From: a virus
IMG/VR virus record: IMGVR_UViG_3300042294_004161
Span: 35,131-99,130 of that record
DNA length: 64,000 bases
Direction: 5' to 3' (one strand)
The notes below the pieces were generated by a model. It saw only the letters and a program-made list of their open reading frames with translations, searched no databases and was not told where the DNA came from. Positions 1 through 64,000 of this stretch are shown here, piece after piece; the stretch's first letter is position 1; every line of letters starts with the position of its first letter. Made by a program: the position numbers and the translations under genes.

Positions 1-144
1 ACCCCCAATAGTTTAGGAGGTAGTGTAGATACATTATTAACAAATACAGCCACAGATAATATAGCTATGGGGGTTCCTGATACTTGGCTTCAAATTAATA
101 TAAATGGTGTAGATTATGCTATCCCAGTATATCAACCTGCTTAA
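1..144 (+). CDS. 3' end of a gene truncated by the window edge, probably a tail fibre/structural protein
   Basis: Frame 1 is open to TAA at 142-144 and reads ...MGVPDTWLQININGVDYAIPVYQPA*, resembling phage fibre C-termini; not in the ORF track. Confidence 0.45.
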   Translation, partial: TPNSLGGSVDTLLTNTATDNIAMGVPDTWLQININGVDYAIPVYQPA

Positions 145-158
145 TAACTTTTAAAATT

Positions 159-168
159 AATATTTATA
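159..168 (+). promoter_or_regulatory. Putative late promoter ATATTTATA
   Basis: Same motif precedes sheath, tube, chaperone, tape measure and endolysin genes. Confidence 0.55.
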
Positions 169-179
169 AATAAATAATT

Positions 180-512
180 ATGGCAATTCAAACAACATCA
201 AATTTTGAGTACAATTATGGAACATATTCAAATCCATATTTTCGTTTAGTACTTCATCTTCCCCAAAGCGGTCAAGATACACCAGTAGACTGTTTTATGT
301 ATCATTCTAAAGAAATGTATGAAAGCGGAAGTCAAGCTATTACATGTCTTCCATTCTATATCCCAAATGCTTCCGCCTCAATAAACAACCAAGGTATAGA
401 TGTAGTAAACAAATATCTACTATATGTTACTGAACAAGTTACAGGATCATTAGAAACTTTATCTTCAGGTTCAGTATTTGAAATAGTAGAAATACCTACA
501 GAATTAGATTAA
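180..512 (+). CDS. Hypothetical protein, possibly virion/fibre associated
   Basis: 110 aa ORF behind late-type motif, after fibre-like gene. Confidence 0.6.
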   Translation: MAIQTTSNFEYNYGTYSNPYFRLVLHLPQSGQDTPVDCFMYHSKEMYESGSQAITCLPFYIPNASASINNQGIDVVNKYLLYVTEQVTGSLETLSSGSVFEIVEIPTELD

Positions 513-517
513 TTAGG

Positions 518-547
518 TTTGGAAAACTAAAAATTAGTTATTATATT
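518..547 (+). promoter_or_regulatory. Putative early/middle promoter TTTGG-N19-TATATT
   Basis: TTTGG 518-522, TATATT 542-547; identical spacing at 11 other sites. Confidence 0.7.
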
Positions 548-553
548 ATTGTT

Positions 554-2548
554 ATGAAAAAACTGTTATATATAGCCCCTCACCTATCAACTGGGGGATT
601 ACCACAATATCTAACTAAAAAAATAGAACTACTTAAAGATAAATTTGAAATTTATCTTGTAGAATGGGTTGATTGTACAGGTGGTGTTTTAGTAGTTACT
701 AGAAATAAAATTGTAAAGCTTATCGACAGTGATAAGTTTTTTACATTAGGAGACAACAAACAAGAACTAATTAACATTATATCTAAAATAAAACCAGATA
801 TAATTCATTTAGAAGAAATACCAGAATTTTTTATGGATTCTGATATTACTAAACAAATATATAATCCTAATAGAAAATATGTTATTGTAGAAACATCTCA
901 TGACTCATCATATGATGTATCAAATAAACAGTTCTTTCCAGACAAATTTATGTTTGTCTCACAATGGCAGATAGATCAATATAAGAGCATTGATGTACCT
1001 AGTGTATTAATCGAATATCCTATTGAATATATAGAACGTCCCGACCGTACTGAGGTACTACGTAATTTACACTTAGATCCAACAAAAAAACACATTTTAC
1101 ACGTTGGGTTATACACATCAAGAAAGAATCAAAAAGAATTCTTTGAATATGCTAAAGCATTTCCTGAGTATGAGTTTCATAGTTTAGGTAATAGAGCAGA
1201 CAACTTTAAATGGTATTGGGAACCATTAGAACAAAACACTCCTCCTAATTTAACATGGTGGAATGAAAGAACAGATGTAGATGCTTTTTATCAAGCAATG
1301 GATTTGTTTTTGTTTACTTCTAGAGGAACAAATAATGATAAAGAAACTATGCCTTTAGTAATCCGAGAGGCAATATCTAATCAGATACCAACTTTAATTT
1401 ACAATCTAGAGGTATATCAGAACTATTTTGATAAGTTTGAAAAAGTAAATTATCTTGATTTTGATAGTTTTAGAACAAATTGTGATATAATCAAAAATAC
1501 TCTAGAACAAAATAATAATATAAATCTTGATGAAGAAGCAATTGTTATATCAACATACCCTATATCAAGTTCTACAATACAAACAACTAAAGAATGTATT
1601 GAATCTTTAAGACAAACTGGTAGAAAAATTATATTAACATCTCATATTCCTATTCCTGAAGAATTACAAAAAATTGTAGATTATTGTTTATATGATTCTA
1701 ATAATATTTTAACTAAACATACATTCTATAAACACACATGGGTTGATTATGATACATGGAGAGTTGATTTAAATTTAACCGGAGAAGATAATGATGTATA
1801 TCATGGACCTGCTGTTTATACAAATTATTATAATGCAGCTGTATTAGCTAATAATTTAGGTATTAAAAAATTGTACTTTTTAAATTATGATTACTATTTA
1901 AAAAATTCTTTATATATAGATAATATATCTTTAATTTTAAATAATAAAAAAGCATATGTTTGTTTAAAAAAAGAACAAGAAGGTAATACAGTTACTACTT
2001 TCTTTTTAGCATCTGATCCACAGTTCTATTTAAATCATTTTCCATTAATTAAAACATCTAAAGATTATGATGATTTAATGGTAAAATGGGGTAGTGAATC
2101 TAATGGTTTGGAAAATTTAGCATATCATACATTTAATCAAGATAAAGATAAAATATATTGGGAAGAAGAATCTAAATTCAATAATTTAATAACTGAAAAT
2201 TTTGAACATAAAGATTACTCTAGAATCGAATATTTTTCAGTAATCCCTATAAAAGATAATCTAAATCAATTTGCTGTATTTTTACATGTAAATAATTTTC
2301 AAGATAGTAGAGTTATTAATATAACAATAACTGAAAATGATAATCTTATATCTGATGATAATATAAATTTTACCAATAAAATGTCATGGTTTAAACAAAT
2401 ATTTTCAAATATAGAAAATATATATGAAATAAAATATAAATCATTTGATGAAATAAATGGTTCTTTAATTGAAACAAAAGTTATTAAAATAGATAAAGAT
2501 TATTTTGAAAATAAAATTAATCAAAACGGTTTACTTATATTAAAATGA
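554..2548 (+). CDS. GT-B (GT4-like) glycosyltransferase fused to a second unassigned domain
   Basis: PHLSTGGLPQY, HVGLYTSRKNQ, DLFLFTS..E.MPLVIREA motifs. Confidence 0.75.
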   Translation: MKKLLYIAPHLSTGGLPQYLTKKIELLKDKFEIYLVEWVDCTGGVLVVTRNKIVKLIDSDKFFTLGDNKQELINIISKIKPDIIHLEEIPEFFMDSDITKQIYNPNRKYVIVETSHDSSYDVSNKQFFPDKFMFVSQWQIDQYKSIDVPSVLIEYPIEYIERPDRTEVLRNLHLDPTKKHILHVGLYTSRKNQKEFFEYAKAFPEYEFHSLGNRADNFKWYWEPLEQNTPPNLTWWNERTDVDAFYQAMDLFLFTSRGTNNDKETMPLVIREAISNQIPTLIYNLEVYQNYFDKFEKVNYLDFDSFRTNCDIIKNTLEQNNNINLDEEAIVISTYPISSSTIQTTKECIESLRQTGRKIILTSHIPIPEELQKIVDYCLYDSNNILTKHTFYKHTWVDYDTWRVDLNLTGEDNDVYHGPAVYTNYYNAAVLANNLGIKKLYFLNYDYYLKNSLYIDNISLILNNKKAYVCLKKEQEGNTVTTFFLASDPQFYLNHFPLIKTSKDYDDLMVKWGSESNGLENLAYHTFNQDKDKIYWEEESKFNNLITENFEHKDYSRIEYFSVIPIKDNLNQFAVFLHVNNFQDSRVINITITENDNLISDDNINFTNKMSWFKQIFSNIENIYEIKYKSFDEINGSLIETKVIKIDKDYFENKINQNGLLILK

Positions 2549-3495
2549 AAATAGCACAAATACATCCAGGTTGTGGGATATCAGTTCCTCCTCCATCTTG
2601 GGGAGCAATAGAAAAAATAGTATGGGAATTTATGGTGAATCTTAAAAAATTAGGTCATCAAGTAGATTTAAAATGGGCTAACGAAGTTAAACCAGGAGAA
2701 TATGATTTAGTAATGGTTCATGTTGCTAATTTAGCATTAGAATTAGCTGATAAAGGAATACCATATATTTTTCAACATCATGACCATCATGCTTTTCATT
2801 ATGGAAAAACATCTGATGTATATAAACAAAATAAAGAGGCTATGGAAAAATCAGTATTTTCCTTAGTTCCAGCAAGATATTTAGTTAATTATTTTGAGTT
2901 ACCAAATGTTTATTATTTTTCACATGGTATAAACAATGAAGAATTTTATCCTATAAATAAATCTAAACCTACTGAACCTAAATTACTTATGATAGCTAAC
3001 AATGGATTAGCAGGTGATCCTGGTTTTGATAGAAAAGGATTTACATATGGAATAGCATTAGCTCAAGCTCGTAATCTACCTATTACAATAGCAGGACCAT
3101 CAAATAATAAACATTTCTTTAATAATCATTTATGGGTGTTGGCTTATCCAAAACTTAATATTATATTTGATTTACCAAATGAACAACTATTAAATCTATA
3201 CCATCAACATGATATATTTATACATCCAACAATGTTAGAGGCAGGTCATCCTAATTTAACAATGTTAGAGGCAGTAGCTTCTGGTTTACCATTAATTGCA
3301 GATTGGGAACATGAAACTATATTTCATGGGGCTTGGAGGTCACCTAGAGATGTCTTTGAAATGTCTAGAGGATTAGATGATATAATGAATAATTGGGAAT
3401 TATATAGAACAAAATGTTCAGAAACAGCTAAAGAATTATCATGGTACAATCGTTCAAAAGAATTAATAAATTTATATAATGAACATGCGAACTAA
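2545..3495 (+). CDS. GT4-like glycosyltransferase
   Basis: MKIAQI..PPPSWGAIEK, DRKG, DIFIHPT..EAGHPNLTMLEAVASGLPLI; ATGA coupling to upstream gene. Confidence 0.8.
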   Translation: MKIAQIHPGCGISVPPPSWGAIEKIVWEFMVNLKKLGHQVDLKWANEVKPGEYDLVMVHVANLALELADKGIPYIFQHHDHHAFHYGKTSDVYKQNKEAMEKSVFSLVPARYLVNYFELPNVYYFSHGINNEEFYPINKSKPTEPKLLMIANNGLAGDPGFDRKGFTYGIALAQARNLPITIAGPSNNKHFFNNHLWVLAYPKLNIIFDLPNEQLLNLYHQHDIFIHPTMLEAGHPNLTMLEAVASGLPLIADWEHETIFHGAWRSPRDVFEMSRGLDDIMNNWELYRTKCSETAKELSWYNRSKELINLYNEHAN

Positions 3496-4171
3496 ATTTT
3501 ATACAAAAAATAACCAACTAATTGACATATCAACATGGGATATATCAGGTGATATAAATGATATAGGAAATAGATATGGTTGGGAAGGATCAATGGCTTA
3601 TGGTAATTTAATACATGATGAATTAAATATCCATGGACCTGGAATGCAATATGGTGATATTTATTTAGATTTAGGGGCTAACATTGGTATGTCTGCTATT
3701 AGAGCTGAGTCCAAAGGATGTTCTAAAATATATTGTATCGAACCAGATCCTGGAGTGTTTGAGGCTTTAAATAAAAATAAAAGTTATAATTGGATCGTAG
3801 ATAATATAGCTATAGGTACAGAACAAGGGTATATTGATATTTCTAAATGGCCTGATTGGTGGGATGTACAACCAATTCAATGTATTACATTAGATCAATT
3901 TTTTGCGAAACATAATCTTAGTAAAGTAGATTATATGAAGTGTGATATTGAAGGTCATGAAAAATATGTTTTTGAAAATGTAAGTCAAATAACATGGGAT
4001 AAAATACAAAAAATATTTTTTGAATATCATGAAGACACTCAAAATTTAAATGAAGAACAAAGAAATGAAGAACGATTAAAATTTGTTAAATTTTTTGCTG
4101 ATAAAGGTTTTAATAATCATTTTGTTTCTCTTGGATATTATCAAAGTTTTATATATTATTGGAAATCATGA
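3479..4171 (+). CDS. FkbM-family methyltransferase
   Basis: LDLGANIG, CIEPDP, TLD, KCDIEGHE, FEYH. Confidence 0.85.
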   Translation: MNMRTKFYTKNNQLIDISTWDISGDINDIGNRYGWEGSMAYGNLIHDELNIHGPGMQYGDIYLDLGANIGMSAIRAESKGCSKIYCIEPDPGVFEALNKNKSYNWIVDNIAIGTEQGYIDISKWPDWWDVQPIQCITLDQFFAKHNLSKVDYMKCDIEGHEKYVFENVSQITWDKIQKIFFEYHEDTQNLNEEQRNEERLKFVKFFADKGFNNHFVSLGYYQSFIYYWKS

Positions 4172-5364
4172 AAAACATATTAATTAACGAATACAACAAT
4201 ACCCCAATCCTAAATTTAGAGAATAAAAAACCACAAAATAAATTTATAATTAATTTTATAGATGGTGCTTTCTTAGAAATATTAGGTCCTGTAAATCTAG
4301 AATATAAAGCTAAATTTATAGATCGAAAAACTAAAAAAGTACTCCATGAAACTACACTTAGTAATAACATGTGGACTCGTACTAATATTAAATATTGTAT
4401 TAATTGGCGAGTAGAAGTTTATCAAAACAATAATTTAGTGTATGAACATGATTGGGATCCAACAGGTAAAAGAGTCTATATTGCTTTAGATTCAGGAGCC
4501 TTAGGTGATACATTAGCTTGGTTTCCATATGTAGAAGAATTTAGAAAAACATTTATGTGTGATGTTGTATGTTCTACATTCCATAATGATTGGTTTAAAG
4601 AAAACTATCCAAATATTGAATTTATAAAACCAGGTACAGTAGCGAATGATTTATATGCTATGTATCCAATTGGATGGTTTTATGATAATAAAAAAGTAGT
4701 ATATGATAAAGTACCAATTGATTTTAAAAAATATCCATTACAACAAACAGCTAGTGAAATTTTAGGATTAAGCTATAGTGAAACAAAACCAAATCTAGTT
4801 ACACCTAATATAAAAACAGATATTGAAGGAGAATATGTAGTAATAGCACCTCATGCTTCAGCTCATGCTAAGTACTGGATGTATGAAAAAGGATGGCAAT
4901 CTATAATAGACTATTTAAATGAAAAAGGATATAAAGTAGTTATGTTAACTGGAGAGCCTTTAAATGATGAATGGCATGATTCAAAATTAGGAGGTACACT
5001 AACTGGAGTAATAAATAAAACTGGATATCATATAGATATTAAAGACCGAATGATTGATATTAGAGATGCTAAAGCATTTATAGGAGTAGGTAGTGGATTA
5101 AGTTGGTTATCATGGTCATTAAACACCCCTACAATTTTAATATCTGGTTTTAGTTATCCATATACTGAAATGCAAGACTGTGAACGTATATTCCCTGAAA
5201 ATAAATCAGTATGTACTGGATGTTTTAACAGACATTGGCTAAACCCAGGAGATTGGGAATGGTGTCCTGATCATAAAGATACTCCAAGACAATTTGAATG
5301 TACTAAAACAATCACCCCAGATCAAATAATTAAATCAATAAATAAAATTTTAAAAATCAAATAA
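4168..5364 (+). CDS. TibC/Aah-like (autotransporter) O-heptosyltransferase, GT9-related
   Basis: DSGALGDTLAW, FIGVGSGLSWLSW, ILISGFS, C-terminal CTGC..WCP.HK.TPRQFEC; start moved to ATG 4168 (ATGA overlap). Confidence 0.75.
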   Translation: MKNILINEYNNTPILNLENKKPQNKFIINFIDGAFLEILGPVNLEYKAKFIDRKTKKVLHETTLSNNMWTRTNIKYCINWRVEVYQNNNLVYEHDWDPTGKRVYIALDSGALGDTLAWFPYVEEFRKTFMCDVVCSTFHNDWFKENYPNIEFIKPGTVANDLYAMYPIGWFYDNKKVVYDKVPIDFKKYPLQQTASEILGLSYSETKPNLVTPNIKTDIEGEYVVIAPHASAHAKYWMYEKGWQSIIDYLNEKGYKVVMLTGEPLNDEWHDSKLGGTLTGVINKTGYHIDIKDRMIDIRDAKAFIGVGSGLSWLSWSLNTPTILISGFSYPYTEMQDCERIFPENKSVCTGCFNRHWLNPGDWEWCPDHKDTPRQFECTKTITPDQIIKSINKILKIK

Positions 5365-5367
5365 AAC

Positions 5368-5616
5368 ATGGAAAAATTAACAACAGAAGAATTACAAAAA
5401 TTGCAAAATCTTCAAGATAAAGGTCAAGCTTTAATTAATGAATTAGGTCAAATTGAAGTAGCTAAAATTTCACTTGAAATTAGACATGAAAAAGCAAAAC
5501 AAACATTAGTTGAACTTCAACAAGAAGAAATAGACTATGGAAAACAAATGAGTGAAAAGTATGGTCCTATTTCAGTTAATCCAGAGACTGGAGAGATTAC
5601 AAAAGTTGAGGCCTAA
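5368..5616 (+). CDS. Small coiled-coil protein upstream of sheath
   Basis: Heptad-rich 82 aa ending KYG..SVNPETGEI. Confidence 0.65.
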   Translation: MEKLTTEELQKLQNLQDKGQALINELGQIEVAKISLEIRHEKAKQTLVELQQEEIDYGKQMSEKYGPISVNPETGEITKVEA

Positions 5617-5640
5617 CATCGATTTTTAAAAGTTTCTGTC

Positions 5641-5649
5641 ATATTTATA
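5641..5649 (+). promoter_or_regulatory. Putative late promoter ATATTTATA
   Basis: About 20 nt before the sheath start. Confidence 0.6.
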
Positions 5650-5668
5650 ATCAACAAAATTATAAAAT

Positions 5669-7774
5669 ATGGCAGAAACCTTAATATCCCCAGGCGTATT
5701 AGCACTGGAAAACGACAATTCATTCGTATCATCTCAACCAGTAACGGTTGGAGCAGCTATTATAGGACCAACAGTAAAAGGTCCAGTAGAAATTCCAACT
5801 ATTGTTACATCTTATAGTGAGTATCAAAACAAATTTGGTACTACATTCATAAGTGGTGGTCAAGTTCAAAGCTACTTTACATCAGTAGCAGCTTTCAATT
5901 ACTTTAACAACGGTGGTGAAACATTATTAGTAGCTAGAGTAGTAAGTGGATCATTCAATCCAGCTTCTTCTAGTATCTATAATTTAAATTTAGCTAGTAC
6001 AGCCTCTGTAAACGCTAATTTAACTTATGTTTCAGCTAGTGTAGCTGCTGTTGGTTCAGGTTCATTTAGTGTTAATGGTATTGAATTCTTCTTTACTGGA
6101 TCTACAGTAGCAAATACATCAACTAGAATATCTGTTAATACAGGTTCATTTGCAGCTAGTACAGCAGCAGATTATGCGGCTACTGCATCAGCAGTATTTA
6201 ATGTAAGTAAATCAATTGCCCCATACAGTACTGTATTATCTGGTATAACATCTTCAGTATCAGCATCAACTGGAATTAAATTAGATGCTGGTGTAGTAGG
6301 AGGTGAATTTAATTATTTATTATTAAATGAATTTACATTTACATCAGGAAGTACTGTTACTAAATTTAGTGGTGCTATAGGTACTGAAGCTTTAGAATTA
6401 AAAACTATTTCTGAAGGAAATATAATGAATAATGCTGGACCTACAGGATCTAACAATTCATTAATATCAGGATCAGCAGATAATGTAAGATGGCAAATTA
6501 CAAACAGAGACACAGCCTCAGGTACATTTAGTTTATTAATCAGAAGAGGTGACGATGATAATATCAATCCAGTTGTATTAGAAACATGGACTAACTTATC
6601 ATTAGACCCAACCCAACCAAACTATGTATCTAAAGTAATTGGTAATCAATTCCAACAATTTAGTTCACAAGATAATCAGATTGAGGTAATTGGTGATTTT
6701 CCAACAAGATCAAGATACGTCTATGTAGCATCAGTAAATTCTCCAACTCCTTTCTATTTAGGAAACAATGGTTTAGCTAAATCTGAATTTACTTCATCTA
6801 TACCTTTCAATACCAATGGAACATTTGGTGGAGCAACAGGTGATTTATTTTATGGTGGAGGAGCTGATTATCATAATAACATTAATAGTGCTACAACTGC
6901 ACCTCAAGGTATCTCATCCTCAGATTATAATGGTATGATTAACTTATTAGCTAATGCTGATGATTATAGATTTAATGTATTGGTAGTTCCTGGTTTATTT
7001 GCTTCAACAGCAGATTTAGGTGCTTCACAAATAACAGCTATTATTAATAACACTCAAAATAGAGGTGATTCTATTTATATATCTGATTTAGTACCATTTG
7101 GTTCAAATATAGGTGATGTTACAACTCAAGCAAATGCTAAAAACACATCATATGCTGCTACATATTGGCCTTGGGTTCAAACAATTGACCCAGACTCAGC
7201 TCAATTAGTATGGGTTCCAGCATCAACAATGATGGTAGGTGTTTACGCTTATAATGATAATGTAAGTGAGCCTTGGTTCGCCCCAGCTGGTATTAACAGA
7301 GGTGGATTAGGAAATGTAATAAGAGCTGAAAAGAAATTAACTCAAGCTAACCGTGATACTTTATATTCAAATAAAGTAAATCCAATAGCAACATTCCCAG
7401 GAACTGGAATAGTAGCATATGGTCAGAAAACATTACAAACTAAAGCCTCAGCTCTTGATAGAGTAAATGTTCGTAGATTATTAATTTCTCTTAAGTCTTA
7501 TATTTCTCAAGTAGCACAAAACTTAGTATTTGAACAAAACACAATTGCTACAAGAAATCAATTCTTAAGTCAAGTAAATCCATATCTAGAATCAGTACAA
7601 CAACGTCAAGGTTTATATGCTTTCAAAGTAATTATGGATGATAGTAATAATACTGCTGATGTAATTGATAGAAACCAGATGGTAGGTCAGATTTATATTC
7701 AACCAACTAAAACAGCTGAATTTATTTATCTAGATTTCAACATCTTACCAACAGGCGCAGTATTTCCCGCTTAA
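5669..7774 (+). CDS. Contractile tail sheath protein (T4 gp18-like)
   Basis: ISPGV..END, PWFAPAG.NRG, NPIATFPG.G...GQKTL, DRVNVRRLL, FEQN, IQPTKTAEFI. Confidence 0.95.
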   Translation: MAETLISPGVLALENDNSFVSSQPVTVGAAIIGPTVKGPVEIPTIVTSYSEYQNKFGTTFISGGQVQSYFTSVAAFNYFNNGGETLLVARVVSGSFNPASSSIYNLNLASTASVNANLTYVSASVAAVGSGSFSVNGIEFFFTGSTVANTSTRISVNTGSFAASTAADYAATASAVFNVSKSIAPYSTVLSGITSSVSASTGIKLDAGVVGGEFNYLLLNEFTFTSGSTVTKFSGAIGTEALELKTISEGNIMNNAGPTGSNNSLISGSADNVRWQITNRDTASGTFSLLIRRGDDDNINPVVLETWTNLSLDPTQPNYVSKVIGNQFQQFSSQDNQIEVIGDFPTRSRYVYVASVNSPTPFYLGNNGLAKSEFTSSIPFNTNGTFGGATGDLFYGGGADYHNNINSATTAPQGISSSDYNGMINLLANADDYRFNVLVVPGLFASTADLGASQITAIINNTQNRGDSIYISDLVPFGSNIGDVTTQANAKNTSYAATYWPWVQTIDPDSAQLVWVPASTMMVGVYAYNDNVSEPWFAPAGINRGGLGNVIRAEKKLTQANRDTLYSNKVNPIATFPGTGIVAYGQKTLQTKASALDRVNVRRLLISLKSYISQVAQNLVFEQNTIATRNQFLSQVNPYLESVQQRQGLYAFKVIMDDSNNTADVIDRNQMVGQIYIQPTKTAEFIYLDFNILPTGAVFPA

Positions 7775-7790
7775 TTAATTTAAAATGAAT

Positions 7791-7830
7791 AGAAGAAAAG
7801 GTATCTCATTTGATATCTTTTCTTTCTCTT
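7791..7830 (+). terminator. Putative intrinsic terminator/processing hairpin after sheath
   Basis: AGAAAAGGTATC-TCATTT-GATATCTTTTCT stem followed by a T-rich tract. Confidence 0.55.
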
Positions 7831-7832
7831 CA

Positions 7833-7841
7833 ATATGTATA
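7833..7841 (+). promoter_or_regulatory. Putative late promoter variant ATATGTATA
   Basis: About 20 nt before the tube start; same variant before the endolysin. Confidence 0.55.
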
Positions 7842-7860
7842 AGAAAATAAATAACATAAA

Positions 7861-8349
7861 ATGGCAATATTAGATCCAAACGAAATATTTTTCACCGCTT
7901 TTGAACCAAAACAAGCTAACCGATTCATCATGTATATTGATGGTATCCCTGCTTATGAAATCAAAGGGGTAAGTGCAGTAAGTTTAACTCAAGGTACCGT
8001 AGCTTTAAATCATATTAACGTACAACGTTTTGTTAAAGGCAAATCTACTTGGGGACCAATTACATTCACATTATTTGATCCAATCACACCTTCAGGTGCT
8101 CAAGCAGTAATGGAATGGGTACGTTTACATCACGAATCAGTAACTGGTAGAGATGGTTATAGTGATTTCTACAAGAAAGACTTAACATTTGATGTATTAG
8201 GACCAGTAGGTGATATTGTATCAGAGTGGATTATTAAAGGTGCTTTAATTACTGAAGCTAATTTTGGCGATTATAACTGGGATACAGTAGATACAGCTAT
8301 TAACATTACAATGACAGTACAACCAGATTACTGTGTATTAAATTTCTAA
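7861..8349 (+). CDS. Tail tube protein (T4 gp19-like)
   Basis: EPKQANRF, W.PITFTLFDPI, MEW, YKKD..F.VL.P.G.IVSEW.IKGA; follows sheath. Confidence 0.9.
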   Translation: MAILDPNEIFFTAFEPKQANRFIMYIDGIPAYEIKGVSAVSLTQGTVALNHINVQRFVKGKSTWGPITFTLFDPITPSGAQAVMEWVRLHHESVTGRDGYSDFYKKDLTFDVLGPVGDIVSEWIIKGALITEANFGDYNWDTVDTAINITMTVQPDYCVLNF

Positions 8350-8371
8350 TTATTTTTACTTTTATTTTTAA

Positions 8372-8407
8372 AGAGAACTTGGCTATGTCAAGTTCTTTTT
8401 TTATGTT
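8372..8407 (+). terminator. Terminator hairpin overlapping a CTTGG-N19-TATGTT promoter-like element
   Basis: AGAACTTGGC-TAT-GTCAAGTTCT plus T-run; CTTGG 8378-8382, TATGTT 8402-8407. Confidence 0.65.
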
Positions 8408-8410
8408 ATA

Positions 8411-8764
8411 ATATTATAGGGAAAGTTCTTTGACATTATGTTTAACAATTTAAATTAAAAAATATGACAACATTCTATTTTGTATTAGGTATGGTTGTAG
8501 TCTTGGTAATAGCTGAGGTTATAGCTATGGTTATAGCAATTAAAATAATTAATTCACTAAACCAACAAGTAACAAATTTTAAAAATGAATTAAGATCAAT
8601 TTATGAAGATTTTAATAATTTAAGACGAGATACAGATCAACAATTTCAAGAAGTTTATCGACAAATTGATTCTCGATTAGATAAATTAGAAACTAGGTTA
8701 ACAACATCACCAAAACAAGTTATAAAAGGATAAAAAATCGTTAAAGAACTTTCTCCTATAATAT
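8411..8764. repeat. ~25 bp imperfect inverted repeat (arms 8411-8434 and 8740-8764) enclosing ORF 8464-8733
   Basis: ATATTATAGGGAAAGTTCTTTGAC vs GTTAAAGAACTTTCTCCTATAATAT; one bulge and one G-U pair. Confidence 0.85.
8464..8733 (+). CDS. Small membrane-anchored coiled-coil protein
   Basis: Hydrophobic residues ~4-28, then heptads ending IDSRLDKLE. Confidence 0.7.
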   Translation: MTTFYFVLGMVVVLVIAEVIAMVIAIKIINSLNQQVTNFKNELRSIYEDFNNLRRDTDQQFQEVYRQIDSRLDKLETRLTTSPKQVIKG

Positions 8765-8769
8765 TTATA
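8761..8769 (+). promoter_or_regulatory. Putative late promoter ATATTTATA
   Basis: Upstream of 8798; overlaps the 3' arm of the inverted repeat. Confidence 0.55.
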
Positions 8770-8797
8770 ATAAATAAAGTTACATTAAATAAAAATT

Positions 8798-9523
8798 ATG
8801 ACAGAATTTAAATTCCCTACAGAAATTGTAGAATTACCTTCAAAAGGTTTAGTATATCCTGAAGGTTCTCTTTTAGCAGAAGGTAAAATTGAAATGAAAT
8901 ACATGACTGCTAAAGAAGAAGATATTCTTACAAACCAAGCTTACATTAAACAAGGTACAGTTTTAGATAAGCTATTACAATCTTTAATTGTAAGTAAAAT
9001 TAACTATGATGATTTAATTGTAGGTGATAAAAATGCATTATTTATTGCAGCTCGTATTTTAGGTTATGGTAAAGATTATACCTTTTCATACAATGGAGAA
9101 GAAATTACAGTAGATTTATCATCTTTAAATAATAAACCATTTAATGAATCTTTAGTTACTAAGGGTTTAAATGAATTCCATTTTACACTTCCATCTTCAC
9201 AAACAAAAATTACTTTTAAAATTCTTACAAGTGGGGATGATAGAAAAATTGATACTGAAATAACAGGACTAAAGAAAATCAATAAAGATGCATCTCCAGA
9301 ATTATCTACTCGTCTAAAATATATTATTACATCTGTTAATGGAGATAAAGATGAAAAAACAATTCGTGAATTTGTAGATAATTACTTATTAGCTCGAGAC
9401 TCTAGAGCTTTAAGAGAATATATTAAACAAATTCAACCTGATGTTGATTTAACTTATATTACTGATGGTGGTGAGGAGGTCACTATTCCAATTAATTTAA
9501 ACTTTTTTTGGCCTGACATTTGA
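8798..9523 (+). CDS. Baseplate hub/tail assembly chaperone (T4 gp26-like; position of lambda gpG)
   Basis: VELPSKG..YP, MTAKEEDIL, GDKNALFIAARILGYG, C-terminal NFFWP; lies between tube and tape measure. Confidence 0.75.
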   Translation: MTEFKFPTEIVELPSKGLVYPEGSLLAEGKIEMKYMTAKEEDILTNQAYIKQGTVLDKLLQSLIVSKINYDDLIVGDKNALFIAARILGYGKDYTFSYNGEEITVDLSSLNNKPFNESLVTKGLNEFHFTLPSSQTKITFKILTSGDDRKIDTEITGLKKINKDASPELSTRLKYIITSVNGDKDEKTIREFVDNYLLARDSRALREYIKQIQPDVDLTYITDGGEEVTIPINLNFFWPDI

Positions 9524-9809
9524 TATAGTTCCACAAGTTAGAATTAATCTATTTACTCAAATTCATGAAATAGTATTCCATAGTAATGGAGGTTATGATT
9601 GGCATACAATATATAATATGCCAATATGGTTAAGAAAGTTTACATTTAATAAACTTAAAGAACATTATGACAAAATAAATAATAATGAAAGTAGTGATAA
9701 TGTTTCTAAATCTATAGAAGCTATGAAATCAGCTGGATCTGTAAATAAAACTCCAATACCAAAAACTATTACACCTAATACTTATATTACAAAGGCATCA
9801 AAAAAATGA
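9501..9809 (+). CDS. Second tail chaperone frame (gpT/gp51-like), probably reached by frameshift from 8798
   Basis: Frame open from 9501 (TAA at 9498-9500), coding LFTQIHEIVFHSNGGYDWHTIYNMPIWLR; first ATG only at 9618. Confidence 0.6.
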   Translation, partial: TFFGLTFDIVPQVRINLFTQIHEIVFHSNGGYDWHTIYNMPIWLRKFTFNKLKEHYDKINNNESSDNVSKSIEAMKSAGSVNKTPIPKTITPNTYITKASKK

Positions 9810-9820
9810 TGCCTTTTTAT
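9791..9820 (+). terminator. Intrinsic terminator
   Basis: AAAGGCATCA-AAAAAA-TGATGCCTTT followed by a T-rich tract. Confidence 0.7.
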
Positions 9821-9826
9821 TTTATA

Positions 9827-9835
9827 ATATTTATA
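9827..9835 (+). promoter_or_regulatory. Putative late promoter ATATTTATA
   Basis: Just before the tape measure start. Confidence 0.55.
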
Positions 9836-9851
9836 AATAAATAATATTTAA

Positions 9852-12539
9852 ATGGCAACTCCTGAGGAAATACAAAAATTACTTAAAGACTTAGAAAAAG
9901 TTTATAAAGAATTAGGTACTAAAAATCCATTTGCTAATTTTGATGCTTCTAAAGTTTCAGATGCTAGTGCAGCTGTTGCTATTCTTAATGCAGGATTAAG
10001 AGATGCTAAACGAGAATTAAATGACATAAATGGGGATTTAAATGATACTGTCACAGCTTTTAAAAAAACAGTTGATGAAATTAAAAATACTAACTCAGGT
10101 CTTACATTAGCCTCTAAAACATTTAGTGGTTTAAGTGATATAGCTCGAAAATTAAAATCAGACCAAGCTGGAATTAATGAACTTTCAGGAAAAGAATTAA
10201 AAACATTACAAAAACAAGCTAAAGAAAAACGAGAAGATTTAATAGTTTCTAAAGATCTTCTTACATCCAGAATTTCAGAATTAAAAGAACTAGAAAAAAA
10301 AGGTGAATTAAATAAAAAAAATGAAAAAGAATTAATTCAATCTATAAATGCGGCTAAAGCTATTAAAAATGAATTAAGAGAACAAGATACTCTTTCTGCT
10401 TTAATTAATGGTAGATTAAATCAACGTATAAAACAAGAAGAAAGAATTGAAGGATTACTAGGTTTAGGTGGCGCCTCTATAGAAGGTGCTAAAAAAGCAT
10501 TAGATAAATTAGGTTTTGGAGGATTAGCAAATGCCCTTGGTTTAGATAAAGTCAAGGAGAAAATGGAAGAAGTAGCTGAGACTACAGAAAAATCTGAAGG
10601 ATATACTGGAGGATTTTCTGATAAAATGAAAGTACTTAAATCAGGAATTTCTGAAGCTGGGGTTCAATTTAAAAAATCTTTAACAGATCCAACAGTAGTT
10701 ACTACATTTTTAATTAATGAAATGGTATCTGCTCTTACCTCTGCTGATAAAGCTACAGGTGAATTAGCTAAATCTTTTGGTACTTCATATTCTGAGGCTA
10801 CATCATTAAGAAATGAGTTAAATACAGTAGCTAATTTAAGTGGTGATATAAATGTTAATACAGCAGCTCTCCAAAAATCATTAATAGCTATTAATAAAGA
10901 ATTTGGAACAGCATCAATGCTTAATGGTGAACTTCTTAAAGATTTCACTCAATTAACTACAGCAGCTGGTTATACTGAAGAGGCGGCATTAGGTTTATCT
11001 AAAATTACTGTAGCTACAGGTACAGATTTATCTGAAAATACATCTGAGATTTTAGGACAAGCAATGGCTTTTAATGCTACTAATAAGTTAGCTTTAAATG
11101 AAAAAGAAATTGTTGAAGGTGTAGCTAAAGCATCTGCAGCTACTACTTTATCTTTAGGAATGCAACCTAAAGAAATAGCTAAAGCTGTAGCCCAATCTAA
11201 AGCATTAGGTGTATCTTTACAACAAGTAGAACAAATAGCTAATTCATTACTTAATTTTGAACAATCTATTTCATCTGAATTAGAAGCAGAATTATTAACA
11301 GGTAAAGAACTTAATTTAGAAGAAGCAAGAAGATTTGCACTTAATAATGATATAGCTGGAGTAGCTAGAGAAATAGCAAAACAAATAGGAACAGCTGCTG
11401 ATTTTACTAAAATGAATGTTATTCAACAAGAAGCATTAGCAAAGTCTGTTGGAATGACTCGTGAAGATTTAGCTAACTCTTTAATAGAAAGAGAAGCATT
11501 AGCTAAAATTGGTAAAGGAGAAACAAATGCTCTAGAAGCATATAATAGACTTAAAAAAGAAGGACTATCTGATGACCAAATAGCAGCTAGATTAGGAGAT
11601 GAAAAATTAGCAACTCAATTAAAATCTCAATCAGTTCAAGAACGTTTTAATGCCTCAGTTGAAAAATTAAGAGAAATTTTTGTTAGTTTAGCAGAACCTG
11701 TTTTACAAATAATATCTCCATTTATGGATTTAGCAACAACAATATTACCTTTAATTAATATAGCATTAACTCCAATTACAGGAATTCTTAAATTTTTAGG
11801 AGAATCAATCCAATTTACTTTAGGATTAATAAGATCACTTTTAAAAGAAATTGGAGATCTTTTAAGCCCATTAACTAATATTCTTAATCCTTTATTTAAA
11901 GGCTTTTCAGAATTTGTAGAACAATCTAAAATTTTAAATACAATTTTAGAAGTCACAAAATCTATAGTAGGATCTATTGTTATTGCTTACGGAGCAATAG
12001 CAGCTTATAATGCAACTGCTAGTTTTTTTGCTGGACTAAGAGCAAAAGCTGAACAATCAACAGAAAAATCTTTAATTAGACAAGGTATTGTTATGTTAAA
12101 AAATTTAGGAACAGCTATTTTAGAGGCTGTTGCTAAAGTTACAGGAGCTAGTGCTGCTACTTTAGGAGTTGCTGCCGGCATAGCAGCAGTCGCCGGAGCT
12201 TCAGCTTACGCTTTTTTAAATAGCAAAAAAGGTAATGATATAATATCCCCAGGATATGGTGAACGTACATTATTCGGTCCAGAAGGAGCAATAGCATTAA
12301 ATAATAAAGATACAGTAATAGCAGGTACTAGTTTGTTTGGAGAAAATAAAAATCAATCAATAAATGAATCTACATCTGCATCTCCCTCATCCCCCTCAAT
12401 TAACTTATCACCATTAATTGAACGTATGATGGCTGTAGAAAATGTATTAGTACAAATTCTAAATAAAGAAGGTGGAGTATATTTAGATGGTACTAAAGTA
12501 GGTACAGCAATGGCTGTAAGTACTTACAGAGTTCAATAA
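9852..12539 (+). CDS. Tape measure protein
   Basis: 895 aa, Ala/Leu/Lys-rich helical, hydrophobic C-terminal segments; follows the chaperones. Confidence 0.85.
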   Translation: MATPEEIQKLLKDLEKVYKELGTKNPFANFDASKVSDASAAVAILNAGLRDAKRELNDINGDLNDTVTAFKKTVDEIKNTNSGLTLASKTFSGLSDIARKLKSDQAGINELSGKELKTLQKQAKEKREDLIVSKDLLTSRISELKELEKKGELNKKNEKELIQSINAAKAIKNELREQDTLSALINGRLNQRIKQEERIEGLLGLGGASIEGAKKALDKLGFGGLANALGLDKVKEKMEEVAETTEKSEGYTGGFSDKMKVLKSGISEAGVQFKKSLTDPTVVTTFLINEMVSALTSADKATGELAKSFGTSYSEATSLRNELNTVANLSGDINVNTAALQKSLIAINKEFGTASMLNGELLKDFTQLTTAAGYTEEAALGLSKITVATGTDLSENTSEILGQAMAFNATNKLALNEKEIVEGVAKASAATTLSLGMQPKEIAKAVAQSKALGVSLQQVEQIANSLLNFEQSISSELEAELLTGKELNLEEARRFALNNDIAGVAREIAKQIGTAADFTKMNVIQQEALAKSVGMTREDLANSLIEREALAKIGKGETNALEAYNRLKKEGLSDDQIAARLGDEKLATQLKSQSVQERFNASVEKLREIFVSLAEPVLQIISPFMDLATTILPLINIALTPITGILKFLGESIQFTLGLIRSLLKEIGDLLSPLTNILNPLFKGFSEFVEQSKILNTILEVTKSIVGSIVIAYGAIAAYNATASFFAGLRAKAEQSTEKSLIRQGIVMLKNLGTAILEAVAKVTGASAATLGVAAGIAAVAGASAYAFLNSKKGNDIISPGYGERTLFGPEGAIALNNKDTVIAGTSLFGENKNQSINESTSASPSSPSINLSPLIERMMAVENVLVQILNKEGGVYLDGTKVGTAMAVSTYRVQ

Positions 12540-12544
12540 TTTTA

Positions 12545-12553
12545 ATATTTATA
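12545..12553 (+). promoter_or_regulatory. Putative late promoter ATATTTATA
   Basis: Upstream of baseplate-region genes. Confidence 0.55.
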
Positions 12554-12569
12554 ACTAAAACATAAAAAC

Positions 12570-12812
12570 ATGAGTGTATTAGATTTACTTAACAACGGGT
12601 CTCAACTTACCGCATATGACGGTAGAACCCCAGCATCATATGATGGTGCATCTCAATTTCAAAGAGGATTAGAAGTATCACAATTAGATTTAAATGGTAG
12701 AAGACCAATACCATTTGATGGAACAACTCAATATGAAAGAGGATTAGCAGTTTCTCAACTAGATTTAGATGGTAGAACTCCTAACAGATATTTAGATAAT
12801 CCACCTAGATAA
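12570..12812 (+). CDS. Small internally repeated protein in tail module
   Basis: ~25 aa repeat unit SQL...GRxP..(Y/F). Confidence 0.7.
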   Translation: MSVLDLLNNGSQLTAYDGRTPASYDGASQFQRGLEVSQLDLNGRRPIPFDGTTQYERGLAVSQLDLDGRTPNRYLDNPPR

Positions 12813-15104
12813 ATGGCTCTTATTAATCTTCAAACTGACCTTAAATCTCTTAGGTATGGTAAAGACACTCCAGGTGGTGGTGATAGTGGACAACCATATA
12901 TTAAAAAAACCATACCACGTGTTTTTGTAGGAGCCAGTGAAGATTTTCTGTTAAGAGGAGGAATAAACGCTGTAACAGACTCACTTACGGATGTTGCTCG
13001 TTTAGCTAAAATGTTCACTGATACCAAATCACCAAATGGTTTGTTATTTATTGCTAAACAACAGTTATTATCACGTACTGCTTCACCAGCACAAGGTGGG
13101 ACACCACAATCACCACGATTATTAAATGAAGGCGTTTATAACCCGTTAAGTACACTAGCTCAGGCAGGTGTAGTAGCGTTTGGGGGTCATTTAAATAAAC
13201 AAGGTATTAATCCATTTGCTGAAACAGGGGCATATTCTAAAAATCCTAATTTATATTTTAATAAAGTTAAAGCATCAAATTTAAGTGCTGACAACTATAT
13301 TAGAACAGATGAAGTAGTTACTCAAGCTGATACTATTACAACTCCTATAAGAGTTTTCAATTCAGATCTACCATACGCTGATCAAATATATAATGGTTTT
13401 GATGTATTAGGAAATGATACAACACAATTTTCTACTTCAAAAGTTACTAGTGCTGATTTTCAAAATAGACTAGCTAATTTATGGTATAATAAAGTAGAAC
13501 AAAAAACATCAGATATTAATGTTTTAACATATAATGGAGGACCTGGTTCTATATTAGGAATCGGAAAAACTAATATTAGATTTGCAGATCAAAGAACAGG
13601 AGTAAATAGTGATAAACCTATTACAGGGGGAGTGACTTGGACTCCAAATCAATCAATTAATAGAGAATTCACTACATTAATAGGAATTGAAACTTCTAAA
13701 GGAGCTTCAAAAGCGTATGCTACTACTAATGGGTTAACATTAGATAATGATGTTGTTGATGGAACTAGAGTTTATAACTCAGCTGTAGGTCTTAATGCTA
13801 AATTATTTAATCCTTTAGCTAATAGTCCAATAACTTGGACTCCAAAACTAGAACAAACTAAACCAGATAGAACTCTTCCATTTAATATAACTATAGGTAA
13901 ATTAAGTGATATAATAAATAATGATCCTGTATTTGATAGTCTTGATAACTTAAATACAAATAGAGGATTTACAACTCCTACAGTTTATCAACCAGGTCCT
14001 GATCAAACTATATTAAATAATACAGACTTAATATATGCTAATAATACTTATACTTATACTCAAAAACAAATATTAGAAAATCCATATGGCAATGAAAATA
14101 CAGGAGAAACAATATCATCTCGTTCTAATGTAGGAAAATTAAATGGTTCACCTATATGGCAAGATTTTAGAAAAAAAATTAGAGAAACTTTAGGAGAAAA
14201 TTCTGAGCAAGTTAAAAAAGCAAAAGAAAAAGGAGCTCTTCCTAATTCTCCTAATTATGCTTTTAAAGGAATTGAAAATAGAGTAAATATAGGTGGAAAA
14301 AATAATTTAGGACCTGGAAATTTTACTGGTAAAAATTTATCATCATATACAGCTGGTTCAGGTATAGGACCAATAGATAAAATAAATGCTTTACCAATAT
14401 ATAGAAGTAAAAATGTTGAAACAAATTCTCAAGATTATCCTATAAATGATCTAGTTAAATTTAGAATAGCTGTAATAGATAATAATTCCCCTAACTTTAA
14501 AACATTCATACATTTTAGGGCATTTATTGATTCAATGTCTGATTCATATAATGCTACTTGGAATGGATTTAATTATTTAGGAAGAAGTGAACAATTTTAC
14601 AATTATGGTGGGTTTACTAGAACTGTTTCATTATCATGGACGGTATCAGTTCAATCAAAACAGGAACTTATTCCAATGTATAAAAAATTAAATTATCTAG
14701 CTTCATCATTAACAGGTGATTATAGTCCAGATGGATATATGAGAGGTAATTTAGTGCAATTAACTATTGGAGGATATTTATATGAACAACCAGGTATAAT
14801 AACTTCATTAACATATGATGTTCCCACAGAATCACCTTGGGAGATTGGAATAAATGATGAAGGTGGATTTGATTCTAGTGTAAAAGAATTACCTCATATT
14901 ATACGAGTAACAGGATTTAACTTTATACCTATCCAAAATTTTGTACCACAAAAACAAAAATTAACATTTGGTGATAATAATACAACAGGCAGTACTGATA
15001 GTTCTACAGGATTTGTAAAAACTGAAGGATTTCAAAGATATATAGCTTTAGCTAATGGAGATGATAAAGATAAAAGTTTTACTAATTATACAAACCCATC
15101 ATAA
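12813..15104 (+). CDS. Baseplate/tail tube initiator-like structural protein
   Basis: C-terminal FRAFIDSMSDSYNATW..YLGR.E.FYNY.GF.R.VSL, LTIG.Y.YEQPG.I.SL, PWE, LPH. Confidence 0.6.
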   Translation: MALINLQTDLKSLRYGKDTPGGGDSGQPYIKKTIPRVFVGASEDFLLRGGINAVTDSLTDVARLAKMFTDTKSPNGLLFIAKQQLLSRTASPAQGGTPQSPRLLNEGVYNPLSTLAQAGVVAFGGHLNKQGINPFAETGAYSKNPNLYFNKVKASNLSADNYIRTDEVVTQADTITTPIRVFNSDLPYADQIYNGFDVLGNDTTQFSTSKVTSADFQNRLANLWYNKVEQKTSDINVLTYNGGPGSILGIGKTNIRFADQRTGVNSDKPITGGVTWTPNQSINREFTTLIGIETSKGASKAYATTNGLTLDNDVVDGTRVYNSAVGLNAKLFNPLANSPITWTPKLEQTKPDRTLPFNITIGKLSDIINNDPVFDSLDNLNTNRGFTTPTVYQPGPDQTILNNTDLIYANNTYTYTQKQILENPYGNENTGETISSRSNVGKLNGSPIWQDFRKKIRETLGENSEQVKKAKEKGALPNSPNYAFKGIENRVNIGGKNNLGPGNFTGKNLSSYTAGSGIGPIDKINALPIYRSKNVETNSQDYPINDLVKFRIAVIDNNSPNFKTFIHFRAFIDSMSDSYNATWNGFNYLGRSEQFYNYGGFTRTVSLSWTVSVQSKQELIPMYKKLNYLASSLTGDYSPDGYMRGNLVQLTIGGYLYEQPGIITSLTYDVPTESPWEIGINDEGGFDSSVKELPHIIRVTGFNFIPIQNFVPQKQKLTFGDNNTTGSTDSSTGFVKTEGFQRYIALANGDDKDKSFTNYTNPS

Positions 15105-15110
15105 TAATTA

Positions 15111-15410
15111 ATGAATAGATATCAAAACATACCTAAAACTAAAATTAATAAAAAATTAGTATATCAAACATCAAGATATCCTGAGGTTTTATTATCTCCT
15201 AATGACATATATGTGTATACTACACAAGGAGATAGATTTGATACTCTAGCTCAACAATATTATAATAATAGTTCATTATGGTGGGTAATTTCAATAGCAA
15301 ACACAGACAAAGTAAACCAAAGTACAATAGTAATCCCAGAAGGATTACAAATTAGAATACCAGCAACATATGCTAATGTAATACAAGATTTTAATATAAT
15401 AAACGCTTAA
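15111..15410 (+). CDS. LysM-like baseplate wedge protein (gp53/tail X-like)
   Basis: GDRFDTLAQQYY.NSSLWWVISIAN...GLQIRIP. Confidence 0.8.
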   Translation: MNRYQNIPKTKINKKLVYQTSRYPEVLLSPNDIYVYTTQGDRFDTLAQQYYNNSSLWWVISIANTDKVNQSTIVIPEGLQIRIPATYANVIQDFNIINA

Positions 15411-15411
15411 T

Positions 15412-18372
15412 ATGGGAAACATAGTAGGGGAAGGTTTTGATCAAATAATTATAGATCAAATAAATCAAAGACAAAAAATATATGGTTCTATTAATAGAAC
15501 TAATGAAATATTAAATTACATAAATAATAAAACAGGTTGGTGTCGTTTAGTATCATCGGTTGATGTTGTTGTACCTCCTCCAAATAGAAACTTACCTAAT
15601 AGAGGTGTAGACCTTGCTAAAAATTTTATTTTATTTAATGGCACTTCATTCCAAGGGAATCAACAAAGAGGAGGAGTATGGCCTGGTACAGATGATCCTA
15701 GTTTTAATGACTATGCTTATGGTATGGGAGGTACTAATTTTGGATTACGTCCAATGCCTGGTATTACTCAAGCAACAATAAAAACAGAAACTAGAGGTTC
15801 TCTTAAAACAGCAACAATTAATATTAAAGCAAATAATAGAGAACAATTTGATATAATTGATGTTCTTTATCTTCGTTTAGGATATACAATGTTATTAGAA
15901 TGGGGTAGTAGTTCTTATTTTAGAAATAATGGAGATTATGAATCTAATAATTCTAATAGTTTAGTAAATGATTTTTTAAACGCAGGCCCCGCTACCCCAC
16001 CTAGTCCTACTTCAAGTACAAATCCAAATATTACAAATATTACAAATAATCCTTTAGTCTTTCAAACACCCCAACTTATTACAGGAAATACAACACCATC
16101 AAACACAAATAAAATTTTTAGTTATGCCAATTATCCTGAAAAGATTAAAGAAAAAAGATTAGAAGCTGTAGGTAATTATGATGCTATTATAGGTAAAGTA
16201 GTTAATTTTAATTGGACTTTTACAAAAGATGGAACCTATGATATTACTGTAATTTTAAGAAGTATGGGAGATGTAATTGAATCTCTTAAAACAAATATTC
16301 TACTTCCTGGAACTACAATTAATACTAATTCTGGAGATACTCAACCATCTGATAAACCAATTGAAGTAATTAAATCCTTTTCAGAAATTCATAGTATAGG
16401 AAAAGAATTTTATAGATTACAACAAAAACTCCCTTCAGCAAATACTCAAGGTGGGGGCATATTTAGAATTTTAGCTAAGTCTCAAGACAAAAATAATATG
16501 GCTTTTGAAGACAATAGTATTGATCCAAATTCAGTTATAGCTTTTTCTCAAATATATAGTGGAGAAGGTGGAGGTACTCATTATTATATTCGTTTAGGAT
16601 ATTTTTTAAAATTTTTAGAAAGAAAAATTATTCCTTATGTAAATATACCAGAAGTAGCTTTAATGGAATTTGATACAGATGTTAGGTCTAATATTATATA
16701 TTTACAAGCTCGACAAATTAGTAATAATCCAGGAATATGTGTAATTAATACTACTATAACTTTTAATGAAAATGGAAAAGAAGTAAAATTTGCTCCTGGT
16801 TGTGATCAGTTTAAAACTACATTACCTGGTAGTAAAAATACATATGGAAGAATAATGAATATTTATTTTGATATGGCTTGGATATTAACTACTATGGATT
16901 CATTAAAAGATAAAGATGGAAAAATATCATTATATTCCTTATTAGAAAGTATTTGTGATGGATGGAATACAGCAACAGGTAATTTTAATAAATTAGAACC
17001 AACAGTAGAAGAAAAAACAATACGTTTTATAGATGAAACAGCTCTTCCTGATAGAGATAGATGGTTAGAATTATTAGGTCAATCTGTAAAACCTGCGTTT
17101 TTTGATGTATATGGTTTATATCCTAGTAATCAAACAGCAGGATTTATTAAAGATTTAAGTTTTAATACAACTGTACCTCCAAATTTAGCTACTATGATTA
17201 CTATAGGAGCTACTTCTAAAGGATATGTTGTAGGACAAGATTCAACTGCTTTATCTCGAATGAATGCAGGTTTTACAGATAGATTTAAAAAAAATATAGA
17301 ATTCTCAGAAGATAAATCACCTCCAGGAACTTCATCTATTATTAATAACTATTCAGAAGTATTAAAAAATTATAATACTTTTCTTTTAGAATTAGGATCT
17401 GTTGATGAAGGAAAACCAAACTGGAATCAAGAAGCTATAGATAACTTTACAAATACAGCTGAAACTTTTTATGAATATGATCAAGCTAAACAAACATTAG
17501 AAGCTGTTGGATTATCAAAAGATTTAGCTGTTAAAGTAGTATCAGGAGAAACAACTACATCAGTAGAAGATTATGTAAATTATTTATCATCAGCTCCTGC
17601 ATCTTCAATTGGATTTTTACCTTTTGATCTACAATTAATAATGGATGGCCTTTCTGGAATGAAAATATATCAAAAATATACAATTGATACTACTTATTTA
17701 CCTGCTAATTATCCAACATCATTAGAATTTTTAATTAAAGGAATAACTAATAATATTCAAAACAATGAATGGACTACTACTATAGAATCAATAGCTATAC
17801 CTAAAAATCCATTTGGTTCTGTTCTTGGGAAAGGGGCGGTTGGTAATGCTTCTCGAGATAATAATAGAGGTGCTGCTCCTACACCAACCGGATCTACACC
17901 AAACGCTAATAGATTAAGAACAATCTTAACAAGTTTAGGATACCGTGAAAAAGGTAGAGAATTATCTAACGGTGGAGATATTTCAAATGATCTAGTAAAT
18001 TATGCTGCTTCAGTATTTAGAGAAATTAAAAACCAACTTCCAAGTTTAATAATCACAGTAACTGGAGGTAATGATGCTTATCACCAAAGATTAGCTTACA
18101 AATCATCTCATACCTTGGGCCAAGGATTAGATTTTGTAATTTCTCCATTAACAATAGATAATAAAAATGCTGTTGATAAAATATTAGGAGGATTTGCAGC
18201 TGGTAACCAATCTAAAATTGTTAGCTTTATTAATGAATATGATTATCCATCTTCAGCAGCTACAGCAGGTCACTTCCATATTAGAATTGGAGGTAAAGTT
18301 GAAAGTAAAAGAATAGCTACATTTATAGCTCAAGCAAATAAAGGTCAATTAACAACATATCCAATAGTTTAA
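15412..18372 (+). CDS. Baseplate hub-like protein with a putative C-terminal M15-type peptidase domain
   Basis: 986 aa; PMPGI..GSLKTATI, LYLRLGYTMLLEWG; C-terminal SH-x6-D and HFH. Confidence 0.6.
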   Translation: MGNIVGEGFDQIIIDQINQRQKIYGSINRTNEILNYINNKTGWCRLVSSVDVVVPPPNRNLPNRGVDLAKNFILFNGTSFQGNQQRGGVWPGTDDPSFNDYAYGMGGTNFGLRPMPGITQATIKTETRGSLKTATINIKANNREQFDIIDVLYLRLGYTMLLEWGSSSYFRNNGDYESNNSNSLVNDFLNAGPATPPSPTSSTNPNITNITNNPLVFQTPQLITGNTTPSNTNKIFSYANYPEKIKEKRLEAVGNYDAIIGKVVNFNWTFTKDGTYDITVILRSMGDVIESLKTNILLPGTTINTNSGDTQPSDKPIEVIKSFSEIHSIGKEFYRLQQKLPSANTQGGGIFRILAKSQDKNNMAFEDNSIDPNSVIAFSQIYSGEGGGTHYYIRLGYFLKFLERKIIPYVNIPEVALMEFDTDVRSNIIYLQARQISNNPGICVINTTITFNENGKEVKFAPGCDQFKTTLPGSKNTYGRIMNIYFDMAWILTTMDSLKDKDGKISLYSLLESICDGWNTATGNFNKLEPTVEEKTIRFIDETALPDRDRWLELLGQSVKPAFFDVYGLYPSNQTAGFIKDLSFNTTVPPNLATMITIGATSKGYVVGQDSTALSRMNAGFTDRFKKNIEFSEDKSPPGTSSIINNYSEVLKNYNTFLLELGSVDEGKPNWNQEAIDNFTNTAETFYEYDQAKQTLEAVGLSKDLAVKVVSGETTTSVEDYVNYLSSAPASSIGFLPFDLQLIMDGLSGMKIYQKYTIDTTYLPANYPTSLEFLIKGITNNIQNNEWTTTIESIAIPKNPFGSVLGKGAVGNASRDNNRGAAPTPTGSTPNANRLRTILTSLGYREKGRELSNGGDISNDLVNYAASVFREIKNQLPSLIITVTGGNDAYHQRLAYKSSHTLGQGLDFVISPLTIDNKNAVDKILGGFAAGNQSKIVSFINEYDYPSSAATAGHFHIRIGGKVESKRIATFIAQANKGQLTTYPIV

Positions 18373-18373
18373 A

Positions 18374-19036
18374 ATGTATTACCCTAAATCACAAATAAAA
18401 ACTAATTTATACACTAATGGGGATGAGTATATTGTTGAATTAACTCAAACACCATATATAGGATATTATTACTTAACAAGTACAGGAAGAGCATTTACTG
18501 GAAGAACACCTGATGATAGACCAAATCAAGAATTAATTAAAGTTGAACCGGTAACAAAAGATGAAGGTGATTCTTCAACAGTAATAAGACCCTCAACAGC
18601 TACTATTTTTTCATCTCATAATCCGGGAGCAATAGATGCAGTTACTTCTTTAGATTATAATTCAGCTTTAAATTATGCCCAATTAAAAAATATAAACGTA
18701 TATAACCCTCCAATTAAAATTTTACCTTATTACTCCCCAACCCTCCCAACCCCACAAGACTACCAAAACGGAGAATTTCAAAGATATTTTTGTAAAAAAA
18801 CAAACGAAATAAAATATATTGAAATAAATAAGGAACAATTTGATAAATTAGTAGCCCAAGATCCTCAAATTGAATTCTCACTATATCAACCATTTACTAT
18901 AACATGGATTATATCAGGTGATAAAGATACAGTAGCTAAAACTAATAGAAATATAGTAGAATTAGCATCATTTAGACAAAAATTACCTAGATTAGCTGAT
19001 TATCTTCGATTTGATTACACTAAGTATTTAAAATAA
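18374..19036 (+). CDS. Hypothetical protein ending the tail/baseplate module
   Basis: LYTNGDEY, YIGYY, PTPQDYQNGEFQRYF, W.ISG; coupled to upstream gene. Confidence 0.6.
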   Translation: MYYPKSQIKTNLYTNGDEYIVELTQTPYIGYYYLTSTGRAFTGRTPDDRPNQELIKVEPVTKDEGDSSTVIRPSTATIFSSHNPGAIDAVTSLDYNSALNYAQLKNINVYNPPIKILPYYSPTLPTPQDYQNGEFQRYFCKKTNEIKYIEINKEQFDKLVAQDPQIEFSLYQPFTITWIISGDKDTVAKTNRNIVELASFRQKLPRLADYLRFDYTKYLK

Positions 19037-19143
19037 TTTGGTAATCTTACTTTTCTTTCATATATTTATCATAAATAATTAAAAAACATAAACATGAAAG
19101 TAACACAACTACGTCAATTAATCAGAGAAGAAATTCAATCTGT
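19025..19143 (+). repeat. 119 bp perfect direct repeat, copy 1 (copy 2 at 21563-21681)
   Basis: Covers the YLK* codons of the upstream ORF, nested promoter motifs and ~17 leader codons. Confidence 0.9.
19037..19069 (+). promoter_or_regulatory. Nested TTTGG-N19-TATATT and ATATTTAT motifs
   Basis: TTTGG 19037-41, TATATT 19061-66, ATATTTAT 19062-69. Confidence 0.65.
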
Positions 19144-19429
19144 GGTTAAAGAAGCTAAAATCAAAAATCAATATGTCATTAAAGATGAAGAAGAAAGTGA
19201 TGAAGATTTTGATTTTTATGTAATTGATAAAAAGAAAGCATTTGAATATCTGAAACAATTTGATAAAAGAGGAAGTGTAAATGCTAAACAATTCATTAAG
19301 GATGATGAGGGTTGGGGTGAATTTGAACAATATTTAGAAGATGTTGAAAAAATGTCAGATAAACAGTTAGAAAAAGCAATGCGTGAAGAAATGAGTTATT
19401 ATTTCTTTAGCGAACCAGATGGTATTTAA
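19094..19429 (+). CDS. Leader-family protein 1, acidic cargo
   Basis: Starts MKVTQLRQLIREEIQSVVKE. Confidence 0.8.
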   Translation: MKVTQLRQLIREEIQSVVKEAKIKNQYVIKDEEESDEDFDFYVIDKKKAFEYLKQFDKRGSVNAKQFIKDDEGWGEFEQYLEDVEKMSDKQLEKAMREEMSYYFFSEPDGI

Positions 19430-19440
19430 AATATAAAGGC

Positions 19441-19803
19441 ATGAAAATTACTCAGCTACGTCAATTAATCAGAGAAGAAATTCAATCTGTAGTTAAAGAA
19501 GATAAAATTCATATAAAAGTAATTAATAAAGGCTTAAATAAATTTGGAGCAGAACAAATGAATAAAGCTTTTAAAAGTAATAGAGAAAAATATCCTGAAG
19601 CTATTGATGATTACTTTTTTAAAGTTGGAGATAAAATAGGTAAACCTAATAAAGTAATTAAACAACCTAAACTATTTAATAGCAACCCAGGCAAAACTAG
19701 TATGGGATTATATCATGTTCATAGTGTAGACCAAGGAATAATTGAAATACCATTAGAATGGCTAGATTATGATACTAAAACATTTAAAATTGTAGAAATT
19801 TAA
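19441..19803 (+). CDS. Leader-family protein 2, Lys-rich cargo
   Basis: Starts MKITQLRQLIREEIQSVVKE. Confidence 0.8.
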   Translation: MKITQLRQLIREEIQSVVKEDKIHIKVINKGLNKFGAEQMNKAFKSNREKYPEAIDDYFFKVGDKIGKPNKVIKQPKLFNSNPGKTSMGLYHVHSVDQGIIEIPLEWLDYDTKTFKIVEI

Positions 19804-19815
19804 ATAATTAAAATA

Positions 19816-20145
19816 ATGAAAGTAAGACAACTTAGACAAATTATTAGAGAAGAAATTCAATCTGTGATGAAAGAACAAGAAGCTATTAAAATTACTCCTG
19901 AACAAAAAGCAGCATTTTTAGATAGGATTAAAGGATATGCTGAAGATGAAGGAGCAGATAGTGCTTTTTTTGAAGCAGGTAATATATTAGCTCGTGTACT
20001 TACTGATGATGAAGCTGAATTTATAGAAGATGTTGAAGATTTTGGATATAATGCCCAAGAAGTTGAAGATTATGCTCAAGATTTAGTAGGTTCTTTGGAT
20101 TTAGAATTCGATTATGACGATAATGATTACGACGATGATTTCTAA
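19816..20145 (+). CDS. Leader-family protein 3, highly acidic cargo
   Basis: Starts MKVRQLRQIIREEIQSVMKE; paralogous to the N-terminal half of the next ORF. Confidence 0.8.
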   Translation: MKVRQLRQIIREEIQSVMKEQEAIKITPEQKAAFLDRIKGYAEDEGADSAFFEAGNILARVLTDDEAEFIEDVEDFGYNAQEVEDYAQDLVGSLDLEFDYDDNDYDDDF

Positions 20146-20149
20146 TCAT

Positions 20150-20971
20150 ATGAAAAGAAAGCAGTTTAATCAACTACGCCAACTAATCAAAGAAGAAATT
20201 AAGTTAGCAATAAAAGAGCAAGAAGCTATTAAAATTACTCCTGAACAAAAGAAAGAATTTCTTAGATTAGTTAAAAGAACTATGGGAGAATTATATCTCA
20301 ACACAGGAAAAGAAGTGGTGAATGATGGGGAAGTAGATCGTCTTTTAGTTTCAGTTTTAACTAATGATGAAACCGATTGGTTAGAAGATATAGATCAATA
20401 CGGATATGACCCAGATGCTGTAAAAAAATACGCTGAAGAACTAGTATTACTTAGATTCCCAGACCCTCTACCTCCACCTCCTAAGGACTATGAAAATATT
20501 ATACAACAATATATTCAAAATGGAAATAAAGGTGATTTAGATTTAATGGGTTATGATAAACCTACTTTACCTAATAATTTTCCTTCTGAAATAGGAGGAA
20601 ATTTGTATTTAAATGATTCATCTATAAAATCTTTACCTGATGGATTAACAGTACATGGTAACTTAGGTTTAAGTAAATCATCTATAAAATCTTTACCTAA
20701 TAGACTAACAGTACATGGTACTTTGAGTTTAGCAGGTTTACCTATAAAATCATTACCTAAAGATTTAGTAGTAAAACAAAGAAAAAGAAACCGATTAGCT
20801 GATACTATATGGTTAACAAATACCCCAATTAGTAAAAAATATACAAAAGAAGAACTAGAAGCTTTATCTCCCGGAATTAAAGGTCTTCAATGGCTTGCAG
20901 GAGTATGGAATGAAGAAGATATTAAAGATCATAATTTAAAGAGAAAACCTGACGGAACTTTTTATAGATAA
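20150..20971 (+). CDS. Leader-family protein 4 with 20 aa leucine-rich repeats
   Basis: MKRKQFNQLRQLIKEEIKLAIKE; GxLxLxxxxIKSLPxxLxV repeats; start moved from 20114 to ATG 20150. Confidence 0.75.
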   Translation: MKRKQFNQLRQLIKEEIKLAIKEQEAIKITPEQKKEFLRLVKRTMGELYLNTGKEVVNDGEVDRLLVSVLTNDETDWLEDIDQYGYDPDAVKKYAEELVLLRFPDPLPPPPKDYENIIQQYIQNGNKGDLDLMGYDKPTLPNNFPSEIGGNLYLNDSSIKSLPDGLTVHGNLGLSKSSIKSLPNRLTVHGTLSLAGLPIKSLPKDLVVKQRKRNRLADTIWLTNTPISKKYTKEELEALSPGIKGLQWLAGVWNEEDIKDHNLKRKPDGTFYR

Positions 20972-20984
20972 AACAACATATTTT

Positions 20985-21023
20985 AAAGTAAAGCTTGGGA
21001 AACCAGGCTTTCTTTATTATATT
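20985..21023 (+). repeat. 39 bp direct repeat copy 1: terminator hairpin fused to CTTGG-N19-TATATT (copy 2 at 21909-21947)
   Basis: AAAGTAAAGCTTGG-GAAA-CCAGGCTTTCTTTATTATATT in both copies. Confidence 0.85.
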
Positions 21024-21029
21024 TACATT

Positions 21030-21275
21030 ATGAAAATAATAATTAATAGAATCCTCAATTTAGATGGAACATGGCAAAGCTATAAAATTTCATCTCCTAA
21101 TGCTTATACAAAACCAACTTGGAAAGAATTAGGTAAACAATTTAACACATTAAATGATATAATTGATTTTTATAAATTACAAAATGTAAGAGAACTAGGT
21201 GTAAAATATTCTTATGATAATAAGGATAGAAAATATGGAATTGAAGAACATGAAGCAATTTTACCATTAATTTAA
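21030..21275 (+). CDS. Hypothetical protein
   Basis: 81 aa ORF directly behind a promoter motif. Confidence 0.6.
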   Translation: MKIIINRILNLDGTWQSYKISSPNAYTKPTWKELGKQFNTLNDIIDFYKLQNVRELGVKYSYDNKDRKYGIEEHEAILPLI

Positions 21276-21295
21276 TAATTTTAAATTTTTTAATT

Positions 21296-21320
21296 AAAGC
21301 TTAATTATTTAAGCTTTTTT
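21296..21320 (+). terminator. Weak AT-rich hairpin with T-run
   Basis: AAAGCTTAA-TTAT-TTAAGCTTT-TTT. Confidence 0.45.
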
Positions 21321-21349
21321 GTTATATCATATTAAATAATAAATAATTT

Positions 21350-21574
21350 ATGAATTATTATACAAGACTTTTATATAAAGATAAAATGCATCCTGAAATT
21401 TATAATTCAAATATTCCTATAGACCAAAAATTATTTCTTCAAAATCAATTGGAGAAGTTTGGAGGAGATTTTGATAAACTTCTAGAAGATATGGAAAAAT
21501 ATGCTATACTTACTGATGTAGAAGATTATGAAAATGCAGCTAAGATTAGAGATTATAGAAAATATTTAAAATAA
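21350..21574 (+). CDS. Small protein with UvrB/UvrC-type (UVR) motif
   Basis: C-terminal EDYENAAKIRD. Confidence 0.6.
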   Translation: MNYYTRLLYKDKMHPEIYNSNIPIDQKLFLQNQLEKFGGDFDKLLEDMEKYAILTDVEDYENAAKIRDYRKYLK

Positions 21575-21681
21575 TTTGGTAATCTTACTTTTCTTTCATA
21601 TATTTATCATAAATAATTAAAAAACATAAACATGAAAGTAACACAACTACGTCAATTAATCAGAGAAGAAATTCAATCTGT
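21563..21681 (+). repeat. 119 bp perfect direct repeat, copy 2
   Basis: Identical to 19025-19143. Confidence 0.9.
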
Positions 21682-21892
21682 AAAGAAAACATCCATAAAT
21701 GAAAATATGACCTCAGAATATTGGAGTATAATGGTTGAAAATCAACCCGAAGATGTAATTAAGATTTTAGTTGATTTAACTAATGGTAAACTATCTTATC
21801 GTGACTTTTTAGAATCTACAGAAGCTGATATATATGATTCCTTTAGAGATGAAATGGGAGAAGATGAAGATGATGAGTTTGATGAAGATTAA
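21632..21892 (+). CDS. Leader-family protein 5, acidic cargo
   Basis: Starts MKVTQLRQLIREEIQSVKK; ends EDEDDEFDED. Confidence 0.8.
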   Translation: MKVTQLRQLIREEIQSVKKTSINENMTSEYWSIMVENQPEDVIKILVDLTNGKLSYRDFLESTEADIYDSFRDEMGEDEDDEFDED

Positions 21893-21908
21893 TAAATAAA
21901 AACCATTA

Positions 21909-21947
21909 AAAGTAAAGCTTGGGAAACCAGGCTTTCTTTATTATATT
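21909..21947 (+). repeat. 39 bp terminator/promoter repeat copy 2
   Basis: Identical to 20985-21023; lies ahead of the PolA-like gene. Confidence 0.85.
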
Positions 21948-21973
21948 ATATGTCAATAAAAGGTTATAGATAA

Positions 21974-23254
21974 ATGTTTTGGCTAATAGAAAAAGACTCA
22001 CAAATTGAATATTTAATAAATAAAAAATATGAAGAAGTATTTGTTGAGGTAATCTCTTATAATGATAATTTACATCCAATCCTCAACGATGTGTCTTTAA
22101 TATATTATAAACCGTTAAAATCCAATAAAGGGTTTATGTTATGTATTGACCATAGTGAATCATTAAATGCAGATAAAACACTAATAGACACGTTATTAAC
22201 ACAAACATCTCGTATATGGGTACGAGATAAGAAAAAAACATTATATTATTTACCTATTAAAAATTTATATGATGTAAATTTAATTGATACACCATATGAA
22301 CCAGCTTTAACACCCACTCATATTTATTTTCAAAACAAATATCCTGAGTATAAGAAAATAAATAAATTAATTCCTATATCAAAACATTATGAATTATGTG
22401 AGGGTATATATAATAATGTAAAACATAATTTTGATAAAGAATTACCATCTTATTTTGAGTTTTATAACAATAAAGCAACACTTGCTTTTTTTGGAATAGA
22501 AAAAAATGGAATAACAATAAACGAAAATATATTTTATGAACATTTTAAACCAAATCAATCTTTTTATTCTATCCAAGATTCAAAGATTTATACCAATTAC
22601 AACTTATATACAACTACACGCAGACCCAGCAACGCTTTTAATGGGGTTAACTTTGCCGCATTAAATAAAGAAAATGGTTCTAGAAAAAGTTTTATCCCAC
22701 AAAACCACAGATTTGTTGAAATTGATATAAGTGCTTATCACCCTCACCTAACAGCCAATTTAGTTGGTTATGATTTTGGAGATCAAGATGTACACCAAGT
22801 ATTTGCAGATATGTATGGTGTCTCATATGATGAATCTAAAAATCTTACATTTAAACAGTTATATGGTGGAGTATTCAGAGAATATGAAAACCTAGAATAT
22901 TTCCAACTCATAAAACAATACATTAATAATATCTGGGAGGAGTTCAATAACTCAGGTAAAGTTATTACACCAATTTCAGGTTATTGCTTTGAAAAAAGTA
23001 AATTAGATAATATGAACCCTCAAAAATTATTTAATTACATATTACAAAACTATGAGAGTTCAAATAATGTTCATATATTGATGGACATTCATAAATTATT
23101 AAAAGGAAAAAATACTAAGTTAATTTTATACACATATGATTCAGTATTAATAGATTATGACGATGAAGAAAAATTATTTAATAGTATAAAAAACATATTT
23201 AAAAAACACAATTTAAAAATAAAGGTTAAAAATGGAACCAACTACGACTTTTGA
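21974..23254 (+). CDS. Compact, divergent family A DNA polymerase-like protein
   Basis: TRRPSN..NFAAL, motif A-like EIDISAYHP, motif B-like K.LTFKQLYGG, motif C-like YTYDS. Confidence 0.7.
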   Translation: MFWLIEKDSQIEYLINKKYEEVFVEVISYNDNLHPILNDVSLIYYKPLKSNKGFMLCIDHSESLNADKTLIDTLLTQTSRIWVRDKKKTLYYLPIKNLYDVNLIDTPYEPALTPTHIYFQNKYPEYKKINKLIPISKHYELCEGIYNNVKHNFDKELPSYFEFYNNKATLAFFGIEKNGITINENIFYEHFKPNQSFYSIQDSKIYTNYNLYTTTRRPSNAFNGVNFAALNKENGSRKSFIPQNHRFVEIDISAYHPHLTANLVGYDFGDQDVHQVFADMYGVSYDESKNLTFKQLYGGVFREYENLEYFQLIKQYINNIWEEFNNSGKVITPISGYCFEKSKLDNMNPQKLFNYILQNYESSNNVHILMDIHKLLKGKNTKLILYTYDSVLIDYDDEEKLFNSIKNIFKKHNLKIKVKNGTNYDF

Positions 23255-23690
23255 TAATTACTATAATATTTATTGGGAGAACACCCAATTAAATACTAAA
23301 GATTTGAATAACCGACTGTTATGCACGTTTGTATCTGAGGATACATTAGATGATATGATATATAGTATAGAGAATGCTTACTCTATCATGTACAATAAAA
23401 TGTTTGTACTTTTTATTAAAAGCACAGGTGAATATGCTATTACCTATAATGTAGACCAAGGTAATGTTAGTAACATTCCTAAAAATACTATATTAGTTCA
23501 CCGTAAAAAAGAGTTTAATGTTTTATATAGTTTAAATGGTTTAAACGAAATAATTAAGACGTTAAATGGAGGTGTAGTAGATCCGTCATTTAAAATAAAT
23601 TGGCAACATTATCAAAATAGTATTCTATTAACTCAAGAAGGTCAATTAAAACAGCTAAATACAAAAATTCACAAGATTGTTGAATTATAA
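23232..23690 (+). CDS. Hypothetical replication-region protein
   Basis: LLCTF, TYNVD, TILVHRKKE.N.LYS.N. Confidence 0.65.
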   Translation: MEPTTTFDNYYNIYWENTQLNTKDLNNRLLCTFVSEDTLDDMIYSIENAYSIMYNKMFVLFIKSTGEYAITYNVDQGNVSNIPKNTILVHRKKEFNVLYSLNGLNEIIKTLNGGVVDPSFKINWQHYQNSILLTQEGQLKQLNTKIHKIVEL

Positions 23691-23720
23691 TTTGGCTAAG
23701 CCAAAATAAGTTATTATATT
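23691..23720 (+). promoter_or_regulatory. TTTGG-N19-TATATT promoter with a small hairpin (TTTGGC-TAA-GCCAAA)
   Basis: Exact spacing; upstream of the SSB-recombination operon. Confidence 0.7.
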
Positions 23721-23749
23721 ATAGTTAAACTAAAAATTAAAACACAGTT

Positions 23750-24583
23750 ATGGATTTAAACGAAATGAAAAACCGACTGGCATCTATCCAGTCAAAATCA
23801 ACAGGGAAAGGTGGTAACAACCAAAAATCAGTTTTTTGGAAACCATCTGTAGGTAAACAAGTTATCCGAGTTGTACCTAATAAGTACAATAAGAAAAACC
23901 CATTTACAGAATTGTATTTTCACTATGGTATTGGAAAAAACACTATGGTGTCTCCATCAAATTGGGGAGAAAAAGACCCGATCATCGAGTTTGCAAAACA
24001 ACTACGGGGTACTAGTGACAAAGAAAATTGGAGATTAGCTAAGAAGCTTGATCCTAAAATGAGGGTTTTTGTACCTATTATTGTACGAGGTGAAGAAAGT
24101 GAAGGAGTACGTTTGTGGCAGTTTGGTAAAGAACTTTATATGGATTTTCTTAATCTAGCTGATAATGAAGATGTAGGTGACTTTACAGATGTTCATGAAG
24201 GTAGAGATATTACATTAACTACTGTAGGACCAGAAGTAACAGGAACAAGTTACAACAAAACAACAATCATGCCTAAAGTTAAAATTACAGCTTTAGCAGA
24301 TGATAAGAAAACTATTGAAGCATTGCTTGAAAATCAACCAAATCCTAAAGAAGTATTTAAGAAATACTCATATGAGGAAATGAAGCAATCTTTACAAGAA
24401 TGGTTAGCTCCTGAAGAAGATGAAAGTGATACTCCAGTTGAAGAAGATGAAACCCCAGTTACCAAACAATCTACAGGTACTGAGTATGCTCTAAAAACAC
24501 CTGCAGCAAAAGTAAGCAAAGCAGAAAAATTTGATGCTTTGTTTGATGATGAAGAGGCTGGGGACCTTCCTTGGGAAAAATAA
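23750..24583 (+). CDS. Single-stranded DNA-binding protein (T4 gp32-like)
   Basis: FWKP..G..IRVVP, HY, DPI.E, GVRLWQFG, GRDI, acidic tail ending DLPW. Confidence 0.85.
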   Translation: MDLNEMKNRLASIQSKSTGKGGNNQKSVFWKPSVGKQVIRVVPNKYNKKNPFTELYFHYGIGKNTMVSPSNWGEKDPIIEFAKQLRGTSDKENWRLAKKLDPKMRVFVPIIVRGEESEGVRLWQFGKELYMDFLNLADNEDVGDFTDVHEGRDITLTTVGPEVTGTSYNKTTIMPKVKITALADDKKTIEALLENQPNPKEVFKKYSYEEMKQSLQEWLAPEEDESDTPVEEDETPVTKQSTGTEYALKTPAAKVSKAEKFDALFDDEEAGDLPWEK

Positions 24584-24597
24584 AATTAATTTAATTT

Positions 24598-25707
24598 ATG
24601 GCAAGATCTAAAAAAAGTGAAACACTTATGGCTGCCTTCTCCTCAGAGCTTAAATCTAAATTTGATTTAGAAAAGTTTAAAGAGAAAAAGTTATTAAGTG
24701 CTAATTCTAAATTCAAATCACAGAAATGGATCCCATTTTCACCTGCTATCCAAGAGGCACTCTCGATTCCGGGAGTGCCAATGGGTCATATCACAATATC
24801 AAGGGGTGGATCTGATACAGGTAAAACCACATTATTAATTGAAACTGCTGTAGCAGCTCAAAAAATGAACATTTTACCAGTTTTTATTATTACTGAACAG
24901 AAATGGGATTTCTCTCATGCTCAAAAAATGGGTTTAGAATTACAAGAAATCCCAGATGAAGAGACTGGAGAAATTATGGATTATAAAGGTTTCTTTCTAT
25001 ATGTAGATAGATCATCTTTAAATTCTATTGAAGACGTTTCTGGTTTTATTGCTGATATATTGGATGAACAGAAAAAAGGTAATTTACCATATGATTTATT
25101 ATTTTTATGGGATTCATCAGGTTCAATTCCATGTAGAATGAGTATTGAACAAAACAATAACAATCCAATGTGGAATGCAGGAGCAATGGCTGCTCAATTT
25201 GGTAATTTTATCAACCAAAAATTCCCATTATCTCGTAAAGAAAGTTCACCATATACAAATACATTTTTTGTTATTAATAAAACAGGTGTTCAACCAGCAT
25301 TAGTTCCAATGGCACAACCCAGAATGACTAATAAAGGAGGTAATGCAATGTATTGGGATGCTACAATTGTTATCACATTTGGTAATATTACTAATAGTGG
25401 TACCTCAAAAATTAGTGTTCAACATACTGGTAAAAAAGTTGAATTTGCAAAACGTACTAAGATTGCAATTGATAAAATTCATGCTGATTATGGAATTGCT
25501 ACTACATCAACAGTTATTGTAACACCACATGGATTCATTGATGACACAAAAGAAGCTATAAAAGAATATAAAGCTAAACATGCTCATGAATGGTTTAATG
25601 ATCAAGTGAATGTTACTGAATTAGCACTTATTGAAGACAACTCAGAATGGGAAGAAAGTAGTAGAATATCTCCTACAATGTCTGTAGATGAGGATGAAAC
25701 AAATTAA
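24598..25707 (+). CDS. uvsX: RecA/UvsX-like recombinase
   Basis: PGVPMG, Walker A GGSDTGKT, Walker B LFLWDS, KGGNAMY. Confidence 0.85.
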   Translation: MARSKKSETLMAAFSSELKSKFDLEKFKEKKLLSANSKFKSQKWIPFSPAIQEALSIPGVPMGHITISRGGSDTGKTTLLIETAVAAQKMNILPVFIITEQKWDFSHAQKMGLELQEIPDEETGEIMDYKGFFLYVDRSSLNSIEDVSGFIADILDEQKKGNLPYDLLFLWDSSGSIPCRMSIEQNNNNPMWNAGAMAAQFGNFINQKFPLSRKESSPYTNTFFVINKTGVQPALVPMAQPRMTNKGGNAMYWDATIVITFGNITNSGTSKISVQHTGKKVEFAKRTKIAIDKIHADYGIATTSTVIVTPHGFIDDTKEAIKEYKAKHAHEWFNDQVNVTELALIEDNSEWEESSRISPTMSVDEDETN

Positions 25708-25714
25708 TTAAATT

Positions 25715-26752
25715 ATGAACAAAAAAGACCTACTTAAACTTCTCAACAATGTTGTTGAGAATGAGGAGCCAGTATCTGTAAATCGTTATGACAGAGTGCT
25801 TTTAATAGATGGATTAAATTTATTCTTTAGGAATTTTGCAATGATGAATATTGTTAATTCTCAAGGGGCGCATGTTGGGGGTTTAGGTGGTTTTATTAGG
25901 TCATTAGGAACTTTAATAAATCAAATCCAACCTACATCTATGTTTGTTATATTTGATGGGATGGGTTCTTCCACCAACAGGAAGAACCTACTCCCAGAAT
26001 ATAAATCAGGTCGTAATGTTAATAGAATTACTAATTGGGATGTATTTGAAAATTTAGAAGAAGAAGATGATGCTAAAATATCTCAAATAGTAAGGTTAGC
26101 TCATTATCTAAAATGTCTTCCTGTTAAAACAATAGCAATAGACAAATCTGAAGCAGATGATATTATAGCATATTATAGTCAATTATTACCTGAAAAATAT
26201 AATTCTAAAGTATTTATAGTATCTAGTGATAAAGATTTTATTCAATTGGTAAATAAAGATGTTACTGTTTATCGACCAACTGAAAGAGAATATTATACTC
26301 CAGAAATAGTTAAACAAAAGTTTGGAGTTCCACCTGAGAATTTTATCTTATATAAAATGTTATTAGGTGATAATTCAGATAAAGTTCCGGGTGTTAAAGG
26401 ATTAGGAGATAAAGGATTACTTAAAAGATTTCCTGAATTGACTGAAGAAATATTAACTAAAGATGATATATTTGATATAGCAAAAGAAAAATATAAAGAA
26501 CATGTTATCTACTCTCGAATAGCATTTGAACAAACCCGATTAGAACAAAATTTTAAAATAATGAATCTAAGTAATCCGTTATTAGATGATGAAGATAAAT
26601 TACTTTTAGAAGAATTTGCAGAAGGTAAAAACCCAATTTTGAATCGTGAAGATTTTTTACGATTTTACAATGATGATGGTTTAGGTCATCTAATTAAAAA
26701 TGTTGATTTTTGGATCAGCGACACTTTTAAAGTATTAAATAGTTTTAAATAA
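25715..26752 (+). CDS. 5'-3' exonuclease/flap endonuclease (T4 RNase H-like)
   Basis: LLIDGLN, FDG, YKSGR, EADDIIA, SSDKDF.QL, GDNSDKVPGVKGLG. Confidence 0.9.
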   Translation: MNKKDLLKLLNNVVENEEPVSVNRYDRVLLIDGLNLFFRNFAMMNIVNSQGAHVGGLGGFIRSLGTLINQIQPTSMFVIFDGMGSSTNRKNLLPEYKSGRNVNRITNWDVFENLEEEDDAKISQIVRLAHYLKCLPVKTIAIDKSEADDIIAYYSQLLPEKYNSKVFIVSSDKDFIQLVNKDVTVYRPTEREYYTPEIVKQKFGVPPENFILYKMLLGDNSDKVPGVKGLGDKGLLKRFPELTEEILTKDDIFDIAKEKYKEHVIYSRIAFEQTRLEQNFKIMNLSNPLLDDEDKLLLEEFAEGKNPILNREDFLRFYNDDGLGHLIKNVDFWISDTFKVLNSFK

Positions 26753-26766
26753 AAAGTTATAAATAA

Positions 26767-28146
26767 ATGACATTAAGTTCACTAAATTCATATGGCTCAT
26801 CTTTTCAGGTCAAAGTATTATCTGCTTTATTAACCCGTAAAGAATTCCTTTTAAACATACATGATGTCTTAAATGAAGAATATTTTGAAAATTCAGCTCA
26901 TCGTTGGATAATTAAAGAAATATTGAAATATTATCAAAAATATCATACTACACCTTCATTAGAAACATTAAAAATTGAATTAAAGAAAATTGATAATGAA
27001 GTACTACAAATTTCAGTTAAAGAACAACTTCGGGAAGCTTATAAATCATCAGATGAAGATTTAAAGTATGTTGAAGAAGAATTTGCTAATTTTTGTAAGA
27101 ACCAACAGTTGAAAGCAGCGCTTTTAAACAGCGTCCAATTCTTAAACGCCGGAGATTATGACTCTATAAGGTCATTGATTAATAACGCGTTAAAGGCAGG
27201 ACAAGACAAAAATATTGGCCACGAGTATAATAAAGATGTTGAATCAAGATATCGTGAAGACCATAGAGTAGTAGTACCTACACCTTGGGATTTATTTAAT
27301 GAATTCCTTCAAGGTGGATTAGGTAATGGAGACTTTGGTTTAATATTTGGTAATCCTGGAGGTGGCAAATCATGGGCTTTAATAGCATTAGGTGGTTATG
27401 CTGTTAAAATGGGGTACAATGTTGTTCATTACACATTAGAGTTAGGTGAGGATTATGTAGGAAGACGATATGATGCCTTTTTTACTAATATACCTGTTGA
27501 TAAAATAACAGACAAAAATAATAGGGCATCTGTAGAAGATACCGTTACAAATCTTTCAGGACAATTAATTATTAAAGAATATTCACCAGGAAGAGCATCT
27601 ATATCAACAATTGAAGCCCACATTAAAAAATGTATAGACCAACAAGATTTTCAACCTGACTTAGTACTTATAGATTACGTTGATCTTCTTCGTTCTAAAA
27701 AAACAAACAGAGAACGAAAAGATGAAATTGATGATATTTATATAAGCACTAAAGCACTTGCTCGTGAATTAAATATTCCGATATGGTCTGTATCACAAGT
27801 AAATAGAACAGGTGCAAAAGACAATATTATTGAAGGTACATCTGCAGCTGGATCATATGATAAAATGATGATTACAGATGTAGCTATGTCTCTTTCACGT
27901 AAAAGACAAGACAAAGTAAATAATACTGGAAGATTTCATATTATGAAAAACAGGTATGGTATGGATGGAATGACGTATAATGCAAATGTTAACACATCAA
28001 CTGGACATTTTGAGATTTTAGGTGAATTTGATGAGAATGATGAGGATGAAACACCAAAACCATCAAAACCACAAAAATTTGATACTGTGGATTATATGGA
28101 TAAAAAAGAACTAAAAAATAAATTTTTTGAATTAAATGGAAACTAA
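26767..28146 (+). CDS. DnaB-like replicative helicase (T4 gp41-like)
   Basis: GNPGGGKS, YTLEL, LIDYVDLL, WSVSQ.NR, KNRYG. Confidence 0.9.
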   Translation: MTLSSLNSYGSSFQVKVLSALLTRKEFLLNIHDVLNEEYFENSAHRWIIKEILKYYQKYHTTPSLETLKIELKKIDNEVLQISVKEQLREAYKSSDEDLKYVEEEFANFCKNQQLKAALLNSVQFLNAGDYDSIRSLINNALKAGQDKNIGHEYNKDVESRYREDHRVVVPTPWDLFNEFLQGGLGNGDFGLIFGNPGGGKSWALIALGGYAVKMGYNVVHYTLELGEDYVGRRYDAFFTNIPVDKITDKNNRASVEDTVTNLSGQLIIKEYSPGRASISTIEAHIKKCIDQQDFQPDLVLIDYVDLLRSKKTNRERKDEIDDIYISTKALARELNIPIWSVSQVNRTGAKDNIIEGTSAAGSYDKMMITDVAMSLSRKRQDKVNNTGRFHIMKNRYGMDGMTYNANVNTSTGHFEILGEFDENDEDETPKPSKPQKFDTVDYMDKKELKNKFFELNGN

Positions 28147-29098
28147 AAACATATTATCACCTCGAAATTATTATAAGCCGTTTGAATATGAACAGGCTTT
28201 TAAATTCTTTAAAGACCAACATCGCAGTCACTGGCTAGCAGATGAAGTGCCTCTATCCTCAGATGTTAATGATTGGAAACTTAAATTAACAGAAACTGAA
28301 AAAAGTTTATTAGGAAATATCTTAAAAAGCTTTACTCAAACAGAAGTTCATGTTAATGATTACTGGTCCACTAAAGTATCAGCTTGGTTTCCAAAACCTG
28401 AAGTACAAGCTATGGCTCGTGTATTTGCTGATTTTGAAAGTATTCATGCTGAAGCATATGCAAGACTAAATGAAGAACTAGGTTTAGATGATTTTAAAGC
28501 ATTTCTTGAAGATGAAGAAGCAAAAGCTAAAATTGATAGATTAGTAGAACTACCAGGTGATACATTAGAAGAAAAAGCACTGTCATTAGCTATATTTTCA
28601 GCGTTCACAGAAGGAGTAAATTTATTTAGTTCATTTGCAGTATTAATGTCTTTTCAATTAAGAAACTTAATGAAAGGTACTGGACAAATTGTAGCATGGA
28701 GTGTACGAGATGAATCTTTACACTCTCAAGCAGGATGTTGGTTATACAGAACATTAATTGAGGAAAATCCAGAATTAAAAAATGATACAATGTTAAATAA
28801 TCTCCAAAAAGCATGCGATTTATCTGTAAAATTAGAATTTGATTTTATTGACAAGGCTTTTGAAATGGGAAACATTGAGGGTTTAACTAAAGATCAATTA
28901 AAAAACTTTATTAAAGCTAGAGCAAATGATAAAATGGTTGAATTAGGATATAATGGAATATACAATGATGTTGATCCTAATTTAATTCAACAGATGGAAT
29001 GGTTTGGTCATTTAACAAGTGGTGTAGAACATCAAGATTTCTTTAGCTTTAGACCAAGTAGTTATTCAAAATCAACAGCAGATTGGTCAGATCTGTAA
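28136..29098 (+). CDS. nrdB: Class I ribonucleotide reductase beta subunit
   Basis: YKPFEY, W...EV, ESIHAEAY, EGV.LFSSF, RDESLH, DFF. Confidence 0.93.
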   Translation: METKNILSPRNYYKPFEYEQAFKFFKDQHRSHWLADEVPLSSDVNDWKLKLTETEKSLLGNILKSFTQTEVHVNDYWSTKVSAWFPKPEVQAMARVFADFESIHAEAYARLNEELGLDDFKAFLEDEEAKAKIDRLVELPGDTLEEKALSLAIFSAFTEGVNLFSSFAVLMSFQLRNLMKGTGQIVAWSVRDESLHSQAGCWLYRTLIEENPELKNDTMLNNLQKACDLSVKLEFDFIDKAFEMGNIEGLTKDQLKNFIKARANDKMVELGYNGIYNDVDPNLIQQMEWFGHLTSGVEHQDFFSFRPSSYSKSTADWSDL

Positions 29099-29126
29099 TA
29101 AACAAAATAATTAACAATTTATATTT

Positions 29127-30845
29127 ATGAAAATAGACACAACAAATTGGGTCAAAAATCGTGATTACTATGAGTGGAATGATGAAATTTCTTTATCAAT
29201 CCTATCTAATGGTTATCTTTTACCCCATGAAAACGTAAAATCAGCATTTAAACGAGTTTCAAAAGCTTCAGCTCGTCGTTTAAGAAAAAGAGAGCTACAA
29301 CCATATTTCTTAGAGGCTATGGAAAAAAATTGGTTATGCTTAGCATCACCAGTTCTATCAAACCTAGGAACAGAAAGAGGTTTACCAATTTCATGTTTTA
29401 CAATACACGTAGGTGATTCTATTGAAGGTATTGCTGATTCTAATTCTGAGTTAATGAGATTATCTTCTCAAGGTGGTGGAGTTGGAATGTATGTAGGTGA
29501 AATTAGAGGTAGAGGTGAACCAATTAAAGATAATGGTGTATCTGAAGGTGTTGTACCTTGGTTAAAAATTTATGACTCTACTACATTAGCTACAAATCAA
29601 GGTTCAGTAAGAAGAGGAGCCACAGCATTTTATTTAGATGTAGACCATAAAGATATTGAAGAATTTCTTCAAATTAGAAGGCCTAATGGTGATGTAAATA
29701 GACAGTGTTTAAATTCTCATCATGCTGTTGTTATAACAGATAAGTTTATGGAAGCTGTTGAAAATAAAGATCCTAAATCACTTAAAATATGGGGTGAAAT
29801 CTTAAAAACTAGACTAGAAACAGGTGAACCTTATATTATGTTTAAAGATAATGTAAATAAAGCTAATCCTGAAGGATATAAAAAATTAGGTCTAGAGGTA
29901 TCATCATCTAATATTTGCTCAGAAATTACTCTTTATACTGATCCACTCCATTCATTTGTATGTTGTTTATCATCATTAAATTATGCAAGATGGGATGAAT
30001 GGAAAGACTATAAATTTGAAAATGGAATGACATTACCTGAATTAACATGTTGGTTCTTAGAAGGTGTTATACAAGAATTTATTGATAGAGCTAAAAATAT
30101 GAAATTCATGGATAATACTGTTAGATCTGCTATTAAAGGTAGAGCAATTGGTATTGGAGCATTAGGGTGGCATACTTTATTACAACAAAAAGAATTACCA
30201 TTTAATAGTATAGCATCAACTGCTTTAAGAAAACAAATCTCCAAATTTATATATGATGAGACTATTAAAGCATCAAAAAATCAAGCCATAGAATATGGTG
30301 AACCAGAATGGTGTAGAGGAACAGGTTTAAGACATACTCACCATATTGCGATTGCTCCTACAGTATCAAACGCTCATATTTCAGGAGGAGTATCACCTTC
30401 AGTAGAACCTATTCCAGCGAATGTTTATAACTTAAAAACAGCTAAAGGTACCTTCATTAAAAAGAATAAACAACTTGAAGAGATTTTAGAGAAAAAAGGA
30501 TATAATACTCCATTTATTTGGGATCAAATTTTGAAAGATAAAGGTTCAATTTTAGGATTACCTGATTATATTTTAAATGATGAAGAAAAAGAAGTATTCT
30601 TAACATTTAAAGAAATTAATCAACTAGGTATTGTTCAACAAACAGCAGCAGTATATAAATGGATAGACCAAGCTGTTTCATTGAATTTAAATTTTGATCC
30701 GAATGATTCACCAAAATGGGTATCTCAAGTTCATAAAGAAGCATGGAAACTAGGTATTAAAACTTTGTATTATACTAGAACTGAGTCTGTACTAAGAGGA
30801 GATAATTTGCAAAGATTAGCCTCTTGTGTGAGTTGTGAAGGATAA
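29127..30845 (+). CDS. nrdA: Class I ribonucleotide reductase alpha subunit
   Basis: GLPISCF, GGGVG, RRGA, SNICSEI, CCLSSLN, APTVSN, C-terminal CVSCEG. Confidence 0.95.
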   Translation: MKIDTTNWVKNRDYYEWNDEISLSILSNGYLLPHENVKSAFKRVSKASARRLRKRELQPYFLEAMEKNWLCLASPVLSNLGTERGLPISCFTIHVGDSIEGIADSNSELMRLSSQGGGVGMYVGEIRGRGEPIKDNGVSEGVVPWLKIYDSTTLATNQGSVRRGATAFYLDVDHKDIEEFLQIRRPNGDVNRQCLNSHHAVVITDKFMEAVENKDPKSLKIWGEILKTRLETGEPYIMFKDNVNKANPEGYKKLGLEVSSSNICSEITLYTDPLHSFVCCLSSLNYARWDEWKDYKFENGMTLPELTCWFLEGVIQEFIDRAKNMKFMDNTVRSAIKGRAIGIGALGWHTLLQQKELPFNSIASTALRKQISKFIYDETIKASKNQAIEYGEPEWCRGTGLRHTHHIAIAPTVSNAHISGGVSPSVEPIPANVYNLKTAKGTFIKKNKQLEEILEKKGYNTPFIWDQILKDKGSILGLPDYILNDEEKEVFLTFKEINQLGIVQQTAAVYKWIDQAVSLNLNFDPNDSPKWVSQVHKEAWKLGIKTLYYTRTESVLRGDNLQRLASCVSCEG

Positions 30846-30866
30846 ACAATTTTAATATTTTTTAAT

Positions 30867-30893
30867 AAGAAAGGTGCGAGAGCACCTTTTTTT
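30867..30893. terminator. Probably bidirectional intrinsic terminator between convergent genes
   Basis: AAAGGTGC-GAGA-GCACCTTT plus T-run; A-rich 5' side. Confidence 0.8.
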
Positions 30894-31356
30894 ATTGTTT
30901 TGTATATAATTCTAAATAATATAATGCTATTTTTATACAATGTTCTAATAAATTTTTATTTGGATTTGGTAAACGACTTAGAAAATCTAATTCATAAATA
31001 TATGCATCATATTCTTCTAAATACTCATTCTTATCTTTGTCATTTATTTTCATTAAATGGTAAGATTCATGTATAATTACTGCTGCAATATTTTGAATTG
31101 ATGTGTCTCTTATCTCAATACTTGAAATTATAATAGTACCGATTCCTTCAGTCGTTGAATATCTACCATTCCAATAAGAAATTCTATTACATACTTGAGT
31201 TAATTTTAGATATTTATCATGATCGTATGTTTTAATAAGTTGAATCGCAGTTTCTATTTTAGGTTTCCAATTATCCCCAGCATCATCAATTACAATTTGT
31301 GAAAACAAATTTGTATAAATTAATAAAAAAAATGATAAAATAAAAAATATTTTCAT
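30892..31356 (-). CDS. Secreted HExxH zinc-metallopeptidase-like protein
   Basis: Signal peptide MKIFFILSFFLLIYTNLFS; IIHESYH followed by E..AY..E; the only convincing minus-strand gene. Confidence 0.7.
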   Translation of the reverse strand: MKIFFILSFFLLIYTNLFSQIVIDDAGDNWKPKIETAIQLIKTYDHDKYLKLTQVCNRISYWNGRYSTTEGIGTIIISSIEIRDTSIQNIAAVIIHESYHLMKINDKDKNEYLEEYDAYIYELDFLSRLPNPNKNLLEHCIKIALYYLELYTKQ

Positions 31357-31376
31357 ATGTATTTGTGTATAAATAT
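31355..31376. promoter_or_regulatory. Divergent pair of late-type motifs
   Basis: ATATGTAT on + at 31355-62; ATATTTATA on - at 31368-76. Confidence 0.45.
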
Positions 31377-31389
31377 TTGAAATAAAATT

Positions 31390-33282
31390 ATGAAAAAAAT
31401 ATTATTAACCATTTTTAGCATTTTATTCTTTACATTAACAAATGCTCAAGTATGTCCTACACCACCAACTAATGGTGTTCATATTACATTGGACTCTGCA
31501 TATTTATTAGGTGCATTTAATGTAGGAAAAACATCTGTTGGGTTATGTTATTATAACAATACAACAGATAAAATAACAGCATCCCAATTTCGTGTTTTTT
31601 ATGATAATAATGCCTTTAATGGTATTGATACTATTATTTCAACTAATACTTCATTTTCACAGTATTTACAATATTTAGATAATCCTGCTGGTGGTTATGT
31701 AACTATAACATTTACATATACAGGAGTTGACCCTCAATTTAATATTCCAAATGGTTCTCAATTTGAAATAACATTTAATCACACTCAAGCATTATCTACT
31801 ACTTATTTTAATGTTAGTAATATGAGTTTTGTAGGAACTAATTCATTTCCTGAAACCGCAACTTTGCAAAATGGTAGTGATTATACTTTAAATTTAACAA
31901 ACTTTGGTGGTCAATTTATTACACCTAAAATGTCATTTCGTGGTAAATTTGTTAACGTAACAGGTTCAAGAGCAAAAAATCTGACAGTTAGTCTTGAAAA
32001 AAAATTAAAAACAACTTCTTCTTGGACATCAGTTACATCTGAATTAACTGATAACTTAGGTAGATTCTTTTTTACTGATGTAAATATTGATACAACAGCA
32101 TGGGATGTTCGTTTAAATATTAAGGGTGATACTATGGGTGTCGGATCAATAGTATCTATCTCAGATGCACAAAAAATAAATCAATTTATATTAGGAACCT
32201 CAATACCATCAGGATTTGATTTTTACACTTCTGATGTAAACGGAGACAACCGAGTAACTATATCAGATGTATATGGTGTTTATTCAAGAGTTGGTGGAAG
32301 ATTTACATCTTGGCCTAACTCAGTTCAAGATATATTATTCTTCACTGAAAGTGAATATAACACAATTAATAATTCAACTACTAACTATACAAGTACAATA
32401 CCTGGTGTCACAAATTTTACATTTAATATTGTAGCTGGACAACCTGATTCAATTACATTCTATGTAGCAGTACCAGGTGATGCTAATTCTACTGGATTTA
32501 ACATGGCTCGTTTAATCCCAATTGAAATTATAAACCCTAATAATGCACCTAATAATATAATAGATGCAACAACTATTTATGATGATTTTAAAGAAACCAT
32601 TGAAATAAATCTTCCAAAAGTAACTGTAAGTGAAGGTAATCTTATTAATGTACCTTTAATCTTAAAAACAAATAATATTAGATTAGGTTCATTGCAATTT
32701 GCATTAGACTATAACATAGATTTATTAGAGTTTAAATCAATACAAACAGAAAAAAATTCTTCAGTTTGGATGTCATATTTAAACACAAAAGACAATATAA
32801 TTGAATGGGGTGGTTTTGACCCAACCAATAATAGATTCTTAACTAACAACAATGAGTTATTTTTTACTTTACAATTTGTAAGTAAAAAACCACAAGAACA
32901 ATGGGGTGTTAGTCCTTTATATGTAACAAGAAAATTCGCAGGTAATAATGCTTCAACAGATTTAAATATTACCCCAACAGAAGGTATAGTGAGAATATTA
33001 AGAGTCTCAGGCAATGTTTTAGGTGGTAGGGATATTGTTGTTTATCCTAATCCAACAGAAAATTTTATACAAATAGAATTTGTATTATTAAATGAAGGTA
33101 AAACTACATTAGGTATATATGACATAAATGGAAAAAAATGTATGGAAGTTATTAATGGAGTATATCCTGTTGGTCAATATAATTATGAAATAAATTTAGG
33201 AAATTTACCATCAGGTACTTATCTAGCAATTCTTAATAATGTCACAGATAATAAAACAATAAAAATTCAAAAAATAAAATAA
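31390..33282 (+). CDS. Secreted cohesin/dockerin-like protein with a T9SS C-terminal sorting domain
   Basis: Signal peptide; dockerin-like DVNGDNRVTISD; cohesin-like VPLIL..LGSLQFALDYN.DLLEF; CTD VYPNP..IYDINGK..LPSGTY..KIQK. Confidence 0.8.
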   Translation: MKKILLTIFSILFFTLTNAQVCPTPPTNGVHITLDSAYLLGAFNVGKTSVGLCYYNNTTDKITASQFRVFYDNNAFNGIDTIISTNTSFSQYLQYLDNPAGGYVTITFTYTGVDPQFNIPNGSQFEITFNHTQALSTTYFNVSNMSFVGTNSFPETATLQNGSDYTLNLTNFGGQFITPKMSFRGKFVNVTGSRAKNLTVSLEKKLKTTSSWTSVTSELTDNLGRFFFTDVNIDTTAWDVRLNIKGDTMGVGSIVSISDAQKINQFILGTSIPSGFDFYTSDVNGDNRVTISDVYGVYSRVGGRFTSWPNSVQDILFFTESEYNTINNSTTNYTSTIPGVTNFTFNIVAGQPDSITFYVAVPGDANSTGFNMARLIPIEIINPNNAPNNIIDATTIYDDFKETIEINLPKVTVSEGNLINVPLILKTNNIRLGSLQFALDYNIDLLEFKSIQTEKNSSVWMSYLNTKDNIIEWGGFDPTNNRFLTNNNELFFTLQFVSKKPQEQWGVSPLYVTRKFAGNNASTDLNITPTEGIVRILRVSGNVLGGRDIVVYPNPTENFIQIEFVLLNEGKTTLGIYDINGKKCMEVINGVYPVGQYNYEINLGNLPSGTYLAILNNVTDNKTIKIQKIK

Positions 33283-33304
33283 GTTAAACTAAATTAAAAT
33301 TAAA

Positions 33305-33622
33305 ATGTCAGAAGAAAACGAAAACAATGGAACTTGGAGTGGTCTTAAAAAAACTATAATAGGTTTAATTACAACAGCTGTTACAGCAGGTGCAGCATAT
33401 TTTACCTCAAATTTATTTAGTGGTAAAGATGAAGATGAAAGTGTAAAAACAGAACAAATTGCTCCTGCCCCTGCACCTGTAATTAACTTAAATGTTGATA
33501 ACTCCTCACAGAACAATTCATCAAATGGTGGAAATACTCATACCATTATTAGAGAAGTAGAAAAACCTGCATCTCAAACATCCCCTTCGAAACCAAAAAA
33601 AGAAGAAGAGGACCCTTGGTAA
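33305..33622 (+). CDS. Single-pass membrane protein with a low-complexity tail
   Basis: IIGLITTAVTAGAAYF, then PAPAP and S/N-rich sequence. Confidence 0.65.
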   Translation: MSEENENNGTWSGLKKTIIGLITTAVTAGAAYFTSNLFSGKDEDESVKTEQIAPAPAPVINLNVDNSSQNNSSNGGNTHTIIREVEKPASQTSPSKPKKEEEDPW

Positions 33623-33658
33623 TTTTACAAAAAAATAAACAATTAAATAAATAAAAAA

Positions 33659-33940
33659 ATGAAAAAAAAGAACGAAACATCATTCATTAGACGAATGTTT
33701 ATGGATGATAATGACATTAATGAGAAATCAGTTGTTGGTTTTGGTGCATTTATTATGATGGTAATCTGCTTAGGTGTAGACATTTGGACAGGATTTCATG
33801 GACAACAAATGCCAATTAATGAATTTATTTTTGACGGATTTATGGTCATTACATTAGGTTCATTTGGTATTGCTTCTGTTGATAAATTTATCACTGCAAA
33901 ACATGGTGGTGAAAAGAAAGAAGAAGAAACATATGACTAA
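33659..33940 (+). CDS. Two-TM membrane protein (holin-like)
   Basis: Two hydrophobic segments, charged termini, 93 aa. Confidence 0.6.
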   Translation: MKKKNETSFIRRMFMDDNDINEKSVVGFGAFIMMVICLGVDIWTGFHGQQMPINEFIFDGFMVITLGSFGIASVDKFITAKHGGEKKEEETYD

Positions 33941-34649
33941 ATCATTTATTATGGGGATGGTAATGACTTTAATGTCATTACCATCTTTTTCTCAAGTTGG
34001 TAGTATTAAAACTGAATCATATAAAGCTAAATTTGAGCAAGAACAATCTATTGATTTGGTAAGTGATTATAATGGTGATATTGTAATACCTATACAAGTT
34101 TTAAAAATAGGTATTAATGAAGAACTCTACGAAATGTATCCTGAATTAAAAGATAAACGAGTTGGTTTGGGTGTAGCAAATATTGTGTTAGAATTTTTAG
34201 AATCTACAGACAGATTTGTTTTTACAGAAGATAAAGCTGAAATTAAAAACAAAATGATAGCACAGGATAAAGCATCTGATAAAGGAATTTCAAGTAACAA
34301 AATTGAAGTTAAAGGTAATGTAATGTTAGCCAAATTCTTTGTTTATATAGAAGTATATGATTTTTCAGTATCTGAAGATGAAGTTTTGAAATTAAATGAT
34401 GGTACTAAAATTACCCAAACAACAAGATTAGGCCTACAGGTAAGATTTGTAGATGCAGAAACAGGTTTAGTTTATACAGGTAGCGGATTAGGTGAGGCTA
34501 GTACAATTAAAACATCATCATTATTAGGTGACATTGATGAAATTAAATTTAATCAATCAACAATAGGTATTTCAACTAAAAAGGCACTAGAAACTGCATC
34601 ATCAAGAATTATTAGTAAATTAATTAAAAAAAATATTTTTAAAGAGTAA
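33933..34649 (+). CDS. Exported CsgG/HfaB-like protein
   Basis: Signal peptide from ATG 33933; L..TDRFVF.E, RLGLQVRFVDAETG, G..TKKALE.A pattern. Confidence 0.55.
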   Translation: MTKSFIMGMVMTLMSLPSFSQVGSIKTESYKAKFEQEQSIDLVSDYNGDIVIPIQVLKIGINEELYEMYPELKDKRVGLGVANIVLEFLESTDRFVFTEDKAEIKNKMIAQDKASDKGISSNKIEVKGNVMLAKFFVYIEVYDFSVSEDEVLKLNDGTKITQTTRLGLQVRFVDAETGLVYTGSGLGEASTIKTSSLLGDIDEIKFNQSTIGISTKKALETASSRIISKLIKKNIFKE

Positions 34650-34651
34650 TT

Positions 34652-35836
34652 GTGAAATTTTTTTTCACTATATTATTACTAATATTCTCATTTACAAATA
34701 TAATGGGGCAAGGATTTAGTTATACTTATCTAGATCCTTGTACTCGTACATATAAAACAATTGTTATGCCTCGTAATCAACAAGGTATAACTGTTAATTA
34801 TTATGGTTATACAAATAATTTTAATCAAACCGATTTTTCTAATGGTAATTTTGAATCATGGATAAATCAAATTAGTCAATTAAATTCTTCTTCCCCTTGT
34901 GACCAAATAACATCCGCGGTTCAAACAAGTACAAATCAAATCATAACTCAAAACATAGTATCCACTTTAACAAGTATTACCTCTGCAACTGCAACTCAAA
35001 GTTTGAATATGGGTAATTTTAGTAATTTAGGTCCTTCTTCAAATAATTCAGGTTCAGGTAGTTCATCAAATAGTTCAAATTCATCTAATTCAGATAATTC
35101 ATCAAATACTGAAGGTAATGAAGAAGGTGGTGGAGGTGGTGGTGGAACAGCAAATTCCGTTTCTAATGCATCTGAAAGTACTTCAGAATCAAAAGAAGAT
35201 AAAAATTCAAAACCTCGTGTAGGTTCTTTAATAGGTACAGGTGATATTGTTGTAGTTAGAAACACAGACGACAGTAGGGACCAATTTAGAGGTACTATGT
35301 CTTTAACTAAAACTAACACAAATAATACAAGAGCTAAGGGTCTTTTAGCTAATTTTACAACATCTATTAACAATTCAAATATCACATTTTACACAGCATA
35401 TTCAAAAAAAAAGAATACTCTAATAATAGCAAATTCATCTATGATGGATTTTCAACGAAATATATTTAACACTACAACAGTATTAGAATCATATAAAATA
35501 AAACGATTATCTTTAATGGGTGGAATTAATTACACTCTAGGAGGTATTGGTAAATCTAGTTTCCAAAATCTATCAGCAATGGGTGGTGGGTTTTATTTGT
35601 TTAATTTAAATAAAAAAATACAAGTTACCACATTACTTTTAGCCGTGTATTCACCATATACCGTTTTTTATGAAGGACAATGGTGGAAATCATCCACATT
35701 AATAGTACCTTTTAGTTCTTGGGATTATGCATTAACTAAAACTTTTAAATTCAATATTAGTTTTTCAGGTACTTATGAAATAAATCAAAACTTTTTAAAC
35801 TATCAAATACTTACAGGAGGTAAAATCTTATTATGA
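34652..35836 (+). CDS. Exported protein with Ser/Asn/Gly linker and probable outer-membrane beta-barrel C-terminus
   Basis: Signal peptide; SSSN/GGGG linker; alternating beta-strand pattern ending LNYQILTGGKILL. Confidence 0.55.
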   Translation: MKFFFTILLLIFSFTNIMGQGFSYTYLDPCTRTYKTIVMPRNQQGITVNYYGYTNNFNQTDFSNGNFESWINQISQLNSSSPCDQITSAVQTSTNQIITQNIVSTLTSITSATATQSLNMGNFSNLGPSSNNSGSGSSSNSSNSSNSDNSSNTEGNEEGGGGGGGTANSVSNASESTSESKEDKNSKPRVGSLIGTGDIVVVRNTDDSRDQFRGTMSLTKTNTNNTRAKGLLANFTTSINNSNITFYTAYSKKKNTLIIANSSMMDFQRNIFNTTTVLESYKIKRLSLMGGINYTLGGIGKSSFQNLSAMGGGFYLFNLNKKIQVTTLLLAVYSPYTVFYEGQWWKSSTLIVPFSSWDYALTKTFKFNISFSGTYEINQNFLNYQILTGGKILL

Positions 35837-36285
35837 AAAAAATAATCTTATCAATCAGTCTTTTATTATTTGGGATGACACTACAAGCCCAAGATTGTTA
35901 CACAGTAAAAAATGTAAAAAATTTAACAGAAAACATTGAATTATCATCAAATAAATATATATTCGGTATTAAACAAATGGGTGAAGAACTTATTAGTGAT
36001 AAATTAAATATTTGTGTTGATGGAATACCAATTAATATTGTTATTAACTCAATAGAAGCACCAAGTGTTGGTATTTCAATTGGTCCTTTTATGATAAAAA
36101 GAAAAACAACAATAGTTAATACATCCATAATAATTGGTGATAAAATTTATCAGGGAACAGGTGAAGGAAAAATTTCTGTTAAAGCAACATTTATTGAATT
36201 AAGAGATGAAAACTTACCTTTTGAACAATCTTCATTTTCATCATCAATAAAAAAATCATTAATTAACGCAATTGAAAAAATCTGA
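35833..36285 (+). CDS. Exported hypothetical protein
   Basis: Signal peptide MKKIILSISLLLFGMTLQA; two Cys; C-terminal helix like the CsgG-like neighbour. Confidence 0.65.
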   Translation: MKKIILSISLLLFGMTLQAQDCYTVKNVKNLTENIELSSNKYIFGIKQMGEELISDKLNICVDGIPINIVINSIEAPSVGISIGPFMIKRKTTIVNTSIIIGDKIYQGTGEGKISVKATFIELRDENLPFEQSSFSSSIKKSLINAIEKI

Positions 36286-37355
36286 TGAAAAATATAATTT
36301 TAATATTCTTTTTTTTATTGAGTATTAAATCATATTCTCAATCACCTTTATGTGCAAGTAGACCAACCTCTTTTTGTTGTGAGTATGTTTCAAGCATAAC
36401 AATAAACGGAAAAACTTTTCAAGGTAGTACAGGATTCTCAGCTTCATCAGGTGGTAATCCAGCTGGTTATTATGATTATACTCAACAATCAAATTTAGTT
36501 CCAACTATTAATGCTGGTCAGCAAATATCAATTTCATATACTGCTGTTACTAATGGTAATTACATGGAATATTTTAAACTATGGATTGATTTTAATGGAA
36601 ATGGTGTATTAACTGACCCAGGTGAATTAGTTCATAGTACAAATGTATCTTGGGTTGGTACTAGAACTATTAATGCTACATTTACAGTTCCTACAACTGT
36701 ATTTAATGGTCAAGTTTATATGCGTTTTATTATGCAATTTTCAGGGAATCCTGTTATATGTGGAACATATTCATATGGTAATACTTTTGATTTTGTAACT
36801 AATATAACAGGAGCTCAAGATCCATTTAGTTATACAGGAGCTATATATGGTTCTGAAGGAATTGGTTTATCAAACATACCTTTACAATTGTTTAGCAAAT
36901 TAAAAACAGATAATACCTATACATTTTTAAGTACTCATACAACTAATTTAAACGGGGAATTTAATCTTACATCTTCAAGAGATGCTAATACATATGATTT
37001 TCAATTACGATTAGAAAATTTAATAATACAATCACCAACAATAAATGATGCAATATTATTTAATAATAAAATTTTAACTCAATCTTTTGTATCAAAAGAC
37101 TACTATAGATTAGATATAAATGGTGATAATAATTTATCTATATCAGATATTTATCTAATTTATACAAGAATATCAAATCGTAATTGGAATATTACTTTAT
37201 ATAGAATTTTTACATTATCTGAATGGAATGTGATTAATACTTTGAATACTAATCCTAAAAGTTTATATAATGGTAGTCAAAATTTAACAATAAATAATTT
37301 ACCAAATAAAGGAACTAACCAACTTTATTTAATTCGTACAGGATATTACAATTAG
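36285..37355 (+). CDS. Exported GEVED-like domain plus dockerin-like protein
   Basis: Signal peptide; LWIDFNGNG..DPGE, MRF, C....YGNTFDF; DINGDNNLSISDI. Confidence 0.7.
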   Translation: MKNIILIFFFLLSIKSYSQSPLCASRPTSFCCEYVSSITINGKTFQGSTGFSASSGGNPAGYYDYTQQSNLVPTINAGQQISISYTAVTNGNYMEYFKLWIDFNGNGVLTDPGELVHSTNVSWVGTRTINATFTVPTTVFNGQVYMRFIMQFSGNPVICGTYSYGNTFDFVTNITGAQDPFSYTGAIYGSEGIGLSNIPLQLFSKLKTDNTYTFLSTHTTNLNGEFNLTSSRDANTYDFQLRLENLIIQSPTINDAILFNNKILTQSFVSKDYYRLDINGDNNLSISDIYLIYTRISNRNWNITLYRIFTLSEWNVINTLNTNPKSLYNGSQNLTINNLPNKGTNQLYLIRTGYYN

Positions 37356-37379
37356 TTCATATTATTTTGTAATCTAATA

Positions 37380-37388
37380 ATATGTATA
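37380..37388 (+). promoter_or_regulatory. Putative late promoter ATATGTATA
   Basis: Upstream of the endolysin. Confidence 0.55.
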
Positions 37389-37401
37389 AAAAATAAAACA
37401 T

Positions 37402-38001
37402 ATGAACTTAGATAAACTAAAATCCCACATTCCAGATGCAGTTATATCTCAGATGCCTGAGGTAATAGAAAAATTTCAAATCAATACACCATTAAGAATG
37501 GCCCACTTTTTAGCTCAATGTGGTCATGAAAGTGGTGGATTTAAATTAGTAAGAGAAAATCTTAACTATTCATCTAAAGGTCTTTTAACTACATTTAAAA
37601 AATATTTCCCAACAGAACAAAAAGCTAAATTATATGAACGCAATCCTGAAAAAATTGCTAATTTAGTTTATGGAAGTAGAATGGGAAATGGAGATGAAAC
37701 CTCAGGTGATGGATTTAGATTTTCAGGAAGAGGATATATCCAGTTAACTGGTAAAAATAATTATACAGCATTTGATAAAATAGTTGAAGAAAATCTTCTT
37801 GAACAACCAGGTTTAGTTGCTACTAAATATCCATTATTATCAGCTGCTTGGTTTTGGTCAACAAATAAATTAAATTTATTAGCTGATAAAGGAGCCACAG
37901 ATGCTGATGTTACAGCAATTACTAGAAGAGTGAATGGTGGTACAATAGGATTGCCTGATCGTATTAAACACTTTAAAGAATATTTCAATTTATTAAAATG
38001 A
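37402..38001 (+). CDS. GH19 (chitinase-like) endolysin
   Basis: AHFLAQCGHESGGF..ENLNYS, GRGYIQLTGKNNY, SAAWFW, TRRVNGG..G..DR. Confidence 0.92.
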   Translation: MNLDKLKSHIPDAVISQMPEVIEKFQINTPLRMAHFLAQCGHESGGFKLVRENLNYSSKGLLTTFKKYFPTEQKAKLYERNPEKIANLVYGSRMGNGDETSGDGFRFSGRGYIQLTGKNNYTAFDKIVEENLLEQPGLVATKYPLLSAAWFWSTNKLNLLADKGATDADVTAITRRVNGGTIGLPDRIKHFKEYFNLLK

Positions 38002-38432
38002 AATATACATCATTAACCAATCCTTTATTGTTAACAATAACATCAGTATCTGCTTTTTGTTCTTTTATACTTTCATATTTTTTTGAAATATATTTAAATA
38101 ATATAGATCAATATATGGCTGTAGTAGGAGTAATGTTTGTTGATGGTATTTTTGGAATTATAGCGGGGACTAAAAAAGAAGGTTTTAAAACTTTTAGGGC
38201 TATAAAAATATTAAAGGATACTTTTACTTGGTTAATAGTATTAACAACTATATTAATGGTTGAAAAAGGGTTTGATGGAACTGCTTGGCTTAGTGAAGTA
38301 ATTATCGTACCTTTTATGGTATTTCAAATAATAAGTGCTTTAAAAAATGCCTCTATGGCAGGATATATTAAAGCAGGTTTATTAAATGATATATTAGATA
38401 AAATAGATAAACATAAAGGTACAAGAGATTAA
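37998..38432 (+). CDS. Phage holin
   Basis: Several TM segments, VDGIFGIIAG; coupled to the endolysin. Confidence 0.7.
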   Translation: MKYTSLTNPLLLTITSVSAFCSFILSYFFEIYLNNIDQYMAVVGVMFVDGIFGIIAGTKKEGFKTFRAIKILKDTFTWLIVLTTILMVEKGFDGTAWLSEVIIVPFMVFQIISALKNASMAGYIKAGLLNDILDKIDKHKGTRD

Positions 38433-38441
38433 AAATTACCC

Positions 38442-39656
38442 ATGAAAAATAGGTTATTACCCTTCCTAATAGCTTTCTCTGCACTTTCTATAAGTGCTAC
38501 AGCAGCATATTATTCAGTTACTGGCCTCAGCATGTTATTTGCTGGAGCCAGTTTTGCTGTATTAGTAATGGCAAGTTCTTTAGAGATTTCTAAATTAGTT
38601 ATAGCATCTTTATTATATCAATATTGGGATAAATTAAATAAAATATTAAGGACATATTTAACTATTGCTACTATTGTATTAATACTAATAACATCAGCAG
38701 GAATATATGGTTTTCTTTCATCAGCATATCAATCTGTAGCTACTCAATCAGAAATTGTTGATAAACAAATAGCTGCTTTAGAATCTAAAAAAGTATTGTA
38801 TGAGGAAACAAGAGATAATCTTTTAACAGATAGAAAATCAAATAATGAACTTAAAGGTGCACTATCTAAAAACTCAATAACTCAATATACTGATAAAAAT
38901 GGTAATTTAGTAATTAGGAATAATAATGCTGCTATAAAAAATATTGAATCTACATCTAAAGAAAATGAAAAACTAGCATCTAAAATAGATGTAGTTAATG
39001 ATTCTATATTTAGTTTAGAAAATCAAATTTTAGAAGTTAAAGTAAATAGTGAGGCTTCAAGTGAATTAGGCCCACTTAAATATCTATCAGGTTTAACAGG
39101 ACAACCTATGGATAAAATTATAAATTGGTTTTTATTAATAATCATATTTGTATTTGACCCACTTGCAATTTCATTAGTTATAGCTGCTAATTTTGCTTTT
39201 AACCAAGTAAGTAAAAAAAAACCTTACCAATTAACTGAAGAAGATAAAGAATGGTTAGAGACTCCTTTAATTGATGAAGGAATATATGAAGAATCTAATG
39301 AAAATTTAAAACAAGCTGCAAAAATATACCAACAAAAAAATAACTTAAATTTAGATATAAATGGTGATGGTATTGTAGATGAAAATGAGTTTAAGGAAGG
39401 CTTTAACAAATTAGATTTGGATGGTGATGGTATTATAGATGAAAATGAATCTAATACAGCTGGTATAGATTATCAACAATCTCAAAAATTAAACCAAATT
39501 AATAGTGCCCTCCAAGAATTAGAAAATATTACAAAAAATACAAATTATGATTTTCAATGGAAAAAAGATAAAGCCCAACAAGAAATTAATAATTTAAAGA
39601 ATATTTTATTAAAAGATATTAATAAAGATGATGAAAATACTATAAGATATTTTTAA
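38442..39656 (+). CDS. Multi-pass membrane/coiled-coil protein with two EF-hand-like loops
   Basis: AAYYSVTGL, LEISKLV, TSAGIYGFLS, ELGPLKY, IFVFDPLA; DINGDGIVDENE and DLDGDGIIDENE. Confidence 0.7.
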   Translation: MKNRLLPFLIAFSALSISATAAYYSVTGLSMLFAGASFAVLVMASSLEISKLVIASLLYQYWDKLNKILRTYLTIATIVLILITSAGIYGFLSSAYQSVATQSEIVDKQIAALESKKVLYEETRDNLLTDRKSNNELKGALSKNSITQYTDKNGNLVIRNNNAAIKNIESTSKENEKLASKIDVVNDSIFSLENQILEVKVNSEASSELGPLKYLSGLTGQPMDKIINWFLLIIIFVFDPLAISLVIAANFAFNQVSKKKPYQLTEEDKEWLETPLIDEGIYEESNENLKQAAKIYQQKNNLNLDINGDGIVDENEFKEGFNKLDLDGDGIIDENESNTAGIDYQQSQKLNQINSALQELENITKNTNYDFQWKKDKAQQEINNLKNILLKDINKDDENTIRYF

Positions 39657-39707
39657 ATAAATTTGGCTTTCCTAAATAAGTTTCATATATTACACATATA
39701 AAGAAAT
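39656..39707 (+). repeat. 52 bp perfect direct repeat copy 1 containing TTTGG-N19-TATATT
   Basis: Identical to 39948-39999. Confidence 0.9.
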
Positions 39708-39714
39708 AAAGGTT

Positions 39715-39945
39715 ATGACAAATCAAGAAATTTACGAAGCTGAATTAGAGTACAATAAGTACCAAGAATTAATGTTTAATAAAGAAATTCTTACTCAAGA
39801 AGAGTATGAGTTTTGTAAAGCATGGGATGCTGAAGAAGCTAAAAATTTGTTCCACAATTCTTGGAATAATACTTATTTGAATCTTAATGTGTATTCTGAA
39901 GTAGAAAAAGAGAGATACGATTTACAAAAAGAAATTGGATTTTAA
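39715..39945 (+). CDS. Small hypothetical early-type protein
   Basis: 76 aa, behind its own promoter repeat. Confidence 0.65.
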   Translation: MTNQEIYEAELEYNKYQELMFNKEILTQEEYEFCKAWDAEEAKNLFHNSWNNTYLNLNVYSEVEKERYDLQKEIGF

Positions 39946-39947
39946 AC

Positions 39948-39999
39948 AATAAATTTGGCTTTCCTAAATAAGTTTCATATATTACACATATAAAGAAAT
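39948..39999 (+). repeat. 52 bp promoter repeat copy 2
   Basis: Identical to 39656-39707. Confidence 0.9.
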
Positions 40000-40007
40000 T
40001 AAAAATA

Positions 40008-40211
40008 ATGGTTATGAATGATGTAAGAGTAAGTTTAGCAATTAAAAGTCATTTGAATGATGCAATGATTGAAATGAATATTCCACAACTTCAAGATCAA
40101 GCTCAAGAACGTTTAGATTTTGTGAAATATTTAGTTCATGTATTTCCTAATACAAATGTAAGAGTTGATATTAGAAAAGTTTATAAAGAATTTAAAGCAG
40201 ATAATCAATAA
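40008..40211 (+). CDS. Small hypothetical early-type protein
   Basis: 67 aa, behind its own promoter repeat. Confidence 0.65.
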   Translation: MVMNDVRVSLAIKSHLNDAMIEMNIPQLQDQAQERLDFVKYLVHVFPNTNVRVDIRKVYKEFKADNQ

Positions 40212-40241
40212 TTTGGTTTTCTGCTTTCCCCTTATTATATT
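40212..40241 (+). promoter_or_regulatory. TTTGG-N19-TATATT promoter
   Basis: Exact spacing. Confidence 0.7.
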
Positions 40242-40261
40242 AATATATTAAAATTTAAGTT

Positions 40262-40465
40262 ATGTCAGAACAATTTGAAAATCAACAAACAGAAATGGTC
40301 AATAATCTTATTGATCTTACTAATGAAGCCGCCCAAGTATGGGTTTTTCATCCTGAAAATCCTAACTATGTGGATCCGGTTCAATATCATAGTATGTTAG
40401 TGAAAAAAATTAAAAATCTTGAAAATCAAATTACACTATCTGATTTAGATAATGGGGTACTATAG
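40262..40465 (+). CDS. Hypothetical protein
   Basis: 67 aa, W.FHP.NP motif. Confidence 0.65.
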   Translation: MSEQFENQQTEMVNNLIDLTNEAAQVWVFHPENPNYVDPVQYHSMLVKKIKNLENQITLSDLDNGVL

Positions 40466-41012
40466 ATTTGTTAAAGAAGATAGTATTCACCATAGTAAGG
40501 AGGTTGTTATGTCTTATATCAACAAATTAAAACCTCTTAAATATAATAGATTTTTATGGTGGAAAACTCATACTGATGGTATAGAACCTTTAGGAAAAAG
40601 AGCTCCCCTAAAAGATAGAATATTGAATGGAGATTTTAATCCATCAACTTATTATTGGCAAGCTCAATTATCTTTATATACTGCTAAAGAAAAATTAGAT
40701 TTACGTAAAGATGATACTCAATATCAAGTTGAAAAACTCCAGTTAGACTTAGCTAGATATAGAAGATTAATGGATGATTTTGAAAAGGAAGAACCTGCTC
40801 GACTTAATTCATTGTATGATGCTTTTACTTCATCATTCCAAATAACACGTGAACATCTCCAAGAAGAATTATTGGATTGGCCAGGTGATATAATTGGATT
40901 TTATAATTATTGTCTCCTTAAATACAACACAACATCCTCAGCTAATAGAAAAAATGAAAAAAAGCGAGGAAGACCTAAAAAAATTAGTTATGTTATTCAA
41001 AATGAAATATAA
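40452..41012 (+). CDS. Hypothetical protein with a C-terminal AT-hook-like motif
   Basis: YNRFLWW, RILNGDF, KKRGRPKK. Confidence 0.65.
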   Translation: MGYYRFVKEDSIHHSKEVVMSYINKLKPLKYNRFLWWKTHTDGIEPLGKRAPLKDRILNGDFNPSTYYWQAQLSLYTAKEKLDLRKDDTQYQVEKLQLDLARYRRLMDDFEKEEPARLNSLYDAFTSSFQITREHLQEELLDWPGDIIGFYNYCLLKYNTTSSANRKNEKKRGRPKKISYVIQNEI

Positions 41013-41379
41013 AAAATTATTAATTTGGTGGAAACGAAAATTTTACCCCCACCCCAAACTTACTGAAGTTGAAGTTTTAACAAAAACAGTGTTAATTAGA
41101 CTTTTATTTTCTCCTACTACAAAGTGGTTTATGACACCATCTGGATTTTATTATATTCAGAGTTGGGATAAAAATTACACAATGATTATTAGTAATGGAT
41201 GTGTAAAGTTGTCTAATCATAAATACAGTTTTGAAACATTAATATCTCATGATGTATCAAAAGAATTGATATCAATAGTAGAAAAACATATTGAAAAATC
41301 TAGATTAAAAATGGAAAATGAGATTACAGGAAATGAAATTAGTTTATTAAAAGAAATATTAGAAAATCCTAAATTATGA
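41002..41379 (+). CDS. Hypothetical protein
   Basis: Start moved to ATG 41002, coupled to upstream gene. Confidence 0.6.
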   Translation: MKYKKLLIWWKRKFYPHPKLTEVEVLTKTVLIRLLFSPTTKWFMTPSGFYYIQSWDKNYTMIISNGCVKLSNHKYSFETLISHDVSKELISIVEKHIEKSRLKMENEITGNEISLLKEILENPKL

Positions 41380-42176
41380 TAAATAAAAAAATTAAGGTTT
41401 CACATGAAGTACCTATTTGCTTATTAGAAGATAGTCTTGGATTTAATGATTATCAATATGCTCTTCCTCACCTATTAGATCAAAATGAAGAATATGCTGA
41501 TTTCTTTAAAAGATATAAACAGAATGGTGGTTATATTATAATGGATAATTCACTTCATGAACTTGGTGAAGCATACTCCTCAGATCGTTTATGGTACTGG
41601 ATTAAAGAACTTGAACCAGATGAATTTATTATTCCAGATGTTTGGGAAGATTATAATAGATCTATAGTAAATGCTAAAGAATGGATCAAATATGAATATC
41701 CTAAAAATACTATCCCAGTAGCAGTTGTTCAAGCCACATCATATTTAGAGGCTACTATTTGTACTCAAGTGTACAAGGATTTAGGATATAAAAAAATAGC
41801 ATATTCATATGGAGCTAGTTATTATAAAGATATAATTCCTCATCCAAATGTCAACATCGGTAAAGCGCTTGGTAGAATTAGTGTTATATCACGTTTATAT
41901 AATGAAAAAATGCTAGAACCAACAGACCGCGTCCATTTGTTAGGATGTCAAATTCCACAAGAATTTACATATTATCATGATATTGAATGTATAGAATCAA
42001 TTGATACATCAAATCCTATAATGGCGGCTTTAGAAAATACATATTATGAAGCTTACGGTTTATACCATAAACCAAAAATTAATATGAACGAAGCTCAAGA
42101 TATGTCTAGAGATAAAATAAATGTTGTTTTAGTTGATTATAATGTAAATATGTTTCGAAAAATAAATAACCTATAA
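41376..42176 (+). CDS. TGT-fold DpdA-like base-exchange enzyme (putative 7-deazaguanine DNA insertase)
   Basis: IMDNS, PDV, VAVVQ, RVHLLG, ESIDTS echo TGT/DpdA motifs; just upstream of queC/D/E. Confidence 0.55.
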   Translation: MINKKIKVSHEVPICLLEDSLGFNDYQYALPHLLDQNEEYADFFKRYKQNGGYIIMDNSLHELGEAYSSDRLWYWIKELEPDEFIIPDVWEDYNRSIVNAKEWIKYEYPKNTIPVAVVQATSYLEATICTQVYKDLGYKKIAYSYGASYYKDIIPHPNVNIGKALGRISVISRLYNEKMLEPTDRVHLLGCQIPQEFTYYHDIECIESIDTSNPIMAALENTYYEAYGLYHKPKINMNEAQDMSRDKINVVLVDYNVNMFRKINNL

Positions 42177-42179
42177 AAT

Positions 42180-42326
42180 ATGATTGAATTTATCAAACAC
42201 AGTTTAGGAATATGTGGTGATGCTTGGCATCCTAATGTTTTTACCTTTTTGTTAAGTGGGTTTGGATTAGCCCCTGCTTTTCATTATATTAAATATAAAT
42301 ACTTTAATAATGAAGAAAACAACTGA
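42180..42326 (+). CDS. Small membrane protein (48 aa, not in ORF track)
   Basis: MIEFIKHSLGICGDAWHPNVFTFLLSGFGLAPAFHYIKYKYFNNEENN*. Confidence 0.55.
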   Translation: MIEFIKHSLGICGDAWHPNVFTFLLSGFGLAPAFHYIKYKYFNNEENN

Positions 42327-42453
42327 ACCTATCCTAAATCCAGTATGGGAGGAAGAAATTAAAAAAGTTTTAGATAAATTATGGGAAAATAGAGCTAATT
42401 TAAGTTCTCGTAATATAGATTTGTTACGTACATTCGCTAATAAAAAATTTTAA
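42310..42453 (+). CDS. Small hypothetical protein (47 aa, not in ORF track)
   Basis: MKKTTEPILNPVWEEEIKKVLDKLWENRANLSSRNIDLLRTFANKKF* fills the gap before queC. Confidence 0.45.
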   Translation: MKKTTEPILNPVWEEEIKKVLDKLWENRANLSSRNIDLLRTFANKKF

Positions 42454-42465
42454 ATAATTAAAAAT

Positions 42466-43284
42466 ATGAAACAAAATGTAGTATTATCCCTTAGTGGTGG
42501 GATGGATTCGAGTACTTTATTACTTCGTTGTTTAAAAGAATATCAAACAGTTACTGCTATCTCATTTGATTATGGGCAAAAACATCGAGTTGAACTTGAA
42601 CGTGCTCAATCATTGGTAGAATATTTAAATTCTAATTGTGAAGAAAATAATTGTTATAGAGGTTGTAAAGTAAATTATCGTATCATTAAACTTGATGGTT
42701 TATCTGAATTACTTAATTCATCACTTGTTACTGGTGGTTCTGAAGTACCTGAAGGACACTATGCTGAAGAAAATCAACGTCAAACTGTAGTCCCAAACCG
42801 CAATAAGATATTTGCTTCTATTACTCAAGCTGTTGCACTATCTATTGCTACTCAGAATAATGAAACTTGTGATATTGCTTTAGGGATTCACGCTGGTGAT
42901 TTTGGAGTTTATCCTGATTGTAGACAAGAATTTAGAGATGCAGATGATCATGCTTTTAGAGTAGGTAATTGGGAATCTGAAAGAGTAGGATATTTTACTC
43001 CATATTTACATGGTGATAAATTTACTATTTTACAAGATGGAGAAATTTTATGTGATGAATTAGGATTAAATTTTGATGAAGTGTACAAACGTACAAATAC
43101 AAGTTATAAACCTTATCCATCAGGTAATTCTGATTATAAATCAGCCTCTTCTGTAGAACGAGTTGAGGCATTTATTAAATTAGGAAGAAAAGATCCTGTA
43201 ACTTATGAAGATGAAACAGGTCCAGTAACATGGGAACATGTAGTAACAGAAGTAACTAAGGTTTTAGAAAACCATAATAAATAA
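42466..43284 (+). CDS. queC: 7-cyano-7-deazaguanine synthase
   Basis: SLSGGMDS, FDYGQKH..EL, VVPNRNKIF, HAGD..YPDCR.EF. Confidence 0.9.
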   Translation: MKQNVVLSLSGGMDSSTLLLRCLKEYQTVTAISFDYGQKHRVELERAQSLVEYLNSNCEENNCYRGCKVNYRIIKLDGLSELLNSSLVTGGSEVPEGHYAEENQRQTVVPNRNKIFASITQAVALSIATQNNETCDIALGIHAGDFGVYPDCRQEFRDADDHAFRVGNWESERVGYFTPYLHGDKFTILQDGEILCDELGLNFDEVYKRTNTSYKPYPSGNSDYKSASSVERVEAFIKLGRKDPVTYEDETGPVTWEHVVTEVTKVLENHNK

Positions 43285-43285
43285 T

Positions 43286-43483
43286 ATGAGAAAAAAAGAA
43301 CCAAAACCAGAAAAATATATAGTTATAACCCCATCAGGTTTAGTATTCACTGGGATGTTTAATGGAGGATATTTTAAATGGTCAATGGATTGGTCTGAAG
43401 CTAAACCAGTTTCTATGGGTGGAGCTAAAACAATTCAACGAGAAACAAAATGTGAATTTATAAATGAAAAAGATTTTAAATAA
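43286..43483 (+). CDS. Hypothetical protein
   Basis: 65 aa, within the operon. Confidence 0.6.
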   Translation: MRKKEPKPEKYIVITPSGLVFTGMFNGGYFKWSMDWSEAKPVSMGGAKTIQRETKCEFINEKDFK

Positions 43484-43489
43484 ATAAAT

Positions 43490-43738
43490 ATGAAACAATT
43501 ATACTACTTTAGCGCTGAATGGTGTCCAAGTTGTCAAACATTTGAACCAGTAATTAATCAAGCACAATCACAAGGTGCAAAAGTAACTAAGGTAAATGTA
43601 GATCATGAACCTAGTCTTACAACAAGATATGGTATTAGAAGCATTCCGGTTACAATATTGGTAGAGAATGGTAAAGAAAAGGGACGATTTGTAGGTGCCC
43701 GTTCACTTAGACAAGTAATGGATTTTTATAATCAATAA
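43490..43738 (+). CDS. Thioredoxin
   Basis: FSAEWCPSC, VNVD, YGIRSIP. Confidence 0.9.
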   Translation: MKQLYYFSAEWCPSCQTFEPVINQAQSQGAKVTKVNVDHEPSLTTRYGIRSIPVTILVENGKEKGRFVGARSLRQVMDFYNQ

Positions 43739-43742
43739 TAAT

Positions 43743-44213
43743 ATGGGAAAATATCAATCAACAAAAGTATTTGATGGATACAGTTGTGTATTTCGTCAAT
43801 GGAGAGCAGAAGGTACTCATTGTAAATTCTTACATGGGTATGGAGTAAGTTTTAGAGTATGGTTTGAAGGTGAATTAGATGAACGTAATTGGGTTTGGGA
43901 TTTTGGTCAAGCTAAACGTTCTATCTATTTAATAGATGGTATGTCTCCTAAAGCATGGATGGATTATATGTTTGATCATACAACTATTATGGCAGAGGAT
44001 GATCCGTTATTAAATACTTTTAAAACATTAGAAGCAACTGGAGCAGTACAACTAAGAATAATACCAGCAGTTGGATGTGAAAAATTTGCTGAGTATATTT
44101 ATAATAAATTAAATCCATGGGTAGAAAGTGATTCAAATGGAAGAGTTAAAATTACTCAAATTGAATTTCGTGAACATGAAAAAAACAGTGCATTATATAT
44201 ACCAACATTCTAA
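43743..44213 (+). CDS. queD: 6-carboxy-5,6,7,8-tetrahydropterin synthase
   Basis: HCKFLHGY, WVWDFG, FDHTT, E.FA, EHEKNSA. Confidence 0.88.
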   Translation: MGKYQSTKVFDGYSCVFRQWRAEGTHCKFLHGYGVSFRVWFEGELDERNWVWDFGQAKRSIYLIDGMSPKAWMDYMFDHTTIMAEDDPLLNTFKTLEATGAVQLRIIPAVGCEKFAEYIYNKLNPWVESDSNGRVKITQIEFREHEKNSALYIPTF

Positions 44214-44823
44214 TCCAATAACTGAAGAAATATTTTATATCGGTTTAGGTACTAAAGATAGAGCTTATAATTTTAATACTGGTAGAAGTAAGGAATGGTT
44301 AGAATATGTGAGTATTAATGGTAAACCTCAAGTTAGTATATTATATTCTAATTTAACTCTAGAAGAAGCTGATAAAATTGAAAGAGAATTGATATCTAAA
44401 TTAGGAAGAAAAGATATTGATATTGATGGAATATTACTTAATAAAAGTTCTGGAGGGCAAAAAGGAGCATTAGGAATAAAACAAAATCCTAAAACTTTAT
44501 TAAAAAGAAGTATAGCTATGACTGGAAAAAAGATGCATTCTGATAGTCAAAGACAAAAGTGGATATTAGAACGAACAGGTAAAAAAACTAATTGGGATCC
44601 TAACCATATTAAAGCTGATAAAGGAAGATTAAAACCTGAAGGATTTATGGGAAAAGGAGTTACCCCTGTATTGCAATATACTTTAGAAGGAGTTTTTATT
44701 AAAGAATGGCCTAATCAAAAAGAAGTATTTATTCAATTAGGGATTAGATCTGCATCAATATGGAGTAATATAAAAGGTATTACAAAACAAGCTGGGGGTT
44801 ATATTTGGAAATATAAAAATTAA
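44176..44823 (+). mobile_element. Free-standing GIY-YIG-type homing endonuclease with NUMOD1-like C-terminus
   Basis: YIYQH..IFYIG.G...RA, E..LI, LLN; PVLQY.LEG.FIKEW..AGGYIWKY; start moved to ATG 44176. Confidence 0.75.
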
Positions 44824-44843
44824 TTTTAAAATAAAAATAATAT

Positions 44844-45680
44844 ATGCAATTAAATTTAGTAAAAGGGGGAATATTTCCTATAAAAAATAATTTAGATAAT
44901 GATTCCACAGGATTTAAAACTTCCGGGACATTTCAAGGAGAAGGAAAACTTCTAGGAACAGCGTGTCTATTTATTCGCACATCAGCTTGTAATTTAAGAT
45001 GTGCTTGGATTGGATTAGATGGAAAAGGATCATTATGCGACACTCCTTATTCTAGTCATAATCCTGAAAAAAATAAAATGGATATTGATGAAATTATTGA
45101 TACAGTTATAGTTAATACTCAAGATCAAAACATAAAACATGTAGTAATTTCAGGCGGTGAACCTACTATGCAAACTGAAGCATTAGAAGAATTATTATTA
45201 AAATTAAGAGAATTAGGGTATCACACAACTATAGAAACTAATGCTACTATATATAGTGAAAACATAGGAAAATATACAAATTTAATTTCAATGTCCCCTA
45301 AATTATCATCTTCAACACCATGGGGATCTAATCTTAAAGATACTGGAGTTAATTTTAACCAAAAATGGGCTGAACGTCATGAGCGAGATAGAATTAATAT
45401 CCCTGTTATCCAAGAGTATATAAATGTTAGAAATAAATATAATAATGATTTTCAACTTAAATTTGTAGTTACAAATGACAAAGACATTCAGGAAATTGAA
45501 GATATTTTAAACCAATTAGAAGGATGGGAACCATCTGATATATGTTTAATGCCTGAAGGAGTAGATGTAAATACATTAAATACTAGAACTGGGTGGGCAG
45601 CAGAGCAAGCATTAATTAGAGGGTGGAGATTTACACCAAGATTACATATTATGATGTTTGGTAAAAATAGATATGTTTAA
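44844..45680 (+). CDS. queE: 7-carboxy-7-deazaguanine synthase (radical SAM)
   Basis: TFQGEG, FIR...CNLRC..CDT, SGGEP, IETN, SPKL, KFVV, LMP, PRLH. Confidence 0.9.
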   Translation: MQLNLVKGGIFPIKNNLDNDSTGFKTSGTFQGEGKLLGTACLFIRTSACNLRCAWIGLDGKGSLCDTPYSSHNPEKNKMDIDEIIDTVIVNTQDQNIKHVVISGGEPTMQTEALEELLLKLRELGYHTTIETNATIYSENIGKYTNLISMSPKLSSSTPWGSNLKDTGVNFNQKWAERHERDRINIPVIQEYINVRNKYNNDFQLKFVVTNDKDIQEIEDILNQLEGWEPSDICLMPEGVDVNTLNTRTGWAAEQALIRGWRFTPRLHIMMFGKNRYV

Positions 45681-45681
45681 C

Positions 45682-45909
45682 ATGAAAGCAATATTAGAAT
45701 TTAACTTACCCGAAGATTCACACGAGTTCAAAATGGCGACTCAAGGAGAATCAATGCATTCGGTATTGTGGGAAATGGATCAATGGCTAAGAACACAATA
45801 CAAATATATGCCTGATTCAGAATACAGTGAGGACAAGTATGAAGTATATGAAAAAACTAGAAATAAACTCCATGAGTTTATGGTAGAAAACAATATAAGT
45901 TTTGATTAA
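45682..45909 (+). CDS. Small hypothetical phage protein
   Basis: MKAILEFNLPED..LW.MDQWLR...KY; start moved to 45682. Confidence 0.65.
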   Translation: MKAILEFNLPEDSHEFKMATQGESMHSVLWEMDQWLRTQYKYMPDSEYSEDKYEVYEKTRNKLHEFMVENNISFD

Positions 45910-45940
45910 TATGAACCCCATAGATAAACAATAGAAAGTT

Positions 45941-47218
45941 ATGAACATATTGGATAAACAATACACAGACCTACTTCAAGACATTCTTGATAATGGTACC
46001 AAAAAAGAAACAAGAAATGGAGGAACAATTTCAGTATTCGGTAGACAAATCAGACATAAAATGAGTGATGGTTTTCCTTTACTTACTACTAAAAAAATGC
46101 CATTCAAAACAATTGTAACAGAATTGTTATGGTTTTTAAGAGGTGATACAAACATTAAGTATTTGGTTGACAACAATTGTCATATTTGGGATGGTGATGT
46201 TTATAAGAATTATGAAAGAAGATGGGAAACTGAAGGCAAGTTTTTATCACCACCAGTTAATAAATTTACAAAAGAAGAATTAATTAACGAAATAAAAATT
46301 AATCCGATGGTTGCTAAAGAATTGGGTAATTTAGGACCAATTTATGGTAAGCAATGGCGTGATTGGTTAAATTTGAAGTGGGAAGCAACGGACAAATCAA
46401 ACCCATCTCATCCTGATAGACCAATGTTAAAATGGAAACTTGAGGGTATAGACCAAATCCAAAACCTAATCAACGACCTTAAAACAAATCCAGATTCAAG
46501 ACGATTAATGGTTAATGCTTGGAATGTAGGTGAATTAGACCAAATGGTTCTTTTACCTTGTCATTATGGGTTTCAAGTTTATACAAGAGAGTTGAGTGCT
46601 CAAGAAAGATTAGAATGGGTTAAGGTGAATTTGCCAAACATTGATGTGAACGGTTTTGTTAATAATGATGAGTATAGTCATAAGTGGGTAGAAACATTAA
46701 GTGACAATATACCAACAAGAGCAATCTCTTTAATGTGGAATCAACGCTCAGTAGATACATTCTTAGGTTTACCATTCAACATAGCTTCATACGGACTATT
46801 ACTTGAAATCATAGCCAAAGAAGTTAATATGGTACCTGATGAATTGATTGGTAACTTGGGTGACACCCACCTTTACCTTAACCACATTGAGCAAGCAAAA
46901 GAACAGATTGGTAGAGAATTAACCCTGAAAGAAAGAAGAGATCTGGTTAACCCAGAAATGTTTAGCCAAATTTATACAGCAGGGGATAGCTCAACATTAT
47001 CTCATTCCGAAATTGATCAATGGTATATTCCAAGAAGAACAAGAGAACCATATCCACTACCCACTTTATCCTATTTAGATGAATATCATTACTTAACAGA
47101 TAAAAAATTAGTAGGAGATATACCCTTCAGTAAAAAAATTGAAGAATTTAGACCTGACTTTTTTAAGGTAATAGATTATCAATCACATCCAACAATTAAA
47201 GCACCTTTATCAAACTAA
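45941..47218 (+). CDS. thyA: Thymidylate synthase with large insertions
   Basis: FPLLTTKK, ELLWFL, GPIYGKQWR, DSRR, LPCH, QRSVD.FLGLPFN, GDTHLY.NH. Confidence 0.95.
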   Translation: MNILDKQYTDLLQDILDNGTKKETRNGGTISVFGRQIRHKMSDGFPLLTTKKMPFKTIVTELLWFLRGDTNIKYLVDNNCHIWDGDVYKNYERRWETEGKFLSPPVNKFTKEELINEIKINPMVAKELGNLGPIYGKQWRDWLNLKWEATDKSNPSHPDRPMLKWKLEGIDQIQNLINDLKTNPDSRRLMVNAWNVGELDQMVLLPCHYGFQVYTRELSAQERLEWVKVNLPNIDVNGFVNNDEYSHKWVETLSDNIPTRAISLMWNQRSVDTFLGLPFNIASYGLLLEIIAKEVNMVPDELIGNLGDTHLYLNHIEQAKEQIGRELTLKERRDLVNPEMFSQIYTAGDSSTLSHSEIDQWYIPRRTREPYPLPTLSYLDEYHYLTDKKLVGDIPFSKKIEEFRPDFFKVIDYQSHPTIKAPLSN

Positions 47219-47230
47219 AAAATTAAAATA

Positions 47231-47734
47231 ATGCAAATACTATTCACAGAAGCTGAAATTCAAAACAAACTTGAAGACATAGCAAACTACATTAACAAAA
47301 ACACTAATAGTACACCACCAGTATTAATATGTGTATTAAACGGAGCATTCATGTTTTTTTCCGACTTAGCTAAAAAAGTGTATGAGTGTGAAATCGATTT
47401 TATTCGAGTTAAATCTTACACGGGTATAACACAAGGCCAATTAACTATAACTAAAGATATAGAAACAGTAATAGCAGATAAAGATGTTTATATTATAGAT
47501 GATATATATGACTCTGGAAATACTATGAATTTTATTATCAATAGATTAAAAGCATTTGGTCCTAAATCACTTACACCAATTACCTTATTTGCTAAAGAAA
47601 ATGCTCCTGAAAATTTAATTTATGGGTTTAAATTAGAAAATGAAACCTGGATTTATGGTTATGGGCTTGATGGGGATAAAGGATTATGGAGAAATGTACC
47701 TTTAGTTTTAGGAAAATATTATGAGGTTGAATAA
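47231..47734 (+). CDS. hpt: Hypoxanthine/guanine phosphoribosyltransferase-like
   Basis: VLNGAFMFFSDL, VKSY, IIDDIYDSGNT, GYGLD. Confidence 0.85.
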   Translation: MQILFTEAEIQNKLEDIANYINKNTNSTPPVLICVLNGAFMFFSDLAKKVYECEIDFIRVKSYTGITQGQLTITKDIETVIADKDVYIIDDIYDSGNTMNFIINRLKAFGPKSLTPITLFAKENAPENLIYGFKLENETWIYGYGLDGDKGLWRNVPLVLGKYYEVE

Positions 47735-47738
47735 AAAA

Positions 47739-47768
47739 TTTGGTTTTATAAATAAAAATTGTTATATT
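47739..47768 (+). promoter_or_regulatory. TTTGG-N19-TATATT promoter
   Basis: Exact spacing; upstream of folE-MazG-like-polB. Confidence 0.7.
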
Positions 47769-47784
47769 ATAGTAAAATAAATTT

Positions 47785-48471
47785 ATGGAAGAAATAGAAA
47801 ACAAAAGACGAAAAACATACAATGATATTGAGTGTGTTCCTGTAGGTTTTGCTAATGGAGTAGCAGCAGGTTTTCCTTTTACTGATAAAGAAAAGGAATC
47901 AATGATTGAAGAAGCAGCAGAACATTTTGGTAATTTTCTTACTGCTTTAAAATGTGATTGGAGAAACGATCCTAATTCAATGGAAACACCTCACCGTGTA
48001 GCTAAGGCATATGTAAATGATTTATGGAAAGGTAGATATGCTCCATTTACAGAAATAACTTCATTCCCCTCAGATGGATATCAAGGGATTATATTAGAAA
48101 AGGATATACCATTAGTAAGTCAATGTTCACATCACCACCAAACAATCTCAGGAGTAGTGCATATTGCTTATATACCTGGTCCTGAAGGTAGAGTAATAGG
48201 ATTAAGTAAATTAAATCGTATTGTTGAGCATTTTGGACGTAGAGGAGCTATTCAAGAACAACTTACTGTAGCTATTCATCAAGCGGTAAATAAAATATGT
48301 GAAGAAAATGTTGGGGTAATGGTTATGATTAAAGCATCTCACTCTTGTGTATCATGTCGTGGTGTAAAACACCAAGGTGCATCTATGATGACTAGCGAGT
48401 TAAGTGGAGTATTTGCAGATCATACTAAAACAGCTAAACTAGAAGTTTTAGAAATGATTAAAATGGGTTAA
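47785..48471 (+). CDS. folE: GTP cyclohydrolase I
   Basis: ETP.RVAK, SQCSHHH, HIAYIP, GLSKLNR, IQEQLT, HSCVSCRG. Confidence 0.95.
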   Translation: MEEIENKRRKTYNDIECVPVGFANGVAAGFPFTDKEKESMIEEAAEHFGNFLTALKCDWRNDPNSMETPHRVAKAYVNDLWKGRYAPFTEITSFPSDGYQGIILEKDIPLVSQCSHHHQTISGVVHIAYIPGPEGRVIGLSKLNRIVEHFGRRGAIQEQLTVAIHQAVNKICEENVGVMVMIKASHSCVSCRGVKHQGASMMTSELSGVFADHTKTAKLEVLEMIKMG

Positions 48472-48478
48472 TTTAATT

Positions 48479-48994
48479 ATGGAAAATAATAAAAACACAC
48501 AAATTCCTTTCATCTCAGAGGTAGAAGAATTTAATAGGACAATGGGTAAAAGCTGGCAAAACAGAACTGAACCTACTATTAATAAATCAGATGCAGATTT
48601 TGTAATTAATTTCATTCAGGAAGAACTAGATGAATTAAAAGAAGCAGTAGCTGAAAATGATATTGTTGGAGTATTTGATGCTTTATTAGATATTACTTAT
48701 GTTGGTCTTGGAAATGGAGCTATGGTATTTGGTTTAAAAGATAAAATTATACCAGGATATGCTGAAGTTCAAGCCTCTAATATGTCTAAAATTTGTAACA
48801 CATTAGAAGAAGCAAAAGAAACAGTTAGAGTACGTTCAGAACAACAAGGTGAACCATGTCATTATGTTCCTGTAAGAGACAAATATGTTGTTATGAGAAC
48901 AAGAGATAATAAGGTTATGAAGTCAATTAATTATTTTAGTCCTAACCTTACCCAATTCTTTACTCAAGAAGAAATCCAAAATATATCTAAATAA
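48479..48994 (+). CDS. MazG-like/all-alpha NTP pyrophosphohydrolase
   Basis: IQEELDEL.EA, DALLDITYV, EVQASNMSK. Confidence 0.8.
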   Translation: MENNKNTQIPFISEVEEFNRTMGKSWQNRTEPTINKSDADFVINFIQEELDELKEAVAENDIVGVFDALLDITYVGLGNGAMVFGLKDKIIPGYAEVQASNMSKICNTLEEAKETVRVRSEQQGEPCHYVPVRDKYVVMRTRDNKVMKSINYFSPNLTQFFTQEEIQNISK

Positions 48995-49004
48995 AGGTTT
49001 TAAA

Positions 49005-51737
49005 TTGTATCAAAGTATATTTTATTCTCGCCAACCAGGAGATGATCAGTACCATTACTTTCTTAGGGATGATAAAAAAGGTATTCAACGTTTTCAATAT
49101 TGGCCTACATTATATAAATTAGATGAATATGGGGAACATGAAACTCTATTTGGAGATAGATGTTCCCCAATTTCTGGAAAATATGATAGAAATGATCATA
49201 CTATTCTAGAAAAAGATATTGATCGTGAATTAGTATTATTACGGGATCTATATTATAAAACAGATGATATGCCTTCTTATCATAATACTGTTTATTTAGA
49301 TATTGAGATTGAAATATTGGGTGCACTTACATCTCAAACTATTAGAGAAGCTAATGCTGAAATAACTGCCATAGCTTTAATAGATGTTTCAACTAAGGAA
49401 AAAATATGTTTTATTTTAGATAAAAATAAAAAAATTGAAGACCTTAATAAAGATGGTAAAATTATTATTTCATGTAAAGATGAAAATACTTTAATAAATA
49501 AATTTTTAGATAAATGGGAACAAATTGATCCTACTATTGTTGTTGGATACAACTCTGATTTCTTTGATATTCCATATTTATATTATCGTATTAAAAGATG
49601 TTTAGGAAATGAGGTATATCGTTTATCACCTATAGGAAAGATTGAAGAAAACATATCTAATGGTAAATCACCAATTAGAATAGGTTTAGTCAATAGTTTA
49701 GATTATATGTTGTTACTTCGTAAGTATGTTATGAAAGAAGAAACATCATATAAATTAGGTGATATAGGATTAAAGTATGTTAACTTAGGTAAAATAGAAT
49801 ATAATGGAAATCTTGATACTTTATTTAGAGACGATCCAAATAAATTTATTGAGTACAACATTAGGGACGTTGAAATTATAGAGGCATTAGAAGAAAAACA
49901 AAAGTTTATTGAATTAACAGTTCTAATATCTCATCTATGTCACGTTCCATATGAATCTATATATTATAATACTACATTAAATGAAGGTGCTATTTTAACA
50001 TATTTAAAACGTAAAAATATAATAGCACCAAATAAACCTACAACAACTAATCCATCAATTAAAGAATTGGAAGTAGGTGATCATATTATTAATCAACGAG
50101 GAACTCCAACAATTGAAGGAATTATATATAGTATAGAAGATAAATTAGTAACTATTAAAACATTATCTAATAAATACATTCAACGTCCTCTTAAAACTGT
50201 AAGAAAAAAAGATTCATATGCTGGAGGATATTTACTTGATCCAATCCCAGGACTATATTCAGATGTAAGTGATCTTGACTTTACTTCATTGTATCCTTCT
50301 ATTATTAAATCTTTGAATTTAGGTGTAGAAACAATGATGGGGAGAATTGTTACTAAAAATAATTATGAACAATATAATTCATTAGAACAACTTAAATTAC
50401 GTGATCCTGAAGAAAAAGTACATATTCAAAAATTAAATAGAAAAACATATGTCTTACAGGATGCTCATGTAAACTTAGGTCAATTAATAGAATTAATAGA
50501 AGATAATAAATGGACTATATCGGCTGCTGGAGCATTCTATAGAACTGATAAAAAAAGTATATCATGTGAAGTATTAGAAGATTGGTTTGATCAAAGAAAT
50601 AAATATAAAGGTCTAAAAAAGAAAGCAGGTAAAGCTGAGGATTGGGAAAAATATAAATTATATGACCTATATCAATTAGCCTTTAAAATCTTACAGAATG
50701 CACTTTATGGTACATATGCTATTAATTCTTGGAGATTTACTGATGGGTATAAGATATGTTCTGCCTCTACAACTAATAGTGGTCAAAGGTTAACTAAAGA
50801 ATCAATTAATTTTACTAACCAATATATCTCAGATCAATTAAATATTGAGTATAAAGAATATACTATCGCGTCAGACACAGATTCATTATACTTACATTTA
50901 ACAGATTTATTAAAACATAGAAATCCAGATTTAGATTATAATGATCGAACAGAAAAAATTCAAAGATTATTAGTTTTAACAGATGAAATACAAAAAGTAG
51001 CTAATGATAATTTGAATAATATATCTAGTGATTTATTTAATATTACTGAAGGACACCATTTTGAATTAAAACAAGAGGTAATTGCTGAAAAAGCATATTG
51101 GTCAGGAAAACGAAGATATGCTATTTACATTGTAAATAAAGAAGGTATTGATGTTGAAGAATTAGATATGAAAGGTTTAGATATTATGAAATCTAATTTT
51201 CCACCATTCTTTAGAGACTTTGGAGAACAAGTTATTAAAAATATATTATTTAGTGTTCCTAAAAAAGATATAGATGAACAAGTACTTAATTTTAGAGAAT
51301 CATTAAGAACAGTAGATTGGAAACAAATTCTTAAACCAACTGGCCTTAAAAAATTTGATGAATATGTTGAACGTTCTCCAGGAGCAGGTGAGATATTCTC
51401 TAAATTAGCATTGAAATGTCCTATTAATACAAAAGCAGCTATATACACAGCAAATATTTTAAAATTTAAAGGATTAGATAAAAAATATCCACCACCACAA
51501 ATAGGTGATAAGATTTATATTGTCTACTTAAAAGAAAATCCGTATCATATAGATGTAATATCATTAAATGGATATGATGATGCTCCTGAACTTCTAGAGT
51601 TTGCTCAAAAATATATTGATAGAGATGGAATTTTTGATGGTGTACTAAGAAATAAGCTTGAAAATGTTTATAAAGACATAGGATGGGGTCAACCAATATT
51701 TAATAGAAAAGTAAATAAATTTTTTACATTTAACTAA
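49005..51737 (+). CDS. Family B DNA polymerase (T4 gp43-like)
   Basis: Exo LDIE, GYNS..FD, YN..D; pol DFTSLYPS, K...N..YG, SDTDS, KRRY, KGL; TTG start. Confidence 0.95.
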   Translation: MYQSIFYSRQPGDDQYHYFLRDDKKGIQRFQYWPTLYKLDEYGEHETLFGDRCSPISGKYDRNDHTILEKDIDRELVLLRDLYYKTDDMPSYHNTVYLDIEIEILGALTSQTIREANAEITAIALIDVSTKEKICFILDKNKKIEDLNKDGKIIISCKDENTLINKFLDKWEQIDPTIVVGYNSDFFDIPYLYYRIKRCLGNEVYRLSPIGKIEENISNGKSPIRIGLVNSLDYMLLLRKYVMKEETSYKLGDIGLKYVNLGKIEYNGNLDTLFRDDPNKFIEYNIRDVEIIEALEEKQKFIELTVLISHLCHVPYESIYYNTTLNEGAILTYLKRKNIIAPNKPTTTNPSIKELEVGDHIINQRGTPTIEGIIYSIEDKLVTIKTLSNKYIQRPLKTVRKKDSYAGGYLLDPIPGLYSDVSDLDFTSLYPSIIKSLNLGVETMMGRIVTKNNYEQYNSLEQLKLRDPEEKVHIQKLNRKTYVLQDAHVNLGQLIELIEDNKWTISAAGAFYRTDKKSISCEVLEDWFDQRNKYKGLKKKAGKAEDWEKYKLYDLYQLAFKILQNALYGTYAINSWRFTDGYKICSASTTNSGQRLTKESINFTNQYISDQLNIEYKEYTIASDTDSLYLHLTDLLKHRNPDLDYNDRTEKIQRLLVLTDEIQKVANDNLNNISSDLFNITEGHHFELKQEVIAEKAYWSGKRRYAIYIVNKEGIDVEELDMKGLDIMKSNFPPFFRDFGEQVIKNILFSVPKKDIDEQVLNFRESLRTVDWKQILKPTGLKKFDEYVERSPGAGEIFSKLALKCPINTKAAIYTANILKFKGLDKKYPPPQIGDKIYIVYLKENPYHIDVISLNGYDDAPELLEFAQKYIDRDGIFDGVLRNKLENVYKDIGWGQPIFNRKVNKFFTFN

Positions 51738-51745
51738 ATAAAACA

Positions 51746-52486
51746 ATGATTAATAAAGGTGAATTATTATCGATAATAAATAAATATTATCTAAACGCAA
51801 TGGTTGAAGCAACCAGATGGAATATTGAAAATAATACAGTAACAATTAGATTCAATTCTCCATCAAAAGAAATGATTGGTGAAGTAAAAGCAACAGGTTT
51901 TCCAATAGAAGACTCTAACATAGCTGTAAGTAATACAACTCAATTAATTAAACTTATTTCAATAACAAATAATTTTTTAGAACTTAATTATCAAAAGACA
52001 AATAAATTTATTTCTAAATTAATCATCTCTGATAATCAGTTTACATTAAATTATGCTTTAGCTGATATTATGTTGATTCCTAAAGTAGGTGAAGTAAATG
52101 ATATAGATGAATGGGATATTACAGCACCCCTAGATAATGAAGCTATAGGTGCCATTGTTAAAGCTAAATCAGCATTAAATGAAAGTGAAACAGTAGTAAT
52201 TAAACCATATCTTAACCCAGAAAATGAGTTTCAAATAGAAATGGAATTTGGAGGTAATGTAGAGTATGCTAATAAAGTTTCATTTTATATTCCAAATGCA
52301 GTTAAAAATAATGAAGTAAGTAATTTTAAAGAATATTATAATTCTAATATTATTAAAGAAATAATGTATTGTAATAAAGATATGAGTAGAGGAAATATCA
52401 GTATTAAATTAGATGGAATAATGAAATTAGAATTTGAAAATGAAAAAATTAAAAGTACCTATTATCTAGTATCAAAAGAAATTTAA
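51746..52486 (+). CDS. Sliding clamp (gp45/PCNA-like)
   Basis: 246 aa right after PolB, beta-rich, ends G.MKLEF...STYYLV; clamp loader downstream. Confidence 0.65.
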   Translation: MINKGELLSIINKYYLNAMVEATRWNIENNTVTIRFNSPSKEMIGEVKATGFPIEDSNIAVSNTTQLIKLISITNNFLELNYQKTNKFISKLIISDNQFTLNYALADIMLIPKVGEVNDIDEWDITAPLDNEAIGAIVKAKSALNESETVVIKPYLNPENEFQIEMEFGGNVEYANKVSFYIPNAVKNNEVSNFKEYYNSNIIKEIMYCNKDMSRGNISIKLDGIMKLEFENEKIKSTYYLVSKEI

Positions 52487-52492
52487 AGCAAT

Positions 52493-52552
52493 ATATTTAT
52501 ATATATCAAAATAAATGTTTTGCTTGGCTATATTAAAAAGTTTTCGTATATT
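52493..52552 (+). promoter_or_regulatory. Late-type ATATTTATA (52493-52501) plus CTTGG-N19-TATATT (52523-52552)
   Basis: Both motifs precede the chaperonin operon. Confidence 0.6.
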
Positions 52553-52573
52553 GTACGTTATAAATAATAAAAC

Positions 52574-52873
52574 ATGAGTTATACAATTATTAAAGATCCC
52601 GCCCTTGAGCCATTTTTCCTATCTAAAGATCAATACTGTTATACAGTGTTTGAGAACATAGTTCCTACTAATACTTCAACTAGAGGTAGAAAGTCAGCGG
52701 ATGGTAAAGAATATCAAAGAGCATATGGTCATTATTCAAAATTATCATCTGCTGTGAATGCTGTTATTAAACTTAAAACAGACACAAAATCAAATCAATA
52801 TGATAGTTTAACATCATATTTGGATGAAATTAAACAACAAGAACAACAATTAAAAAATCTATTAAAAATATGA
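52574..52873 (+). CDS. Hypothetical protein
   Basis: IKDP.LEPFF..KDQYCYTV, GHYS.L..A. Confidence 0.65.
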   Translation: MSYTIIKDPALEPFFLSKDQYCYTVFENIVPTNTSTRGRKSADGKEYQRAYGHYSKLSSAVNAVIKLKTDTKSNQYDSLTSYLDEIKQQEQQLKNLLKI

Positions 52874-53163
52874 AATTAGAAGCTTTGTACAATGCGGTTA
52901 TAGTTAAACCGGTCGAACCAGAAGAAGAGTTACATGGTAACATTATTGTTCCTGATTTAGGAAATGAAAAAAACAAAACAGCTGAAGTTGTAGCTGTAGG
53001 TCCAGGATATTATTCTGCAACTGGAGTATTTATTGAAACTATTTTAAAAGTAGGAGAAGTTGTAATACTACCTACTATGGGATTTAGTAAAATGGAATTC
53101 CAAGGAGAAGAGTATTGGTTAGGACCTGAGAATCAAATACTTGGTAAAATTACAAAAAACTAA
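52870..53163 (+). CDS. groES: Co-chaperonin GroES
   Basis: VIVKP, GNIIVPD, EVVAVGPG, KVGE.V. Confidence 0.9.
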   Translation: MKLEALYNAVIVKPVEPEEELHGNIIVPDLGNEKNKTAEVVAVGPGYYSATGVFIETILKVGEVVILPTMGFSKMEFQGEEYWLGPENQILGKITKN

Positions 53164-53168
53164 AATAA

Positions 53169-54787
<1,619 letters not shown>

Positions 54788-54788
<1 letters not shown>

Positions 54789-55054
54789 TGGATTTTCAAC
54801 CAAATGAAAAATTAGTTGAAATAGCCCATAGAATTAAAGGAAAGGGTGATACTTGGTCGTTAATAGAAAATGACCAGGTATACTCTTCTTTAACTGAGGT
54901 ATTAAATGCTTATTATTTGTTATCACCTGATCCAAAACCTTCTGCCTTTAGGCTTGAACCTATGAATGGAGTTTGTTATCTTATAACCACAGAATATATA
55001 GAAATACCTAAACCACAAGTTAAAAAATATAATTTATACGGTGATGAGGAATAA
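54788..55054 (+). CDS. Hypothetical protein
   Basis: 88 aa, coupled to groEL and the clamp loader. Confidence 0.6.
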
Positions 55055-55967
55055 AAAAGAACATACTCTTTGGGTTGAAAAATACAGACCTGATACTTTA
55101 GAAGGTTATATGTGTAGTCCTGAAAATAGGAATAAATTTGAAGAATATATTAGTACACAAGATATTCCACATCTTTTATTCGCTGGCAAACCAGGTTCAG
55201 GAAAATCAACAATTGCTAAAATATTAGCAAATAATATTGATTGTGATTTTATTTATTTGAATGCTACTGATGAAAGAGGTATTGATGTGATGAGAGAAAA
55301 AATTGGATCATTTGCATCAGCTGGTTCATTTAAACCTCTTAAAATAGTAATACTAGATGAAGCTACTCATATCTTACAAGCATCTCAAGTGATTCTATTA
55401 AACATGATAGAAACATATAGTTTAAATACTCGTTTTATTTTAACAGGTAATTATCCTGAAAGATTAATTGAACCATTAAGAAGTAGACTTCAAGAATTTA
55501 AATTAGAACCACCAACTAAAAAAACAGTTGCTCATCATATTGTTAACATTTTAACTAAAGAAAATGTAGAATTTGAGTTAGAAGATGTAGCTGTAGTTGT
55601 TAAAAAATTCTATCCTGATTTTAGAAAAACAATTAATAGTTGTCAAAAACAAACTATTGATAATAAATTAGTTTTAGATAAATCATCAAGTGTGATAGAT
55701 GATTATAAAAATCAAGTATTAGAAGAACTCACATCACCAACATCCAAATCATTTAATTCAATCAGACAATTAATTGCTAACTCAGGTTCAAATGAATTTG
55801 AAGAACTATTCAGATTTTTATATGATAAATCATCTATATATTCTCCAGGGAATGAAGGAATGATAGCAATTCATATTAATGAATACTCATATCAATCTAA
55901 TTTTGTTTTAGATAAAGAAATAAATTGTATGGGATTAATAGCTCGTTTGCTTGAATTAAAAAAATGA
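55041..55967 (+). CDS. Clamp loader AAA+ subunit (gp44/RFC-like)
   Basis: LWVEKYRP, GKPGSGKST, NATDERGID, ILDEA, LRSR. Confidence 0.92.
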   Translation: MMRNKKEHTLWVEKYRPDTLEGYMCSPENRNKFEEYISTQDIPHLLFAGKPGSGKSTIAKILANNIDCDFIYLNATDERGIDVMREKIGSFASAGSFKPLKIVILDEATHILQASQVILLNMIETYSLNTRFILTGNYPERLIEPLRSRLQEFKLEPPTKKTVAHHIVNILTKENVEFELEDVAVVVKKFYPDFRKTINSCQKQTIDNKLVLDKSSSVIDDYKNQVLEELTSPTSKSFNSIRQLIANSGSNEFEELFRFLYDKSSIYSPGNEGMIAIHINEYSYQSNFVLDKEINCMGLIARLLELKK

Positions 55968-56176
55968 AAACATTTATAACATACCTATTAAGTTGGATTT
56001 CAAATAACTTGTCTGTACCATTTTGGATTATAGGGCATGTACATTTAAGTACTAACATATATGAAGACATACATGAAATACTAATGTCTTTAGGTATGAA
56101 TATTATAGTAGCAATTGGATTTTATTTAGACTTTAAAAAATATAAAAATGAACAACAACAAACAAATGAATCTTAA
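55964..56176 (+). CDS. Small membrane protein
   Basis: Two hydrophobic stretches; PFW.IGHVHL. Confidence 0.6.
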   Translation: MKTFITYLLSWISNNLSVPFWIIGHVHLSTNIYEDIHEILMSLGMNIIVAIGFYLDFKKYKNEQQQTNES

Positions 56177-56411
56177 TATTGATATTAAGAACACAACCCC
56201 AGTAATCTCTGAAGATGGAGGAATGGTATTTCAAGAAGGCTTTATTTTACGACGGGTTTCAAAATTTATATCTGGAACATCAGAAGATGGTATTATACCG
56301 GTTCCAGTATTCTTTGATGTCAAAAGTGGTAGAGTATTGATTGATATGTTACCTAAAGAACTTAGAGATGAGTTCCAAGAAATCTATGACAAAGAAGACT
56401 CAACCAAGTAA
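56148..56411 (+). CDS. Hypothetical protein
   Basis: NIDIKNT, F..GFILRRVSKF..G..D..IP.PVF. Confidence 0.65.
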   Translation: MNNNKQMNLNIDIKNTTPVISEDGGMVFQEGFILRRVSKFISGTSEDGIIPVPVFFDVKSGRVLIDMLPKELRDEFQEIYDKEDSTK

Positions 56412-56838
56412 TTTTACTATATTTAATTGGGTAAATAATATTACATTTGATAAAAAACCATGGGACTCATTTACAAATGAACAAAAAAATATATTCGCAC
56501 CTTATATAATTCATAGAGTAATATCATTAGAACCAAGTTATATTCATATAGCAAATATAGTACAAAAAATTCCTCATACTGAAAAAGAAAAAATACATAA
56601 TATATATTTAAACATGTTACCTAAAAGAAAAATATTTAACAAATATATTAAGAATCAATCTGAAAATACTTATCAAGAAATATCTAAACATCTTTCTGAG
56701 TATTTTATTTGTTCTTTAGGAGAAGCAGAAGACTATATTGATATTCTTCGTAAAGAAGGAGTAAGAAGTATCTTATGGGAAATGGGAATTGAAGAAAAAG
56801 AAGTTGATAAATTAATTAAAACTGCTAAAATTAAATAA
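56386..56838 (+). CDS. Probable clamp loader small subunit (gp62-like)
   Basis: IFNW.N.I..DK, F.PYIIHR, N, Y..LPK.K.F.KYIK, YF.CS..EA..Y; start moved to 56386. Confidence 0.6.
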   Translation: MTKKTQPSNFTIFNWVNNITFDKKPWDSFTNEQKNIFAPYIIHRVISLEPSYIHIANIVQKIPHTEKEKIHNIYLNMLPKRKIFNKYIKNQSENTYQEISKHLSEYFICSLGEAEDYIDILRKEGVRSILWEMGIEEKEVDKLIKTAKIK

Positions 56839-57176
56839 TGAATAGTGTAAAATACTTTGAGGAAAAATATCCTAATTTATCTAAAGAATTTAAGAATATC
56901 CAGCAAGAACAATATAATATGTTCGCTGAAAAAATGCTATCATATGGTATTGATAATATAGCTATGGGTACATCATTAGAGACTGAAGATGATATTAAAT
57001 TATCATTAACATCTATTTGGATTAGGATGAATGATAAGATGAATAGATTAAAAAATTTAGTATTAAAAGGTAATAGAAATCCACTAATTAATGAACCAAC
57101 ATTAGATTCTTGGAAAGATCTAACTAATTATGCTATTATAGCTCAATTAGTAACAACAGGAAAATGGAAGAAATAA
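56838..57176 (+). CDS. DUF1599 / nucleotide-modification-associated domain protein
   Basis: K...YG..NI, IRMNDK.NRL.NL, DSW.DL.NYAII. Confidence 0.7.
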   Translation: MNSVKYFEEKYPNLSKEFKNIQQEQYNMFAEKMLSYGIDNIAMGTSLETEDDIKLSLTSIWIRMNDKMNRLKNLVLKGNRNPLINEPTLDSWKDLTNYAIIAQLVTTGKWKK

Positions 57177-57772
57177 AACCTAAATTTAGTTTTATTATAC
57201 CTTGTTGGGAACAAACACATTTACTAAAATGTTTACTTCAAAGTATTATATGTCAAACTTATAGCAATTGGGAAGCTATTTTAATCCATGATGGAGTTGA
57301 TTTATCTCATAAATCTAATCTTAAAGAATATCTTAATGATCCTAGATTTTTTTATACTTCAACTTCTGAAAGATATGGTTATTGGGGACATAAAAGTAGA
57401 ATAATAGGAACAACTCTTAGTTTAGGAGATTGGATTATTCATTCTAATGATGATAATTATTTTGTTCCTATATTATTAGAAGAAATTGTAAATATTATAA
57501 GTTTAAACTCTGAAGTAAATTTTATTTATTGGGATATGATTTTAGGTAAATATAAAAATGAACATAGTCATAATAAAAAAGATTATGGACATTTTATCCC
57601 TAAAATCCAACATAGTTATATGGATTGGGGACAATTTACAACTAAAAAAGAAATTATATCTAAATATTATATCCAATATGAAGAAGCAGCAGCAGATGGA
57701 ACTTTAATAGAAAATATGAAACATGAATTAATCCCTGCTTATATAGATAAAGTTTTATTTGTCCATAATTAA
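57164..57772 (+). CDS. GT2-like glycosyltransferase
   Basis: SFIIP, CLLQSI..QTY.NWE.ILIHDG, NDDNY. Confidence 0.8.
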   Translation: MEEIKPKFSFIIPCWEQTHLLKCLLQSIICQTYSNWEAILIHDGVDLSHKSNLKEYLNDPRFFYTSTSERYGYWGHKSRIIGTTLSLGDWIIHSNDDNYFVPILLEEIVNIISLNSEVNFIYWDMILGKYKNEHSHNKKDYGHFIPKIQHSYMDWGQFTTKKEIISKYYIQYEEAAADGTLIENMKHELIPAYIDKVLFVHN

Positions 57773-57815
57773 AAAACTAGTAATATGGAAAATATAACTG
57801 AAATATTTAATAAAT

Positions 57816-58760
57816 ATGAGTAAAAAATTACCTCAAATTGTAGAATTTATTAAAACATCTCCTTTAAGAGATGTAGACTACAGTTATCAAAAATCAATTT
57901 CTTTTAGTCAATTTTCAACATTTCATAGTTGTCCTAAAAAATGGTTTTTACAATATAAACAAAAACATTATTCTCCATCCTCAATCCATATGACTTTTGG
58001 AACAGGGTTACATGAAACTATTCAACATTACTTAACAACCATGTATGAATATAGTGTTGCTGAAGCAGATAGAATTAATTTAGAAGAACATTTTGAAGAT
58101 AGTTTTAGAAGAGCATATTTAAAAGATTATAAATCTAATAAAAATGTACATTTTAGCAATCCTGAAGAAATGAATGAGTTTTATAAAGATGGTTTAGAAA
58201 TTATTCGTTTTTTAAAAAAAAAGAAAGGAAAATATTTTAGTAAAAGGGGATGGCATTTGGTAGGATGTGAGGTTCCAATTACAATAACTCCTAATTCTGA
58301 GTATCAAAATGTTTTATATAAGGGTTATTTAGATGTAGTTTTATATCATGAACCATCAGATACTTTTGAGATCATAGACATCAAAACAAGTACCTCAGGA
58401 TGGTCAGACAGAGAAAAAAAAGATGAAATAAAGCAGATGCAACTTATTTTATATAAAAACTTTTTCTCTAAACAATTCAGTATCCCAGTTGACAATATTA
58501 ACATTAAATTCTTTATAGTTAAACGTAAAGTATGGGAAAATTCCGACTACCCTATATCTCGCATACAAGAGTATATTCCATCATCTGGTAAGGTGAAATT
58601 AAACAGATCTATAAATTATATGGATGATTTTATAAAAGAGATATTTAATAAAGATGGAACATATATTGGTAAAGAATTCCAACCCAACCCATCAGTTAAC
58701 AGTTGTAAGTACTGTATATTCAATGATAAACCAGACTTATGTAATAAAGGGGTGGTTTGA
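57816..58760 (+). CDS. PD-(D/E)XK nuclease (RecB/Cas4-like, Fe-S cysteines)
   Basis: SFSQ...F.SCP, FGT..HE, E, GYLDV, IIDIKT, Q..LY, CKYC..C. Confidence 0.85.
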   Translation: MSKKLPQIVEFIKTSPLRDVDYSYQKSISFSQFSTFHSCPKKWFLQYKQKHYSPSSIHMTFGTGLHETIQHYLTTMYEYSVAEADRINLEEHFEDSFRRAYLKDYKSNKNVHFSNPEEMNEFYKDGLEIIRFLKKKKGKYFSKRGWHLVGCEVPITITPNSEYQNVLYKGYLDVVLYHEPSDTFEIIDIKTSTSGWSDREKKDEIKQMQLILYKNFFSKQFSIPVDNINIKFFIVKRKVWENSDYPISRIQEYIPSSGKVKLNRSINYMDDFIKEIFNKDGTYIGKEFQPNPSVNSCKYCIFNDKPDLCNKGVV

Positions 58761-58771
58761 TAAATTTTTAT

Positions 58772-58780
58772 ATATTTATA
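58772..58780 (+). promoter_or_regulatory. Putative late promoter ATATTTATA
   Basis: Upstream of the RHH gene. Confidence 0.45.
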
Positions 58781-58801
58781 TACAAACATTAAAATAATAT
58801 T

Positions 58802-58999
58802 ATGAGCAAAAAAGAAATGACACTCACTTCTGTAAAAGTACAAAGTGATTTATTTGAAGAATTTAAAGTAGCAACTGTTAGGTATAAATTCTCTCTTCAA
58901 AAATTAACTGAAAGATCTATTCATCTTTATCTTACTGATGAGACTTTTAGAAGACAAGTCCATAACCACACAGATATTGATTTTGAAAAAAACATATAA
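58802..58999 (+). CDS. Ribbon-helix-helix-like DNA-binding protein
   Basis: LTSVKV beta strand followed by two helices, 65 aa. Confidence 0.6.
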   Translation: MSKKEMTLTSVKVQSDLFEEFKVATVRYKFSLQKLTERSIHLYLTDETFRRQVHNHTDIDFEKNI

Positions 59000-59002
59000 A
59001 TG

Positions 59003-59032
59003 TTTGGAAATGAAAAATAGTTTTATTACATT
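59003..59032 (+). promoter_or_regulatory. TTTGG-N19-TACATT promoter variant
   Basis: Exact spacing; upstream of the GT cluster. Confidence 0.6.
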
Positions 59033-59049
59033 ATAAAATACACTAAGTT

Positions 59050-60492
59050 ATGAATAATAAATTTAAATACGTTCCTAAAGAACAAAGAAAAAAAATCCTT
59101 TTAATATCTGATGATATTCGAGCCCATAGTGGAGTAGGAAATGTTGGTAAAGAAGTAGTTATCCACACATCACATCATTTTAATTTTGTCCAAATTGCAG
59201 GAGGAATTAAACATCCTGAAGCAGGTAAAAGATTAGACATATCAGAAGACACTAATAAAATAGCAGGTATTGAAGATGCGTCTGTTATTCTTTATCCATC
59301 TGATGAGTATGGTAATCCAGATTTACTAAGACAAATTATTAAATTAGAGAAACCAGATGCGATAATGTTAATTACAGACCCAAGATATTTTACTTGGATA
59401 TTTGCTATGGAAAATGAAATACGTAAAGACATTCCAATAACTTATTTGAATATTTGGGATGATTACCCAGCTCCATATTATAACTCAGCTTATTATGAAG
59501 CTTGTGATTTGTTGATGGGTATTTCAAAACAAACAGTTAATATAAATACTTTAGTATTAGGTGAAAAAGCTAAAGATAGGATTATAAAATATGTTCCTCA
59601 TGGACTTAATGAAAAAGTATTTTATCCTATTACTTCAGAATCTGAATCTTACAGTAGGTTTAAAGAGTTTAAAAAAGTATTTTATAAAGGTAAAGAATAT
59701 GATTTTGTTATGTTCTTTAATTCTAGAAATATTAGACGGAAACAAATTCCAGATACATTACTAGCATATAAATATTTTATAGATCAATTACCTGTTGAAA
59801 AAGCTAAAAAATGTGCTTTCGTATTACATACTGATAAAGTAAGTGATCATGGAACTGATTTAATAGCTGTTCAAAAAACATTATTAGATGGAGATCAATA
59901 CAATATTATTTACACTGATAGAATATTAAGCCCAGAAGAATTAAACTTTATATATAATTCATCAGATTGTCAAATTTTATTAACATCTAATGAGGGTTGG
60001 GGTTTAAGTTTAACTGAAGCTATATTAGTTGGAAACCCAGTTATAGCTAATGTGACAGGTGGAATGCAAGATCAAATGAGATTTGAAGATGAAGAAGGTA
60101 ATTGGTTTACTCCATCACCTGATGTTCCATCAAATAATACTGGTAAATATAAAAAATGTGGTGAATGGGCTTTCCCAGTATTCCCAAATAATCGTTCATT
60201 ACAAGGTTCTCCTCCAACACCATATATTTGGGATGATAGATGTAGTTCTGAAGATGCTGCTAAACTAATTATGGCTGTCTATTCTTTAGATAAAGAAGAA
60301 CGTAAATCTAAAGGATTAAAAGGTAGAGAATGGGCATTAAATGAAGCTGGATTTACTAGTGAGAAACAAGGAGAACGTGTTATTGAAGCATTTGATGAGT
60401 TATTTGAAACATGGGTTCCAAGAAAGAAATTTGAATTCATTAATGCTAATGAAGTACAACACAAAACATTAAACCATAAATTGTTATATTAA
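59050..60492 (+). CDS. GT4-like glycosyltransferase
   Basis: ILLISDD..HSGV, VPHG, NSRNIRRKQ, SNEGWGLSLTEA..GNPVI..TGG. Confidence 0.85.
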   Translation: MNNKFKYVPKEQRKKILLISDDIRAHSGVGNVGKEVVIHTSHHFNFVQIAGGIKHPEAGKRLDISEDTNKIAGIEDASVILYPSDEYGNPDLLRQIIKLEKPDAIMLITDPRYFTWIFAMENEIRKDIPITYLNIWDDYPAPYYNSAYYEACDLLMGISKQTVNINTLVLGEKAKDRIIKYVPHGLNEKVFYPITSESESYSRFKEFKKVFYKGKEYDFVMFFNSRNIRRKQIPDTLLAYKYFIDQLPVEKAKKCAFVLHTDKVSDHGTDLIAVQKTLLDGDQYNIIYTDRILSPEELNFIYNSSDCQILLTSNEGWGLSLTEAILVGNPVIANVTGGMQDQMRFEDEEGNWFTPSPDVPSNNTGKYKKCGEWAFPVFPNNRSLQGSPPTPYIWDDRCSSEDAAKLIMAVYSLDKEERKSKGLKGREWALNEAGFTSEKQGERVIEAFDELFETWVPRKKFEFINANEVQHKTLNHKLLY

Positions 60493-60493
60493 A

Positions 60494-61819
60494 ATGAATA
60501 AACCGTTATTTATAATATCATCACCTTTTGACACATACTCAGGATATGGTAGTCGTTCTAGAGATATAATTAAAGCTATCATAGAAACAGGTAAATATGA
60601 AGTGAAATTACTTTCTCAAAGATGGGGTTCAACTCCATTTGGTTTCTGTAAAGACAATCCAGAGTGGGGGTTTTTATATGATTTAGTAATTCAAGGAAAC
60701 AAATTACCAAAACAACCTGAATTATGGGCTCAAATTACTATTCCATCAGAATTCCAACCTGTAGGAAAATTTAATATTGGTATAACTGCTGGGGTAGAAA
60801 CAACAGTTGCCCCACCAGAATGGATTGAGGGATTAAACAGAATGAACTTGAATTTAGTTTCATCAGAACATTCTAAAAAAGTATTTCAAGATTCAACATT
60901 TGAAAAACGTAATAAACAAACAAATGTTTTAGAGTCAAATGTTAAATTAGAAAAACCAATTGAAGTTTTATTCGAAGGTATTTCAACTGAAATATTTAAA
61001 CCTCTTGAAAAGCCAGTTAAAAATGAACTTCATGATACTATAAACAGTATTCCTGAGACATTTGCTTATCTATTTTCAGGAATGTGGATTGCAGGTAATA
61101 ATATTCCAATAGGTGAAGACAGAAAAAATGTAGGTTTATTAATTAAAGCGTTTTATGAGACATTTAAAAATAAAACTAAAAAACCAGCTTTAATTTTAAA
61201 AACAGCTCATGTTGGTTCATCTTATATGGATCGAGATGAAATACTTAAAAAAATTGAAGTTATTAAGTCAACTGTAAATTCTACTAATTTACCAAATGTT
61301 TATTTATTACATGGTGAATTTACAGATGAAGAAATTAATCAATTGTATAATCACCCAAAAGTAAAAGCAATGGTTAATTTAACTAAAGGTGAAGGATTTG
61401 GTCGTCCATTACTTGAATTTACATTAATTAAAAAACCTTTAATTACTACAGGTTGGTCAGGTCAAGTAGATTTCTTAGATTCAAAATATACTAATTTGAT
61501 AGGAGGTCAATTAACACAAATACATCCAAATGCAGCTAATCAATGGTTAATTAAAGATTCACAATGGTTATCTCCTGATCATGGACAAATTGGTTTCTTT
61601 TTAAAAGATGTATTTGAAAACTATAAAAACTATACTGATAAAGCTAAACGTCAGGCTCATAAAAGTAAAACTGAATTTAGTTGGGATAAAATGAAGGATA
61701 AAGTAGATGAATTATTTACTAAATATATTCCTGAATTTCCTAAAGAAATTCAAATTAAATTACCTCAACTCCGTAAACTAGAACTTCCAAAACTTAAAAA
61801 AATAGAATCAAATGACTAA
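60494..61819 (+). CDS. GT4-like glycosyltransferase
   Basis: TYSGYG, DRKNVG.LIKAF, KGEGFGRPLLE, TGWSG..DF. Confidence 0.85.
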   Translation: MNKPLFIISSPFDTYSGYGSRSRDIIKAIIETGKYEVKLLSQRWGSTPFGFCKDNPEWGFLYDLVIQGNKLPKQPELWAQITIPSEFQPVGKFNIGITAGVETTVAPPEWIEGLNRMNLNLVSSEHSKKVFQDSTFEKRNKQTNVLESNVKLEKPIEVLFEGISTEIFKPLEKPVKNELHDTINSIPETFAYLFSGMWIAGNNIPIGEDRKNVGLLIKAFYETFKNKTKKPALILKTAHVGSSYMDRDEILKKIEVIKSTVNSTNLPNVYLLHGEFTDEEINQLYNHPKVKAMVNLTKGEGFGRPLLEFTLIKKPLITTGWSGQVDFLDSKYTNLIGGQLTQIHPNAANQWLIKDSQWLSPDHGQIGFFLKDVFENYKNYTDKAKRQAHKSKTEFSWDKMKDKVDELFTKYIPEFPKEIQIKLPQLRKLELPKLKKIESND

Positions 61820-62276
61820 TGAACAAATGATAACATGCCCTAAATCAGGTGGTGATGCATGTATGGTAATAGAAACATCTCCTGGTATTAAAACATATTT
61901 CTCTTTTTCATCTGGATTTCAAACCAATTCCTTAATGAAAGAAGGAGAAGCATTCTATGAAGAACAAATATCTGTTCTACCAGAATTATATAAAGACTTA
62001 ATTTGGAAAGATCCTGAAACTGGATTAATGTGGTTACCTAGTATGGTTAATGAACCTACTAAAGGAATGGTATTTGCAAATGGTCCATCTAAAGAAGAGT
62101 GGGGTTGGGCAGCTGTAAAAGCAGTACCTGTTACTGAAGAAGAGAAAGAAAAATATCCTATTCCAGGTAAAAAAGGTCAATTTTATGAATTTAGAATGGA
62201 TATGAGTACTTTAAAAATGTTTGAAGAACGTAACTACATTGATAGTCTTTCATATATTGGCGTTTTACCCGAGTAA
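61812..62276 (+). CDS. Hypothetical protein
   Basis: 154 aa, CP.SGGDAC, W.P. Confidence 0.65.
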   Translation: MTNEQMITCPKSGGDACMVIETSPGIKTYFSFSSGFQTNSLMKEGEAFYEEQISVLPELYKDLIWKDPETGLMWLPSMVNEPTKGMVFANGPSKEEWGWAAVKAVPVTEEEKEKYPIPGKKGQFYEFRMDMSTLKMFEERNYIDSLSYIGVLPE

Positions 62277-62279
62277 ATT

Positions 62280-62906
62280 ATGAAGATCTCATATGCCATA
62301 ACGTGTTTCAATGAAATTGAAGAAACTAAACGTTTAACACAATTTTTATTTGAAAATATACGTCCACAGGATGAAGTAGTTATTCTAATGGATAGTAAAG
62401 GTCCTGATGAAATGTGGGATTATTTATTATCTATAGAGTCTAAATTAGGAGTTCTAATGAGGTCTCAATTTAATAATGATTTTGCTGAATGGAAAAATAG
62501 ACTATCAGCAGGGTGTTGGGGTGATTATATTTTTAATATAGATGCAGATGAGATGCCATCTCTTCATCTTATAGATAATTTACCATCTTTGTTAGAAAAT
62601 AATGACATAGATTTGGCTTGGGTACCTAGAATTAATACATTGATTGGAGATAAAGATGAAATAAAATCATATGTTAAATCACAAAGATGGTCTATGAATG
62701 ATGAAGGTTGGATTAACTGGCCAAATGATTATCAGGGTAGGATATATCGAAGAGATCCTAATATTAGTTGGAGTGGTAAAGTACATGAAAAAATAGAAGG
62801 TCATAAAACTTTTGCCTATTATCCATCTGAAGAACATTGGTCTTTATATCATCCAAAAACATTAAATAGACAAATTAAACAAAACGAATTATATAGTAAG
62901 TTATGA
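62280..62906 (+). CDS. GT2-like glycosyltransferase
   Basis: ISYAIT.FNE, DF...KN, IDADE, DYQGRIY, W.GKVHE. Confidence 0.85.
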   Translation: MKISYAITCFNEIEETKRLTQFLFENIRPQDEVVILMDSKGPDEMWDYLLSIESKLGVLMRSQFNNDFAEWKNRLSAGCWGDYIFNIDADEMPSLHLIDNLPSLLENNDIDLAWVPRINTLIGDKDEIKSYVKSQRWSMNDEGWINWPNDYQGRIYRRDPNISWSGKVHEKIEGHKTFAYYPSEEHWSLYHPKTLNRQIKQNELYSKL

Positions 62907-62979
62907 AACTAAAAGTTAGACATTTTGATTAAAAAACAATTGAACGATAAGAAAAACAAAACACTTTTTATAACACATT

Positions 62980-63504
62980 ATGAATAAATTACATTTGGGT
63001 TGCGGAACAAAACATTTAGAAGGATACACTAATATTGATATAAGATATCTCCCCGGTGTGGATGAAGTAAATAATATTCGCTTTTTACGAAACTATAAAG
63101 AAAACTCAGTAGATGAAATTTATGCTTGCCATGTTTTAGAACATTTTGGAAGGTGGGAATATAAAGATGTTTTAAAACGTTGGTTTGAAATTCTTAAACC
63201 AGGAGGACAATTACGTTTAGCTATTCCTAATTTTAAGTCAATATGCTCTTATTATACTAAAACTAATGATTTAAAATCATTAATTGGATTACTTTATGGT
63301 GGGCAAGATTATGATGAAAATTATCATTATATTACATTTGATTACCTTACTTTATCTGATGATTTAAAAGCTATAGGATATTCTTATATAACAGAATGGG
63401 ACTCAGAAAACTATTCGGGAGATGATTTTAGTAAAGCATATCTTCCTCATATGGATAAAGAAAATGGGATATTAATGAGTTTAAATGTTTTAGCTATAAA
63501 ATGA
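62980..63504 (+). CDS. Class I SAM-dependent methyltransferase
   Basis: KLHLGCG, NID, HVLEH, ILKPGG.LR...P. Confidence 0.85.
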   Translation: MNKLHLGCGTKHLEGYTNIDIRYLPGVDEVNNIRFLRNYKENSVDEIYACHVLEHFGRWEYKDVLKRWFEILKPGGQLRLAIPNFKSICSYYTKTNDLKSLIGLLYGGQDYDENYHYITFDYLTLSDDLKAIGYSYITEWDSENYSGDDFSKAYLPHMDKENGILMSLNVLAIK

Positions 63505-64000
63505 AAATAAAATCTATTCATTTTGATGTAGAAAAATTATTACATCCTTTTAAAAATATTGATTTTTCATTGTTTTTAGAAACAATTCCCGAAAAAGATG
63601 AAGAATTATCTTCTATTAATGTAATATCACTTCACGAACCAAATGAATATTTTAAAAAACATGATTGGGTTATTCAAAACCAAAATTTATTTGATATTAT
63701 ATTAACATGGAATGATAAAATATTAAATACATGTGATAATGCAGTTTATTTACCTTTTGGACATACTTGGTTTAAACCAGACCAATATAAAAAAGAACAT
63801 AAAAAAGAATTTAAAATATCCCATTTACGAGGAAATTTATTAAAATCTTATGGCCATCAGATGCGTTGGGAGATATTAGATAGAAAAAATGAATTTAATA
63901 TTCCTACTAAGTTTTATGAAACTTATGGGGATAGAAATAATATTGAGGATGCTCGTTTAGGTAAAGAATTTGTATTTGGTGATTCAATGTTTGGAATAGC
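63501..64000 (+). CDS. Partial probable GT10 (fucosyltransferase-like) glycosyltransferase, runs off the window
   Basis: Open frame MKIKSIHFD...EP...FDIILTW...GHQMR...KEFVFGDSMFGI; not in the ORF track. Confidence 0.55.
   Translation, partial: MKIKSIHFDVEKLLHPFKNIDFSLFLETIPEKDEELSSINVISLHEPNEYFKKHDWVIQNQNLFDIILTWNDKILNTCDNAVYLPFGHTWFKPDQYKKEHKKEFKISHLRGNLLKSYGHQMRWEILDRKNEFNIPTKFYETYGDRNNIEDARLGKEFVFGDSMFGI

Follow-up and report, generated by a model that had tools for sequence, protein, structure and literature searches.

Leader–trailer helices are known from rRNA operons, where long-range pairing flanks the payload (PMC10250234) and the leader side holds a boxA-type sequence directly following a tRNA or the promoter. 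For the rrn leader, a tethering model has been described (PMC10250234). In the lambda nutL/N leader and in E. coli suhB, a protein-coding gene, which in lambda is a phage gene, has a boxA in its 5′ UTR, tens to about 200 nt away from the start codon; there, the Nus complex affects translation, with Nus-dependent translational repression being described for suhB and lambda N, and in lambda this effect is relieved upon RNase III cleavage of a leader hairpin (PMC5725501). In the tRNA punctuation of mitochondria, coding RNA embedded between tRNA genes is released as mRNA when the flanking tRNAs are excised; a counterpart is found in the T4 tRNA cluster with its small stable RNAs. In the hok/sok system, the 5′ end of a small membrane-protein mRNA pairs with its 3′ end, and the mechanism includes stabilisation of the full-length RNA. 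Phage morons and the T4-type mobile regulatory cassettes (PeSL) are accessory genes located between conserved structural genes, where they are present or absent and are exchanged horizontally.

The locus described here is located in a 64-kb stretch of viral DNA (the window), in which a cassette consisting of an 89-aa ORF (8464..8733) and two complementary arms is inserted into the tail operon; all features given with coordinates are on the + strand. As in rRNA operons, the long-range pairing flanks the payload, comprises at least 17 bp and covaries, and the boxA-type sequence belongs to the leader side, immediately following a tRNA or a promoter. Unlike in rRNA operons, the payload is a translated mRNA instead of a structural RNA, the boxA-like element lies inside the helix, at its inner end, instead of upstream of it, and the whole unit is a mobile phage accessory. 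The position of this element in the 5′ UTR of a protein-coding gene is shared with lambda nutL and suhB, but the cassette has neither a boxB-like hairpin nor an N-like gene, the helix partner lies beyond the stop codon and not within the leader, and the motif is of the Bacteroidota/Bacillus-type GUUCUUUGA form. In common with hok, the two ends of a small membrane-protein mRNA pair; however, the cassette leaves the translation start open, encodes a longer protein with a conserved coiled-coil-like helix, and resides in a lytic phage. Relatives of the cassette are embedded between tRNA genes, as in tRNA punctuation, from which they differ in that the predicted released mRNA has a dedicated terminal helix and that the setting is bacteriophage tRNA arrays; a limited literature search found no description of tRNA punctuation in bacteriophages. 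The occurrence of the cassette resembles that of morons and PeSL, whereas its boundaries are formed by an inverted RNA-pairing repeat and not by a promoter/terminator pair or direct repeats.

The two arms at 8411-8434 and 8740-8764, reported by an earlier, sequence-only reading of this DNA, proved to be real. They form 14 bp (including G8432-U8742), a bulged T8754 and another 10 bp, and RNAduplex extended the pairing to 8404-8434/8740-8772, yielding 31 pairs at -35.0 kcal/mol. Both the MFE and the centroid fold of 8405-8770 were closed by this helix (z = -4.3; 0/100 shuffles). Among the flanks of the 76 window ORFs of at least 70 aa, the cassette helix was unique, with the next-best duplex reaching -15.5 (mean -8.6, sd 4.2), and in comparison with shuffled flanks (-8.8 ± 2.6) it scored a z of about -10. 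The 5′ (leader) strand, 8404..8434, is subdivided into an outer AT-rich part (8404-8418) and an inner part (8419-8434), and covaries with the 3′ (trailer) strand, 8740..8772. The one-base bulge was present in 25/25 unique arm pairs of the immuto-like lineage, in which the helix comprises 24-35 bp in addition to the bulge; elsewhere, helix length is 17-20 bp. An ungapped inverted-repeat scan of the whole window, which misses the arm helix because of the bulge, revealed nothing comparable to it, and an Rfam search of the cassette gave nothing near any gathering score. Between helix and start codon, the leader (8435..8463) is A/U-rich and weakly structured, its local fold being no better than that of shuffles. 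Since the 5′ UTR folds only weakly by itself, the boxA-like element would be exposed before the trailer is made.

The sequence-only reading had named covariation of the arms across homologous loci as one of the conditions on which it would stand or fall, and the arms were found to be both conserved and covarying in relatives. In the immuto-like set, 97.1% of the cells were paired versus 45-53% with the partners slid, double changes occurred at 9/23 pairs versus 2.4 ± 1.2 in shuffles (0/500), and cognate arms beat non-cognate arms in a comparison of 8 lineages (p = 5e-5). For the Shine-Dalgarno-type relatives, unaided RNAalifold on 21 loci returned a 17-bp helix with compensatory changes at 12 pairs; cognate arms reached a mean of -25.4 kcal/mol versus -13.2 kcal/mol for non-cognate arms, and none of 20,000 permutations was as good.

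The two strands of the helix evolve differently. Arm mismatches were G-U on the + strand in 51 cases versus A-C in 7, and the single G-U pair from which pairing as RNA had been proposed is conserved: GTTCTTTGAC is present in the 5′ arm at 30 loci and its perfect complement in the 3′ arm at 2, so that the wobble pair is kept in 28/30. Exact GTTCTTT was found 23 times in the 5′ arm alone, its exact complement twice in the 3′ arm alone, and the readable 3′-arm variants were A-to-G changes, compatible with wobble pairing, in 9/9 cases. GTTCTTT(G/A)A is kept on the 5′ strand while the 3′ strand drifts by wobble-neutral changes; the outer arm sequences vary freely between lineages. Duplex energies of the + and the - strand did not differ in the immuto-like set (means -30.3 and -30.2 kcal/mol); the asymmetry was resolved by mismatch typing and the wider data set and not by these energies. 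It is of the kind that RNA predicts and, together with the covariation, upholds the claim of an RNA helix on the + strand rather than a DNA terminal repeat.

Upstream of the cassette lies the gene of the tail tube (7861..8349; 162 aa; phrog_4542 tail tube, E = 7.6e-24), the homologue of which in Flavobacterium phage immuto is annotated as tail tube; it forms the left side of an insertion hot spot. The downstream neighbour (8798..9523; 241 aa; phrog_150, E = 9.5e-10), annotated as baseplate hub subunit in immuto, sits at the position of a tail assembly chaperone, before the tape measure gene. The spacer between tube and hub is empty (about 100 nt) in about 55 immuto-like Flavobacteriia phages, while about 35 relatives carry the cassette; seen against immuto and about 55 metagenomic relatives, it constitutes an insertion, in agreement with the proposed insertion into the tail operon. 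Cassettes were 93-99% identical between phages with tube and hub genes of only 72-84% identity, and the exchanged high-identity tract begins at the stop codon of the tube gene and ends at the ATG of the hub gene. We conclude that the 89-aa ORF with its arms is an accessory, horizontally exchanged cassette. The pentamer ATATT is found on both sides of it, but empty sites, too, contain two copies. Other cargo of this hot spot has promoter-like motifs and terminators and, in every case, lacks a terminal inverted repeat; scanning IMG/VR with a 15-mer of the 5′ arm for arms around other cargo gave mostly chance matches, with the sliding-duplex filter being too noisy, and established no new cargo. 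Contigs from the two RNA runs that contain a small share of the region are marine metatranscriptome relatives, mostly with an empty site.

In metagenomes, the cassette family is present at several hundred loci (at least 370). More distantly related ORFs (32-41% identity) are located inside phage tRNA arrays, flush between two tRNAs and enclosed by a helix of 17-20 bp; same-strand tRNA arrays host 29/63 unique metagenome loci, and one cassette variant was found between different tRNA pairs. The ATG lies 37-44 nt behind the 3′ end of the preceding tRNA (21 loci), and 21-33 nt separate the stop codon from the tRNA that follows (about 15 loci), leaving no room for a promoter or terminator. Because the helix ends only about 0-5 nt from the flanking tRNAs, tRNA processing would define the mRNA ends. 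The Shine-Dalgarno-type relatives carry a strong, exposed Shine-Dalgarno sequence 5 nt after the helix.

The cassette ORF is real, as it belongs to a conserved family in which length variants differ by whole codons. Family proteins comprise 69-128 aa, with about 55 helical residues being conserved. The 89-aa protein has an N-terminal transmembrane helix that runs on into a long helix ending in YRQ(L/I)DSRLDKLE, and AlphaFold2 predicted for it a continuous helix over residues 2-81 (mean pLDDT 84), of which the N-terminal 25 or so residues are hydrophobic. Searches of the ORF and 18 family members against Pfam and PHROGs returned sub-threshold coiled-coil noise only, and an ORF homologue is absent from 50,697 cultured-phage records. 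Two leads, one to a spanin (phrog_739) and one to a BhlA-type holin (Atlas score 0.81), were weak and could not be confirmed.

Following the tube gene, a terminator scan revealed an intrinsic-terminator-like hairpin of 14 pairs with a T run (8370..8404), the 3′ half of which (CAAGTTCTTTTTTT) resembles the 5′ arm; an equivalent post-tube hairpin is present in all empty and occupied sites. With this terminator preceding the cassette in the window, read-through may be low. At the other end, the outermost part of the 3′ strand is overlapped by ATATTTATA (8761..8769), which resembles a late promoter and would serve the downstream gene; the motif recurs 11-30 nt before the start codons of several genes, among them those of sheath (5641) and tape measure (9827), and is present in the empty sites of relatives. 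Upstream of the cassette, the window holds only a variant of this late motif. The upstream promoter of the sequence-only reading, a sigma-70-type motif ending near 8407-8412, is doubtful: such a promoter is unsuited to the likely Bacteroidota hosts, and the tRNA-array relatives have no room for one. Bacteroidota rrn promoters show the TAnnTTTG type, and no promoter of this type precedes the cassette ORF. In the Shine-Dalgarno lineages, TTGACA was considered as a -35 box and rejected, no usable -10 preceding the ORF. No terminator was found after the cassette ORF in the window. We conclude that the cassette is without a terminator of its own and probably without a dedicated promoter; the combination of own promoter and own terminator that defines a moron was not found in it.

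The boxA-like element GGAAAGTTCTTTGACAT (8420..8436) lies at the inner end of the 5′ strand, where G8432 forms the wobble with U8742, and accounts for the only exact GGAAAGTTCWTTRA in 64 kb. Comparison with the rrn operons of the likely host clade substantiated the noted boxA likeness of the arm, with AAGTTCTTTGACAT of the window being identical to the Flavobacteriaceae 16S-23S spacer boxA AAGTTCATTGACAT at 13/14 positions. A boxA-type motif was present in 30/30 rrn spacers, in the AAGTTCATTGACAT form in Flavobacteriia loci, and among the Bacteroidota rrn leaders that have such a motif, the most frequent form is GTTCTTTGA. Published consensus sequences are GYTCTTTAANA (PMC5725501) as well as UGCUCUUUAACA and AUGAUCUUUGAAA (PMC13753749). 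The main cassette lineage (GTTCTTTAATA) fits the first of these and most lineages fit GYTCTTT(A/G)ANA; in a few, namely L080 and the L389 group with CTCTAATTGAC, the core is degenerate. GTTCTTT is retained in 60/80 cassette 5′ arms and persists even opposite a 3′ arm that has lost the pairing, and its distance to the ATG is 36-41 nt in the immuto-like lineage and 28-30 nt in the Shine-Dalgarno lineages. The element is in sense orientation on the gene strand and pairs once the trailer is made. The inner element GUUCUUU(G/A)A, which is constrained in sequence, probably binds a factor while the strand is still single-stranded, and host NusB/S10 would be the obvious candidate. If boxA must be single-stranded for NusB/S10, an element that is part of the helix can act only transiently. 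A terminator half, rather than selection as a Nus site, could be the source of part of the boxA likeness (AAG-Y-TCTTT), since the arm also resembles the 3′ half of the tube terminators of the family.

We consider it fairly probable that the locus is a portable "panhandle" mRNA cassette, which is excised from a larger transcript and protected at both ends, possibly with Nus factors involved. The helix, its covariation and strand asymmetry, presence and absence, horizontal exchange and the two genomic contexts were computed directly; from these, we infer cleavage, stabilisation, Nus binding and the role of the protein. According to this proposal, the 5′ and 3′ UTRs of a gene for a small bitopic membrane protein would pair as a leader–trailer helix, and the cassette would ride in heavily transcribed phage units, i.e., in the tube-hub spacer of the tail operon in immuto-like Flavobacteriia myophages and in inter-tRNA spacers in many other uncultured phages. 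The helix would form after transcription of the trailer, whereupon the mRNA would be cut from its precursor, in tRNA arrays by tRNA 3′- and 5′-end processing flush with the helix ends, and in the tail operon by RNase III or another nuclease specific for double strands, with the longer, bulged helix as its substrate. A family search found no RNase III gene in the 99-kb contig to which the window belongs, so that cleavage would need a host enzyme; in the control panel, the RNase III family was present in Bacteroides. The paired ends would shield the released mRNA from 5′-end-dependent and 3′ exonucleolytic decay and would keep the insertion from disturbing neighbouring transcripts. Less probable is that the cassette is a miniature mimic of an rRNA operon, a portable "expression capsule", in which boxA would recruit NusB/S10 and hold the leader strand at the RNA exit, emergence of the trailer would close the helix, and tRNA-processing enzymes or RNase III would release an end-sealed mRNA.

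Among the alternatives weighed against the panhandle reading, a primary role in transcription elongation, with end protection being secondary, is in our estimation unlikely. The 5′ strand would then be a genuine boxA, through which NusB/S10 of the host and further Nus factors are placed on RNA polymerase, making it termination-resistant through the cassette or tRNA array or repressing co-transcriptional translation of the membrane protein, and the 3′ strand an anti-boxA that strips the complex and resets the polymerase. This explanation would account for the near-identity to the rrn boxA of the host clade and the fit of most lineages to the consensus, as well as for the fixed 5′ strand opposite a drifting 3′ strand and the motif being kept even unpaired. 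The motif also lies 28-41 nt from the start codon, inside the 50-nt range used for finding boxA-regulated genes (PMC5725501), and the Flavobacteriaceae rrn boxA directly abuts the leader strand of the 16S leader–trailer helix, an rrn unit which the cassette arrangement thus copies. However, empty-site relatives do without the element, only one such motif is present in 64 kb, the similarity to the terminator 3′ half offers a non-functional origin for part of it, and its core is degenerate in L080 and the L389 group.

Explanations at the DNA level are less likely still. That the arms are terminal inverted repeats or recombination sites of a small MITE- or cassette-like mobile DNA, with RNA pairing being incidental and the likeness of the arms being kept by gene conversion or by one protein recognising both ends, is improbable, even though they lie near the boundaries of the inserted DNA as seen against empty sites, the cassette is mobile, both from phage to phage and from one inter-tRNA spacer to another, and a DUF559 endonuclease gene adjoins it in some loci. 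The exchanged tract is wider than the repeat, and the arms are not the equivalent, unit-defining ends of a transposable element: the G:T mismatch in 28/30 loci, the asymmetry of 23 versus 2 and the wobble-compatible 3′ variants are unpredicted by DNA recognition, and conversion has not erased the bulge in any of the 25 arm pairs. Moreover, outer arm sequences differ freely, the cassette is single-copy in the 99-kb contig, and neither a transposase nor a resolvase was found in this contig, which is 59% complete. An invertible switch that flips the ORF segment between its repeats was likewise considered, as inverted repeats of 25-35 bp flank a segment of about 330 bp and invertons are common in Bacteroidota, but is already close to refuted. 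The orientation relative to the tube gene was identical in 42/42 IMG/VR loci and the same in all metagenome loci having the tube gene, the hub gene or tRNAs as context. In three lake metagenomes, DNA contigs span the cassette in the orientation of the window, with no strand-changing joint among the joints listed. A conserved G:T mismatch and a bulge are also unexpected in recombination cores, and resolvase families gave no match in the contig at its 59% completeness. DNA inversion, which would have refuted the sequence-only reading, was not seen. The suggestion by this reading of a hok-like silenced mRNA is very improbable. In such a type I toxin-like module, 5′-3′ pairing would keep a toxic membrane-peptide mRNA stable and translationally inert until 3′ processing, which agrees with the paired mRNA ends and the N-terminal transmembrane segment. 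Against it stand the start codon and leader, which are not sequestered, being A/U-rich and unpaired in the centroid fold or having the Shine-Dalgarno sequence exposed, and the protein of 69-128 aa with its conserved helix of about 55 residues in place of a peptide of about 50 aa. The setting in tRNA arrays and tail operons of lytic phages is a further argument, and no conserved antisense promoter or antisense RNA was noticed, albeit outside a systematic search.

If the panhandle reading is right, the cassette represents a new mode of accessory-gene expression, in which the mRNA is itself equipped with end protection and an excision signal and depends on tRNA arrays or structural operons for being transcribed. 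Two devices of rRNA operons, the leader–trailer helix and boxA, would thereby be extended to a protein-coding mobile unit, and the tRNA-array copies would be an example of tRNA punctuation in bacteriophages. If the expression-capsule reading were true as well, any site with strong transcription, be it a tRNA array or a structural operon, would allow a gene without promoter and terminator to be expressed, with its neighbours undisturbed and in phages whose hosts belong to different phyla. The enclosed membrane protein constitutes an unstudied phage gene family, and the helix element, being short, strongly covarying and present at no fewer than 370 loci, qualifies as a candidate new RNA family. 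For gene expression in Bacteroidota, for which few such tools are available, it could also be used as a compact part for insulation and stabilisation.

The two strands flanking the 89-aa ORF (8464-8733), which the sequence-only reading had proposed as complementary arms, were confirmed by RNAduplex and by folding to pair. The cores 8411-8434 and 8740-8764 form 14 bp, among them G8432-U8742, then a single bulged base (T8754) and a further 10 bp, and RNAduplex extends the pairing to 8404-8434 / 8740-8772 with 31 pairs at -35.0 kcal/mol. In the fold of 8405-8770, this helix closes both the MFE and the centroid structure (z = -4.3). Among the flank duplexes of the window's 76 ORFs, the runner-up reached only -15.5, and comparison of the flank duplex with shuffled flanks gave a z of about -10. 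A second inverted repeat in the window, 17071-17099 / 17263-17291 (29 nt, 83% complementary, 163 nt apart), has a G+C-rich core AACCTGCGTT / AATGCAGGTT.

The window derives from a 99-kb IMG/VR viral contig, about 59% complete, and the closest cultured relative of its phage is the 160-kb Flavobacterium myophage vB_FspM_immuto (immuto). The ORF and its arms, together referred to as the cassette, lie between the tube gene (7861-8349), with a terminator-like hairpin 3' of it (8370-8400), and a 241-aa gene (8798-9523) whose immuto counterpart is annotated as baseplate hub; sheath (5669-7774) and tape measure (9852-12539) genes are located further out. The start codons of sheath, hub, tape measure and other genes have ATATTTATA 11-30 nt upstream, and 12 of 14 copies in the window are on the + strand, so that it is likely the late promoter motif of this phage group. 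Copies of ATATTTATA(A) are at 160-168, 5641-5649, 8761-8769, 9827-9835, 12545-12553 and 58772-58780, the hub gene's copy being overlapped by the cassette 3' arm; the motif is also kept in the empty tube-hub spacers of relatives.

Relatives were collected from IMG/VR via the small ORF (42 loci) and via the tube protein (80 loci). The tube-hub spacer is empty in about 55 distinct relatives: its 85-150 nt contain nothing beyond a terminator hairpin with a T run, a conserved ATATTnATATTTATA-type motif and the start of the hub gene; the immuto site is of this type. Occupied spacers, found in about 35 loci, measure 450-465 nt and hold the small ORF, invariably on the same strand and immediately 3' of the tube gene. 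Other relatives carry at this site a DUF559 (Vsr-like) endonuclease, a KaiC/RecA-like ATPase or several family-less proteins (L011:2034-2906, L103:3622-4422, L077:1205-1870, L074:3627-4265, L096:3549-4064, L078:2580-2825 and L019:3333-3886). A promoter-like motif and a terminator accompany this alternative cargo, and inspection for a terminal inverted repeat or an enclosing helix revealed none. The spacer is an insertion hot spot. In two relatives, L011 and L040, the first ~110 nt past the tube stop codon contain a local hairpin, AAGTTCTT-AATTC-AAGAACTT, that shares its core with the cassette arms and may be their footprint or precursor; it is followed by a strong hairpin with the promoter-like ATATGTATAAT within its loop, just upstream of the endonuclease gene.

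Cassette nucleotide identity is 93-99% across phages whose tube and hub genes are at 72-84% and 74-78%, respectively; the cassette is thus exchanged horizontally. The high-identity tract begins at the stop codon of the tube gene and ends at the hub ATG, including terminator and promoter motif; being wider than the repeat, it argues for recombination at gene ends and not for a repeat-bounded transposon.

The arms were found in every occupied locus, and covariation across homologous loci, suggested as a check on the helix, was evident. Lineage L010 has TGTAAGGG versus CCCCTTACA in place of the window's TATAGGG versus CTCCTATA, and in lineage L012 an additional A in one arm is answered by an additional T; in L080, L097 and L106, where the ORF shares just 31-37% identity with that of the window, the arm sequences differ yet remain complementary. 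An alignment of 30 sequences showed standard pairs in 97.1% of cells compared to 45-53% with slid partners, and two-sided changes at 9 of 23 pairs compared to 2.4 ± 1.2 in shuffles (0/500). Cognate arms from eight lineages paired better than permuted ones (p = 5e-5). The extra 3'-arm base gives a bulge at GGG/CCCC in all 25 unique arm pairs; this argues against gene conversion of a DNA repeat, which would have removed the bulge.

The preference for RNA pairing over a DNA terminal repeat, originally based on a single G-U pair, holds family-wide, with 51 mismatches of the + sense G-U type versus 7 of the opposite type. In 80 unique flank pairs, exact GTTCTTT occurs solely in the 5' arm 23 times and its exact complement solely in the 3' arm twice; GTTCTTTGAC occurs 30 times and its perfect complement only twice, placing G opposite U in 28 of 30. 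All nine readable 3' variants (GAAGAAC, AGAGAAC, AAGGAAC, AAAGAGC and AAAGGAC) are A-to-G changes that retain a U-G pair. This wobble-biased asymmetry is expected of a helix in + strand RNA but not of a DNA repeat read by protein or kept by conversion.

While the outer half of the helix varies freely among lineages, the inner half of the 5' strand reads GTTCTTT(G/A)A in 59 of 80 loci, at a fixed 28-30 or 36-41 nt from the start codon, and is retained despite lost 3'-arm pairing in L399, L403, L422 and L431. The 5' strand is thus under a sequence constraint of its own. Its suspected likeness to boxA was borne out by comparison with Bacteroidota rrn operons. About 40 of 96 leaders have GTTCTTTGA-type motifs, mostly near -110, and one contains the identical 15-mer AAGTTCTTTGACATT; in Flavobacterium leaders GGAAAGTTCATTGA occurs past the first promoter and again immediately 5' of the strand complementary to the 16S trailer. 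The motif is present in all 30 examinable 16S-23S spacers, and the window arm AAGTTCTTTGACAT agrees with the Flavobacteriia form A(A/C)GTTCATTGACAT in 13 of 14 positions; the 64-kb window has a single exact copy of GGAAAGTTCWTTRA. The published boxA consensus GYTCTTTAANA (PMC5725501) is satisfied by most cassette lineages; in E. coli boxA reads UGCUCUUUAACA and in B. subtilis AUGAUCUUUGAAA (PMC13753749). A likeness to the arm is also seen in the 3' half of tube terminators across the family (CAAGCTCTTTTTT; CAAGTTCTTTTTTT in the window), so the arm may owe part of its boxA resemblance to descent from a terminator half. In the Flavobacteriaceae rrn loci examined (e.g. L193, L149 and L128 of the Bacteroidota set L128-L246), 16S-23S spacers have GTTCATTGACATATTG, and in 16S leaders GTTCATTGAAAA or GTTCGTAGACAT immediately precedes ATTGAATTGACAGC, the pairing partner of the 16S trailer GCTGTTAATTT; such an arrangement of boxA and leader-trailer helix looks clade-specific.

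An ORF-alignment scan of metagenomes revealed more than 370 relatives, of which 63 unique loci were analysed. The distant relatives (32-41% identity) are not neighbours of tube or hub genes, and 29 of the 63 loci lie in same-strand phage tRNA gene arrays, 37-44 nt separating the tRNA 3' end from the ATG (21 loci) and 21-33 nt the stop codon from the next tRNA (about 15 loci). In one such locus, L395, the 5' arm starts one base past tRNA-Thr, and its 3' counterpart stops 6 nt short of tRNA-Asp. This spacing leaves no space for a promoter or terminator. The earlier idea of a cassette promoter is not supported. One variant was found between Thr|Asp, Leu|Ala and Leu|Met across contigs, implying movement among inter-tRNA spacers. 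The array copies have a strong AGGAGG Shine-Dalgarno where the window leader is A/U-rich, so their hosts are probably not Bacteroidota. All retain the enclosing helix: unguided RNAalifold of 21 array loci returned a 17-bp leader-trailer helix with compensatory double changes at 12 pairs, and cognate arms averaged -25.4 kcal/mol versus -13.2 for non-cognate ones (0/20,000 permutations as good). ORF-less inter-tRNA segments of ~100 nt (L421:2238-2352, L391:973-1085) have complementary ends GTAACG...CGTTAC, and RNAs freed from such arrays may generally have terminal helices. In several array loci, a phage-encoded tmRNA gene is found no more than about 1 kb from the cassette (L413:373-760, L435:5-401, L439:1011-1415).

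No relative of the ORF family was found in Pfam, in PHROGs or among named proteins, and none among 50,697 cultured phage records. AlphaFold2 models the 89-aa product as a single helix (residues 2-81, pLDDT 84), in which a transmembrane segment with a conserved Glu is followed by a long helix ending in an invariant DSRLDKLE region. Lengths of 87, 89, 91 and 109 aa reflect in-frame repeat differences; the 109-aa variants (e.g. L011:2998-3324, L023, L024, L025, L044) duplicate a RDNENQFNDVHRRIDDIH-like unit of ~20 residues mid-helix, leaving the N-terminal membrane segment and the C-terminal region unchanged. That the protein forms a membrane-anchored oligomer with a part in exclusion, lysis timing or host takeover is only a guess.

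These findings are consistent with a 'panhandle' mRNA, a cassette that supplies its own end-pairing and relies on a busy unit for transcription. For the array copies, 3'- and 5'-end processing of the tRNAs would free an RNA whose ends are the two helix strands, and the helix would shield from decay a 5' end bearing a monophosphate and a 3' end lacking a hairpin. The tail operon has no tRNAs; its longer helix (24-35 bp) and conserved bulge would suit an enzyme specific for double strands, such as host RNase III, and cleavage would leave tube and hub transcripts with near-native ends. Owing to weak local folding, the boxA-like strand would be exposed until the trailer is made and may bind NusB/S10; in a published model, such binding keeps the leader strand where RNA leaves the polymerase and favours closing of the helix (PMC10250234).

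A primarily Nus-dependent role, either antitermination or translational repression with the 3' arm as anti-boxA, would also draw on the boxA-like strand and is considered rather unlikely. A terminal repeat acting at the DNA level would account for arms at both cassette ends; it is improbable given the unequal arms, the persistent bulge and an exchanged tract wider than the repeat. Silencing of the cassette mRNA in the manner of hok is very improbable with the start region free, and the toxin idea is not supported. Inversion of the segment as a DNA switch is close to excluded: a single orientation was seen in every locus and contig, and a resolvase family search of the 99-kb contig, at its 59% or so completeness, gave no match.

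A limited literature search found no published description of a mobile phage mRNA cassette of the panhandle type. The cassette appears to combine known devices, namely the leader-trailer helix, boxA and tRNA punctuation, in a mobile phage mRNA unit.
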